From Rozella allomycis CSF55 (taxonomy: Eukaryota): a stretch of 64,000 nt of DNA. Below the pieces are notes generated by a model. That model was not told the origin of the DNA, ran no database searches, and saw only the letters and a program-made list of their open reading frames with translations. The translations under genes were made by a program, and so were the position numbers. Below, piece after piece: positions 1-64,000 of the stretch; position 1 is the first letter of the stretch; each line of letters begins with the position of its first letter. The stretch is from the NCBI GenBank assembly GCA_000442015.1, contig KE561117.1, positions 62,001 through 126,000 on the forward strand. Reading direction: 5' to 3'.

Positions 1-8
1 ATACCTGA

Positions 9-2010
9 CTAAATTAGTTTATTTAAATTGATATCAATAGTATTTTTGTTTCCAATCCTACCAACCGCGTCGACTACTTGTATGGATATTTTAACATTCT
101 CACCCACAGCTTGATAATTGTAATTCGCCACAAAGTAGCAATTTAGTCCAGCTATACCATGCAACTCATCATTCAAATAAATATGATAACATTGATAAGG
201 GAAGCACTTGTAATCATCTGTTTCAATGTCCCAACTGATTTCAAATGAACAAATTTGGTCGTTGGATCTATCAACATTTAGCACGCGCATGTTTTCAACG
301 CTAAAATGGTCTGAATTAGAAAAGTCGGAGTACATTGAGACAGCACCAAGATAGAACTTGGAATCATGAAGGTAGTCGAAAAGAATATTTAATTCTGATA
401 TCTCAACACATTGATGAAAATTTAGGATAAGAGTCAAGTCACTCCAACTATTGATTGTCTCAAAGCTATAGGCTTCTATAACCATGTGTTCATCTGACCA
501 CAAAGGAATCTGTTTCGGATCCAAGGGAAACTTTATGTTATTGCCTTGGCTGAACGACAACTTGATAAAAGGATATTGATTGTTGCTACTAAAAAATATC
601 ACTTTAAAATTTATGGCGCTTGAGCTCTGTAATTGTAGTTTAAATAAAGGGATTTCTACGTTGAAGAAAGGCGTGGATTCTGCCGCCAAAAGAAGAGAAC
701 AACCTTTATGAAAGACTTTCTCATGACAGAACTTGTAAATAAAATTAGAAGAATCAATTTTAGAATTTAGAATAAATCTATATGTTGGCTGAAGACTTTG
801 AAGTGTTAGGTTTGACCATTCCCCATGTTTAAGCTTAATCCCATCAACCCAATATCCATTCCTGCCATACCCTTGGCAAAAATCTGTATAAAAAATTGAT
901 GACTTTGGTAGCGCAAAAGGTTCCACGTATCCGGATATACTCTGCAAGGCTATCCAAATTTGACTAAAATTATTACCTTCCCAAATCTTTGCGTTTTTCT
1001 TTGTAATCCAAAACTTTATTTCGTTTTCTTCAAATTCACTTTTGTCTTTTGATTCATATGTCCAGGCAGGTGCGAATAAGGCACATGAAGTGCCAGCATC
1101 GGCTATGACTTGGAGGGCCTTTGAAAAAATTAAAATTAAGTTTAATACTTTGTAAGTATCATAACCACCTCCACCATATGTATTTCTACCCCAAATATCA
1201 ATTCCGGTATAAACTTTTCTGGCGCGTTCTTTGGCTAGAATTGCAGATTCTCTTGGATGCATTACACTCCAAAAGTAATTAATAAATATTCCATCAGCGA
1301 CATTGAAAAATGGAAGATTCAATTGATTCAAACGGTTTTGCCACTTTATTTCACCATCAATTGTTAAGCTGTCATACCAAATGACTTTTCCATGTGGTAT
1401 TCTCTCATGGATCTTCAATTTCAGGCATTTCACAAAGTTTAATAGCTCTGGTACTAGACTATCAGGTAGTGGACTCTCAATATTAATAAACCACCCATCG
1501 AATCCATAATACTCTGCAAGTTTAACAAGAATATCAACATAATGGAATTGCCCAAACTCATTTCTTCTGACTACGTTAATGTTATTTGTTATCCCGTCTT
1601 TTCCCTCAGTTATTATGGTTCCCTATTCTCATCTATTTCAATTCTCTGTACCAAGACTATGACACCGTCTTTATGGGCTGCATTTATCCAACAGGGCGTA
1701 GGTATTGTTATTAAGTGATGGGAAAAATAGATGAATATATTGATATACTGCCAGTACTGAATGTTGTAACATACACTTGTTGACCAGTTTCCTTGAATTA
1801 AAGAATCCTCCTTGTACCCTATTTTGATAGATATTAAAAGTTACCACCCATCATGTCATGACAGACAATAACTTCTAAACAATTCTCTGGTATACTGCGG
1901 GGCGTGAAAGGATAAAATCTTTTGGCAAATTTTTCATGATCATGGGCAATTTCTTTGTTCCAGTTATCAACTTCCTCCAAAGACGTTAAAGGCTTCGAAT
2001 GCGGTTCCAT
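9..2010 (-). CDS. ENGASE: Cytosolic endo-beta-N-acetylglucosaminidase (GH85)
   Basis: Spliced model MEPHSKPL..VCHDMMGGYKED..VLGTIITE..DGIFINYFW..VYTGIDIWGR..ALFAPAW; introns 1819-1844 (26 nt), one of 29 nt, and in-frame 1119-1148 (30 nt). Confidence 0.9.
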
Positions 2011-2081
2011 CAAAACTTGAACGCCACAAATCTTTTAACTTTTTTAAGATAAAGACGGTAATAGATTTTTATTTTTTACAT

Positions 2082-3144
<1,063 letters not shown>

Positions 3145-3395
3145 TCAATGAACCAGGGTTGAACAAGTCGCTATATTTATTATTCATATCATTTAATTTT
3201 CTTACAAAGATATGGAACATTACGCTGTAAAGAGCACGTGACAACTAAGAGTCTGGACTAAACTAAACCAAAAGTTCAAATTCACACACTGTTCATTCGA
3301 TAAATTACAGCATGAAATCCATGCATTCGAAAAAAAGGCGGTGATAAACTTATAAAGTTTATTACTGTGGCACTTGGGAAAATTCAGAAATCGAA

Positions 3396-3631
3396 ATGGT
3401 GAAACCAAGTCAAGTTACGAAAGATCGACACTTATCAAGGTAAAACACTGCAATTACTTAAATAGGGATGGTGCTTCACACTCAGAAAAAAAGCATGGAG
3501 CCGGAAGACACAATTGGGGAACATATGAGGATGAATTGGACGAAGTCGGTGTTACTGCCGGAGAAGTTTATGATGACAAGACTGTTAATTCCATTGTGGA
3601 ACCCAATAGTCCAATCGAGAAGAAGAAATAA
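3396..3631 (+). CDS. Small HABP4/STF2-like RNA-binding protein
   Basis: MVKPSQVTKDRHLSR|DGASHSEKKHGAGRHNWG after removing intron 3440-3465; DRHxSR and KKxGAGxxNWG motifs. Confidence 0.7.
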
Positions 3632-4436
3632 ATGAGTCTTTTGTCCCTTTACCCTTTCTAATTTTACACACAGCTAGTATCCATAAAATCAGTGGCAGCA
3701 ATATTCAAAATACCTTAAAAAGATAAAAAAAAGTCCATCCGGCGATGAATTATTTAAAATAATATGAGAATATCCTTATAGTAAATTGTGTTCGATGTTC
3801 CCTATTTCTCGTAATGAACCCTTCCTATGATCATTTAACAANTTATGATCATTTAATAATTAATCTATTTCTATTTAAAAAAATACTTCTACCTATCACA
3901 CTCGAGCAAAAAATCGTCGCGTTTTTTATTCAAGTCCAGCATTGTCTTGATCGCTGCAATTATTTAACAAGGATCTAAACGTATGTCATGTCATACTTCA
4001 CTGCGTACAATATCGGTCGAAAGTATATAATTTATTGTCGATAAAAATGGAATATTCAATGGTAATGCGTTTTGGGTAATACTGCTATAATGCCAGAAAA
4101 ATTGACTGGACATTTGTTGCCGAATGTTCGCGGCACTAAAACGAGCCCACTGAGATGTCGAGAAAAAATAGAAATGATGAACTATACGACATTTTAAAAT
4201 GAGATTAGCTTTATCCGGAACGGAAATTGCCACAATCTCGGCAATCATTGTGACAATATACGTATTTGGGATCAGGAATGCCGAAGACAAAGATCATTTC
4301 TCGCCGCAGAAATTATTTTCAATCCAGAATGTAATTTGTAAATATCGTTGTGATTTATTACCATTTATTGTGAACTTTGTTTATAAATGATGCCCATCAA
4401 ATCCACGCGTTTGTGGCTTGACCAGACCCAGACAGA

Positions 4437-5549
<1,113 letters not shown>

Positions 5550-5654
5550 ATTCAAAATTTTGCACATTTTCATTTTCATTTTTCGACATATCACTTGTAA
5601 ATATTCATTTCTAATTTATGTTACACCGCTAAGAATGTTTACAATTTATAGAAA

Positions 5655-5915
5655 ATGGATAAATCCGCCAGTTCAACAGGTTCTTTTCATACTAAAGAAA
5701 CGGCCTATGAAACACTTTACTATCAAGGGAAATTAACTTACGAAAGTGTCGATTCCTTAATTGGTCAAAGTATGGACCTTCAAGAGAAAATTGAGCCAAA
5801 TGAATTTCAATCCATGTCGTCTCTTGGCTCATTAATTGATGAAGACTTTACAAAGCTTGCAATGAAGCAAAGAACAGTAAAATTTGTTGACGAAGAAAGT
5901 GAAAAGAAGAAATAA
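5655..5915 (+). CDS. Hypothetical 86-aa protein
   Basis: ATG-initiated ORF filling the space between two genes; AATAAA overlaps the stop; no motif recognised. Confidence 0.5.
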   Translation: MDKSASSTGSFHTKETAYETLYYQGKLTYESVDSLIGQSMDLQEKIEPNEFQSMSSLGSLIDEDFTKLAMKQRTVKFVDEESEKKK

Positions 5916-5939
5916 AGACTCTCAAAATCGCAATTCTTT

Positions 5940-7148
5940 TTATTTTGGTTCCAGTAGATTTAGAGCCTCGTTGACTTTATCGTTTATCATTTTAAGCTCT
6001 TCAATTAAATTTTTGAGTACGGGTTTAATAGATACGAACGAATGATAGAATCCAGGATATCGAGTATCATATGGATCCAACCGATTTAATTCTATCTTTA
6101 AATTTGCATATTTTGATGCGTTTTGATAATATTCATGTTTTAATTTTTCGTATTGATCTTTTAACAACTTCAACTCTTCTTTATTCCTTGACTTACCAAG
6201 AGAAACTTCGATTTCTTTATTGTGTTCAAGCAAATTTTCTATTTCTTCCAACTTTTGTTTTAAAGCTGCATTATCAACCAGGGATAATCGTTCTGAAGCA
6301 AGTTTAATGTTTTTCTTTAACAATTGCAGATCACTAAAGGGAATACTCTCTGTAGAAACAAATGGAAAGAATTCATGTTTGAGTGTGTAAGTAGAATTTA
6401 CAGCGTCGCGCGTAGAGATTTTTTGCAATATTGTGTTAATTTCAGCTATAGATTTGCCTGTAATTTTAGTTAATGAAGAAATAGACAAAGAATGAACAGC
6501 AAGAGCATTAACAACAGGAAGGAACGCCGGATATTTAGAAAAATCAAATTCTTCTTCTTTGTTCTCTATCATTACAACATCGTTGTCACTTAAGTCTTTT
6601 GCTTTTTTCGCTTCAGAAATGTCCTTGATGCTTTTAAAAGGTAATTCATTTCTATTACAAAGCAATAAAAGCCTTACATTTTAAATGGTGAATTTTGTGC
6701 GAGAATTTTCTGTTTCTTTTTCGGCGTAGAGAATATTGGGGAAATTAGTTTGCTTCTAAATTGAAGACACGTATTCCAATGTACTGCTTTAAATGTCTAG
6801 ATTTTTCAGCTTCTTCAGTTTTCATCTTAAGTTTTTGTGTATTCAAATTATCAGCAATAGCTTTAACATTAATCTTCTGTTTAACCAGCCCTTCTTGATT
6901 CAGCAAGTCCTGGTTCACTTCTCGATAACACAAAACAGTTTGTTTCTCACTCTCCACCTGTAAATGATACCTCCTATCATTAACTATTTAGTTTATGCGG
7001 ACTACTTACGATAAAATGATTTATCCTGCAATGACAACTTTATACTAGTTCCTTTTAGAGATCTAGAATCTTCAATAACAGATCTCACCTCCTCGGGAAG
7101 TCTTATTATGAATGCTGTTTTAAGGTCCTTTGATGCAGATAATTTCAT
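5940..7148 (-). CDS. Probable RNA polymerase II elongation factor ELL-like protein
   Basis: Three 26-29 nt introns join the ORFs; the ALAVHSL..ILQKI..YTLK segment resembles the ELL middle domain, followed by a C-terminal coiled coil. Confidence 0.45.
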
Positions 7149-7165
7149 TCAACTAAACTGTCTCC

Positions 7166-7172
7166 AAGCCAC
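7166..7172 (+). promoter_or_regulatory. AAGCCAC start-proximal element (representative copy)
   Basis: Same 7-mer within about 20 nt of nine inferred start codons in this window. Confidence 0.6.
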
Positions 7173-7173
7173 T

Positions 7174-8200
7174 ATGGTTTCTTTTGGCCAAGTAAATGAA
7201 ACTTTACTAAAATATAATTAGATTGTCATAGGTCCACCAGGATCAGGGAAGAGTACATATTGTAATGGAATGTCACAACTTTTAAATCAAACAGAGAGGT
7301 AGGGTCAACCACTCATTTGAAATAGGCCATGTATTGTAGTCAATATGGATCCTGCAAATGATTTTCTACCGTAGGATTATTTGATCGTCTTAACCAGATA
7401 TGACTGCGCACTGAATGTAATGGATCTTGTCTCGTTGGAAAAAGTTATGGAGAGTGAAGGGTTAGGACCCAATGGGGGTAAAGTTAGAATGTTTCCCTTA
7501 AAATTAGGAACCATTTATTGTATAGAATATTTGCATGATCATTTTGATTGGTTGGAGAATGCATTGGAACCATATTTGAAAGAAAATTATTACATTATTT
7601 TTGATTGTCCTGGACAAGTCGAGTTATTTACTCATATAACTTCAATGAAAGGGATACTTGGAAAACTTCATAAATTGGACTTGAGAGTAATCATAAATTT
7701 TACTTTTAATAGCTTTGTGCCATACAACTATGCGATTCTTCTTATTGCATGGACCATACCAAATACATATCAGCTCTTTTGCTTTGCTTAAAAACAATGC
7801 TGCATATAGAACTACCAATGATCAACGTGCTTTCGAAAATTGACCTTGTTGAAAACAGCACCCTTCGTAAATGATATATTTCAATCCAATGTGTAGTTTA
7901 TGAACTTTCTTTTTATAAAGAAGCTAGTGGATTAGAATATTTATTAGAGAATCTAAATGTTGACAAGTTTGGGATTAAATTCCAGAAACTAAACGAAGCG
8001 ATTTGCGAACTGGTAGAGGATTTTAGTCTCGTCTCGTTCGAAACGTTAAACATTCAAGTATTATTTACTTTGCAGTGAAATAGGATAAAGATAGCGTCTG
8101 CTCATTAATAAAACAGATAGACAAGGCGAATGGATTTGTGCCATTTACCCAAAAGGAAGCGTATGGGACTTCCAAAGAGATATTTGCATCTGATAAATAA
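7174..8200 (+). CDS. GPN2: GPN-loop GTPase 2
   Basis: FGQIVIGPPGSGKSTYC, VNMDPAND, GLGPNGG, FDCPGQVELF; seven introns. Confidence 0.9.
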
Positions 8201-8348
8201 ATTTTTTGCCACAGCCAGCGTTTATTGCATAATAAGTCAATATTTCAATGTGTCAAAGGTATGACGTTTGAGAAAATTCTTTAATGCGCAAAGAATAAAG
8301 AATTGCTAGGAAACAAGGGACCCCTGCCAACACATTTGCAAACATAAA

Positions 8349-8981
8349 ATGGATACAACGGCCTCAGCACAGTTTATCACCAAGAAGCCAAAACTTGGTG
8401 GAATTACTTCTGGAGATGGCCAGTCGTTGACGAAAAGGTAGTCAGATTCAACTTTTCTTATCATCTAGACTTCAAACAGAGCTTACTCACCTCATGGTAA
8501 ACGTTTATAGAAAAATTTAGTCAAAGATGAATGGTATCAAGGGAGTAACTGCTTTCCCTGAATCAGACAATATGCGTTTCTGGAAAGGAACAATAATCGG
8601 CCCAGTTGGCACGGTATATGAATCACTAGAGTTTAAAATCTCAATCAATTTTCCTAATAACTACCCATATTCTCCTCCGACAATCAAATTCGATACAACA
8701 TGCTACCATCCTAATGTCGATCTTGCATCTGGAGCGATCTGTCTGGATATTTTAAAAGTAAATGTAGTAAATTATAATGATAGGATAAATGGTCGGCAGC
8801 ATACACTGTTCAAACGATCCTTTTATCTTTGCAAAGTTTGCTCGGTGAACCAAACAATGATTCTCCACTTAATAACCATGCTGCACAGTTATGGTCAAAT
8901 CCAGCAGGTACGGATAACAAATTAATGTCACAAGAATTTCAAAAAGAAGTGAAGAAACGATATGAAGAATTAAAGAAATAG
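8349..8981 (+). CDS. UBE2C: Ubiquitin-conjugating enzyme E2 C (E2-C/UbcH10-like)
   Basis: [55 protein letters not shown]; four introns. Confidence 0.85.
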
Positions 8982-9085
8982 AAAAAACACGACATTAAAA
9001 GTTTCATAAACAATATTATACATTATATTCTATTTAGTCCATTTTTCACTATTTTACATTTCTAGTTTTGGCGCGAAAATTGAAA

Positions 9086-9738
9086 ATGATTAAAGTTCTT
9101 TTTGTTTGTCTTGGTATTAAAATAATGGCTAGTTTAAAGGAAATATATGCCGCTCTCCAATGGCTGAAGCTGTTTTCCGTCACAAAGTTGAAATTAAAGG
9201 ATTACAAGACGCATTCCACATTGACAGGTAAAACTTGCAAATGAAATTAAGTGTAGTTGTGGAACAGGTATGTGTTAAACGTATAAATATTCAGCTTCAT
9301 ACCATATCGGAGAATCTCCTGACGAAAGAAGCATTAAAACGTGTGAAGATAATGGCATTGAAAGCATCAAAATGCATCGAGGGCGCCAGGTAAATTAGCA
9401 ATAGCCAATATATGCCGTTTTAGATTCAAAATTCAGATTTTATAGAATTCGATTACATTTTTTGTATGGATGAAAGCAATCTAGAAGACCTGATNTATGG
9501 ATGAAAGCAATCTAGACGACCTGATGGAGATCAAACCGGCAAACTCCAAAGCTAAAGGTAACTGCTGTTTAAAATAGTTATTAAAGTTGCATTAATTGGA
9601 TCTTTAGATCCTAGAGGGTGTAAAATCGTCAACGATCCATATTATGGCGGAATAAATGGATTCCATACCAATTTTAACCAACTCGCATATTACTCTGAAT
9701 TATTTTTAGAGCAGCTAGAAAAATCTAACCTGATTTAA
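9086..9738 (+). CDS. LTP1: Low-molecular-weight protein tyrosine phosphatase
   Basis: VLFVCLGNICRSPMAE P-loop, DSCGTASYH, DPYYGG; 11-nt microexon 9257-9267; duplicated 30-mer around n9495 is an assembly junction; absent from the ORF track. Confidence 0.9.
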
Positions 9739-9819
9739 AAAAGTATTTAATAAATTAGTTTCATTTGATAGAAACACTATGTTTTATACTAAGGGACGAC
9801 GCCACATAACCCTAGTAAA

Positions 9820-11800
9820 ATGTTTGGAAGTGGATTTGGCGCAAATCAGCAGCAAAACCAGCAACAGCAAACTCCGGGATTTGGTCAATCAAATACTGGC
9901 TTTGGTATTTAAAATTTGCAATAATAATACAGGTTTTGGGGCACAGCAACCAGGACAACAACCAGCAAGTGGATTTGGAGGGCAAACAGGTTTTGGAGCA
10001 AGTAAATTAATATAAAAAATTTTACGCAGCAAACAACAATGTTTTTGGAGCGCGTCCAGCGGCTAGTGGATTCGGACAGCCATCAACGACTACGAGTGGA
10101 GGATTTGGATTTGGAAATACTAGCGGGAATACCAGCGGCGGAATGTTTGGACAGCCGGCGAGCACGGGCTTTGGACAACCAGCGGCTGCATCAAGTGGAG
10201 GGTTTGGACAGCCAGCAACCGGAAGCACTGGATTTGGATTTGGAAGTGGTGCTCAAACTAGTGGATTTGGACAAACGTCGACAACTGGAGGGTTTGGTCA
10301 ACCGAGTACTAGTGGGAGTGCTTTTGGGCAACCTTCGACAAGTACGACTGGGGGAATGTTTGGGAGTTCGACAACTGGAAGCACATTTGGGCAACCTCCA
10401 GCTACTCCAGGAGGAACTTTTGGGAGCAGTGGGCTATTTGGACAACAGCAGCAACAAACGCCGAGTGCCTTTGGACAACAGCAGCCAGCGACTAGTGGAG
10501 GGATGTTTGGTCAGCCGGCAAGTAGTGGATTTGGAACATCAACACCAGCAACAAGTGGATTTGGTGGACAGAGTGGTGGAATGTTTGGACAAGGTGCGAA
10601 TACAGGATTTGGAGGCACCAGTAGTGGATTTGGAGCTCAAAATACAAGCGGTGGATTTGGGTCATTTGGCGCTAGTGGAGGGTTTGGATCAGCTGGGCAA
10701 TCTATGATACCTACGTCGGTTGTTGGAACAGGAAACCCACCATTTGTTCAAACAGAAGATACAGGAGACACAACCGTTGGATCACAAAAGAATTATTTTC
10801 AAAACATTTCAATGATGCCAGCGTATATCAAGAAGAGTTTGGAAGAGTTGAGATGGGAAGATTACCAGCAAGGGAAAAAGTTTCCTAAATCTTCTTTTGG
10901 GGCTACTAGCGGATTTGGTGGGCTATCAACAACTGCAACGAATCAACCAGCAACTACAGGAACGGGATTATTTGGACAAACTACTACAACAGCACCTGCC
11001 TTTGGAACCAATGTGACATCTAATCAGCAACCTAGTGGAGGTTTATTTGGACAGCCCAGTACAACAACGAACACCATGACATCAACATTTGGAAGCAATC
11101 AACAACAACCAACGGCCAGTTTATTTGGTGGAAATAAGTTTGGAACAACAACAACAACAACTCAACCAACTGGGGGATTGTTTGGAAATAATACTCAACC
11201 GGCTACAATAGGTGGATTATTCGGTCAACCAGCGTCAACAACTTCTGCACCTGCATTTGGATCTACTACTACCAGTACACAACCTTCTGGTGGATTATTT
11301 CAACAAAATACATGTAAGAAATTTAGTTGAATATTAATAGCAACTTTAACTCAGCCATCTTTTTCGTTTGGATCTACTCAGCCACAGCAATCTCAACCTG
11401 CGCCACAGCAGCAAACTACAACAACTACTGGAGGGTTTTCGTTTGGACAGCCTAGTGCTACAACTGGCAGTACGACAACACAGCCAGGTGGAATGTTTGG
11501 AGGGTTTGGATCTACTACAACTACTGNTTTGGAGGGTTTGGATCTACTTCAACTACTGGAGGACTATTTGGCAATACTAGTGCGAATAATACAACTACTG
11601 GAACAACTTCATTATTTTCTAATCCATCAAATACTACAAGTTCCTTTGGGGGCACGGCACCTTCACTATTTAAGCCACCAACGACTACAACGAATACAGG
11701 ATTTTCATTTGGAACTACGCAGCCTTCAACTACAACAACTGCTACTACAAATTCATTGTTTCCATCGAGTTCAACTGGTCAATTTTCATTTGGCGGGAAT
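9820..11800 (+). repeat. Low-complexity FG-repeat coding region
   Basis: Recurrent GGATTTGGA/TTTGGACAGCC units encoding GFG/GLFG/FGQP. Confidence 0.9.
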
Positions 11801-14734
11801 GCAGGGAGTAGCAATTTGATGACACCTAATAAGCCAAATTTAGTAGCAACCATTGATAGTCAATCGTATGTTCAATCTCCGTTATTTCAAAATCTGTCTG
11901 CTACGCCAGTTGTGAATAGATCGCCGGAAAAGAAGAATGTGACAGCGACACCAAAGTTTACGCCTCGATCTACAACAAAATTCAAGCCACGCTCTAGATT
12001 GAGTTTATTTGAGAGTAATCAAGGAGGAGAATCATCAATGTTGTCGCCAGAGTCTTTTGTTACCAGAAAGTCATTGAAAGAGTTGGTGATTATTCCGCAG
12101 TCAACGCCTACAGTGAATAGAGTGTCTCAGTTGAATCCAATAGCGTTGGCTACTCCTGTTAAGAGCCAAAGTAAGTTTGAGCAAGAGGAAGTTGAAGAAG
12201 AAAAGTTGTATTTTATGAAGCCATCGTTGAATCAATTGAGGATGAAGAGTAAAGAAGAGTTGAAGAGGGTAGAGAATTTTGTTGTTGGAAGAAGGGGCTA
12301 TGGAAGTGTAGAATTTTTGGAGAGTGTAGATTTGAGTGAAACAGAGTTGGACAAGATTGCTGGTTGTTTGGTTGTGTTTGTGGAAAAGGAGATTGCTGTG
12401 TATCCAGAAGAAATAAATAAGCCGCCAGTTGGCCAGGGGATGAATGTGCCAGCGCTTGTGAAATTGGAAAAGTGTTGGCCAGTGAAGAGATCTACGAGGG
12501 AGCCTATAAAGGATAAAGATAGTTTGGTGTTGAAGAAGCATGTGGAAAAGTTGAAAAAGGTTGAAGAGACAGAGTTTGTGGATTATTTGGTGGAGAATGG
12601 GGAATGGGTATTTAAAGTGAAGCATTTTAGTAAATATGGAGTGCCTGAAGATGAAGATGATGAGGAGGAAGAAGAAAAGGAGAATTTAGTTAATAAAAAT
12701 GTTAATGTGGAGGTTAAAAAGTAAATAAATTTTGTTTTACTTATAAGTTTTAAATGTAATTTTAAAATTGATGAGATGAGTGTAACTGAAGAAGAAGATG
12801 CAGTGCAAGATGAGATGGTTGAAGTGGTTGAATCTGTTGATGAAAGCTATGAAGAAGTCAGTGACAGTGAAGAGGATGAAGAGAATGAATTCAGTAGGGA
12901 AAGTGAAGAGGTTGAAAGTGAAGTCAGTGAAGCCATGAGTATTATCAGTGAAAATGAAAGTGAAAGTACTATCAGTGAAAGTGAAAGTGTTACAAGTAGA
13001 AATAGTCAGAATTCAATTGATGAAGAAGCATTGAGAGTTTCAATGAATGAAAATAATTTTCAAAGAGAATTTATTCCATCTAATGGGATTGAAGATTTGG
13101 AATTTCAAATGACGCCCATAACTAAAATAAATAGATCAACGTTTAATAAATATTACGAATCTTTCTTTAATCAAGATCAAGTAGAAATAAAACCCTTGAT
13201 GAAGAAGGATTTAAAAATAAAAAACAATGAAATCTTTCAAATTAAAAGAAGAAAAATTAATCTAAAAGATTCTCTATTTAAAAACAACAATGAATTAATT
13301 TCATTTAGACAATTTAGAAGATCTATTTTTAGATTAGAAATTGATAATTCTTTTTTAGATTCATTAAAATATTTTATTTCTGAAATTTCAAAAGATCCAA
13401 AATCTATTTTTAGTTTTAAACAATTTGAATTAAAAGAATTTGAAATTTATTCTATTTTGTTTGATGGTGAAATGTCTGTTTTTGAGAGAAAGCAATTATT
13501 AATTAAGTTTATCAAAAGCAATCCATCCACTCTGAAAGAGTCTAATCATTCTGAGGAATCTAAAGAGTCTAATCAGACAAGTGATTCTAATCAGTCAAAT
13601 GATTCTCTCCATTCAAAATCTTCTGTCTATTCAAATTCTCTCTATTCAAAATCTAATCCACTTTATTTAATTTTGGAAGCTCTGGTTGCGTTGGATGTAA
13701 AGAAAGCAACTTGCCTTTGCCATTTAAATAATTTTCATTTTCTAGCTTCAATTATCTCTCAATCCCCCGGTGATCTTTCTTTTAAATTAAACTGTAAAAA
13801 TCAATCTTCTTTTGAAACTTCAAATATTCTTTATAAAATTATTCTTGAATTGTTATCTGGATCTATTGACACTCTCTTTTCCATCTTCAATCTAGATTGG
13901 ACCCAAATACTCGGTCTTTACATCTTTTATGTTTTTCCTCTAAACACAAATCTAGATAAAATATTTCAAAGATTTTCTTCCTTTTATCAATCTAAATCTA
14001 AATCTCTAAATAATTTCCCTTTTCACTTTCTTAATCTATTTCATGACAAGGGTTACAATCCAATCTACTTTCTCAAAGATCAACATCCAATCCTGGCTTT
14101 AATTATTTCCAAAATTTTAATCTCTAAAAATATTATTAATCTCAAAGATGATTCTTTTCTCATCATGCAATCTGTCAATCATCTATTAAATGCAAATCAA
14201 ATAGATCTATCTATTCACGTGGCTTGTTTATTGAAAAATGAAAATCAAAAACTAAAAATAGTTTCTGAAATTTACAACTCTCACATTCACTTAATTGATG
14301 AACCTTTAAACAATGAATTCATTGAAATTTACCATCAAGCAAAAGCTTTATATTTCATTTCAAACAATCAACCAGAATCTGCCATTGACCATTTAATCAA
14401 AGCTAATTGTTTAGAAAAAGCTCATGAAATCATTCTCGATTTAATTCCTCTATTCTTTATTAAACAAAATTTCTCTTTAATTAAAACTTGGCTCAACTAT
14501 CCTCAACTGGAAAATGTTTTAAATCACAATTCTAAAATATTCAAACTCTTTATTGACAAGTTGGATGGTTTAAACGTAGACGCGGAAATTCAAAAGTGTT
14601 TGCAAAATCTGTCTTCTGCAAATATGCCAAAGTTGCATTTCGCTTGTATTGTCAAAATTAATCAGTCTATGCAGTCAGAGTTTAAAACTGTCAGTCAGAA
14701 AATTAAATCGATTCGTGACTCTACTTCTGAATAA
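9820..14734 (+). CDS. NUP98: Nup98-Nup96 nucleoporin precursor
   Basis: FG/GLFG-type repeats, GLEBS (ISMMPAYIKKSLEELRWEDY), autoprotease domain with HF|S (KVKHFSKYG); intron 12721-12747 joins it in frame to the 12776-14734 helical Nup96-like ORF; n11527 junction inside the repeats. Confidence 0.9.
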
Positions 14735-14880
14735 ATTTAACTATAACTGTTTGATTATATTTCTCTGCTTATTTTAGTTTATATTCCTTCCATAACTATT
14801 TGAGTATTTTTCTCTATGCAATTTATAATTTCTACTTTGCGAATTTCCAAAATCCCGCTCCATTGTTTACGTTTCATGAA

Positions 14881-15972
14881 ATGCAAAGATTTTCAAAAAC
14901 AAGCAAACTTTCTCTTTTAAACTCTCTCGCAACTGCTCTCCTCATCACAATCCTCGAATCAATCATCGCCGCATACTACTACACCTCCCTCGCAAACACG
15001 ACAGCAGCTGACAGGAACATTTTCGTCTACCTCATAATGTTCACACTCTCACAGGTCTTTCAATTCATATTCTACTTGAACGCTATTGTACATCAAAACA
15101 TGATCCAGATTATTGCGCATTTCGTATTCTTTAGCTGCTGTTTGGCTTATTCTATTTTTCAGTATTCGCAATTAAAAGGTATTAATATTTTAATTGAGAA
15201 AGAAAGGTATTCAATTATCAGAAGATAAAAAAGGTATTCTGTCCGCCCAATATGACTATGCATTTGCAGCAGTCAGACCATTCCTTTCAGCCATCATCAT
15301 AGTATTCGGCTCAGCATGGATCCTCTTTGCCTGCGCTCTGCATCCCTTTTACCAAGAATTCGGCTGGCAAGTCTACAAACGGCTCGGCGCAGACCCTCAA
15401 ATCAAAAGTAGCATTTCAATTTATTCAACCATAGATATGTACAGAAACTACCAGATATTCGTAATGATCCTCAAACTAGACGTCTTTTTCTCTGTCATTT
15501 TCGTTACATTGTTTCTCGTCATCCTGCCAATAGACGACGCCGAATTTCCTCTCAGTATCGTGGCGGGTAATGACATTTTGTCGCTATTGCAGGTATCATC
15601 ATGTCGTTGTTCTTGCTGCTGGCGTTGAACGGGCTGAAGAATGAAAAGAAGCTGTATTTGAGGCTGTTTATCGGGGAATGCGTTATTTTGCTGGCGTACA
15701 TGATATTCAAGATTGTTAGGGTTAATTCGCCCGATCAGGCGGATAGGTATGTTGGCTCGATCAAGTTTCTAACTTTTTTCGGTAAGTGGGTAGTGAATGG
15801 TCGAGTAGCGTCTGTATCCATTTTTTGCACGTTGCTCACACTCATTAATGCTATTGTTTGCTTGAATAATTTTGGTAAAGGACTAAAGGAGAAAAGTAAG
15901 GATGAATTGTTGTTTTAGAGAGTTACGGATTTTCATAGCAAGGGACCGGAATATAGAATGGAACTAAATTGA
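14881..15972 (+). CDS. UPF0658-like multi-pass membrane protein
   Basis: YQEFGWQVYKRLGADP..YRNYQIFVMILKLDVFF..NNFGKGLK; several hydrophobic helices; five short introns; last acceptor ambiguous. Confidence 0.7.
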
Positions 15973-16072
15973 AAGTAGAATGCTTTATTAATATTTTAGA
16001 TTTTAGATGCAGCACTTTAGGAATAAAAAATTATTTAAATATTAATAACTAAAATGGTGTAAAGCGATTTTA

Positions 16073-17567
16073 TTACAAGAAGGTTGAACTGCCGGCTATT
16101 TCTGATAAATTAACAAATGCTGCCGCGCCAACTCCATGAGATCGTAGCTGTTCCAAAACTACTCTAGTCTGTTTATACAAAATTTCGCAAACAGTAGTGG
16201 CGGGCTTATTTTGAAAAACTATGAAATAAATTGGTAATAATTACCAAGAATAGCACTATTTACGAGATTAGCCACTTCTTCCCTTGCATCACTGGTTAAC
16301 ATATAAGCCGCGGGCGATTTGAATGGATCTGGATAGGCTAGTAAGGAAAATAAGTCCTTTACTAAATATATAATCTTGTTACTATTAAAAACGTTTGATT
16401 TTCTTCTTCTTGAAAGAATCGATCGTAAATTGATTTGCCTAAAGATAATATACCCTGGTGCGAGACATTGGAATCGTCGATTTCCATTGAAGAGGTTTTC
16501 TGAGCTAAAATCTCAAGAAATTTTTGGCATTCTAATCTAAAAATTACATTTTTTTGCTTTAGTATTTCCGGGAACTTTTTAGAAATCTTTTTAATGGCGT
16601 CTTCGACATTTCCTTGGTGGATCAATTCACGTATCTCCTGTCTTTCTTCAATACTGCTTAAATCACCAAGCAAGTTTTCAAAACTGTTATTATCGATTTT
16701 TCCGTTAAAAGCTAATGAAGCAAATGCTTTAGCTGTGTTTTTATAACCATGATGAATCAAGTAGGAGAGAATCAACCCATTCAATTGGTTATAGTCACCC
16801 AGGCTAGTCTCTTGAATTTTTTCAAATAAAGAAATTTTCTCAGTCTATACATATTCTAATTACATGTTACTTTAACGTAATGGTCAATATCAAAACAAAA
16901 CGGTTTCTGTCCGAAATTTGATTCTATGATTTCTCCAGGGGTTCGTAATCCGATTGAAGGATAAAACAATCCTTTAACATTGTTGAACGCGATCCCTATT
17001 TACATGTCATTAATTTATTACCTAAATAAACGCCATTCTTTGTGAAAAAACATGTGTTGTTTATGAAATTGATTCCACATCCTACAACATCACCGGTGGT
17101 AAAATTTGGTCCATATGCCTTCCCAGTTCCTGATGAATAAAATATATTGCCGTCATCTCCGTGATATCCATAAGAATTGGGTTCCCATCCAGGAAGTCTA
17201 CCCAAAGAAACATTAGATGCGCAAAATCCTATTCCAATGTATCCATCTCTCCCTCGACTAACTATTTGGATTTCAAAGTAGTAAATTCCATATTGAGGAT
17301 TTATAGGATTATTCGCCCTTACACTAGCTGCCTCTCCATCACTTTTACCAGGTCCTATATTTTTCATATTTCTTTTTTACCCGTATAATGTGCTCGCATA
17401 CTATGTCGAGACAACTCAATATACGAATATTTGTCTTTGGTGTTCCAGTGTGAAGGAAGAGGATATTTTGAGAAATCTATATCCATTTCTGATAAATATG
17501 AGGGTGGAGGTAGACCATTAATTGAAGAAGTACTGTTTGAACGGGGTGAAGTCAATTGAGTTTCCAT
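16073..17567 (-). CDS. RanBP9/10-like SPRY-LisH-CTLH-CRA protein (CTLH/GID E3 scaffold)
   Basis: SPRY ([33 protein letters not shown]), LisH ([18 protein letters not shown]), CTLH; five introns, all 26 nt. Confidence 0.9.
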
Positions 17568-17603
17568 TTATGATTTTTACGGAATTGTTCCCAAATAAAT
17601 TTC

Positions 17604-18414
17604 ATGGGAATTAATCGACAAGGCTTCAAATATCTTCCTAAAGTATACAAATCACCGTCTCTAATTGTGCCTTGTTTTCAAGTGAAAGGTACGTAATAAC
17701 ATTTTTATATAATAAAAGATATAAGGTACACAATGTCAGAAGTGGTATTAATCAGGTCTTTAGCCTTTGAAAAGATGAAGGATGCGGGAATTAAGGCAAT
17801 ATGCTTTGACAAAGACAACGTTTTGACCGCGCCTTATGTTAGCGAGCTATATCCTTCATTAAAAGTAGCATTTCGCATAAATAAATGATAGAATGCATGG
17901 GAAGAGTGCCAACAAGTCTTTAAAGATAAAATCGCAATTTTGTCCAATTCAGCAGGTAGCATGGATGATATTGGTTACAAGGCTGCTTCAGCGGCCGAAA
18001 GATCCTTAAGTAACCACTAATTATATTAATATATTAAAGAGGTCCCCGTGATTCGACATCGACTAAAAGTATCAAACTGAATATTTTGTATTATAGAAAC
18101 CCGACAATGGAATTCTCATTATTAGGCATTTTCAAGTGCCTCCACAAAAAATTGTTGTAGTAGGTGATCGTTTATTTACAGATATATTAATGGGAAATAT
18201 GGATGAAATGTTAACAATTCACACTCAACCATTAACAGCAAAGGGCGAAGAATTATCAATTCGATATGTAACTCTTAATTTGATGGATGGAAAATAGATG
18301 AGAAAATTTGAAAATACATTGCTGCAATACATTACAACCAAATATCCGCCTTCGCAAGCACCTCCGCATCCTTTCTATAGGCCTTCCTTTATCAGAACAC
18401 CCATGAATGTGTAA
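17604..18414 (+). CDS. GEP4: Mitochondrial phosphatidylglycerophosphatase (HAD IIIA)
   Basis: CFDKDNVLT, ILSNSAGS, VIRHRLKKP, VVGDRLFTDILMGN; 7-nt microexon 17719-17725; absent from the ORF track. Confidence 0.9.
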
Positions 18415-18517
18415 TAAATGTATCACCATTAATAATGAAACCTGATTTAAATAAAAAATTAATTAAATCTATATTATAGCCTAATGCCTTCATAAAAATG
18501 TTAATATAAACACAGCC

Positions 18518-21500
18518 ATGGGAACCTTGTCCATATTAGGCTCAAACAGATTAAAAGGCATTAAAGCGTCATACATATTTAACAATCGATATTTTTCTAC
18601 GTTTACGATAGGAATCAGAAAAGAAGCAAAGAATAGATGGGAAAGTCGTGCACCATTGATTCCTGCTCATGTTTCTCAATTAATCAAAGAAACCAAAGCA
18701 AAGGTTATAGTTCAACCTTGTACAAAGCGTGTATTTCCAAACGAGTCGTATATCAAGGTAAGGTGAAATAATGAATATGTCTTCAGGCAGGCGCAACAGT
18801 TAATGGCGATTTGTCAAAAGCTGATGTTATTTTGGGAGTGAAAGAAGTGCCAATACAATTGCTTCTCGAGGATAAAACTTATATGTTCTTCTCGCACACA
18901 CATAAGGGTCAATCCTACAACATGCCGATGCTGGATCAAATAATGCAGAAGGTGGATTATGTCTTTATTTTATATAGAAAATCACTCTAATTGATTATGA
19001 GCTTATGAAGGACTCTCAAAACAAAAGAACCGTCATGTTTGGAGTATTCGCTGGCTATGCAGGTAAATGCATTTACGTATCTTTTCGAGGCATGATAAAT
19101 GCATTGCATGGTTTAGGAGATCGATTATTAACAATGGGATATAGCACCCCTCTTTTGGTATGAATATTATCTGTAAAACAAAGAATATGGGCCTAGCTCA
19201 TCAATTTCCTACGTTGGAGCATGCTAAAAAGACGATTTCTGAAATCGGGGATCAAATAAAGAAAAATGCCATTCCAAAAGCACTTGGTCCATTAATTTTT
19301 GTATTCACGGGATCCGGAAATGTTTCCACGGGAGCGAAACAAATATTTGAATTATTGCCTCATCAATGGATTAAACCCCGAGAGTTAAAGCAATTAGTGG
19401 AATCCAAAGGTATATATTTGTTTTATATTTTTAAAGCTTACAATCAGAATATCATTTATGGTTGCTGCGTAAAGGCCGAAGACTATTTGGAACATGTGCA
19501 TGGAAATGAATTCAATAGAACCGAATACTTGGAAAATCCACAATTATACAAATCAATTTTTCATAAAAAGGTAAGTATCATAATATATATTGAAAGATCG
19601 CACCATACTCGTCTGTTATAATCAATGGTATTTACTGGGAAGCAAAATACCCGCGGTTGTTAACCATTCAGCAGTATAAAGACTTGAAAGATTGTCGTTT
19701 AATTTCGTTAGCCGATATTTCATGTGATATAAAGGTACAAAACAAAGTATGAATACAAAGGGGCCATTTGAATTTATGGACAGAGCATCGACGATAGATG
19801 AACCATTTTTTTATTATGATAGAGATTCTAGTACATACAGTACAAAGTCAAGTTCATCTGGTCTTCAAATAATGTCCATTGACAATCTCCCTACACAGTT
19901 ACCAAAAGAAGCTTCTTTGTACTTTGGAAATGCACTTTATCCATTAATAAAGGATCTAGTAAACGTTAAGCTAAATTGTCAATAAGGCTATAGGAAACAG
20001 AAGAAATCCTGTATTGATGGGAGCTACTATAACTAGAAACGGTCAGCTAGTGGATTCGCATAAACATCTTCAAAACAGAATGAATAAAGTTTTAAAATCG
20101 TAAGAAGAGAAACTTTTTTTATAAAGGGAAACAAAAAAGAAGATATTAGTGCTTGGGTCAGGATACGTCTCGGGCCCATTAATTGACTACCTTCACCGCA
20201 ACGAGAAGTATGAAATTATTTTATCAAGCAACTCTCAAGAGGAAGCCAATAAAATCGCAAATAACAGACCCAGAATAGTAGTGAAGAATTTGAATGTAGA
20301 AGATCGTCATGATCTTCTTAATCAAGTATCTCAAGCTGATGTTGTGGTAGACCAAAATAATTTTTTCAACGTAAAAGGTTAGCTTAATCCCCGCTTCTCT
20401 TCACATTCATGTTGCAGAGGCCTGCCTCGAGGCAAGAAAACACCTTGTCACCGCGAGTTACGTCTCACAACCAATAGCGGACCTTCATGAAAAGTCTGAT
20501 ATTATTTAATTGTATATTTATAGGGCTGTAAATGCTGATATTGTCATATTTAAAGAAGTTGGCCTTGATCCAGGAATAGATCATTTAACAGCAATGAAAA
20601 ATATTCATGACATTCAAGATCAGGGCGGTGAAATAAAATCGTTTATTTCTTGGTGTGGCGGGCTTCCTGCACCTGAGTGTTCCGACAATCCACTGGGATA
20701 CAAGTTTAGTTGGTCGCCAAAGTCTGTCCTTTTGGCATCTATGAATTCTGCAAAGTACAAACTAAATGGAAAAGTAAAATTTTTATATTATGTCATTTAT
20801 TAGGTTTATGAAGTTCCCGGAACCGACTTGTTAAGAAGTTCTAAAAACATCAAGATATACCCCGGTTTCAATTTTGAAGGGTATCCTAATAGAGACTCAC
20901 TGAAATATGAAAAGATTTATGGAATAGAAACTGCAGACACAGTGTTCAGAGGAACCTTGCGCTATCATGGATTCAGCAATATAATGTCGGGTCTTATCGA
21001 CTTAGGCTTGCTTCAAAGTATTCCTGTTCAAGGGGGGTCAGAGTGGAAAAATGTTCTAATGATGTTGCTGAAATGCAATAAGGCCAATTTGGCTAATCTT
21101 GGAGAATTTATTTCCAAATTGTCTCCGCACAAAAACACTGAAGCCCAACGCGCAATTGTTGACGCAATAAATTGGTAATTATATTTATGTCGATTAAAAG
21201 GCTTGAATTAAATTCTGAGTATGTTATAAAGGAAGATACCACGGTCATTGATGCGTTATGTGATATAATGAAAACAAAGATGTCGTACAAAACAGGCGAA
21301 AGAGATATGGTATGTTTGCATCATATTTTCGAATTTAAATTGAAAAATGCTTTAGTAAAAAGAACTAGCACTCTGGTATCCTATGGTACTCCCAATGGTT
21401 ATAGTGCTATGGCCAAGACTGTCGGTACCCCCGCCGCCATAGCAGTGGATATGATCCTAAAGAATAAGGTTAGTAGACGGGGAGTTATCATACCAACAAC

Positions 21501-21573
21501 ACCTGATCTTTATCAACCAATATTGGATGAACTAAAGAATGAAGGAATATCAATTGTTGAAAAAGATATATGA
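18518..21573 (+). CDS. AASS: Bifunctional lysine-ketoglutarate reductase/saccharopine dehydrogenase (alpha-aminoadipic semialdehyde synthase)
   Basis: IGIRKEAKNRWESRAPL, FFSHTHKGQ, FTGSGNVS, SIDNLPTQLP, then VLGSGYVS, EVGLDPGIDH, SWCGGLPAPE, AMAKTVGTP; one continuous spliced frame over about 13 introns. Confidence 0.9.
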
Positions 21574-21613
21574 TTCTAAATAAAGCGCTTGCACTACTAT
21601 ATTTTTAATTTAT

Positions 21614-22687
21614 TCACCATATTTCAAAAGTTGAGTCCATTTGTTGAAGAGGGAAGACAAGTTCCGAAATTGAGCTAGAATTTCTTTTTAAATCAAAGCT
21701 GTTAACTTTCTTAACAAGTTCGGAGGAGCACGGAGAATCTACAACAATGTCAATGTTTTTTAAAATAGATGATAACAATGATTGCTTGCAACATGCATTA
21801 TCACAATCAGGCATACATCCATCAAAAGATAGAGGCTGGCTTTTTTCAGTGTCTAAATTAAGGATTTCATTATTTGAATCAAAATCGCAGCAACTATATT
21901 CACTATCTGAATTCGACGAGACAGATGATACCATGAACTTTACGTCTGACGAATCCAAAGTATTTTGCTTATTCCTATCGCGATATTTCTCTTTCTTTAT
22001 GAAATATTGATGAACGTTAAAACTACCAGATTTCTTTGAAGTTGCTTTGCGTGACTGGGAACTGGTTGAAGAATTTTGATCTTGTTTATTATGGCTGTAA
22101 GACTTTTTAATCTTGACAGGAATAAATCCTTTGGTGATGGGATTTTCATTTAAAGAAGAACATCGCTCATTCATTTCCTTTTCATAGTCTTCTTGGATGA
22201 ACTGCAAGGGTGCTGTATGCGCCAAATGATGTAAATCAACATACGCGTTTCTTGATTTTTTCGCTAGGGCGCTTTCTGAAGTAGATACTCCTAATATTAT
22301 GGCATCTAATTCTTGGTTTCGTTTAGCCTCCGCTGCCCTTTGAATTTCTGTGAGTAAATGAGAGAAGGAATGAATAATTCGTTCCAGAGAATCTCTTCTA
22401 TTCGGAATTTTTCTTTTAATAACTTTTCTGTCATCGTTCACTTGCTTAGGTGACATAATGGTGTCTTGAATGTTTAGCATTGATTTGCTTGTGCTTGGAG
22501 TCAAGCTTTTCCCCTTTATTGTTGAACTATACCACAATCTCCATGATAAATTCTCCAATCTATGGCCGTATTCAATAGAATCCTTTGCTTTAGTAATTAT
22601 GGTCCACATGGCCTTGATCTCATCAGATGTTGAGTTGCTTAATTTGTTCAAGTCTATAAACACGGGTTGCAAACGTAAACATGCCAT
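21614..22687 (-). CDS. DUF1752-domain protein
   Basis: N-terminal MWTIITKAKDSIEYGHRLENLSWRLW motif; intronless, Ser-rich C-terminus. Confidence 0.8.
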   Translation of the reverse strand: MACLRLQPVFIDLNKLSNSTSDEIKAMWTIITKAKDSIEYGHRLENLSWRLWYSSTIKGKSLTPSTSKSMLNIQDTIMSPKQVNDDRKVIKRKIPNRRDSLERIIHSFSHLLTEIQRAAEAKRNQELDAIILGVSTSESALAKKSRNAYVDLHHLAHTAPLQFIQEDYEKEMNERCSSLNENPITKGFIPVKIKKSYSHNKQDQNSSTSSQSRKATSKKSGSFNVHQYFIKKEKYRDRNKQNTLDSSDVKFMVSSVSSNSDSEYSCCDFDSNNEILNLDTEKSQPLSFDGCMPDCDNACCKQSLLSSILKNIDIVVDSPCSSELVKKVNSFDLKRNSSSISELVFPLQQMDSTFEIW

Positions 22688-22886
22688 TTAAAGTGTAAAT
22701 ATCACCGGGAGGTTACTAGTAGCTGGATATATTTAGGAAATCGATAATCGATATGTATAATAAATACGATTGGACAAAGGACATAATGTCAAAAGTAATT
22801 ATAACTCAAACACCGTCACCGTAGTTTATATGATAAACAAATTTAAAATCACGTGCATTCTAATTGGGCAATTTTATTGTACAGAT

Positions 22887-25022
22887 TTATTTTTGTTGTT
22901 CATTTTCTTGTTCTTTATTCCCAGCATCACCTACCATTGGTGCCTCTTGACTATTTTTTGAAATAAATTGTTTCAAGCTTTCTGGCATAAAGAAAGGTTT
23001 GGATGATCCATCATTTCGTTCACAATCTTCGCAAAAGGACAAAAATATAGTGTCGATTGCCATTTCGAATACAGAAGTGAACAAACTTGCAATGTAAAAA
23101 GATAAAATGAAGATTATCTACTATTTTACAATCAAAGTAATTACTATCAACGGAGCCACATAAAATTCGGCTATATCAGAGTAGGTTTGTAGTAAAAACA
23201 TGCCTACAATAGTGGAAAGGCCTGAAATCAAGAGAATACCAAGAAACAGTATAAAGTCACCAATTTTGTCGATTATTGCAACACTAATGAATTTTCATTA
23301 TGTCATTTACCGAAAAGCATTTCTTAGCAAAAGTTCAAAAGCAACCCTTGCGGCTTTACAGAATGAATATCCATAAACAGCGATTTCAATGTACGCGTTT
23401 TTGTTTAGAAATCTAATAAATCGTTCTAGGCAGAAAAATAGACATTGTAAACAGCGAAGAACATATTTAGCAAACTTATTTTGCGAATTTTTGACTTTCT
23501 TCTCTAATTGATAAAGAATGAATTGAATTGTTTGAATTATCGCCAATATTAAAGAACCCAATGCTAAAGAACCAAGATGATATCTTAAAGTCCTTTTCAA
23601 AGCCCCAAAAACTGCAAAAGAAGGAATTGCCTTGACTTGAATTTCTAAATATAGATTTTACCTTTTTATCCCTTGTCCAGTACCATGTAGCCACAGCCCC
23701 GGCAATGGAGCATTGGCCGATTGCGGATATTAGATTTAAATTCCAAAACATTCCAAAAACATAGTATATAATAAGATAGTTCAAAACCGTGTCAGACTGA
23801 AATGATGACCCAGTGTACTCATTTTGCAAACTGTTTACTTTTTGGGCAATAAGCTCTCCATCAGTTGACAGATAAACAATAATCAAAATACAAAATGCTC
23901 CAACTATTAAAATTAAGGCATTTGTGAACAATGGGAAAAAGACCATTGATGGCATTGCCCTCACAGCTCTGTCATCTAATCGAAGAGTATCTTACTTGCT
24001 TGCTTCTTTGATGAGTTGAATAGCTAATTTAATGCGCTTTCTTGAAAAACAAATAGCGCACCAAATCAAAAGCGTTGCAACGGCTGAAATTATGGAAACA
24101 CCAAGTAAAACATTTTGATTGTCCAAATTTAAAGTCTCCATAAATCCAGATGGATCGAAACCACGTAATACTAAGCTCTGTCCTGACTTCAGACGCCACC
24201 AAAGGAAAAATAGATATGCCGTAGAACCGCCGGTGACGATTAAAAGTAACAGAACAGTAAGCCATACAACTGGTGCACAAAACAATTGGATTAAAAATAA
24301 CCATAAAAATGAAATAACAATCGCTACTCCACAACATCTATATCTTTGTGACAATATATAATTACACCAAAATCCATTTCCAAGAGTCATATATCGATTC
24401 AAATATTTTAGTTGCCAGGTTTCGTGAATTTATTTCTTTCCCAAACGCAGCAGATAATACAGAGTCCACCGTCGAAGGGCCATTAGAACCAGGAGTCTGT
24501 ATTTCAATCGGAATGCACCGATTCATAACTTTCATAACATAATATTCATAATTATACCCGATTTTGCTTTGACTCCTACAGAACAAATCCCATTAGCAAT
24601 AGCGTTTGTTAATGCAATAGAGTTGGATGGTGTTGCAGTACCATATTTGCAAATAATATCGGATGTCGACGTAGGACATTCCGATATGCATCTTTTATAA
24701 GTTTTCGAGATGTTTAAAGTTCCGGTAGGAATAAAATAAAACAATTTTGTATTTCCTCGCTGATCTTTGTAAGGAGAATCCCCATTGTTTAAAGATCCGC
24801 ATAAATTTCCTTCGCTATCAATTCCATATTTTAATCTATTAGTTTCTTTGGGCTTTCGTACCTGTTTATGTCACCTTTTTTAAAGGCGAAAACTGCGATT
24901 GCTGCCATACCAATCCAAACAAGGATAAACAACAGTAAAAAAAATAAATCCCGGCAGGAACGATTTTTTAGTGGTCCTGGCTGATCCAGATACTCTGGTT
25001 TTTGTTTATCACTTTTCGACAT
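22887..25022 (-). CDS. Choline transporter-like protein (CTL/SLC44)
   Basis: NRSCRDLFFLLLF, YGIDSEGNLCG, YHLGSLALGS, FLNKNAYIEIAVYGYSFCKAA, AIDTIFLSFCED; multiple introns. Confidence 0.9.
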
Positions 25023-25334
25023 CGTCAAAGAAACCAGTGGCTTGTCCAGAGATCTAAGTTAAGTTAGCAATTTTCATTGTTAATAAATGATAATTTCACT
25101 GCTTTAATTTGAAGTCTTTTATGAAGCTAGTCTAATAACCATTTTGGATTTCTGTTGTATCTCCTAAGTTTTGGAAAAACATAATGTATAAATCAATTAC
25201 TAAAGATTAAAGACCATTAAAAAACCATGTTTATATTATTATTAATTATATATGATATATATCATATCTGTTGGGTGTGGTCAAATTGTGATTACATCGC
25301 AATCGCCACCGACACCCTAGTATAAAGCCACTAA

Positions 25335-26278
25335 ATGAGTTCCAATAACTACACGGCAGTTGAAAATGCAATACGTTCGATTCTCAAAAACAACAGCTAT
25401 GATGATGGCTCCATTGCGCCAGTACTCGTCAGGTAATGAAGTAAAAGTTGAGAGATAATAGACTCGCCTGGCATGCATCAGGTACATATGATCCCAGGTC
25501 GCCTTGCCCTGGAGGGAGCAATGGGGCAACAATGCGCTACGCCCCTGAATCAACAGATGGGGCGAATGCCGGATTAGAACATGCGAGGTAGACCTTCCCT
25601 TTCTTAAAAATAGGGCATTTCTTGAACCAATTAAAAAGCAATTTCCTTGGATTAGTTATGCTGATCTGTGGACTCTGGCTGGAGTCGTTGCAATTGAGGC
25701 AATGGGTGGTCCTAAAGTCCGTTGGACTCCAGGTATGTCTTTCAATACAATAAGATCATCAGGACGTCAAGATTATGATCCTTCGACTTCCAGAATAAAA
25801 TTTGCAAAGATTATTCCACCAAACGGCCGTCTTCCTGATGCAGCCCAAGGACAAAAGCACATACGCGATGTCTTTTACAGGATGGGATTTGATGATAGAG
25901 AAATCGTTGCATTATTGGGTGCGCATACGATTGGAAGATGCCATGCGAATAGATCCGGGTTCGAAGGGCGTAGTGTTCTTTAATTTTATTAACATAGCTT
26001 GGACCTATACTCCAACAAGATTTAGCAATCAATATTATGTTCTCTTATTAAAAACTAGCTGGGATAAAAAGTTCCTTGCAAATGGAAATATGCAATATAA
26101 AGACCCTGAAGATGAATTGATGATGTTACCTGCTGATATTGCTTTAATTCTTGACCCCAAATTTCGCACTTTTGTTGAATTGTATGCTAAAGATAAGGAT
26201 ACATTTTATCGAGACTTCTCAAGTGCATTTTCCAAGCTTCTTGAACTTGGGGTGAAACGGAATCAAAATAAACTATAA
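25335..26278 (+). CDS. Class I heme peroxidase (cytochrome c peroxidase-like, no mitochondrial presequence)
   Basis: [53 protein letters not shown]; ends in -NKL (PTS1-like); four introns. Confidence 0.9.
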
Positions 26279-26406
26279 TTGTGTATCTAAAGTCTAAAGC
26301 AACAGTGCAGTGGTGCACCATATTATTTGTTTGAGATTTAAAGGTTACTCTATATTTCGAACCCAAGTGATGATTTCGACCATCTCTTGGCAACGAGTTG
26401 TTTTCC

Positions 26407-28702
26407 ATGACTTCGATCGAATTGCAATCCCATAATAGCTCATTAAATAATTTAGCCAATTCTAGACGAGATTTAGTGAATGTTCAAGACGCTAAATATG
26501 ACAAGAATCGAAAATGGAAAATCGCTGGCGGTGTTACATCTGGAATAATCCTGGTAGGCTTAGCAGTTGGATTAGGCGTTTACTACGGAATCAAATCATC
26601 TCAAGCTGGTTTGGATCCTCCTCTTGAGCCTCTTGAGTTTATTTACAAAGATGGACTAGACTATCCATGGAATACTTATTGGAATGAAACGGTTTCTACT
26701 AAACAAGATTGTGCTAGCGTATGTCAGAGAATCCCTGGATGCGAGTTTTTTACTTTTAGTTCTTCCCAAAAGCTGTGTCAATTAAAGTATACTGACAAAA
26801 GCTCACGTCATTTTACCCAATTCCGTGATCAAATTAGAGTCCTCTTTGGAGAAGTAAGGTTTGGATATTCACTTGGAAACACCACTGAAGCATCTCCCCA
26901 GGCTTGTCTTGATAAATGCAAGTCATCTAATGAATGTGATTTAGTGGCATATAAGGAGTATTTAGAGGAATTTGAACCTGATATGACCGGGAAAATTTAT
27001 TGCATGAAATTAGGTGTCCCAAGGGACTCCGACACAACCATTGGTTTTGCTAAAAACCCATATGGCTTGAATTTGCAACCAAAGACCAAAGGAAGATTCG
27101 ACGTGATCGGGAATTCAGGTGTAGTGGCTATACACGCGAATTTGATGCCTAACGGGAAAATATTATATTCTGCAAGACCAGAAGTGCGTAGAAAAGATCC
27201 TAAGACTGGTCAGCCGGCCCCTAATACGAAAGCTGTATCGCGCCCATCTATTGCTCCATTTGGTGAAATAGCCACTGTCTTCGACCCGCTTACTGGTACT
27301 TTTGTCACTGCCCCTGTAGATGAAAACACGTTTTGTAATGGTGCTTTACTTGCAGCTGATGGCTCTGTATTTTATAGTGGTGGTGACCCAGGTGGTGATA
27401 TTAGCCGAGCGTAAATTTTTGTATATTCTTAAATATTAGCCCTGGTTATGACCTTCAGGATGGACTAAAGAAGCAAAGGTACTTCAATTACAAGACTGGT
27501 CAGTGGACTTACATTCATGATATGGTATATCCTCGTTGGTACCCAAGTCCAATACGATTAGTTGATGGTACTATCTTCAGTTTCGGAGGTTCTACAAACG
27601 GCGCCGACGGAATTCCGCAACCAAACATGGACATTACAAAGCCCGGTGTAAATGTTAATACTGCAGTCCCATCCCCCTTAATTCTAGAAACTGGAACAGC
27701 CAATTACCCATATGTTCATTTAATTCCTTTTACAGGGCATGTATTTGTATTTGCTTATCAACATTGGGCCATCGTTGATAAGAATACAGGACTTGAAATA
27801 GAGAGACAAGTTCAACTTACTGAAGGTATACGCGGTGGCGATTATGTGACTGGTGCAACTCTGTTGCCACTGGAACCCGAAAAGAACTATGAAGCTGAAT
27901 TTGTTATATTTGGCGGCGCAAACAATAGACAGGAAGAAAAAGGACTAAGAACAGTTGCTCACTTGCTGTTAACAACAACGGGACCAAAGTAAAATATGCG
28001 ACAAAAAAATATCAGAAATTGGTTTTACGATTCCGATTTGATGCCTTACGGGCGAACATTAACAATGGCTGTGAACCAACCGAATGGAAAGATCTTGATA
28101 TTTGGAGGCGGTCACGCTGGAAAAACAGGTATAATGACTCTTTAATTGTTATAGGCGCTGATCCAAACGGTCTAACATTTATAAAGGGCCCAACAAATGA
28201 CGTTTTCTGCTATGACCCTTATGCTCCAGCGGGTAAGAAATTCACAGTTTTCGCTACCACGCCAATTAATAGACTTTACCACTCAACAGCTATTTTGTTG
28301 CCTGATGGCCGTACAACTTTATCTGGTGGCGATGAGGCAACGTTCATTACAGCGCAAACTTACGAATATCGAGTCGAGGCATTCACCCCTCCTTGGTTGC
28401 TCAATGATATACCAAGACCTGAGATTAAACAGGCACCCACAGGATTAATTGCTTACGGATCTACATTTACGGTTACATATTCTGGTACTGTTTCTCGCGT
28501 TTCTATAGTCACTCCTGGTAGCTCCACACATGCCGTTGATTTTACACAAAGAGTTGTTTTCTTAAAAGTCGAACAAAAGGATTCCTCATCTTTAACATTG
28601 AGAGCTCCACCCGATGCGACCATTATTTTGCAAGGTTATCACATGTTGTTCTTGTTAAATAATGACACTCCATCAGTAGCAGCATGGGTTCAATTCGGAT
28701 AA
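26407..28702 (+). CDS. Membrane-anchored AA5 copper radical oxidase (glyoxal/galactose oxidase family) with two PAN/apple-like domains
   Basis: N-terminal TM helix, two CxxxC..C Cys-rich modules, TFCNG (Cys), RWYPS (Tyr), RLYHS (Tyr/His), STHA (His), C-terminal DUF1929-like APP..GYHMLF; three introns. Confidence 0.85.
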
Positions 28703-28835
28703 TTCTCAATAAATCCGACTTCAAAATAGTTATTTTTTCCAATGTGGGGTATAATGAAAAATGATACAAATAAGAAACTATAATGACCGCAATTACAAAT
28801 AACTTATTCACAAACATTTATTGAAGATTACAAAA

Positions 28836-30925
28836 TTACACACATCCAAGGCAATTACATATCCATTCATGAACGGCATCATTTTTCTGCAAGTCCAACT
28901 TTTTCGACTGGTATTCTCTGATTTCAGATATTAATTTTGCTTCCATAGCCAACTTTTCAAAATTATAGATCTTCTTTTCCGTATCAAGGAATTTTGGATA
29001 TGCATCCTCAACACTCTTCAAATCGCTCAAATATAATTCTTAATCATTACATTCATAGAGTTTACCCATGCACGGCACCAATGGGCCCGCGCTTCGTTTC
29101 AAATCTTCTCTATATAACCTGTAATTCCCTTTAGGACTCATTAACGACACATAAAAATTTAGTCGTTGATGTTGTTTAGGGGGAAGAATTTTCCAAATAT
29201 CTTTGAGTTTAGCTATTTCAGCATTCTGGAAAACACGTATAATACACATTATTGCGTCATAATTTCTTAAAGAATGCAAAATCTTTTATCGAAAGAACTA
29301 ACAATTACTTCACACAGCTTTATTAGAGTGTTAACAATTTTCACACTTTCATTTACAGCTTTCCGTTTCAAAATTGCTTTAACCAAAAATTTGGTCATGT
29401 TTTGGAACCCTTTGCCATAAGCTAAAATACTTTCTGCCAAAAGTTTGTTTGAACAGGTCTGTATCATTTCAATAGGAGAAATATGTTGTAATAAATCAAA
29501 AGAAATCAATGTCCATTGTTTAGCCCATTCATAAATGCTTATTTTGTCAAGTTTACCAAAAACCCCTTCATTAGATCTTTTCAGTTGAGATATTTGTAGA
29601 ATCATTTTACAAAGAGTAGTTGAAGAACGCTTGTTATTCTAATAATAGTATTTATGCATCTCTACTTTTATCTTTTCTAGACCTGATAAAATCTCGTTGC
29701 TGGTAACAAGATTGTCGTGATTGAGTATAACATTTTCAGCAAAAGACTTAATTTTTTTAATTAACGCGGTCTCATTGTATAAAATTTCGTTGTAATCAGT
29801 TATCCAATCTTTTAGAGAAAGCGCTACATTGTCTTTATAGTCCGTTGAAGAAGTTTCTATCTCTTCTATTGTCGGCGAATAGTAACTCTTAAACAAATTA
29901 AAATGACTTTACCGATAAATTAATAGATCCAGTAAAGTCTCCGGGTATGTTATCTGCTCAATTGTGCACAAAATGATGTTTCTACATTCAAATTTATTTT
30001 CAACCAAGGCGTGGACCAAACCCAGTAAAGTCGCCCCTTTCAGGTTATTTTCTTTGATTATTATTTGTTCATAAACATTGTCAAATGTGCCGTGAGTAGC
30101 TTGCAGTCTTTTGTAATTTATGAAATTCGATGAACCATTAAGTCTATGCTTTTGATTTTGGTTTTCATAATTATAAAGGCTTGTTTTAGATTCAGAAGAT
30201 ATTATTAAAGAACTTGTCGATTGAGTACTCTTGGTCTTTTTCAATTTGTTGTGAAGTTCAATTGAGAGGCTATCATTTTTGCTTCCTATAATGAAAGATT
30301 GCTGTGATAAAGATTTCAAGAGTTGACTATGACTGATGAGATCCGGAATATTGTTTTGCAGGTCATCACGTGCACTACATTCTCCAATGACAATATTAGC
30401 ATCTGTTTTTACATTTGGATACTCTTCAAAGATAGAAGAGCTTGACCCAAATAAAAATTGACCTGAGTGTGCATTTGATGCATCTTTATGTTCAATCTCC
30501 GTTGCAACAATTTTCATAGCTACCAACTTAGTTTCTTCATCTGTTGCACATGTACCTTCAGGATTTTTGAAGTTCAATTTTAATTCTCTTTTTGTATCAT
30601 ATATTTTGTTAAAACCTGGTCTATTAATCATTAGAACTGGTTGAAATATTGGTCTGAATGACCATGTTCGAGTGTACTGCGCATCTCTTGGTATATTAAA
30701 TTCATAATTGCATATTTCATAGTCTTCAATAGGGTCTTTCGCTGAAATTTCTAATTCATCTTGCTTGATTAATTGCTTTGTATTGAAGGATTGAATTTTC
30801 TGACCAAAATTTTTATGGTTTGCCAAAAATCTATAAGCGAAGAGTGATCTTATGTCTTAAAAGTTTGTGAATTACGCGATTCCTAGTATCAAAATAGAGG
30901 TTAACTGAAATTCATCGGAAATCAT
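28836..30925 (-). CDS. RasGEF (REM + CDC25) paralog A with degenerate catalytic hairpin
   Basis: LKGATLLGLVHALVE, LKDWITDY, LRNYDAIMCI, GNYRLYRE..PLVPCM; start inferred at 30925 with an N-terminal hydrophobic segment. Confidence 0.75.
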
Positions 30926-30971
30926 TTAACTCCATGGAAACAGAATTTTATTAAGTACGCTGTACATATAC

Positions 30972-32302
30972 TTATGATGAAATGCAGATGAGGTCTTCGT
31001 TAGATGATGTTTTATATTTTGCGTCTATACCATATTCAAAATGATTTTACTTAATTCTTCATAATATTTGAAGTGATTAACATCAAGTGCCTGCAATTTT
31101 TGCAGTTCATCACCCAAGGGTATATGGGCTTCTTGTTTAAGCCATGAAAGCATATATAGTGGCCCTTGATTAAATAATTTTTGTTTCCTTACATTTTGCC
31201 GTAGGCTCAAGTTTATGAAGCTCGGACAATGTTTCTATCTCTTTGACAATCATGGATCTTCTATTTCTAATGTCAGAAGCCATGGACTCAAAAGATATTC
31301 GTTTTTCTTTAATATGAATGCCGCCAATTACAAAACCGAAATCTCCTCGTGCGATTTTACCTTTGTCTTCAGAGTTACAATCAGAATAGAATGTCCCATA
31401 ATCAAATTTCTCTAAATTTATTTCTTTATCGGTAAAAACTATTTTTACAACATCCCAATTACTTGGATATATTTGCGCTTTGATTTGGCCGCCAGATATG
31501 TGCAAATTTAAAAGGCGGACTGTTGCTGCTAGTTTCAAGATTATTTTGTAGAGTTTACTTTGATTAATAAGCCATTTATAATAAAACCAGGCTGATTGAT
31601 CATTTGGTTCGGTAAAGATCGCATTCTTGATAAACTCAATGTCTACTTAATTGAAACTTTCAAATAGAACCTTTAGTAATGGCTTCTCTTTTCTCATCAT
31701 TATGCATATTTAGTATCATATTAGATCGATGATGCCATGCTGAATAGTTGGAGAAATTCTGAGACACTTTTACCAAACAAAATTCCAAGTTTCGTTTTTC
31801 GTCATCAATAAATTTAAGCAAAAAGTTTCTAAAATTCCAACAGTGAACTATAATATTATGTGACTTGTGAACTTACAATTCCGTGGATCTAAATTTAACA
31901 TTATTTCTGTGAGAGCAAGTTCTTTTTCAATATTAAGCCATTCTTTTTCTGAATTATTCAATATCCATTTTCTATGAAACCAAACGCAATATGATTTAGG
32001 GAAGCTTTGAATGCATCTCTTGGTAAGATTTAGGTCATTTTCGAGTAATATCTTTGCCCTCTCTAGGTCTTGCTGCTTTGTTTTTAAAAAATTGCGTTTC
32101 CTTAGATTCCAAAGAGAATACAAATCAGCATTCAATAAAAGGCCTCGTTCAGTCCATCGTAGTAAATTATCTTCGCTCATAGATGAAATGTCCAATTTTG
32201 AAAACTCGTGATGAAAATTGGATAGACTTGTAACTAAATCATCGTTTTTAAAACACCTCTCAACGCCGTGCTAAGGTCAAAAAACTAAATTTTGGGCACC
32301 AT
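30972..32302 (-). CDS. BET4: Rab geranylgeranyltransferase type II alpha subunit
   Basis: ATG|intron|HGVER, YSLWNLRK, PKSYCVWFHRKW, LDPRNFHCW, NFSNYSAWHHR, NAIFTEPNDQSAWFY; 3' end less certain. Confidence 0.85.
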
Positions 32303-32330
32303 TTAGAGAAAGCGAAAATTCAGAAATTTA

Positions 32331-33224
32331 TTATTCCACGCTTTCTAACGATCCAATTGATTCCTTTTTGAGAAATTTTTTCTCATTTAATTTCTTTGTC
32401 CGAGGGCTTGCCTGTGATAGAATAATCGGTGTTTTGGTAAAATTTCCAATGGTTTTCCTAATTGCTATAAAAGTAACCTAGAAATATTTACTGCCATTTA
32501 AACTATTGTTAGTTTTGTTGGCTTGATCATCATTGTCAGAGTCGGATAAAACAATTTCATCGGGAAAGGCATCTTCGTCATGTTGAGTTGTGTAGCGCGC
32601 GTTGAAATCAAGATCACCAAATTCTTCATCTTCATCGCTAGCTTTTAGGTTTCCACCTGCAAGTGATTGGTCTGTTCCAGAAATCTCATCTCTTATAACT
32701 TCAAATTCTTGCATTTTGTTCAATTTATTTAAGATACGCGCACTTTTGTCCTCTTCCAGGACAATTTTTAGAACTGTACCCATTGCAATTTCTTGAGACG
32801 GCTCTGAAAAGTTTCTAGCGAAAGCTGATTGTTTCTGCCATTCTTCAAAGAATTGACTAAAACGCTCCTTTTCTTGATCGTTCAATTCAAACGGGGGTAA
32901 CAAATTTGTATCTATTGAATTTATAAAGTTTTCCTCAATTTGTGCATCAACGTCCTTCCTTCCTAAATCTTTTATTCTCTTCAAAAAATGATATTTGCTA
33001 CGCTTCTCTGCAGCCAATACACTGGAGCAAGTTTTCAGGGCTTCTAAAGTCGACATTTCAACAGCGTTTATTATTTTTTCTAAGATTCTGATTTGCTGCT
33101 GTCGTAATTGATCTTCTTGTTTCCCCACAACTAATTTTTGTTCTACAATTTCCTGTTTTTTAAGGAAAACGGGAGAGAAATAGCTGAAAATCCAATTTAC
33201 CAAAGTTTTTATAAATAAAAGCAT
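32331..33224 (-). CDS. Hypothetical protein
   Basis: 248-aa ORF extended by a 27-nt intron to a stop at 32331; N-terminal hydrophobic stretch and acidic tail; no family recognised. Confidence 0.55.
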
Positions 33225-33291
33225 TACTTATCGACTGTAACCATGCTCAAAATTGACAAAAACAATTTCTCTGGAAAGCCACCCAGGGGTT

Positions 33292-35615
33292 ATGATTGAA
33301 CAGAAACGATGGTTTTTTCATGAAAGAAACAAAATTTTAACATTTATTAAAGAAAGAAAGGTTGGAAAGGTTGTGTCAAGCTCTCACATGATATACGGTT
33401 ATCGAATATACGTTGTAGAACAATGGTAGCAATTAAATATCTACTAAACAGGCTAATTGATAGGAATAGGTTATATAATTCTTTAATTACATTTACTGGC
33501 GACTTGAATGATAAAGTATTCATAAAATGTTTGAAATACAGGTCAACGTATGCAGCGTCGAGTTTTCCACTCCTTCAAAGACTATAGACAAATTATTTAG
33601 CCAATATAAAATGGACAAGGCCAAGTCAATCGCAATAGATGATTGCGAGCTAATGGTTCTTAATTTAACCCAATTTCCCGCAGATTTAAATTTGATACAG
33701 GTTGAAGATGGAGAATATGATTTACACATTAGGACAATTTTATTAAATTTAAATTTAAAGAGACTTGGATTCACATCTAGAGGATTGATAAATATTGTTG
33801 ATCAAAGGTGCCATTAAAGTTATTATGCTATTGTAGTAATGTGCATCAAGATAAATTTTATCAAATATATAAAATTTCAGAAAACATACCGATTAGCTTT
33901 GCTATATTTGAAGTGATGGTATTGATTCAGACGTCCTTGGCGATACTTGGATATTTTGATTCAAATATGATCGATGGCATTTTTTGTGATTTCACCTTGA
34001 AAGCTTTGGAATTTTTTCAAATTGATTACAATATTAATGTCGAAACAGAGGTATCTTTAAACAGGTTTACATAAAAGGCCGACAGATTATGTTCCCTTGC
34101 CTTAATAGTGTCATTATTGAGCAAAGTGAATGTGTATAACAATAAACTTGGTTTACTTGGTTTTCAAGTGCCTTTGGATCCATTTACTGAATATCAAGAA
34201 CTGAATTCTATAGTCACCTTATTTCAAGTAGAGAAAAAAATATATCTTTAGAAAGAATTCGGCAAATTTAGATCCTACGGGATATCTCGATGAGCATACT
34301 AACAGAGCAATCGATGAATTAGTCGTCAAAACATTTAGACAGATGGAAAAAAGGCCAAAAAATATGAAGAAAAAGATTCATGAATATCCGAGTACTAGTG
34401 ATTGAAAATTTTTTTAGTTAATTTTGAAACGACTGATTTAAATACATTAATGGAAGGTACATCGATTAAGCGATTGAGATATCTGTGGCTTGGAACGTCA
34501 AAACATGTGAATCAAGAAAGCGGTGCTGGAATATTACAAGAATCCAAAGAAATAGGAAAATCAATTTTAAGAGAAGTGGCTCATAAAGTAAAAACTCTCT
34601 AATGAACCACCCAGGGAAAAAATCAAATCTACAAGGACAAAGATGTCAAAGAAGCAAAGAGGCTATTAGAGCATATAAAAAAGTTCTCTTCATTTAAAAA
34701 CAAACAAAATACCCTTCCTTTTACTGTTCTTGATGACAATTCATTGGAAAAGATGGCACTCACGTCAATCTCTGATTTTGATGAAGAAAAATCAAAAACA
34801 CCCGACGATGGTAAACATGTTTTTAAAGAAAATAAAGAAAACTCCCCAAGCAATGATTTTTACGGTGATATTTCACCTATGGGCTCAACATGCGCGATTA
34901 TGGAAATCGATCCCGAGGAAATTCCGAAATTTCGAGATCAGAGAATTAAATCGTTAGTTTTAGATGAAAATCAAAATAAAAGAGGCATTTTGTGGCACAG
35001 ATCTCTATCTTATTCAGATTTTTTAAGTTTACGCGATGAAAACGACGATGAAGATGTCTCCGACATAGACATTAAGGATTGGAATGAACTGATCATTTTC
35101 CAGAATCAAATTCAATCAAAGCAAGAATCAATAAATGAATTATTAAAAGTACTTGAAGTAAATCAATGTATATTTTATTTCCAAGAATTTAGAAACTTAC
35201 GGAGAATCTCGAAACCACGAATTTAAAACCAACTTGGAGACATTGGAAGAGAAAATAAGCGTAAATAAAATATGAATTTCTTATTCAGGAAGTTAAACTT
35301 ACAATCCAAGAAATATATAAATGCCAAAATGATGTTACATCTTTAATTGATGAACTTCAACTGGAGTCATCAAAATTACACTATGACTTAAACATATATG
35401 AAGAAAAAATTAAAGATGTGAATGATCTAATGATCGCCGAAAGTATGCACAGTTCTGGAGCGTCCACTAGCAACATTTTCTTAAATGTTTTTCAAATGAT
35501 GTTTTCAGCGTCCAGTAGATTATTTTATTTTAATAGAGTAGGTATAGCTGCAATATACATTATGATGGTACCAAGTAAAGTAAAAGAATTCTTAAACGGA
35601 AATAAATTAAACTAA
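33292..35615 (+). CDS. STB6-like (Sin3-binding) protein
   Basis: GYRIYVVEQWLIDR..ITFTGD, LMVLNLTQF..LIQVEDG, LNLNLKRLG, DGIFCDFT, RLRYLWLG; C-terminal coiled coil; many introns. Confidence 0.8.
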
Positions 35616-35683
35616 TTCCTTGTAAAGGATCTGTTATCGGCAATTTAATTACCCCTTCTTCCACGTTTTCCAAGCCACTCAAA

Positions 35684-36421
35684 ATGAAATTCATCCTTTC
35701 ATTCATTGTTACTTTGCTTTTGAAGGTAACCTGCGCTGCGCCTATTAATTATGAAACTCAATTAGCTTTGAAAGAAGCGATATTGATGGATGATGTCCGA
35801 GGAATCGCCCAACTTACGTTAAGCCTTGACGATTTGGATCGCACATATTTTAATCTTCCCACGCACATATCTCCTGACCATGAAGCTGTATCTCCGTTAA
35901 ATTTGGCATTGCTCTTTAGTAGGTACCAAGTCGCTCAGTGTTTGCTTGATAAGGGAATGGATCCTAGAAAAGAGAACTATAATGAAAACAACTCTCTCTA
36001 TTTTCTAGTCTTGGCGGGTAATCATGAGAGCATCGCTTGGCTTATGAAATATGATAATGGAAGGTTTAAATCCATGGTCAAAGATCGAGGTCGAAATGGT
36101 GGCATATTATCACTGGCAATACAACTTGACACTCCCAATGTATTCGATGCTCTAATTGAGTTTGGCGCGGATATAAACAATGATGTCGGCGAAGAACCTC
36201 TACTGCATGATATTATGCAGCTTGATAAACCAACTACATATTTGAGAAGATTAATAAATTTGGGCGCGGATCTTAAAATTCAAGACTCTGATGGTAATAC
36301 CGCTCTCCATGTAGCCGATCCTGAAGATATGGAAGCAATTGAATTACTAGTAATAAACGAACCGGGGTTAATTAACATTGCAAACAATTATGGTGAATTA
36401 CCAGAAATTGGTTCTTATTAA
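35684..36421 (+). CDS. Secreted ankyrin-repeat protein
   Basis: Signal-peptide-like MKFILSFIVTLLLKVTCA; ankyrin motifs SPLNLA..LLDKGMD, LIEFGADIN, LINLGADLKIQDSDGNTALHVA; intronless. Confidence 0.85.
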   Translation: MKFILSFIVTLLLKVTCAAPINYETQLALKEAILMDDVRGIAQLTLSLDDLDRTYFNLPTHISPDHEAVSPLNLALLFSRYQVAQCLLDKGMDPRKENYNENNSLYFLVLAGNHESIAWLMKYDNGRFKSMVKDRGRNGGILSLAIQLDTPNVFDALIEFGADINNDVGEEPLLHDIMQLDKPTTYLRRLINLGADLKIQDSDGNTALHVADPEDMEAIELLVINEPGLINIANNYGELPEIGSY

Positions 36422-36473
36422 GCATAATAAATAGTCTTTAAATAACTAATGTATTATCTGTTTATTTATGCGT

Positions 36474-37534
36474 TCAATTATCCCAAAATGTCATAAATAA
36501 GTCGTGGTCATTACTAAATTCGTCATCTAACGGTAAAAAGGAAGAAAGTGACGATATTGACGTGCATGACTGGGACAGCGAATCTCCAACGGTGTTTCCT
36601 GCACTTTTATTTTTGTCTCTTAAAGTATTTGGCAATTTTATTTGGCTTCTATCTCTCCTTTCTGGGCACGGAAGTCCAAGTTCTTTACTCTTCTCGATGA
36701 ATTGCTCCAGCTCCTGATCGTATCTCTTCTTGTCCGCCACTGCCTTTTCGTAGTAAATGGCTTTTTGGTCGTCCGTTAATTCCTTCCACTTTTGAGCCAC
36801 TTGACATGCTCGATCTTTGAAAGGCACATCCAACTAGATGAGAATGTACTGTACGAATTACCCCTGGACTTATTTCTTTTGTGAAAATAACATACGCGGA
36901 TACATTTCTTTTAGGCTTTTTTGGTATTAATGAAGGATCTTTTGGGCGGGGAGGCGGGAGTTCCAAAGGTTTGCATGCAGAAGTATTACCTTTGATATGC
37001 TTCTCATAATACTCATTTTGTTGCTTAAAACGTTCTTTATCTTGATTAGCTGCTTGGTAGTACGGCAATTTTTCACTTTCAGTCATTTGTTTCCACTTTT
37101 GTGCTATCACCATGCTTTTTTCTTGGAAATTGAGAGGCCTACCATTAAAGTCAGGTAGCTAGTTTGCTATAACTAAAAAAAATTACATTGTTATATAAGT
37201 GTTTTGTAAAAAACATATATGCAGTCAAGTTCTTCTTGGGAGCATTTTTCTCCCTAGACGGCCGCTCCCTTCGCCTCCGTTTCTTTATTCCATCGTCTAC
37301 CGATGTTTCAGAATTATTTGGAGCTGTACGATCCATCTCTTTTCCAAAATCTATATTATCCATTCTCATGCCAGCTTGATTCATAATATCAAATTCATTG
37401 TAAAGGGTTAGTTGCCCTTGTTGTGATAAGCAGAAAACTCTAGATCCAGGAAGCATTCCACTTGATCTTATAATATCAGATGGTATGCGAATGCTTCCAT
37501 CACTGTCTACAAACAACTCATATTCTGAGAGCAT
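36474..37534 (-). CDS. Two-HMG-box protein with an N-terminal AbrB/MazE-like domain
   Basis: HMG1 APKKNLTAYMFF..IAQKWKQMTESEKLPY..DKERF; HMG2 KPKRNVSAYVIF..VAQKWKELTDDQKAIY..DKKRY; two 28-nt introns; N-terminus VDSDGSIRIPSDIIRSSGMLPGSRV. Confidence 0.85.
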
Positions 37535-37805
37535 TACACCAAAGGCCTTTCAAAATCTGAAATTTACAAGTACTAAAATTATGATCCCTACTTGGTATTC
37601 AGAATTATTTATCTAAAAGTTTTTGAAATCATCATTATATGTAAAGGTTGATTGAATATTGATTTTTGACGACACGATTACCAAAGGTTGGTGATTAACA
37701 ATGTGAAATTGAGCTATTTTATCATGTTCCAATATTATAGTTTACATCATGAAAGATACCTTTATAACTTAAAAAATTAAAATCAATCAGTTTATTGAAT
37801 AATTA

Positions 37806-39971
37806 TTAATTTTCCATAGTGTAGTGCTTCAAGCTGCTATAAGTAGAAGACCAAACTTTGCGCAAAATATCTACTCTTAGCCGCCCTTCATTGTAAATGT
37901 AAGATGCTTCATTGTCAATGGTGCTATTATTTATCCTTAAGGATTTATTCCATGAAACTTCAGATTCTCTTAAATACACCATATCTTGATTCGTGGGGTA
38001 AATTTCTAAATAAAAATGGTCACCTTAATTACCTTCTGGCTTCATTTTAAGCTCTTCTATGTATAAAATTGTTTTATCCACTGATTCTGCAAAATCCCAA
38101 TCATCAACCTCATCTTCGTTGCCACACCATTTTCCTGTGGTAGGATCAAATATCATGTCGTCAATCTTTTCTGGATTTTTCTGCCCTAAGCGCTGTATCT
38201 GTCCCACGTGATGACCGTTGTTAAGTTGATTAAAAACATTTTTATCATTTTCATTCCCCACCCAATTCATATTTGTCTTATCGTAAACCATTTCACAATC
38301 CCCTATTTAACATTATGAAATGTTAATACCTCTAAAATTGATATTTTCACTCTTGTTTAAAGGAATCACCTTTTTCATTGATGTGGTTCTCTTGCCGCGC
38401 TTAAATTTCTCCTTTTCTATTGGATGAACAAAACTTGAAACTCTTTGCCGGCGTAAATCATGCGTCTCTTCCTTGTTAAGTACGGTGTTCTGGACCAAAA
38501 CGGTTTCAGGTTTCATTTGACATTCAAATATCTTTTCTGCTTCCAGGTCTACTTTTAAATCTTCAATTTCATCAAGCTCATTTCCATCAAATTCTTCTTT
38601 CAACTCTTTTAGCTCTAATTTATCGGATTTTATTTCAAAATCGCCCACAACGGCATGAACACTTAAAGTTCGAATTCTTTCCAACGAATGAGGCAAGTTT
38701 CCATTTGGCTTCGGGTACTTAAAACCATATACTGGCTTATTCTGCCTAACAATACCTTCAGGGGGTAGCTCAAGATCTGCTTCGAAACCATTACATTCCT
38801 CATCTATTTTTTCGACTTCGTTCTTTTTTTGAAGTTTCAGATTAAATTCAACTTCTCCGTCTAGTATTAATCCACTCGAATCATCAGATATTTCAAGGCA
38901 ATCTTCAACGTCATCAACAATAACCTTAGAGTCCTCAGCATTTTCCGTACTCCGAGGAGAAGTCATTGCAAAACTTTTTAAAGTGAGAGTTGACGCATTT
39001 TGATTATCTTGTACATTTTTCACCTTCAATTTGGTATTTAATGCGTCGGCACAAATGTTGTTGCTTGTCAAGTCGAAATCATCGCCATAATCTTCATGGG
39101 CCTTATAAATTACGCTAGGTGAAGAATCCAAAATATTCTCATTTTTGGTAGTATCCAATTGAAACTCTTTCTTCATTATGCTCACTTCTTTCGTGGCGCT
39201 CTGGAAATAAAAATCCAAGCATTTCTTAGGATTGGTAACTTTATTAGAGAAAGTGTCATCACATGAAACAGACTCATTTCCATTCCCGAACAAGACGTGA
39301 TGAGGAAACTCATCGGGGACTTCCAAATCAGACCAAAATGAGCTTTCGTTTTGAGCATTAACGGGAATGAGATTCTCAGCAACTATTTCGTTTTCCTTGT
39401 CATTATTAAAATTCAAGTTGTGAACCAAGGGATGGTCTTTTGGGTCCATGTTGATCTCTGATAGCATTGTCTCATCAGGACTGAAAAAATACACTTTTCT
39501 CTTTGGTGAATTCAATCCTTCAATTTCCAAAGGCTTTCTTTTTTCACAAACCGGAGAATCCATAACAAAAGGTTCTACTAGATTTCCAGATGTAGGGAGA
39601 ATGCTTATATGTGAAGTATTGGCGTCTTGGCAGTCAAATATTCTTGCGTTATCTGGTTCTTGCTCTTCAAAAAACGTTTCAGTTTTTGATTTTTTCTTTT
39701 CTTCTGATCCTGGTGTCAGTAGTTTGTTTGAAATTCTAAATGGTGAAATTGGCCTTGTTTCGCGCTTAGTTTTAGATGAATAACCGCTTTGTACTTTACT
39801 TTCTTTAATTCTGTGATTTCTTTTGGACTTGTTTGACTTTCTTTTTCGTTTACACGTCTAATAATGATAAAGCAGTTGGATTACTGTATGGGCCCCTGTC
39901 ACATAGCCTATTGTGAAGCATATCGTAGCAATTAAGCTTAATTCAACGGATGCACTTGAATTGTCAGTCAT
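37806..39971 (-). CDS. Byr4/Bfa1-like septation/mitotic-exit GAP scaffold
   Basis: Long acidic low-complexity region followed by two imperfect repeats, MVYDKTNMNWVGNE and MIFDPTTGKWCGNE; three introns. Confidence 0.6.
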
Positions 39972-40105
39972 TTTCGACTGTTTGAAATTGGGCGCCAAAG
40001 GTTTGTTTACAAACAATGCGTGTCAAGTATTTTAGCATAAATTTGAACTTTATTTTTTTATTTTAATGTTTTTTATATAGCTCATGATTCAAATGTGTGG
40101 CTTTG

Positions 40106-41969
40106 ATGATTGTCCGAGTCTATTTGACATCTGTAGCTTTAAAGCTATTGGCAATACCGTCATATTTTTCGACTGATTTTGAAGTTCATCGGCACTGGCT
40201 AGCGTTAACTTCTACTTTACCTTGGACGCAATGGTATACAGATGTAAAAACGTTTAAATGCATTTAAATAGAAATCCTCGGAATGGACAATGGATTATCC
40301 GCCATTTTTTGCATGGTTTGAATATATCCTTGGAAAGCTGTGTCAATTTTCTTTCTGCATCAAGAATCAATGGGGGAATAGTTTGACAGAGATTCAAAAC
40401 ATTACACCGATTTACAATCAATCTGTTTCATTTGATGGTTTTGTTTGGAATGAATGGTATAGAAATTCGGTGAACATTTTAAAACATAATGTCAATGTTT
40501 GTTTTACTCATAATGGGCTAGAGAAGAATGGTCCTCAATTCATGAATCTTTCAGCTCTAAATAATAGCGATTGGGATGGAATAATATTTCAAAGAATGAG
40601 TGTTATATTTACTGATGTATTTTTAATCTATTCCATTTGGCATCTTCAAAAGTCATTAGGAACTCACACAAGGAAGAATATACTACCTGCGTTTATTTTA
40701 CTTTCGCCTGGTCTTTTCTTTCTTGATAGTATTTAATTTCATTTGAGTTTACAAGACATTCACTTTCAGTATAACGGATTTTTGTTCTCTTTCTTTTTCA
40801 TGTCGTTGAGTTTTATAATTAGAGTAAGTCATGAAAGAAAAGTCAAACAGAAAAACTATTTGGCTTCGGCGTTGTATTATTTAATCCTTGTTAATTTAAA
40901 ACACATTTTTCTCTACCTTGCGCCTGCTTATGGGATCCTATATTTAAGGGCGTACGTTAGTAATGATTCCAAATAACAATAATAGGAATTCCTTCAATAT
41001 CGAGTATTTCATTTATTTTTAAAAGTTTTTCATTCTACAAGCTTCTATTTCTGACTTTAAGCATTTTTGGCGTTTCTTTGGGCCCGTTTGCTTATCATGG
41101 CCTGTTGAGTAAAGTCCTTGAAAGGTTGTTTCCATTTGGAAGGGGTATAACGCATGCTTACTGGGCTCCTAATTTTTGGGCTTTATATTTAACTGTAGAT
41201 AGAGCTTTCGGCTTCTATTACAATGTTCAAACAAGTTCGGTCACAAGAGGATTAGTTGGTGACGTTAAAATGAATCTATTGCCAGAGATTTCACCTTTTG
41301 TGACATTTTTGTTAACGCTCTTGTTTCAAATGGTATTAAATTCAAACGTTAATGTTGTAGCCCACTTTACATGGACTATGGAAACATCCAAATGAAAATG
41401 AAGCTCTAAAGGCAATAATGATGTCAGGATTCTCTTCTTTTATGTTTGGTTGGCATGTTCATGAAAAGGCCATTTTAATTGTCTTGTTTACTGCAAGGTA
41501 TAAATATTCTCTCGATTATAGCTAGCGTTCTGTATGTTAATACCGAAGGAACAAAGTTTGTCTCGAAATTCCGCCTATTAACTTTATGCGCATATTATTC
41601 GCTATTTCCACTTCTATTTAAACCTTTTGGTAGAAATTCTTTTAGTGATCATTTAAGAAATGTACATTAAAGTCCTTTGCCTCTCCTGCTTTTGGATTTG
41701 GCTTAACAGAAAATTGATTATTCAGTAATCGAAAACCTCAATGCATCATTAGGAACTGCAACAATATTGTAGACAAATTACTCTGTTTCGGATTTTTGCC
41801 CTTGTTTTTGTTCACGGAGTTAATAAGACCTGCATTTTTACCTTCTTTTGAATTTCTCTCATTAATGTTGACATCCTGTTATTGTGCATTCGTTAATGTC
41901 TACCTTTTCATTACACTCACTATTCAATTCAAAGAAAAAATCATCATTGAAAAAGAAAAATATTTATAA
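40106..41969 (+). CDS. ALG8: Dolichyl-P-Glc alpha-1,3-glucosyltransferase
   Basis: [68 protein letters not shown]-terminal KEKYL (KxKxx ER retrieval). Confidence 0.92.
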
Positions 41970-41993
41970 AAATGCAATTCTATTTATTTTACA

Positions 41994-42842
41994 TTAATTG
42001 TTATCCGATTGAGGCATTGAATTCTTAAATAGATCTTCAATCATTTGTGTCGTTTGCGAATCTATCGGTGACATTATCTGCATTCCTACAATGTTTAAAA
42101 ATTACTGTATCTTCCGTCAGTTTCTTAATTTTATTAATGATGGGCGCGGATGAATTAGTGACGGGGGCTTTCAAAGAGGGAGGTCGTCGTATTGAACTGG
42201 ATCCATCTATATTTTACTCAATAAGAAGATATACCAGGCGGTGAAAACTCGGCTATAACACTTTCATTGTCATATTTTCCATTTATCGCCCTATATCTTT
42301 TGTGACAAAAGGTTGTTTACCTTGTATAAACTTCTAATTCATTAGTGGGCCACATCTCAATCGTGACCTTTTTGATTAAAAATTACAATTAATACCTTTA
42401 ATTTACAATTAATTTTAGAATCATTTAACAACATATGCCGGACTCTATCGTCCTTTAATCCAGCAAATTCAGTCACGTCAATCACCAAAGTTCCAATCAC
42501 TTCCTTTTCCCTTCCGTTTTCTAATTTCATTTTCCCATAAATACATAGATTTACCCGCTTTACCCTTAAACACAAATAATATGGAGAAAGAACTCGCTCG
42601 CTGTCTGTACTGACGTTAATAACACTGGAATTTTCATAGTTCCATATTGTACTATGCTGTTTAACAGGTACACTAATTATTTTGACATCAAAGCGGTACT
42701 GTTCAGTAGATCCTGAATATTTCTTGGTCCACTTAGATTTCCTCAAATCCCATTTTACATAAAATAAACCGTGAATAAAAGGCAGGTTTGTAATCTCTAT
42801 AATTCGAAAACGCAGTTGAAAGTTGATCTTGCTTTTAAGCAT
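41994..42842 (-). CDS. NT-C2 domain protein (EEIG1/FAM102-like)
   Basis: FQLRFRIIEITNLPFIHGLFYVKW..W..IGTLVIDVTEFA..LLNDSKINCKLKVTI; five introns, one probably GT-TG (42528-42554). Confidence 0.8.
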
Positions 42843-42924
42843 CGGGGTATTCTCACTAAGCCTCAAGATTGATGTAAAACAGAATAGCTGAAATGAAGGT
42901 TTTAAATTTATACTATATTATTTA

Positions 42925-44852
<1,928 letters not shown>

Positions 44853-44978
44853 AGAAAGATTAAATAATTCCGGTGTGGTTGTCAAGTGGCCGACATGCAC
44901 ATACAACGATACAGGTAGCGTTCTCTTAAAAAATAGTTAATCTGATGCATGATGTGATGTCGTAAAGCATGATAGTTT

Positions 44979-45415
44979 TTATTTAATGGAAACCTTAACT
45001 TTTGAAGTTTCACTTTTCCAAGTCTCTCCCGCATATGATGCATAAATATAAGTAATGCCTGTTGAAACAAGAAACATGCTCCCACAAACTCACAAAAATA
45101 TCACTTTAAATTTACTTGAAGGAGCCTGAAACATACCTGGCACTGCCAGAAGTATGTAAAAAATACCACGAATATATAATTGTGAAAAAACACTTCCTAA
45201 TCTATATAATAAAGGCAAGGGATAATCAAAAAGTGCCACAATGACGCCAATTACAATAGATACAATACCCAAATACATCCTTGGATAGAAACAACCTATT
45301 ATTCCTCCCGCTATGAGGCCTTTTTAACAAAAACACTATAAATACTAAAACTTGTTGTTAATCCTTGATATCGGGCCCATATTCTCCACACCTCGGTGCC
45401 ACCTGAATCGGACAT
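44979..45415 (-). CDS. CYBA: p22phox (cytochrome b558 alpha/NoxD)-like NADPH oxidase subunit
   Basis: Spliced: MSDSGGTEVWRIWARYQGLTTSFSLIAGGIIG..YLGIVSIVIGVIVALFDYP..YIRGIFYILLAVP..TYIYASYAGETW, matching the p22phox W..WA..Q, GGI, EYP, Y.R, GE.W pattern; two 27-nt introns. Confidence 0.75.
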
Positions 45416-45442
45416 ATTCTGATATATGAGAAATTTCGGATC

Positions 45443-46069
45443 ATGATAGAAACACACGGAATTGAATCACTGGCCCAATTATTGGCCGTAAAAGATAAAC
45501 GAAGCGAAAATTCAAATACCTTAATAGATGTAATTGTTTGTCATTTTGACGATAGAATATTGATTTAAATCCTGCAACTGTCGTTAGGAAAAACAAGCCT
45601 ATATTGAGAGAATTGAAAAAAGAAGCGGTGAAAACTAAAGATATTTGGCTCGAAGAAGAACTTGACGACGTTTCCACCGATTACCTTGATCCTCGTCCCG
45701 CCCCAGAGTACTATTTTCCTTTTTAAAAAAGGTTAGATACGTAATGCATTATCGGCAAAAGCTGGGAACGGAGGATACTTTTCTAAATTTGAATGGGAAA
45801 ACAAATTCCATAACTATGAATTCCGATGAGATTGTTGTTGAGATCCATTTGCCAAAAGCAAAAAAAGACCTAATTGAACTAAATATTAAAGAAGAAAGCC
45901 TCGATGTAAGATCACCATATAAGTACGTCACTTTTGTGTTATTTATTACAGTCGATTGTTCATACCCCTTCCAAAGAAGGTGAAATCCAATGATGGGAAA
46001 GCGGAATGGGACGGCAAATCTGAAAAACTTATAATACAACTACCTGTAAACTACCAATTTGATTTTTGA
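45443..46069 (+). CDS. DNAAF6: Dynein axonemal assembly factor 6 (PIH1D3)
   Basis: KDIWLEEE..DPRPAPEYVMHYRQKLGTEDTFL..IVVEIHLP..LDVRSP..LP..V..GKAEWD; three introns. Confidence 0.85.
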
Positions 46070-46244
46070 ATATGATGTAATAATGAATAAAGTAAATTCT
46101 GAATTGAAAGTACCGTATGTGAATTATAAATACATCCCCAGAATCAGAGTTTATAAAACAATACTCTTTTATTCTATTCGGGGTATCAAAACTTTTTTCA
46201 GTAAAGTTTCAGTCCCCCTCCCTCGATATTCAGAAATTTCCTTG

Positions 46245-46770
46245 ATGGCAAAAGGTATGTTTTGATCAGCAAGTATAGTAGTCCCGAGAAATTTTAGACT
46301 TTTAGAGGAATTGGAAAAAGGAGAAAAAGGGATTGGTGATGGTACAATAAGTTACGGGCTTGCGAACAGCGACGACATGATGATGAGAGACTGGAATGGT
46401 ACTATTATTGGGCCTCAAATGGTAACTTTGTTTTCTTATTTTAAGAGACTGTTCACGAGTTTAGGATATATAGTTTGAAAATACTGTGTGGGGATAATTA
46501 TCCCGATGCACCACCAGAAATCTCGTTTATTTCAAAAATTAATCTTAATTGTGTTAATCAAACAACTGGAAAAGTATTGATTTTAAATATATATAATGAG
46601 GTCGAAAGCAGTAAACTACAGTGCTTGAAAGAATGGAAAAGGTCCTATACAATTGAAACTGTATTGACTGAATTGAAAAAGTAGAATGATTTTTTAATTA
46701 TTTCTTTAGAGAAATGTCATCGCCATCAAATAGAAAGCTAGTGCAACCTGCAGAAGGTACAACATTTTAA
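46245..46770 (+). CDS. MMS2: Ubiquitin-conjugating enzyme variant
   Basis: [50 protein letters not shown]; four introns. Confidence 0.95.
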
Positions 46771-47005
46771 ACATAAATTCAATTTCATTAACATATGACT
46801 TTATTAATTTGGGCCAGTAGTGGTGCAGTAGCAGCTGTTAAATTTTGCTTCTTTAGTTTGGCATTTTTTAACTTCTGTTTTAGATCAGTCATTATACCAG
46901 ACGTTGCTGTGCTCAATCCACCCTTACAAGTTTAAAATTTAAATCAATTAATTTTGAATATCTAAAACTTTTAATCTGGCAAGACTTTAGCACTATGTTT
47001 GAGTA

Positions 47006-49547
47006 ATGGTTGTCATGAACCTTCAAAATACCATAGTGTATGTGCTTAACGCGTTTTTTGATTTCTTTTTGTCCGAAAAAATTGAAATACATTATTCAGA
47101 TTGTGCAGATTCACAAAAGGATACCTTTAATGAGATTGAAACCTATATCTCATTTTTACAAAAATCTTTGGAAGCATCAATAGTTCACATTCATGGTACG
47201 ATAAAGATATGGAAAGAAAGTTTTATTGATTCTTCGAAGACGTATATGCGTTTTTACAATATTCCATCATCCTCTTTTGAAATGCTTCCAGGACACCACG
47301 GCACTTTTGAAATTGAGGACAATTTGCTGATTAAAACTCAAGAAGCAATTGACGTATGGATGAAAATTTTGAGTGAGAATGATAAAAAAGGTATAGGAGC
47401 AGCCAATACTATGACCAGCGAAAACGACGATAACTATGAAAACGAAAACAGTTTGTATTCCGATAATAAAGATAAGAATGATGAAAATGAAAAAAGTTTA
47501 AAACATCAAGAGAATTATGAAAGTGATGCGCACGTGAAGGAACAACCTATTAATTTGTCGTCTGATGATGATAAGCAATGCGTCCATTTAGATACTAGCT
47601 CCGAGATTTTATCATCTGTAATTAAACCATTAAATAACTTTTCTGTAAACTCTAGAGGGAAATCAAAGTCCACGAATAGTATATTCCAAAACGAATTACA
47701 TCCTGATCATAATCAGATGCGATCTATGTCAGCAATAAATCATTCCAAGAGTTTTGAATGTTTTCCTATTAATTCACCACACAAAATCCCTGCTGTAAAT
47801 ACAACATCACAAACATTCCAGGGACCGATAGAAAAAGTAGAAGGTCATGAAAAGAGCTTTTATAGTGCAAATAAACCAATAGAAGGTGTATCGTGTGATA
47901 ATTCCATTCTCATTGGAAGTATATTCTCAGATATGGGCTCTAAATCTACGGAAGTGAATTCATCTGATTTTGACCGCATTAATATATCAGTAGCTTTGAA
48001 TATGGAACAACAAGAATTTTTAGAGGACTTGAAAATCAATAAAAACTCAAAGGAAAGTCTCCAAATTGTAGAAATGAATCAATTTGAGAGAAAAAGGTCG
48101 TTGTCCGTATCTGTTTCTGATCCTACGTTGGGGACAAAGTTTTCAAAGATAGATTCAACTGATTCAATTCTGATTTCTAGCGAATCGGATAGTCTTGATT
48201 CAATGGATGAATTTATCGACGCGAACTTTTATGCGATAGAAGATAATTTTCACGACCGAATAATAATCAAAGAAAATAAACTAAAAGGAGGGACATTATT
48301 GGGGTTGGTCCAAGTCTTGGTTGAAAATCTATTTGATTCTAAAACCGTTGTTTTGTGCACATATGAACAGATAACAACTTCAAGTACGCTATTCGAACTA
48401 TTGATTTATCGGTATGAAAATTTTTAAATATTTACAGTTACTATGCACCAACAATGAGAGAGATTGAGCATTCATCTACTGACTACAAAGAAAAGATAGC
48501 ACTTGTTCTTAAAGATTGGATAACAGATTACAGTGAAAGTTTATGTAACGAGGCCGCATTAATAAAAAAACTTAAATCTTTTACCGAAAATGTGATGCTA
48601 AAGTACGACAATCTAATTATTAGCAACACAATTTTATCATGCCTGGAAAAAATACAAGTACCAATGCATAAATATTATTATTAGAATAACAAACGCTCTT
48701 CAGCTACTCTTTGTAAAAAGATTCTAGAGATATCTACACTAAAAGGCCCCGAAGAAGCAGTTTTTGGAAAAGTTGACAAAATAAGCTTACATGAATGGGC
48801 TAAGCAATGGACATTAATGTCATTTGAACTATTTAGCAATATTTCAAGAATTGAGTTGATGCTACAAAGCCGTTCAAACAAAAATTCAGCTGAAAATATA
48901 ACATCAATGGTTAAAGTATTTAACAAGATGAGTGGATTTCTTGCCAAAGCACTTTTGAAAAGAAAAGCTCTGAAAGACAGAGTGAAATTTATCAATACTT
49001 TAATTAGTCTATGTGAAGTAATTATTTCATCTAATGAAAAAAGATTTTGCATTCTTTAAGAAATTATGACGCAATAATGTGTATCGTAGGTGTTTTCCAA
49101 AATGCCACAATAGCTAGACTCAAAGATACTTGGAAAACTCTTCCCCCAAAACAACACCAACGACTAAATTTTTATGTGTCGTTAATGAGTCCTAAAGGGA
49201 ATTATAAGCTATATAGAGAAGATTTAAAACGAAGCGCGGGTCCGTTGGTTCCATACATTGGTAAACTCTGTAAATGTAATTATTAAGGATTATATTTGAC
49301 CGATTTGACGTTTGTTGAAGATGGAAATCCAAAATTCCTTGATACGGAAAAGAAGATCTATAATTTTGAAAAACTGGCGCTACAAGCAAAATTAATATTT
49401 GAAATCAGAGAATACCAGTCGAAAGTATTTGACTTACAGACAAATGATGCCGTTCAAGATTGGATTTTTAAGGCTGTGTCCGTGGAGATAACAAAAGATG
49501 AGTTAATGATTCTTAGTGAAAGTATTCAACCACGAAAAATAAAATAA
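47006..49547 (+). CDS. RasGEF (REM + CDC25) paralog B
   Basis: LKGGTLLGLVQVLVE, LKDWITDY, LRNYDAIMCI, PLVPYIGLYLTDLTFVEDGNP..YNFEK; shares four intron positions with paralog A. Confidence 0.85.
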
Positions 49548-49570
49548 TTCTTAGGTTTTCGTTTTATTTG

Positions 49571-50582
49571 TTAAAATTTAAAGACCTGGTCTGTCATTTT
49601 TGAGACAACATTGGGCTTTTCAAAGCCTACCTCTTCGCAAATGGAACACATTGCTTTTATCATAGGAGGTGGGCCACATAATAGAATCTTGCACTTTGAT
49701 GAAGGCTTAGGTAGATTTTGCCTTATCATATCTGCGGAAACAAATCCAGTGCCATACTTCCAGTTTTCTGGGGGCTATTTTGAAAAGAGAATAAAATAAC
49801 CTTGTTCAGAACGTAGTAAACTTTAAAATTGTTAAATTTAGATTGTAAATCATCCAGTTCTTTCCTCAACAAGATGTCTTCCTCTGACACATTGGCAAAT
49901 ATAAGGGATATTTTAGTTCTATCGGTTCCATTGCTCAAAATGTACTGAATTATCTATCTCGGCATCAAATATTTTATACTTGATACATCGGAGTAATACC
50001 AGATCCACCAGCGATCCTCATTATTAAATCGATTAGATCTTACATTCCGAGTTCATCAACCATATTCTGAGCGTACTCAAAATTACCCTTTGGCCCTGAT
50101 ATTTCAAGATAATCACCAACCTTTAATTCTGAAAACACTTTTGAAAGGTTTCCGTTTGGATATGTCTATCAATACGTTTTCAAACGACGTACTTTCACAA
50201 GAAGTTTTAAAATTCCAATATCGTCGTTAGAACTTATTGGGGTGTAACTTCTGGTAATAACTTTTTCGTCTACCGTAGTTCGTGCTGATATATGCTAAAA
50301 TTGATTGAAAAAATACCTTACCTTTCCTATTGGCAAACCAAGGCTTTGATCAGGGGATGGAAGTGAAAAGGTGTAACTAAAATTTGAGTCTAGACTAAAA
50401 AGATTACATGGCGGTATTATGAGATAAAACCTGCTTATCCTTGAGTGGTAATTTAAACCATTCATTTGGCCGAAGTAAGACTGTAAAAATGTATTTTTAC
50501 TCATACCTTTTTGTTCCATTCTCTTGAGATAATTGTATGCCGCGTACACAACAACTCCTAATGGAATAAGGTAAACAAACAT
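49571..50582 (-). CDS. CBR1: NADH-cytochrome b5 reductase
   Basis: N-terminal anchor, LGLPIGKHI, RSYTPIS, GPKG, MIAGGSGITPMYQ, CGPPPM; seven introns. Confidence 0.9.
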
Positions 50583-50681
50583 GACAATGTCAAGGAGGAA
50601 ATTTCAAGGTCTTCTTTTGAAATGATTTAACTCCTTCGAATCAAGCGATTACAAAGTTAAATGCAATTTATTATAATAGTC

Positions 50682-51542
50682 TTAAAACTTAACATCTGCT
50701 AAAGCATCCGCCACTTCTTGTGTCTTGTTCACAGCGCCTGGTGTCATCGGCTTCTTAGGCAGCTCCTTAAGGGGTTCGAATAATGAAATTCCTGGAAAAT
50801 TAATAGTAGTTCCTTTAAATCCCAGATCTGACGAAGAAAAGCGTCGATTAGAACCAATGGGTGCAAGGTTAGGTGGTGGTCTTGCCACAGATACTACAGA
50901 GCGGCGACTTTCATTCTCACTTCGCATTACCGATATGAATCTCCCGTTTGGTCCATTTTCAGTGGCATGACAAAGCCCCATATCTTCGGCCAGCTGCATA
51001 ACTTCAATCCTCTCAACTCTTGACAGTGATGATGACAGAGCAATGCTTGAGATAAGATCGTTGTTTTGCAAAACCTTCATTGCCGCTTGAATAGAATCTA
51101 GTCTCGATTCAATTGGGGCCGCAGAAACCAAATTCGGTTTCAAATGCGCTACCGTTTGCTTGTCTTCGGGTGTATTTATTGGGACTTTTTTTGGCTCCAC
51201 TTTAATCTTGCGACCTTGAATTTCATATCCCTGAAGTTTTTCCAATACTATTGCGGCATGGACAGGGTCGGTGAAATTTGCAAATGCTAAACCTCTGAAG
51301 TTTCCTTCTCCATCAGTATGATAATTCAATGCAAATGGCTTCGGCAAATTGAGTTCATCGAATACTCCCAATAACGTGTCACGTTCAACAGCGAAAGGTA
51401 CATTTTTGATAACAAGGGCACTAATTGATATTAAGTCACCTGTTGCATGATCGATTTTGCAGTCAGACAACTTGATTCTTGATGGTCTTCGGTTAGTCAA
51501 TTCATTGGGAGAAGATACCTTTTTGTTGACAACGTTATCCAT
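50682..51542 (-). CDS. RRM + R3H RNA-binding protein (Pin4/Cip2-like)
   Basis: ALVIKNVPF..PFALNYH..FRGLAFANF..GRKIKVE, then LSRVERIEVMQLAEDMGLCH; intronless. Confidence 0.8.
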   Translation of the reverse strand: MDNVVNKKVSSPNELTNRRPSRIKLSDCKIDHATGDLISISALVIKNVPFAVERDTLLGVFDELNLPKPFALNYHTDGEGNFRGLAFANFTDPVHAAIVLEKLQGYEIQGRKIKVEPKKVPINTPEDKQTVAHLKPNLVSAAPIESRLDSIQAAMKVLQNNDLISSIALSSSLSRVERIEVMQLAEDMGLCHATENGPNGRFISVMRSENESRRSVVSVARPPPNLAPIGSNRRFSSSDLGFKGTTINFPGISLFEPLKELPKKPMTPGAVNKTQEVADALADVKF

Positions 51543-51765
51543 GTTTGATATGATAAGGGGTATTTGTGCCGTTTTTATCGTGATCTGCGTCCAATAAAAT
51601 TTGTTTGTTACTAAAAAATAACATTACATCCTATTTTTAGGTGTCTAATTATATGCACTTAGACGTAATTATGAATTTTTCATTTCCTTTAAATATATTG
51701 TTCTTTTAACTTTAAGTGATCCTTTTGAAAGAATTTTTGTTGACAAAAAATTCATTTAATATTGA

Positions 51766-52138
51766 ATGGCTCAGCAGGGCGCGTTCTTGCAAACTTGCAA
51801 TAACGAATTAGTCCGATGTATTCCATTACGGGTTCATAAAATTAGGTTTAGAATTTCTAAAGGAAAAGAATTCAATACTTTCCAAAGAAATACAATGCCA
51901 AGAAAAAGAATATAGAACTCTATGTGATCAGCTGGAAAAACTTCAAAATGAAATTAATCAAATAAAACATTCACTCGAAAAGAAAAAAGAAATCAAGATT
52001 AAAGTTGAAAATGCTATTCAAGAATCGGAGAAGGCATATTCAAAGGTAATTGTTTGGCAATCAACAGTTAAACAGATTTTACAAACGTCGCAGTCATTAT
52101 TGGATGTATTAAAGAAAGAAACTTCTTCGTTAGTTTAG
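51766..52138 (+). CDS. SSNA1: SSNA1/DIP13 centriolar microtubule-associated coiled-coil protein
   Basis: MAQQGAFLQTCNNELVRCLE..IQESEKAYSKILQTSQSLLDVLKKE; two introns; absent from the ORF track. Confidence 0.9.
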
Positions 52139-52167
52139 ATAGAACGTTAGAAACTAAGGAATAAAGT

Positions 52168-53276
52168 TTATTTTTTTGACGCCCCGAGTTTTTCAATCAA
52201 TTCTGGCACAGCTTGGAAGAGATCGCCAACGAGGCCATAATCAGCAACTTGGAATATTGGAGCATCGGGATCCTTATTTATCGCGACAATGACCTTGCTG
52301 TCTTTCATCCCAGCCAAATGTTGAATAGCCCCACTTATTCCTACAGCAATGTATAATTTTGGTGCCACTATTTTCCCTGTTTGCCCCACTTGAAGATCGT
52401 TTGGTGCATACCCAGCATCTACAGCTGCTCTTGAAGCACCCACTAAATTGTAGTTAAGAATTCAGTATACCTGCAGCCCCTATTGTGTCAGCGAGTTTGT
52501 ACATCAGTTGGAAATTCTCCTGATTTTTTAATCCTCTCCCTCCGGAAACAACAATTTCAGCACTTCCCAGCTCAGGCCTATCCGACTTGATTATTTCTTC
52601 AGCAACCCATCTTGAAGAACCTCAAATAAATGCGTAAATAAAGAATACATTCAATATCATCAAATTTAAACTCTTCGATCTCTACCTTTTGACCTGTTAC
52701 TGACTTCGAAGGGGCGAAGGATGACGGGCGGATAGTGACGACTTTAACAGAGTCAAGAGATTTCACTGTGGCAATTGCGTTCCCTATACTATCATTTATA
52801 TTTATTTTACCTGCATAAATTGAACGAACAAAGGTATCAGAGTCCTTAATAGCCATAACATCCGATATTTGCGCGACATCCAATAGGGCCGCCACACGCG
52901 GAAGGATATTTTTGCTGGATGCGGTGTGGGCGGCAATCAAATAATTGAATTTGAACTTATTCTGGACGCTTAGTATCGCTGGACATAAAGTTTCCGCCAA
53001 TGGGTGATCCAAGAGTTCATTGTCTATATGAACTACTTTGGAAACTCCCTCAATTTTTGAGACTTCAGAAATAACATTTTTGCAGTTTTTTCCAGCTACC
53101 AGAGTAGTAATTGGCTGGTTGAGCTGCCTGGCTGCTGTTATAGCATGAAGAGTACTTGACGCTAATTTGTCCCCTTTATGTTCAACAATAACCATGGAAG
53201 AAAAGAGTCTTTTAAAACCACCCTTTAATATACTTAATTGGTTAATTACATGAAACATCAATCGATTCAAAATCAT
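52168..53276 (-). CDS. ETFA: Electron transfer flavoprotein alpha subunit
   Basis: [56 protein letters not shown]. Confidence 0.95.
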
Positions 53277-53315
53277 TGTACTGGAAATTTTCAATTTTCA
53301 AAATCCAAAGTTCTC

Positions 53316-54387
53316 ATGGCAAAACTGCCTTGGACTGAGCAATCTAAACCAAAAGAGTATCGTGGTCACAAGTCAAAAGTAATAGAATTTTTTATTATAT
53401 ATTTAATAGGTTCATAGTGTTTCATGGAGCTGTGATGGGAAAAAGTTGGCATCTGGTTCAACAGATTCAACAGCAAGAGTCTGGCATGTTGAAAAGCAAG
53501 TATTATTTTTCTGATATCGTGTTTAAGCATCATGGACGAGATTTTGTTGAGCTAAGGGGTCACACGCAAGCAGTCGAACAAGTAGCGTTCCACCCAAGTG
53601 ATGCAGATTTATTAGCCACTACATCTTCAGATAAGACCGTTAGAATTTGGGATACTAAAAGTATTTATTTAAAGTTGCTGTGTTGTAGGTTTAAAATGCT
53701 TGAGGGAGGTTTCCACATTGGGTGAGAATATCAACTTGTGTTGGCATCCGAATGGACAAATGATTGCTGTTGGAAACAAAGATGATATTGTCGTTTTTAT
53801 TGATGCCGAATCCATGGAAATAATAAAGTCAATGCAATTTTCGTTTGAAGTGAACGAAGTGACTTGGAATTCTAAAGGGGATAAATTTTTCATCACAACG
53901 GGTTTAGGGACTGTTCAAATATTAAGTTACCCTGAACTTAATGTTGTATATACAATAAATGCACATACATCTAATTGTTATTGCCTAAAATTTGACCCAA
54001 AACATAGATATCTTGCCGTTGGATCAGCTGATGCATTAGCTAGTCTTTGGGAGTTGGACACACTAACTTGTTTAAAGACATTTACAGAAATGGAGTAAGT
54101 AATTTATCTATGAATAAAAGGTGGCCGATTCGATGTCTCAGCTTCAGTCACGATGGCGAATTTTTGGCAATGGCATCGGAAGATTCGCATATATTGATAG
54201 TAAAATTAATCTTACAGGTAAATTAAAGTGCAACACCGAAACCGGAAAGCAAGTTTTCAAGGTCCCAAGCAATAGTGCAACGAATTCGATTGCATGGCAT
54301 CCTAACAAATACCAATTAGCCTACGCGTGTGACGATAATGATCGATCTCGATCAGATTATGGAATATATGTTTTTGGACAATTATAA
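53316..54387 (+). CDS. THOC3: THO/TREX complex WD40 subunit 3
   Basis: GHKSKVHSVSWSCDGKKLASGSTD, GENINLCW, EVNEVTW, AHTSNCYCLKFDP..LAVGSADAL, WPIRCLSFSHDG; five introns. Confidence 0.9.
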
Positions 54388-54410
54388 ATATTATTAACAT
54401 TAATGTGTTT

Positions 54411-55511
54411 TTATTTATTAGTTATTCTCGGTTTAAATATTAAAAGCGCGACACTACATATAATGAGTACAAGTAGAAACAAAATAATTAGTTTCTTTCT
54501 GGCGCTTTTCTGGTATTCTTGACCCTTGTAAACTATAATATTTCCAAATTACTTTTTCTAATTGTTTTAATGCATCTTTGGCATACACTTGAACTTGTTC
54601 AACGTTGTAGTCAATTCTATCAAGAATGCTTCCTTGATCAATGACAAGCATGTTCAAGTCACGGAACATTAAAGCAAGGTCATTTATGGACCTCGCTATT
54701 TCAGCAATCTCTAAATCTCTTTGGTTGATCATTTGATCGTTTTGATTAATTTCCTGTATTTGTGCATCCGTAAAACCCTGTTAATGCAATATATAAAGTT
54801 TACCATGTCAATTGCGACTATGTCATTTGATTTTTCGTCAAATTGATGGCTTTGTTGATTTGACCCCTGTCGAGCCTGTAATTCTATAGCAAAACCATAC
54901 TTTCATTACTTTTCATGTAATTTGATTGAGATTTTCTAAATTGACTGGTTAGATCTTGAAGTTTAGTTGCTAATGATGTCTGGACATTCTTTGCCAAACA
55001 TTGTTCTTGATCGCTAGATAGCCTTGTAATCTGGGTTATATTTTTAATTTTATCTTGTGCACTGTGGAATTTCTCTATTAAAGACAATTTTGTAGCATAC
55101 TTGAGAAATCGACCGAGAGACATTTTCAATTGATTCTTCGGTGGCAGATAAATCATCGAAACCAGGAAGTAAATTCTTCTTTTGAAGAGATTGCAGCACA
55201 TTCACTATATTTAAATTGATTTGATATAGTACAATTTTCAATAATAGACTTCATGTCTTCTTCGACCTACTTGTTAGAGAATGAATTTGTTACTTTGTAT
55301 ACAATGTCCATCCTTTTTCAATGAGAATTTATATTTACCAAACTGGAGGGGCTGCTGACATATCAATTGAAACATTGGCGAATTTATCTTCAATGAGCTT
55401 CATGTTTTCTAAATCGCCGCTTTTGTTGAATTTGCTAATATCATTTTCCTTTTTTCTGGGAATTGACTGACGATACTGCAAGTAGAGATTAGTTCTGTTG
55501 CGAGTAGCCAT
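54411..55511 (-). CDS. TLG2: Syntaxin-16/Tlg2 Qa-SNARE
   Basis: MATRNRTNLYLQYR N-peptide, PPVW, LLPGFDD, VIDQGSILDRIDYN, C-terminal TM helix. Confidence 0.92.
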
Positions 55512-55585
55512 CTCGGGAAATTTCTGAATATACTTGTGAGAAAAAATATCTGAAAACTTTGTAAAATTAAATTGAAGTTGTTTAT

Positions 55586-57654
55586 TTATGAAAATAGTTT
55601 GATGAGACCGTCAGCGCCTGAACTAACCAACCAAGGTTGTTGAATATGGAATTGACAGTTGAGAACACCGAGCCCGCCTTTGTTTGAATGGCAGCGTAAA
55701 ATTTTAACAGGTACGATTAAAGGATTTTGCAATAAATCTTGGTAGACCATTCCATGATAAACTTGAGTAGTTCCATCATCAGAGCAAGAAGCAAACAAGG
55801 GATAATTGCGATGAAAGACAACATTTCTCACGGCCTTTTTATGAAATCTTAAAACTTTGTAAGGCTTTGGAGAAAGTTCCATATCAATCCAACAAACTTT
55901 TTTATCGTAACTTCCGACAATAATATTATCACCTGGATTGAAGAATTAAAAAAGTTTTACCTGAAGGATGAATGGACATGCTTGAAATCCATCTAAAACC
56001 AGGGCTTAATTTTCTAACTAGTTCTTGTTTAGAGAGATCATAGATTCTAATGAATTGTTGAGTCGCGACATAGAATAAAGGTCTCTTTGGATGAAACAAA
56101 ACGTTTTGAACAATTCCACCAACTTTTTTAAAAGGATTTTGACTAATTTTCTTTGAAAGTTGATGAATCAGAACCGATTTGCTTGAGTGGCCTTGTGAAG
56201 CCACAGTAGCGAAATAGTCACCCTTGTTATGCCAGACACAAGATTTAACTTGGGCTGAATGGTTTATTTCCAATTGAGTTTCATCAATTAATTTCCATTC
56301 AGCTGCTTTGGATTCAAAATTCTCAAGTTTTAAAATTTGTTTTGTGGATTCAGAAATTTCTTCGTCTGCAACGTCTGGATGAACAAGAATAATTTTCTCT
56401 CCAAACACAACAGCAAACAAAGAAATAGAAACAGAAGGATTCCAAACAACTTGTTGGATGACTTCATCGTAGGTCCAAGTTTGAATACAACGGCCAGTCA
56501 TCAATTCCCATAATTTAACAGTATTGTCATCAGACCCTGAAACTAACCATTGCCCAGTTGGATCTACAGAAACAGATCTAACCCTGCCAGAATGACCCTT
56601 GTACACAACTGATAAAATAGATGGAAAAGGTTTCAACTCCTTTGGATCAGGAAGTTTTGGAATCAATGACTCGGGATCTATATTAATCTATTTTAAAAGT
56701 AAAAAATCTGTTTTACTCTATTCTTACGAACACGTGGGCATAGATAAAGATCTAGGCACCTCTCAAATCTCTCTTGAAAAAATTTATTATAAGCAGGAAT
56801 GTGACGCATGCAATCAAATTTGCGTGGAATAAATGAAGTTTCTCTATCCTTAGCATCTTTAGCTTCCCACTCCTTCTTTTCTTCTTCAGTCATTAAATAC
56901 TCTTCAGGTGGGTTATAAGACTCTGCATGTCCAGGCAATTTAATCTTTGGCGCAGGAATCTTATCAGTTCTCTTTGGCTCTTCAGAATCATTCCAAATGT
57001 CATAAAATTGGGGTTTCTTTTCAGTTTTTGGTCCATGAGGAAGAATCAATCCCTTTCTTATAGCTCTAACAACCTTCATTATCTTTTTTTAAAAATTAAA
57101 TGACATTACCTTTTGATGTTCCCATTTGGATGGTAAAAATCTCCTCTTAGGTTCAGGCTTGCTTAAAACAGGATGAATACTTTGTTTGTAAGTAAAGAAA
57201 TCCACCGCATCTTCATAAGGATCAGCTTCCGTTGCAAATGAACCTTGCTGAAGCTTTTGAATAATATCAATTTCTTGCGGTGTTAACACTATGTCCTTGT
57301 CATCAACATCATCATGAATGGTTCTCCAATACTTCGGATCATCCATCTTGGCCAAAAACTTTTCAAGTTCATCTGCAGTTGCTGGCTTCATAATCTTTTT
57401 CCCGTCAACGTCATATCCGATATGCGGATACTCTTCGTACCACTCTCTAGGTACTTTCCCCGTCCTGTTTATTGGCCCCTTTTATTATTAACAAAGCTTT
57501 ATACCGCTTCCAGATCCGAATCAGAGTCTTGGTCGTCGTTGAAAACAACAGTCTTGTCTTGCTCAGATTCAAACTCTGTATTTTCAGTACCCGTCATTTC
57601 ATCTTCAGAATGAATATTTATATCCGCCTCTTCATTGTCTTGCTTTCTTTTCAT
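55586..57654 (-). CDS. ERB1: Ribosome biogenesis protein Erb1/BOP1
   Basis: [49 protein letters not shown]40 repeats, [12 protein letters not shown]. Confidence 0.95.
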
Positions 57655-57815
57655 ATTTTTTCTTGTGGCTTGGCTGCTTGACTGAATAGAGCACAAAACC
57701 AATGAATTGAATAATATTTCAATTATTGCATTATTTCCTTCAAAATGAATAATAATTATTAATATTGATTGTCAACTATTAATGATGCTATTTTGAATCT
57801 AATCCCCAAGCCACT

Positions 57816-58381
57816 ATGAATGGCAAAAACGAAAAATTTTTGGGCGTAAAGACAAGAAGAAGATCTTCAGTAAATAAAATTTGGTTTGGGGATCATATTT
57901 ACGCCATGGAAGATCCAAAGATTCTGAGTATACTGAGCAAGCATAATGAAGATCGCATAGAGTTTACTGACTATGCTTGGGAAATTACGTCAAAAAATAA
58001 ACCAAAAAATAGACTAATTCTAGTTTCAGGTAATGAATTTAATTTTTAGTGAAATGAAAAATATATGTACGTTATTGAGCCGACAAGCTACAAAATACGA
58101 GAACGAATTCCAATCTCCAGATTTGAAACCATAAAGATCAGTCAGCTGGCGGATAACTTTTTTGTAATTTCCATCGAGAATGGTTGTGATATATTCTTAC
58201 AATGCAGTCGTAAAACAGAACTTATTTCAAGATTGGGGCAACTCTACGAAGCACAGACGATGGAAAAGTTAACTGTATTATGCACAAACAGGTAATCTCT
58301 TTGGGTCATTTTTATTAGATTTACATTTAGATACGAAAAGAAAAAGATTAGAAAGGTCCTGTTTGAAGAGACAAACGAAGA
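57816..58381 (+). CDS. Motor-less myosin-I TH1-domain protein, 3' end lost in the gap
   Basis: GVKTRRRSSV..FGDHI..EFTD..RLILVSEKYMYVI..ISQLADNFFVI..KTELI; introns 58030-58056 (GT-TG) and one GT-AG. Confidence 0.7.
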
Positions 58382-58555
58382 NNNNNNNNNNNNNNNNNNN
58401 NNNNNNNNNNNNNNNNNNNNNNNNNNNNNNNNNNNNNNNNNNNNNNNNNNNNNNNNNNNNNNNNNNNNNNNNNNNNNNNNNNNNNNNNNNNNNNNNNNNN
58501 NNNNNNNNNNNNNNNNNNNNNNNNNNNNNNNNNNNNNNNNNNNNNNNNNNNNNNN
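58382..58555. other. Assembly gap
   Basis: Run of N. Confidence 1.
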
Positions 58556-61500
58556 AAAGTCGGAGAATTACATCATCAGTTGGACAGGATACATCTCCAG
58601 GAAGGTGGGTCAGGACCGCAGTTCTTGGCATCGTTGCAGAAGATTTTTGAAAGACTGTCACTGTTAAACGCCCCCATACAGGAAGACCAGAAGTACTTTC
58701 AAGTATTAAGAAGACTCCCGCCAAGTTATCGAGATTTCGTAAGAATGGCGGGTCAGGTGGATGTTACCCACCGTACGTTTGAGAAAGCCAAGGCCATGCT
58801 AGAGGATGCATGGAGAGCAACAGGTTAACTGGAGGCAGAAACTTCGCAGCAAGATCAAGCATTAGTTGCGAAACGAAGTTATAAGAGAAAAATTCAATGT
58901 TACAACTGTGAGAAGTTTGGGCACTACAAGAGTGAATGTAGGTCCAACGACAGAGGACACAGAAGTAAACAACTTTGGAAACCAAATGGAAGAGGCACAG
59001 CACTCGTGTCTAAACAAAAGGAAGATGTAAACGAAATCGCGTCTATTTTGGACAGTGGAGCATCAAACCATATGTCAGGCCAACTGAGAACTCTTCCGGA
59101 CCAACACATTGGAGCAGATAACACCAATTAACATCAGTACCGCAGGGGGTACAGTTTCGGCGACCCATAAAGGAATCATTGATTTCTCAGCATAAGTGGA
59201 CGGAGTATGTCAGGAGATCCATTTAATGAACGTTTGGTTTGTTCCAGGTCTTACTCACAATCTCGTTCGTGGTCAGGAATGTCAAGTCAGTTTGAAAGGC
59301 CGAAAAATATAGCAAGCGACATGCTCAACCCAACCGGGATCCGTCTTTGAAATAACTCAGGCTGTCTCGAAGGCTCTAGTAGCACAATCCGCCATCGAAG
59401 AATTACGGCACAAAAGAATTTGCCACTTCAACATGCGTCAAATACAAGAGATGAGCAAAATAAATATCCTGAAAGGATTGCCAGCCATATCCAACGCCAC
59501 AAACCACTTTTGCAGTTCATGCGCCAAAGCCAAGGTCCACGAAGAAGCGAAGCCAAAGACGCCAAAAGAACGACCACAGCAGAAACTTGCAGAAATCCAC
59601 TCGGATATTTGTGGCCCCATTACAGCATCACATTCAGGACTAAAATACTTTCTAACATTCACGGACGGATACAGCGACATGACCTGGATTTACTTCCTTA
59701 GAACAAAAGGTGAAACATTTAATTGCTTAAGAAGGTTCGTAAAGATGGTAGAAACAAGTGAAGGCATCTCCATTAAGACACTCATCTCAGATAATGGAGG
59801 GGAGTTTACGTCAAATGAATTCAAGAGATATCTCGAGGAGACGGGAATCAGTCATCGCACCACCGCACCATACAGTCCATACCAGAACGGTACAGCCGAA
59901 CGCAAGAACAGAACTATACTCGAATCCATACGCGCCATGTTGGCATCAGCAAATCTCACAAGTTGGATTTACCTTCAACAGAAGCCATATTTGTTGGTTA
60001 TGAGCCCCATGGTAACTGCTACCGATTCANTATTCGATAGTGCATTTGAGATGATTAAATTTGGAAGAAAGTTTTCAAACAGATGGATAGGACCATACAT
60101 GATAAAAGAAAAATATAATAATGGAAGCTTTAAGTTAATGGAACTTGATGGCACTGAACTCAAAACTAATATTCATGGCAATAGGTTGAAGTTATTTAAA
60201 GAGAGAGCTTTAAATAACAAAGTGCAGGGAGAATGTAAGGAAGAAAAAGATATTATCATCGATCCAGATCTAACATCATACATAGAAACCTATGNTACCG
60301 ATTCATCGACAGCAACGGAAAATTAATAAAATCTCGCAGCGCAATATTCGAAGAACAATCAAGCAAAAAAGAATCAAGTTGCATTTTGACAGAGGAGCTG
60401 GAAGATGAGGCTGATGAAAAGGAAAGTCAAAATCAAGCTTCAAGTTCAAGCCACCCGAAACAACCAGAGACACCACAGAAAAACACCACCACAAAGAGAC
60501 TTACTGAAGAACCATCACCGTCCGCAATCGGATTACGACAACAAAAGAAAATTGATTATAGTGAAGATCCATCAGACGCTGAAGATGACGCACGATCTGA
60601 AGCCGATGACGAGTACGTACCCATGGACCGTTCATTAGTGGCTTTGTCCCGAATTGCTGATCCAGACACGCTGACGTACAAGGAAACGAGAGAAAGAGAG
60701 AAACCGGAGACGAAGTGGATAAATGGGACGCATCAATCAAGGTGGAACTAAATAATTTGCAGAAGATGGGAACTTTTAGTTGGGTAAAACTTCCAGAAAA
60801 CAAGAAAGGCATCAAATCAAAATTGGTCTTTAGAAGAGAACGTGATCAGCATAATAACACAGTAAAGTACAAACGCAGATTAGTCGGAAAAGGATTTAGT
60901 CAAAATTACTGACTCGACTATACAGACACATATGCCCCCGTCCTAAAGATTGGAACACTGAGAGAACTATTGGCAATTGCATCCAAGAGAAACATGAAAC
61001 TGCAACAAATCGATTTTGAAGCGGCATACTTAAATTCAAAGCTGGAAGACAAGATATATTTATTACCTCCGGAAGAGGTGGAAATTGATAAAGAACATTT
61101 GTCAGGAGAAGGATGGGCGATGAAGCTACACAAAAGATTGTACGGACTGAAACAATCAGGTAGAAGATGGTATTTAACATTGGCAGAATATTTGGTCGAA
61201 TTGGGATTTAGTAGATTGGAATCTGACTGGGCAGTATTCAAAAAACGATAAATGGACGATTGCAATGATAGGAATTTATGTCGATGACCTTTTAATATTT
61301 GCGGAGGAAGAAAGCGAGATTGCAAGCACTATAGCGGAGCTCGAAAATAGATTTAAAATAACAAAGACAGAAGGAGGAGTTGGGTAATTCTTGGGAATTC
61401 ATATTCAGAAGACAGGATACAGCTTCCAATTATCTCAGGAAAGATTAATATATAATATTGTGAACAAATGAAAGAACTAAAGATTATTAATTACAAGCAC

Positions 61501-63652
61501 CCCAATGGAAGAAAACAAGAAATTAATAAAGGAAGAGAANACAATCGGATTAAGACAACGAAAGAAAATTGATTATAGTGAAGATCCATCAGACGCTGAA
61601 GATGACGCACGATCTGAAGCCGATGACGAGTACGTACCCATGGACCTTTCATTAGTGGCTTTGTCCCGAATTGCAGATCCAGACACGCTGACGTACAATG
61701 GAAACGAGAGAAACCGGAGACGAAGTGGATAAATGGGACGCATCAATCGAAGTGGAACTAAATATTTTGCAGAAGATGGGAACTTTTAGTTGGGTAAAAC
61801 TTCCAGAAAACAAGAAAGGCATCAAATCAAAATTGGTCTTTAGAAGAAAACGTGATCAGCATAATAACCCAGTAAAGTACAAATGCAGATTAGTCGGAAA
61901 AGGATTTAGTCAAAAATACAGACTCGATTATACGGACACATATGCCCCCGTCCTAAAGATTGGAACACTGAGAGCACTATTGGCAATTGCATCCAAGAGA
62001 AAAATGAAACTGCAACAAATCGATTTTGAAGCGGCATACTTAAATTCAAAGTTGGAAGAAAGGATATATTTATTGAACATTTGTCAGGAGAAGGATGGGC
62101 GATGAAGCTACACAAAGGATTGTACGGACTAAAACAATCCGAAAGAAGATGGTATTTAACATTGGCAGAATATAGATTGTACGGACTGAAACAATCAGGT
62201 AGAAGATGGTATTTAACATTGGCAGAATATTTGGTCGAATTGGGATTTAGTAGATTGGAATCTGACTGGGCAGTATTCAAGAAAACGATAAATGGAAGAT
62301 TGCAGATGATAGGAATTTATGTCGATGACCTTTTAATATTTGCGGAGGAAGAAAGTGAGATTGCAAGCACTATAGCGGAGCTCGAAAATAAATTTAAAAT
62401 AACAAAGACAGAAGGAGGAGTTGTGTTATTCTTGGGAATTCATATTCATAAGACAGGATACAGCTTCAAATTATCTCAGGAAAGATTAATAGATAATATT
62501 GTGAACAAATTAAAGAACGAAAGATTATTTATTACAAGCACCCCAATGGAAGAAAACAAGAAATTAATAAAGGAAGAGAAACAGTCAGAAGAAGATAAGA
62601 AATTTCCTTATAGAGAGATTTTGGGATCCTTATTATACTTAAGTAATGGCACGAGACCGGACATAAGTTTTGCAGTTGGCTTATTAGCAAGATTCTCTTC
62701 ATGCTACACAAAAATTCATTGGGAATCATTATTAACTTAGCGAGATTCTCTTCATGCTACACAAAAATTCACTGGGAATCATTATTACGAATCGTCAGAT
62801 ATGTTTATTCAACTAAGAAACAAAGATTATATATAAGCAATGAAAACCAAAAGGAATTAAGGAATTAGAAATAGTGGCATACTCAGATTCAGATTGGGCA
62901 GGAGATTCAAATGATAGAAAAACTACAAGCGGTTACTTTATGGGCAAGGCACTAGTTTATTGGAGACGTAAGAAACAAGCTTTTCACGCAATGAGTAGTA
63001 CCGCGGCTGAATACATTACACTATCAGAACGCGCACAAGAGGTTATTTGTCCAAAATCGTTACTAGCATGACTGCAATCAAGGAAAAGATATTTTGTGAT
63101 AATACAGGAGCAATAAATTTGAGCAGATCACTCGNTTGACGAGTCAGTGCATCAAATTTTGATTAAGTTCTATAACATCTTCACATATTATCAACGCCTC
63201 CAGCTTTTGGAAGGGGGTGATGTCATACTTTACCTCTTAGGGGGTCNTTTTATTGGAGAAGTAAGAAACAAGCTTGTCACGCAATGAGTAGTACCGCGGC
63301 TGAATACATTTCACTATCAGAATGCGCACAAGAGGTTATTTGGCAAAAATCGTTACTAGAAGAGTTAAGCATGACTGAAATCAAGGCAAAGATATTTTGT
63401 GATACTACAGGAGCAATAAATTTGAGCAGATCACTCGTGAGTAACAATAAAACGAAGCGTATTGATTTACGCTTTCATTTCTTAAGAGAATCAGTTGAAG
63501 AAAAGAAATTCATCTTGCAGTACATTTCTACAAACGAAAACTTAGCAGATCTACTTACAAAGAGCTTGGGACGAATGAAGTTTACAAAATTGATGCAGGA
63601 TATTCTGGCGAAGGGGGATGTTACGGAAATAGGAACATTACGCCAGAAATAG
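58556..63652 (+). mobile_element. Degenerate Ty1/copia LTR retrotransposon (mosaic of at least two copies)
   Basis: Gag remnant, protease LDSGAS, integrase (IHSDICGP, SDNGGEF, PYQNGTAERKN) ahead of RT (QIDFEAAYLN, LYGLKQSGRRW, YVDDLL) and RNase H (YSDSDWAG, ENLADLLTK); stops and frameshifts; RT duplicated across n61540. Confidence 0.92.
60031..60294 (+). mobile_element. Ty3/gypsy-type integrase C-terminal fragment between single-N junctions
   Basis: KFSNRWIGPYMIKE..GSFKLMELDG..IHGNRLK; the copia sequence resumes after n60295 with the same TACCGATTCA that precedes n60030. Confidence 0.7.
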
Positions 63653-63700
63653 ATGAAACACACTAAATAAATTCTCAGACGGGGAGGTCCCCGTGTCACA
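63606..63700 (+). repeat. Polypurine tract and probable start of the 3' LTR
   Basis: GGCGAAGGGGGA directly followed by TGTTACGG at 63619; LTR end not established (a CCGTGTCACA ends at 63700). Confidence 0.55.
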
Positions 63701-64000
63701 TCTTTAAAAACATCAATCTTGTCTGCACAAAATACAGCTATCACGTTCAAAAATCTCATGTTTGTATTAGCTTAAAGAATCGACTTGATATTTCTAAAGG
63801 TATTTTCACAGGAAAGTAAATGCCGACCCATTTAACCAGATTTTTTTATATTTAAAATAATTTATTTAAAAATTTACATAACGTTTCTTGAAAAGATTTA
63901 GAAAAATGATTTTAGCTTCCTCCAAGCCGAAATCCATATAACTGTATTACTTCAAACAATACATCTATCACTTTCAGAAATGTGATTTCAAGTCATTAAT

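What the first reader, a model, noticed from the sequence alone, without database searches (positions are those of the whole stretch)
36474..37534. Prokaryote-type AbrB/MazE swapped-hairpin domain fused to two eukaryotic HMG boxes
Seen: the first ~46 aa (37397-37534) contain VDSDGSIRIPSDIIRSSGMLPGSRVFCLSQQGQLTL. This aligns without gaps to B. subtilis AbrB as I recall it, VDELGRVVIPIELRRTLGIAEKDALEIYVDDEKIIL, keeping VD..G.h.IP..h.R..G and the two closing beta strands. It lies in the same exon as a basic NLS-like KKRRRRER and the start of HMG box 1, so the fusion is not a gene-model artefact. Established: AbrB/MazE/SpoVT/MraZ domains are bacterial and archaeal DNA-binding dimers (transition-state regulators, antitoxins), while HMG boxes are eukaryotic. 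I know of no described AbrB-HMG fusion. Two AbrB arginines are replaced (GR to GS, LRR to IIR). Inference: the domain may be retained as an obligate dimeriser, giving a four-HMG-box DNA-bridging chromatin or transcription factor, possibly from horizontal transfer.
Basis: partly seen in the sequence, partly recalled or inferred. Interest (0 to 1): 0.8.

Follow-up and report, generated by a model that had tools for sequence, protein, structure and literature searches.

The report
AbrB-like dimer domain on HMG-box protein
A gene of an early-diverging parasitic fungus (Rozella) encodes a chromatin-type protein with two HMG boxes whose first 46 residues look like the bacterial AbrB/MazE swapped-hairpin domain, a domain combination that my searches found nowhere else except in one environmental relative.

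Summary
On the minus strand, 37534-36474 is a three-exon gene (two 28-nt GT..AG introns, 334 aa, no internal stop). It has two Pfam-confirmed HMG boxes, and its first 46 residues sit in the same exon as a basic patch and the start of box 1.

The AbrB/MazE reading is supported, but only in silico:
- PF04014 is the only Pfam hit, yet it is below threshold (15.8 bits, cut-off 24.7).
- hhalign against 32 bona fide PF04014 domains gives Prob 86.5, P 4.6e-6. The next best of 666 six-frame tiles of the window is P 1.1e-3, and 0 of 515 shuffles reach the real score.
- A metagenomic homologue (P0009/L058) has the same N-terminal domain (36% identity, no gaps), an unalignable linker and HMG boxes with introns at the same positions. 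It hits the family in the same register, and the two-sequence profile reaches Prob 93.5, P 2.3e-7.
- ESMFold2 predicts an intertwined homodimer (ipSAE 0.38, best control 0.01) with the published swapped-hairpin strand order.

The domain is poorer in basic residues than all 32 bacterial members, so I read it as a dimeriser.

No donor for horizontal transfer was found, no RNA data were available, and no paper describing this fusion was found.

The parts
36474..37534 (-). Whole coding region: three exons, 334 codons plus TGA stop.
   Evidence: joined exons give 1005 nt with no internal stop.
37397..37534 (-). Residues 1-46, the AbrB/MazE-like (swapped-hairpin-like) N-terminal domain. The core aligned to the family is residues 9-44 (37403-37510).
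   Evidence: Pfam PF04014 is the only hit, 15.8 bits, E 0.014, below the 24.7 cut-off. hhalign Prob 86.5, P 4.6e-6, with window-wide and shuffle controls. Two-sequence profile Prob 93.5. AF2 secondary structure is strand-strand-helix-strand-strand at pLDDT 57.9. ESMFold2 homodimer ipSAE 0.38 against best control 0.01.
37283..37396 (-). Residues 47-84, acidic linker (net charge -5). It is not conserved in the homologue.
   Evidence: charges; blastp aligns only residues 2-45 to P0009. (the P0009 linker is rich in N and S).
37241..37282 (-). Residues 85-98, basic patch (8 K+R of 14). It is NLS-like and/or the basic arm in front of HMG box 1.
   Evidence: The function is inferred.
37187..37240 (-). 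First part of HMG box 1 (residues 99-116), at the end of exon 1.
   Evidence: P0004, which carries this stretch, matches the HMG_box profile from position 1.
37159..37186 (-). Intron 1: 28 nt, GT..AG, phase 0.
   Evidence: The intron sits at the same position in HMG box 1 of L058. The window shows an excess of GTA..YAG candidates of 26-28 nt. There is no RNA evidence.
36991..37158 (-). Rest of HMG box 1 (about residues 117-172).
   Evidence: Pfam HMG_box_2 E 2.3e-12 on exon 2, residues 8-52 of the exon.
36862..36918 (-). First part of HMG box 2 (about residues 197-215), at the end of exon 2.
   Evidence: Two HMG stretches are reported in exon 2.
36834..36861 (-). Intron 2: 28 nt, GT..AG, phase 0, at the position in box 2 that matches intron 1 in box 1.
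   Evidence: L058 has an intron at the same position in its second box.
36693..36833 (-). Rest of HMG box 2 (about residues 216-262).
   Evidence: Pfam HMG_box_2 E 4.6e-7 on exon 3, residues 4-43 of the exon.
36474..36692 (-). C-terminal tail (residues 263-334) ending in an acidic, hydrophobic stretch, followed by the TGA stop.
   Evidence: No Pfam family was found. A role as activation or auto-inhibitory tail is inferred.

Best explanation
This is a nuclear, HMGB-type architectural DNA-binding protein of Rozella allomycis. Its first ~46 residues form an AbrB/MazE/SpoVT-like swapped-hairpin domain. That fold exists only as an interleaved homodimer, so the domain most likely acts as an obligate dimerisation module. 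It would hold two chains, and therefore four HMG boxes, together, so that the protein can bend, loop or bridge DNA. This is functionally similar to HMG-box proteins that dimerise through an N-terminal domain. The basic patch in front of box 1 serves nuclear import and/or DNA contact, and the acidic-hydrophobic C-terminus is a regulatory or activation tail. Shown here: the gene structure as read from the DNA, the two HMG boxes, significant profile similarity of the N-terminus to bona fide PF04014 domains, and conservation of the N-terminal domain and architecture in a second organism. Predicted only: the fold and the dimer. Inferred: the domain dimerises rather than binds DNA, and the protein's cellular role.
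For: Gene and HMG boxes.

Profile evidence for the AbrB-like domain:
- PF04014 is the only Pfam family hit by the N-terminus (E 0.014). 0 of 9 control tiles of the window hit it.
- hhalign against 32 PF04014 domains taken from prokaryote genomes: Prob 86.5, P 4.6e-6, residues 9-44 without a gap.
- Among all 666 six-frame tiles the next best is P 1.1e-3, and 0 of 515 shuffles reach the real score.
- Replicate with an independent 11-sequence alignment: P 8.9e-5 in the same register, and 0 of 281 shuffles reach it.
- Calibration: E. coli PrlF also scores below the Pfam cut-off (19.7 bits; that PrlF is an accepted AbrB-type antitoxin is recalled), yet gives Prob 96.7.

Second member of the family:
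- P0009/L058 matches residues 2-45 at 36% identity without gaps, with 17 invariant columns.
- It has a divergent linker, a basic patch, and HMG boxes with introns at the same positions.
- On its own it hits the family in the same register (P 7.1e-5), and the two-sequence profile rises to Prob 93.5, P 2.3e-7.
- The only PDB sequence found with that profile is an AbrB/MazE/SpoVT-family protein, 7d2n_E, at E 1.2, which is not significant.
- ESM Atlas leads: PF04014 and PF14250 clusters at 0.87 for L058, and 0.80 for the window protein with a cluster in which 11% of members carry PF04014.

Structure predictions:
- AF2 gives strand-strand-helix-strand-strand.
- Foldseek ranks 1, 2, 3, 8, 24 and 35 are SpoVT, Sso7c4, an N-terminal domain of a B. 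subtilis transition-state regulator, VapB and AbrB, all at E 0.3 or worse.
- ESMFold2 homodimer: score 0.38 against best control 0.01. The mark was reached by 21 of 30 microbial homodimers and 0 of 23 single chains. On eukaryotes it was reached by 17 of 29 homodimers and 0 of 30 single chains, but by only 1 of 7 without an older solved relative. The runs agree in at least 91% of contacts, and partner pLDDT is at least 67.
- The lowest-error contacts are 16-16', 17-15', 43-43', 44-42' and 7/8-32'/33'. This is the strand order b1 b2 b2' b1' b3 b4 b4' b3' given for VapB2 in PMC3326315 section 16 (passages read).

Dimeriser rather than DNA binder: there are 3 K+R in 46 residues against a minimum of 5 and a median of 7 in 32 bacterial members (0 of 32 as low). 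Net charge before the invariant Pro is -1 against a family range of 0 to +3.
Against: - Every curated-library score is below threshold: Pfam 15.8 bits against 24.7, NCBIfam no hit, phmmer against PDB no AbrB hit, tblastn against plasmids no match at E 10.
- The homologue's N-terminus gets no PF04014 hit in Pfam.
- My own HMM from 38 domains gives only 6.3 bits. 2 of 5000 shuffles reach that, and an unrelated BOP1 tile scores 6.5.
- Both AF2 monomer models are of low confidence (pLDDT 57.9 and 52.9). For L058 the first hairpin is not predicted, and none of the Foldseek hits listed is AbrB-like.
- No Foldseek hit is significant.
- The structure and language-model tools read the same sequence signal, so they are not independent of the profile match. 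The dimer pass may reflect memory of solved AbrB-type dimers, so it shows likeness rather than binding.
- P 4.6e-6 is convincing for one window but would occur by chance about once per genome-sized six-frame search.
- Only two family members are known, and there are no RNA or protein data.
Confidence: 0.58

Rival explanations
1. The N-terminal domain is AbrB-like and still binds DNA. It would give the protein sequence or shape specificity, while the HMGB-type boxes only bend the DNA.
For: AbrB/MazE/VapB domains are DNA-binding dimers (PMC3326315, passages read). Both HMG boxes have Thr or Ser where, as I recall, sequence-specific boxes have Asn, so specificity would have to come from elsewhere. 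One Arg near the short helix and one basic residue at the start of strand 3 are kept in both homologues.
Against: The domain has fewer basic residues than all 32 bacterial members compared. The hairpin-1 region, which makes base contacts in VapB2, is net acidic here, and 0 of 32 members are as low. The family's conserved basic position after the Pro aligns to Ile.
Confidence: 0.2
2. The resemblance is convergent or chance. The N-terminus would be a lineage-specific small beta-rich domain, or a partly disordered region, unrelated to AbrB/MazE.
For: All curated thresholds are missed. The homologue gets no Pfam hit. The AF2 models are of low confidence, and Foldseek for L058 lists no AbrB-like chain. 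My local HMM does not separate it from a BOP1 tile. Only two sequences are known.
Against: Two sequences that share only 36% identity each match the family in the same register over the whole domain, and their joint profile scores better than either one. Window-wide and shuffle controls are clean. The predicted dimer has exactly the strand order of the fold. The only PDB sequence hit and the Atlas leads all point to the same clan.
Confidence: 0.17
3. Gene-model artefact: the N-terminal 46 codons are not translated, because the start is at a downstream Met or the 5' exon structure is different.
For: No RNA holder was available. The only database model of this gene (RKP18740.1, partial, 70 aa) starts at residue 88 and skips exon 2. 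No protein on record in the collections searched contains the N-terminus.
Against: The frame is open from 5 codons upstream of the first ATG through to the HMG box in 35% G+C DNA. In L058 the frame stays open for 292 codons, from 6 codons upstream of its first ATG to beyond the start of box 1. The N-terminal domain is the conserved island, while the linker between it and the HMG box is not conserved.
Confidence: 0.03

Closest known systems
AbrB/MazE/SpoVT/VapB swapped-hairpin beta-barrel domains (Pfam PF04014 and its clan)
   Same: About 45 residues at the extreme N-terminus. The predicted order is strand-strand-short helix-strand-strand. The G-x-h-x-[IL]-P motif has its Pro on the family's one invariant column. 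The alignment to the family profile is gap-free. The predicted interleaved homodimer has strand order b1 b2 b2' b1' b3 b4 b4' b3'.
   Different: It is encoded in an intron-containing eukaryotic nuclear gene and fused to HMG boxes. It scores below Pfam's gathering score. It has fewer basic residues than any of 32 bacterial members. There is no toxin partner or operon context.
Tandem HMG-box architectural proteins (HMGB1/NHP6/Abf2-TFAM type)
   Same: Two HMGB-type boxes preceded by a basic arm and followed by an acidic tail. Both boxes score above the Pfam thresholds. The best database matches outside the gene are multi-HMG-box proteins.
   Different: As far as I recall, those proteins have no swapped-hairpin N-terminal domain. 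The N-terminus here is acidic, which does not look like a mitochondrial presequence.
UBF and other HMG-box proteins that dimerise through an N-terminal region (recalled, not tested here)
   Same: The proposed working principle is the same: an N-terminal dimerisation module multiplies the number of HMG boxes acting on one DNA, which allows looping or bridging.
   Different: No sequence relationship was seen, since Pfam reports only PF04014 for the N-terminus. The dimerisation fold would be of a prokaryotic type.

Membership tests
AbrB/MazE/SpoVT swapped-hairpin superfamily (PF04014 clan) | Score above Pfam's curated gathering threshold for PF04014. | tested here: not met
   15.8 bits against 24.7 (46 aa) and 13.3 bits (116 aa). 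The P0009 N-terminus gets no hit. E. coli PrlF also fails this test at 19.7 bits (its status as an accepted AbrB-type member is recalled), so the threshold does not delimit the superfamily.
AbrB/MazE/SpoVT swapped-hairpin superfamily (PF04014 clan) | Significant, full-length, in-register profile similarity to bona fide members. | tested here: met
   hhalign P 4.6e-6 (Prob 86.5). Two-sequence profile P 2.3e-7 (Prob 93.5). Homologue alone P 7.1e-5. The replicate alignment gives P 8.9e-5. Controls: next best of 666 tiles 1.1e-3, and 0 of 515 and 0 of 281 shuffles reach the real score.
AbrB/MazE/SpoVT swapped-hairpin superfamily (PF04014 clan) | Two beta-hairpins joined by a short helix or turn, about 45 residues in all. 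| tested here: inconclusive
   AF2 on the window protein gives E8-9, E15-16, H19-24, E32-36 and E42-46, but at mean pLDDT 57.9. For L058 only the helix and the second hairpin are predicted, at pLDDT 52.9.
AbrB/MazE/SpoVT swapped-hairpin superfamily (PF04014 clan) | Obligate homodimer with interleaved hairpins, strand order b1 b2 b2' b1' b3 b4 b4' b3'. | tested here: met
   This is a prediction only. ESMFold2 homodimer 0.38 against best control 0.01. About 190 interface contacts involve residues 1-46. The lowest-error pairs are 16-16', 43-43' and 7/8-32'/33'. The strand order is taken from PMC3326315 section 16. The pass may reflect memory of solved dimers. An experiment is needed.
AbrB/MazE/SpoVT swapped-hairpin superfamily (PF04014 clan) | Basic DNA-contacting residues in the hairpin-1 loop and the strand 2-strand 3 connection. 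| tested here: not met
   3 K+R in 46 residues, against a family minimum of 5 and median of 7 (0 of 32 as low). The nine residues before the invariant Pro have net charge -1, against a family range of 0 to +3. This bears on DNA binding, not on the fold.
HMG-box superfamily (PF00505 / PF09011) | Profile match above the curated threshold, in two copies. | tested here: met
   HMG_box_2 scores 47.9 bits in exon 2 and 30.9 bits in exon 3, against a cut-off of 22.4.
HMG-box superfamily (PF00505 / PF09011) | Non-sequence-specific (HMGB/UBF) rather than sequence-specific (SOX/MATA) type. | tested here: inconclusive
   Both boxes begin with a P-K-[KR]-N-x-[ST]-A-Y pattern, with Thr or Ser where I recall that sequence-specific boxes have Asn. 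The criterion is recalled, not computed.
Zygomycete/microsporidian sex-related HMG locus | HMG gene flanked by a triose-phosphate transporter gene and an RNA helicase gene (recalled). | tested here: not met
   The neighbours scanned are an ankyrin-repeat protein, a 514-aa ORF without a family, ALG6/8 and NT-C2. Only 20 of the window's larger ORFs were scanned.

The most novel reading that the evidence does not exclude
A small Rozellomycota-restricted family of nuclear chromatin proteins is built on a prokaryote- or phage-type swapped-hairpin (AbrB/MazE) domain. The domain would have been acquired by an old horizontal transfer, stripped of its DNA-contacting basic residues and re-used purely as an obligate dimeriser for tandem HMG boxes. 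This would be the first described eukaryotic use of this fold in a chromatin protein.
Probability: 0.4. Interest if true: 0.7.

Novelty: new variant of a known kind. Interest (0 to 1): 0.58.

Why it matters
Swapped-hairpin AbrB/MazE domains are treated in the literature I saw as bacterial and archaeal DNA-binding dimers, and HMG boxes as eukaryotic chromatin modules. A conserved fusion of the two would be a new domain architecture. It would also be a clear case of a prokaryotic DNA-binding fold re-used in a eukaryotic nucleus, apparently for dimerisation. It gives a simple, testable model of how an HMGB-type protein gains DNA-bridging capacity. It would add to the list of bacterial-type parts in the Rozella/microsporidia lineage. 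The N-terminal exon part is also missing from every predicted protein in the collections searched, so current annotation appears to miss it.

Tried and rejected
- Own genome: none is held.
- RNA evidence: no RNA holder was listed. The one run offered laid nothing on the stretch.
- Homologue searches that found nothing for the N-terminus: the search for homologous proteins 'longer'; region 1-58 'near'; tblastn against plasmids at E 10; genome contigs with the 58-aa query; metagenome contigs with alignment A2; viral contigs with A2; the profile search 'longer', which returned only P0009.
- NCBIfam: no hit.
- phmmer against PDB: only a non-significant GyrA match.
- Paralogue in the window: tblastn gave one weak hit at 33370-33444 (E 0.019). 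It lies in an unrelated ORF and was rejected as chance.
- Local HMM of 38 domains: too weak to discriminate.
- Representative hit P0012 (query residues 29-57): a 549-aa tandem-repeat protein, judged chance.
- Alternative splice sites for intron 1 (an acceptor at 37139/37140, or a donor at 37173): rejected on reading the frame, because only 37186 to 37159 keeps the frame and the HMG box.
- Ciliate-type genetic code: considered because of the tiny introns, and rejected because long ORFs with eukaryotic and fungal domains are open under the standard code.
- Folding the query with a bacterial family alignment: not done, because the alignment would dictate the answer.
- The first whole-window hhalign script timed out and was re-run in batches.
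Full report
**1. The gene**

The minus strand between 37534 and 36474 carries a gene of three exons: 37534-37187, 37158-36862 and 36833-36474.
- Both introns are 28 nt, start with GTAAT, end with TAG and are in phase 0.
- Joined, the exons give 1005 nt and 334 codons without an internal stop.
- Other splice choices for intron 1 break the frame or the HMG box (read).
- Tiny introns fit this DNA. GTA..YAG candidates show an excess at 26-28 nt in the window (28, 21 and 18 cases against about 10-14 at neighbouring lengths). A 27-nt candidate sits in the Nup98-96 gene.
- The frame opens only 5 codons upstream of the first ATG.
- Pfam finds HMG_box_2 and HMG_box in exon 2 (E 2.3e-12) and exon 3 (E 4.6e-7).
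- The neighbours are ordinary eukaryotic genes: ankyrin repeats, ALG6/8, NT-C2, Nup98-96, a GATA_AreA protein, ETF and a Ty1/copia element.
- G+C content is 33-40%.

So this is a nuclear gene of a fungus-like eukaryote, not contamination.

A 70-aa partial protein is 100% identical to residues 88-116, and by eye it continues as the start of exon 3. Its source names it a hypothetical protein of Rozella allomycis CSF55 (RKP18740.1). That model joins exon 1 directly to exon 3.

**2. The observation**

It lies in the same exon as the basic run and the first 18 residues of HMG box 1. The fusion therefore does not depend on any splice.

**3. Is the N-terminus AbrB/MazE-like? Library searches**

- Pfam gives PF04014 (MazE_antitoxin) as the only family. 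Residues 9-34 match profile positions 4-29 of 48, at 15.8 bits and E 0.014 for the 46-aa piece (13.3 bits for the whole exon). This is below the 24.7-bit cut-off.
- NCBIfam gives nothing.
- phmmer against PDB sequences gives nothing relevant.
- tblastn against plasmids gives nothing at E 10.
- As a yardstick, E. coli PrlF, which I recall to be an accepted AbrB-type antitoxin, also scores below the cut-off (19.7 bits).
- Nine control tiles of the window gave chance Pfam hits at E 0.11-0.19 to unrelated families in 4 of 9 cases, and PF04014 in 0 of 9.

**4. A family alignment of my own, with controls**

I collected bona fide PF04014 domains from prokaryote genomes. I aligned 32 of the 39 domains extracted as A1.
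- hhalign of the 58 N-terminal residues against A1 gives Prob 86.5, P 4.6e-6, over residues 9-44 without a gap.
- Positive control: PrlF gives Prob 96.7.
- Negative control: a BOP1 tile gives Prob 1.5.
- Across all 666 tiles of 58 aa from six-frame ORFs of the window, the tile with the N-terminus scores P 4.8e-6 and the next best scores P 1.1e-3. That second value is what 666 trials should give by chance.
- 0 of 515 shuffles reach the real score, and the reversed sequence gives P 0.26.
- A replicate with an independent alignment of 11 domains gives P 8.9e-5 in the same register, and 0 of 281 shuffles reach it.
- A plain HMM of 38 domains was much weaker: 6.3 bits, 2 of 5000 shuffles as good, and one BOP1 tile at 6.5 bits.

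**5. A second family member**

The search of 1.84 billion representatives with exon 1 gave 9 hits:
- the partial Rozella model;
- six multi-HMG-box proteins that match only the basic and HMG part;
- one repeat protein, judged chance;
- P0009 (286 aa).

Local blastp showed that P0009 residues 12-55 match residues 2-45 of the window protein at 36% identity without gaps, with 17 invariant columns.

P0009 is a gene call on metagenome contig Ga0209960_1017726 (L058).
- Its frame is open for 292 codons, starting 6 codons before its first ATG.
- Behind the domain come an N/S-rich linker that does not align with the Rozella linker, a basic patch and the start of an HMG box.
- The gene call then reads into an intron that sits at exactly the position of Rozella intron 1.
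- Further exons, which I read from the DNA, complete box 1 (Pfam E 4.9e-10) and add two more boxes (E 0.0072; E 0.00088 and 1.7e-7). The second box is interrupted where Rozella intron 2 lies.

So the architecture and the N-terminal domain are conserved between two clearly diverged organisms. This argues for translation from the first ATG and for selection on the domain.

Results for the P0009 N-terminus and the joint profile:
- Alone, it gets no PF04014 hit in Pfam.
- In hhalign it matches A1 in the same register (Prob 62.9, P 7.1e-5).
- The two-sequence profile does better than either sequence (Prob 93.5, P 2.3e-7, 41 columns).
- With that profile, the only PDB sequence found at E up to 10 is an 'AbrB/MazE/SpoVT family DNA-binding domain-containing protein' (7d2n_E). 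At E 1.2 it is not significant, but it is in register.
- The ESM Atlas gives leads only, with all scores under 0.9. For the window protein, scores are 0.80-0.83, including a cluster in which 11% of members carry PF04014. For L058, scores are 0.87 to a PF04014 cluster (62% of members) and a PF14250 AbrB-like cluster (98%).

**6. Predicted structure**

- AF2 without an alignment gives low-confidence models. For the window protein pLDDT is 57.9, with strands at 8-9, 15-16, 32-36 and 42-46 and a helix at 19-24. For L058 pLDDT is 52.9, with only the helix and the second hairpin.
- Foldseek against the PDB has no hit below E 0.3. For the window model, ranks 1 and 2 are SpoVT, rank 3 is Sso7c4, rank 8 is the N-terminal domain of a B. 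subtilis transition-state regulator, rank 24 is VapB and rank 35 is AbrB. For L058, no AbrB-like chain is among the hits listed.
- ESMFold2 on two copies of residues 1-58 passes the tool's mark: 0.38 against best control 0.01. The mark was reached by 21 of 30 microbial homodimers and 0 of 23 single chains. On eukaryotes it was reached by 17 of 29 homodimers and 0 of 30 single chains, but by only 1 of 7 without an older solved relative. The runs agree in at least 91% of contacts, and partner pLDDT is at least 67.
- About 190 residue pairs touch, involving residues 1-46. The lowest-error pairs (16-16', 17-15', 43-43', 44-42', 7/8-32'/33', 9-30'/31'/33') describe the strand order b1 b2 b2' b1' b3 b4 b4' b3'. 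This is the order given for the VapB2 swapped-hairpin barrel in PMC3326315, section 16 (passages read).
- As the tool warns, such a pass may come from memory of solved dimers. Here that means it shows likeness to AbrB-type dimers, not proven binding.

**7. How it most likely works**

- The domain has 3 K+R in 46 residues. The 32 bacterial members have 5-11 (median 7), so 0 of 32 are as low.
- Its net charge is -2, against a family median of +1.5.
- The nine residues before the invariant Pro are net -1, against a family range of 0 to +3. In VapB2 the hairpin-1 loop makes base contacts, and the strand 2-strand 3 connection carries the conserved phosphate-binding basic residues (PMC3326315).
- I therefore infer that DNA contact has largely been given up and that the fold is kept for what it must always do, which is to dimerise.
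- The rest of the protein is an acidic linker (net -5), a basic patch (8 K+R of 14), two boxes of HMGB type and an acidic-hydrophobic tail.
- A dimer would present four HMG boxes. The likely function is DNA bending, looping or bridging in chromatin or transcription.
- The rival reading, that the domain supplies DNA specificity, is not excluded.

**8. Origin and novelty**

- No close relative of the domain was found in one genome for each of 185,579 prokaryote species, in viral contigs or in plasmids. Horizontal transfer is therefore neither supported nor refuted.
- No protein on record in the collections searched contains the N-terminal part of exon 1.
- Searches of the paper library returned no paper on a eukaryotic AbrB-type domain or an AbrB-HMG fusion. 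The term sets were AbrB / HMG box / swapped-hairpin; SpoVT / AbrB / eukaryotes / fungi; Rozella allomycis / HMG; AbrB / lateral transfer / transcription factors; and PF04014 / eukaryot.
- I saw only the listings and abstract starts, plus passages of PMC3326315 and PMC1940032 (not relevant). Supplements were not consulted.
- I file the protein as a member of the HMG-box superfamily with a new N-terminal module. That module works like, and is probably homologous to, the AbrB/MazE swapped-hairpin domain. Membership of PF04014 by Pfam's own threshold is not met.

**9. Limits**

- All support for the fold comes from sequence-based computation on two sequences.
- P 4.6e-6 is strong for one window, but such a value would occur about once by chance in a whole-genome six-frame search.
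- There is no RNA, protein or structural experiment.

Noticed in passing
window 37159-37186, 36834-36861, about 11314-11340: Very short introns. Both introns of this gene are 28 nt, and a 27-nt GT..AG candidate interrupts the Nup98-96 gene. GTA..YAG candidates in the window show an excess at 26-28 nt.
   Followed up: partly
window 36474-37534 compared with database protein P0004 (RKP18740.1): The only database model of this gene is a 70-aa partial that joins exon 1 directly to exon 3 and makes one hybrid HMG box. Both introns are in phase 0 at matching positions in the two boxes, so skipping exon 2 stays in frame. I could not tell whether this is an annotation shortcut or a real isoform.
   Followed up: partly
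L058 904-2712 (metagenome contig Ga0209960_1017726): The homologous gene has the same N-terminal domain but three HMG boxes, longer introns (about 67 nt and more) and an N/S-rich low-complexity linker of about 150 residues.
   Followed up: partly
window 10011-14734 (+): A Nup98-96 gene (FG repeats, GLEBS, autopeptidase S59, Nup96) lies in several ORFs. An in-frame stop at 12722-12724 is probably inside a short intron.
   Followed up: no
window 59313-62740: A Ty1/copia-type retroelement: gag-pre-integrase and rve domains, and an RVT_2 hit on a tile at 62300-62437.
   Followed up: no
window 56693-57481 (-): A BOP1/Erb1 N-terminal domain gene. One of its tiles scored as well as the target with my weak local AbrB HMM (6.5 bits). 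This is a useful example of a false positive.
   Followed up: yes
window 38313-39857 (-): The upstream neighbour is a 514-codon open frame with no Pfam family.
   Followed up: no
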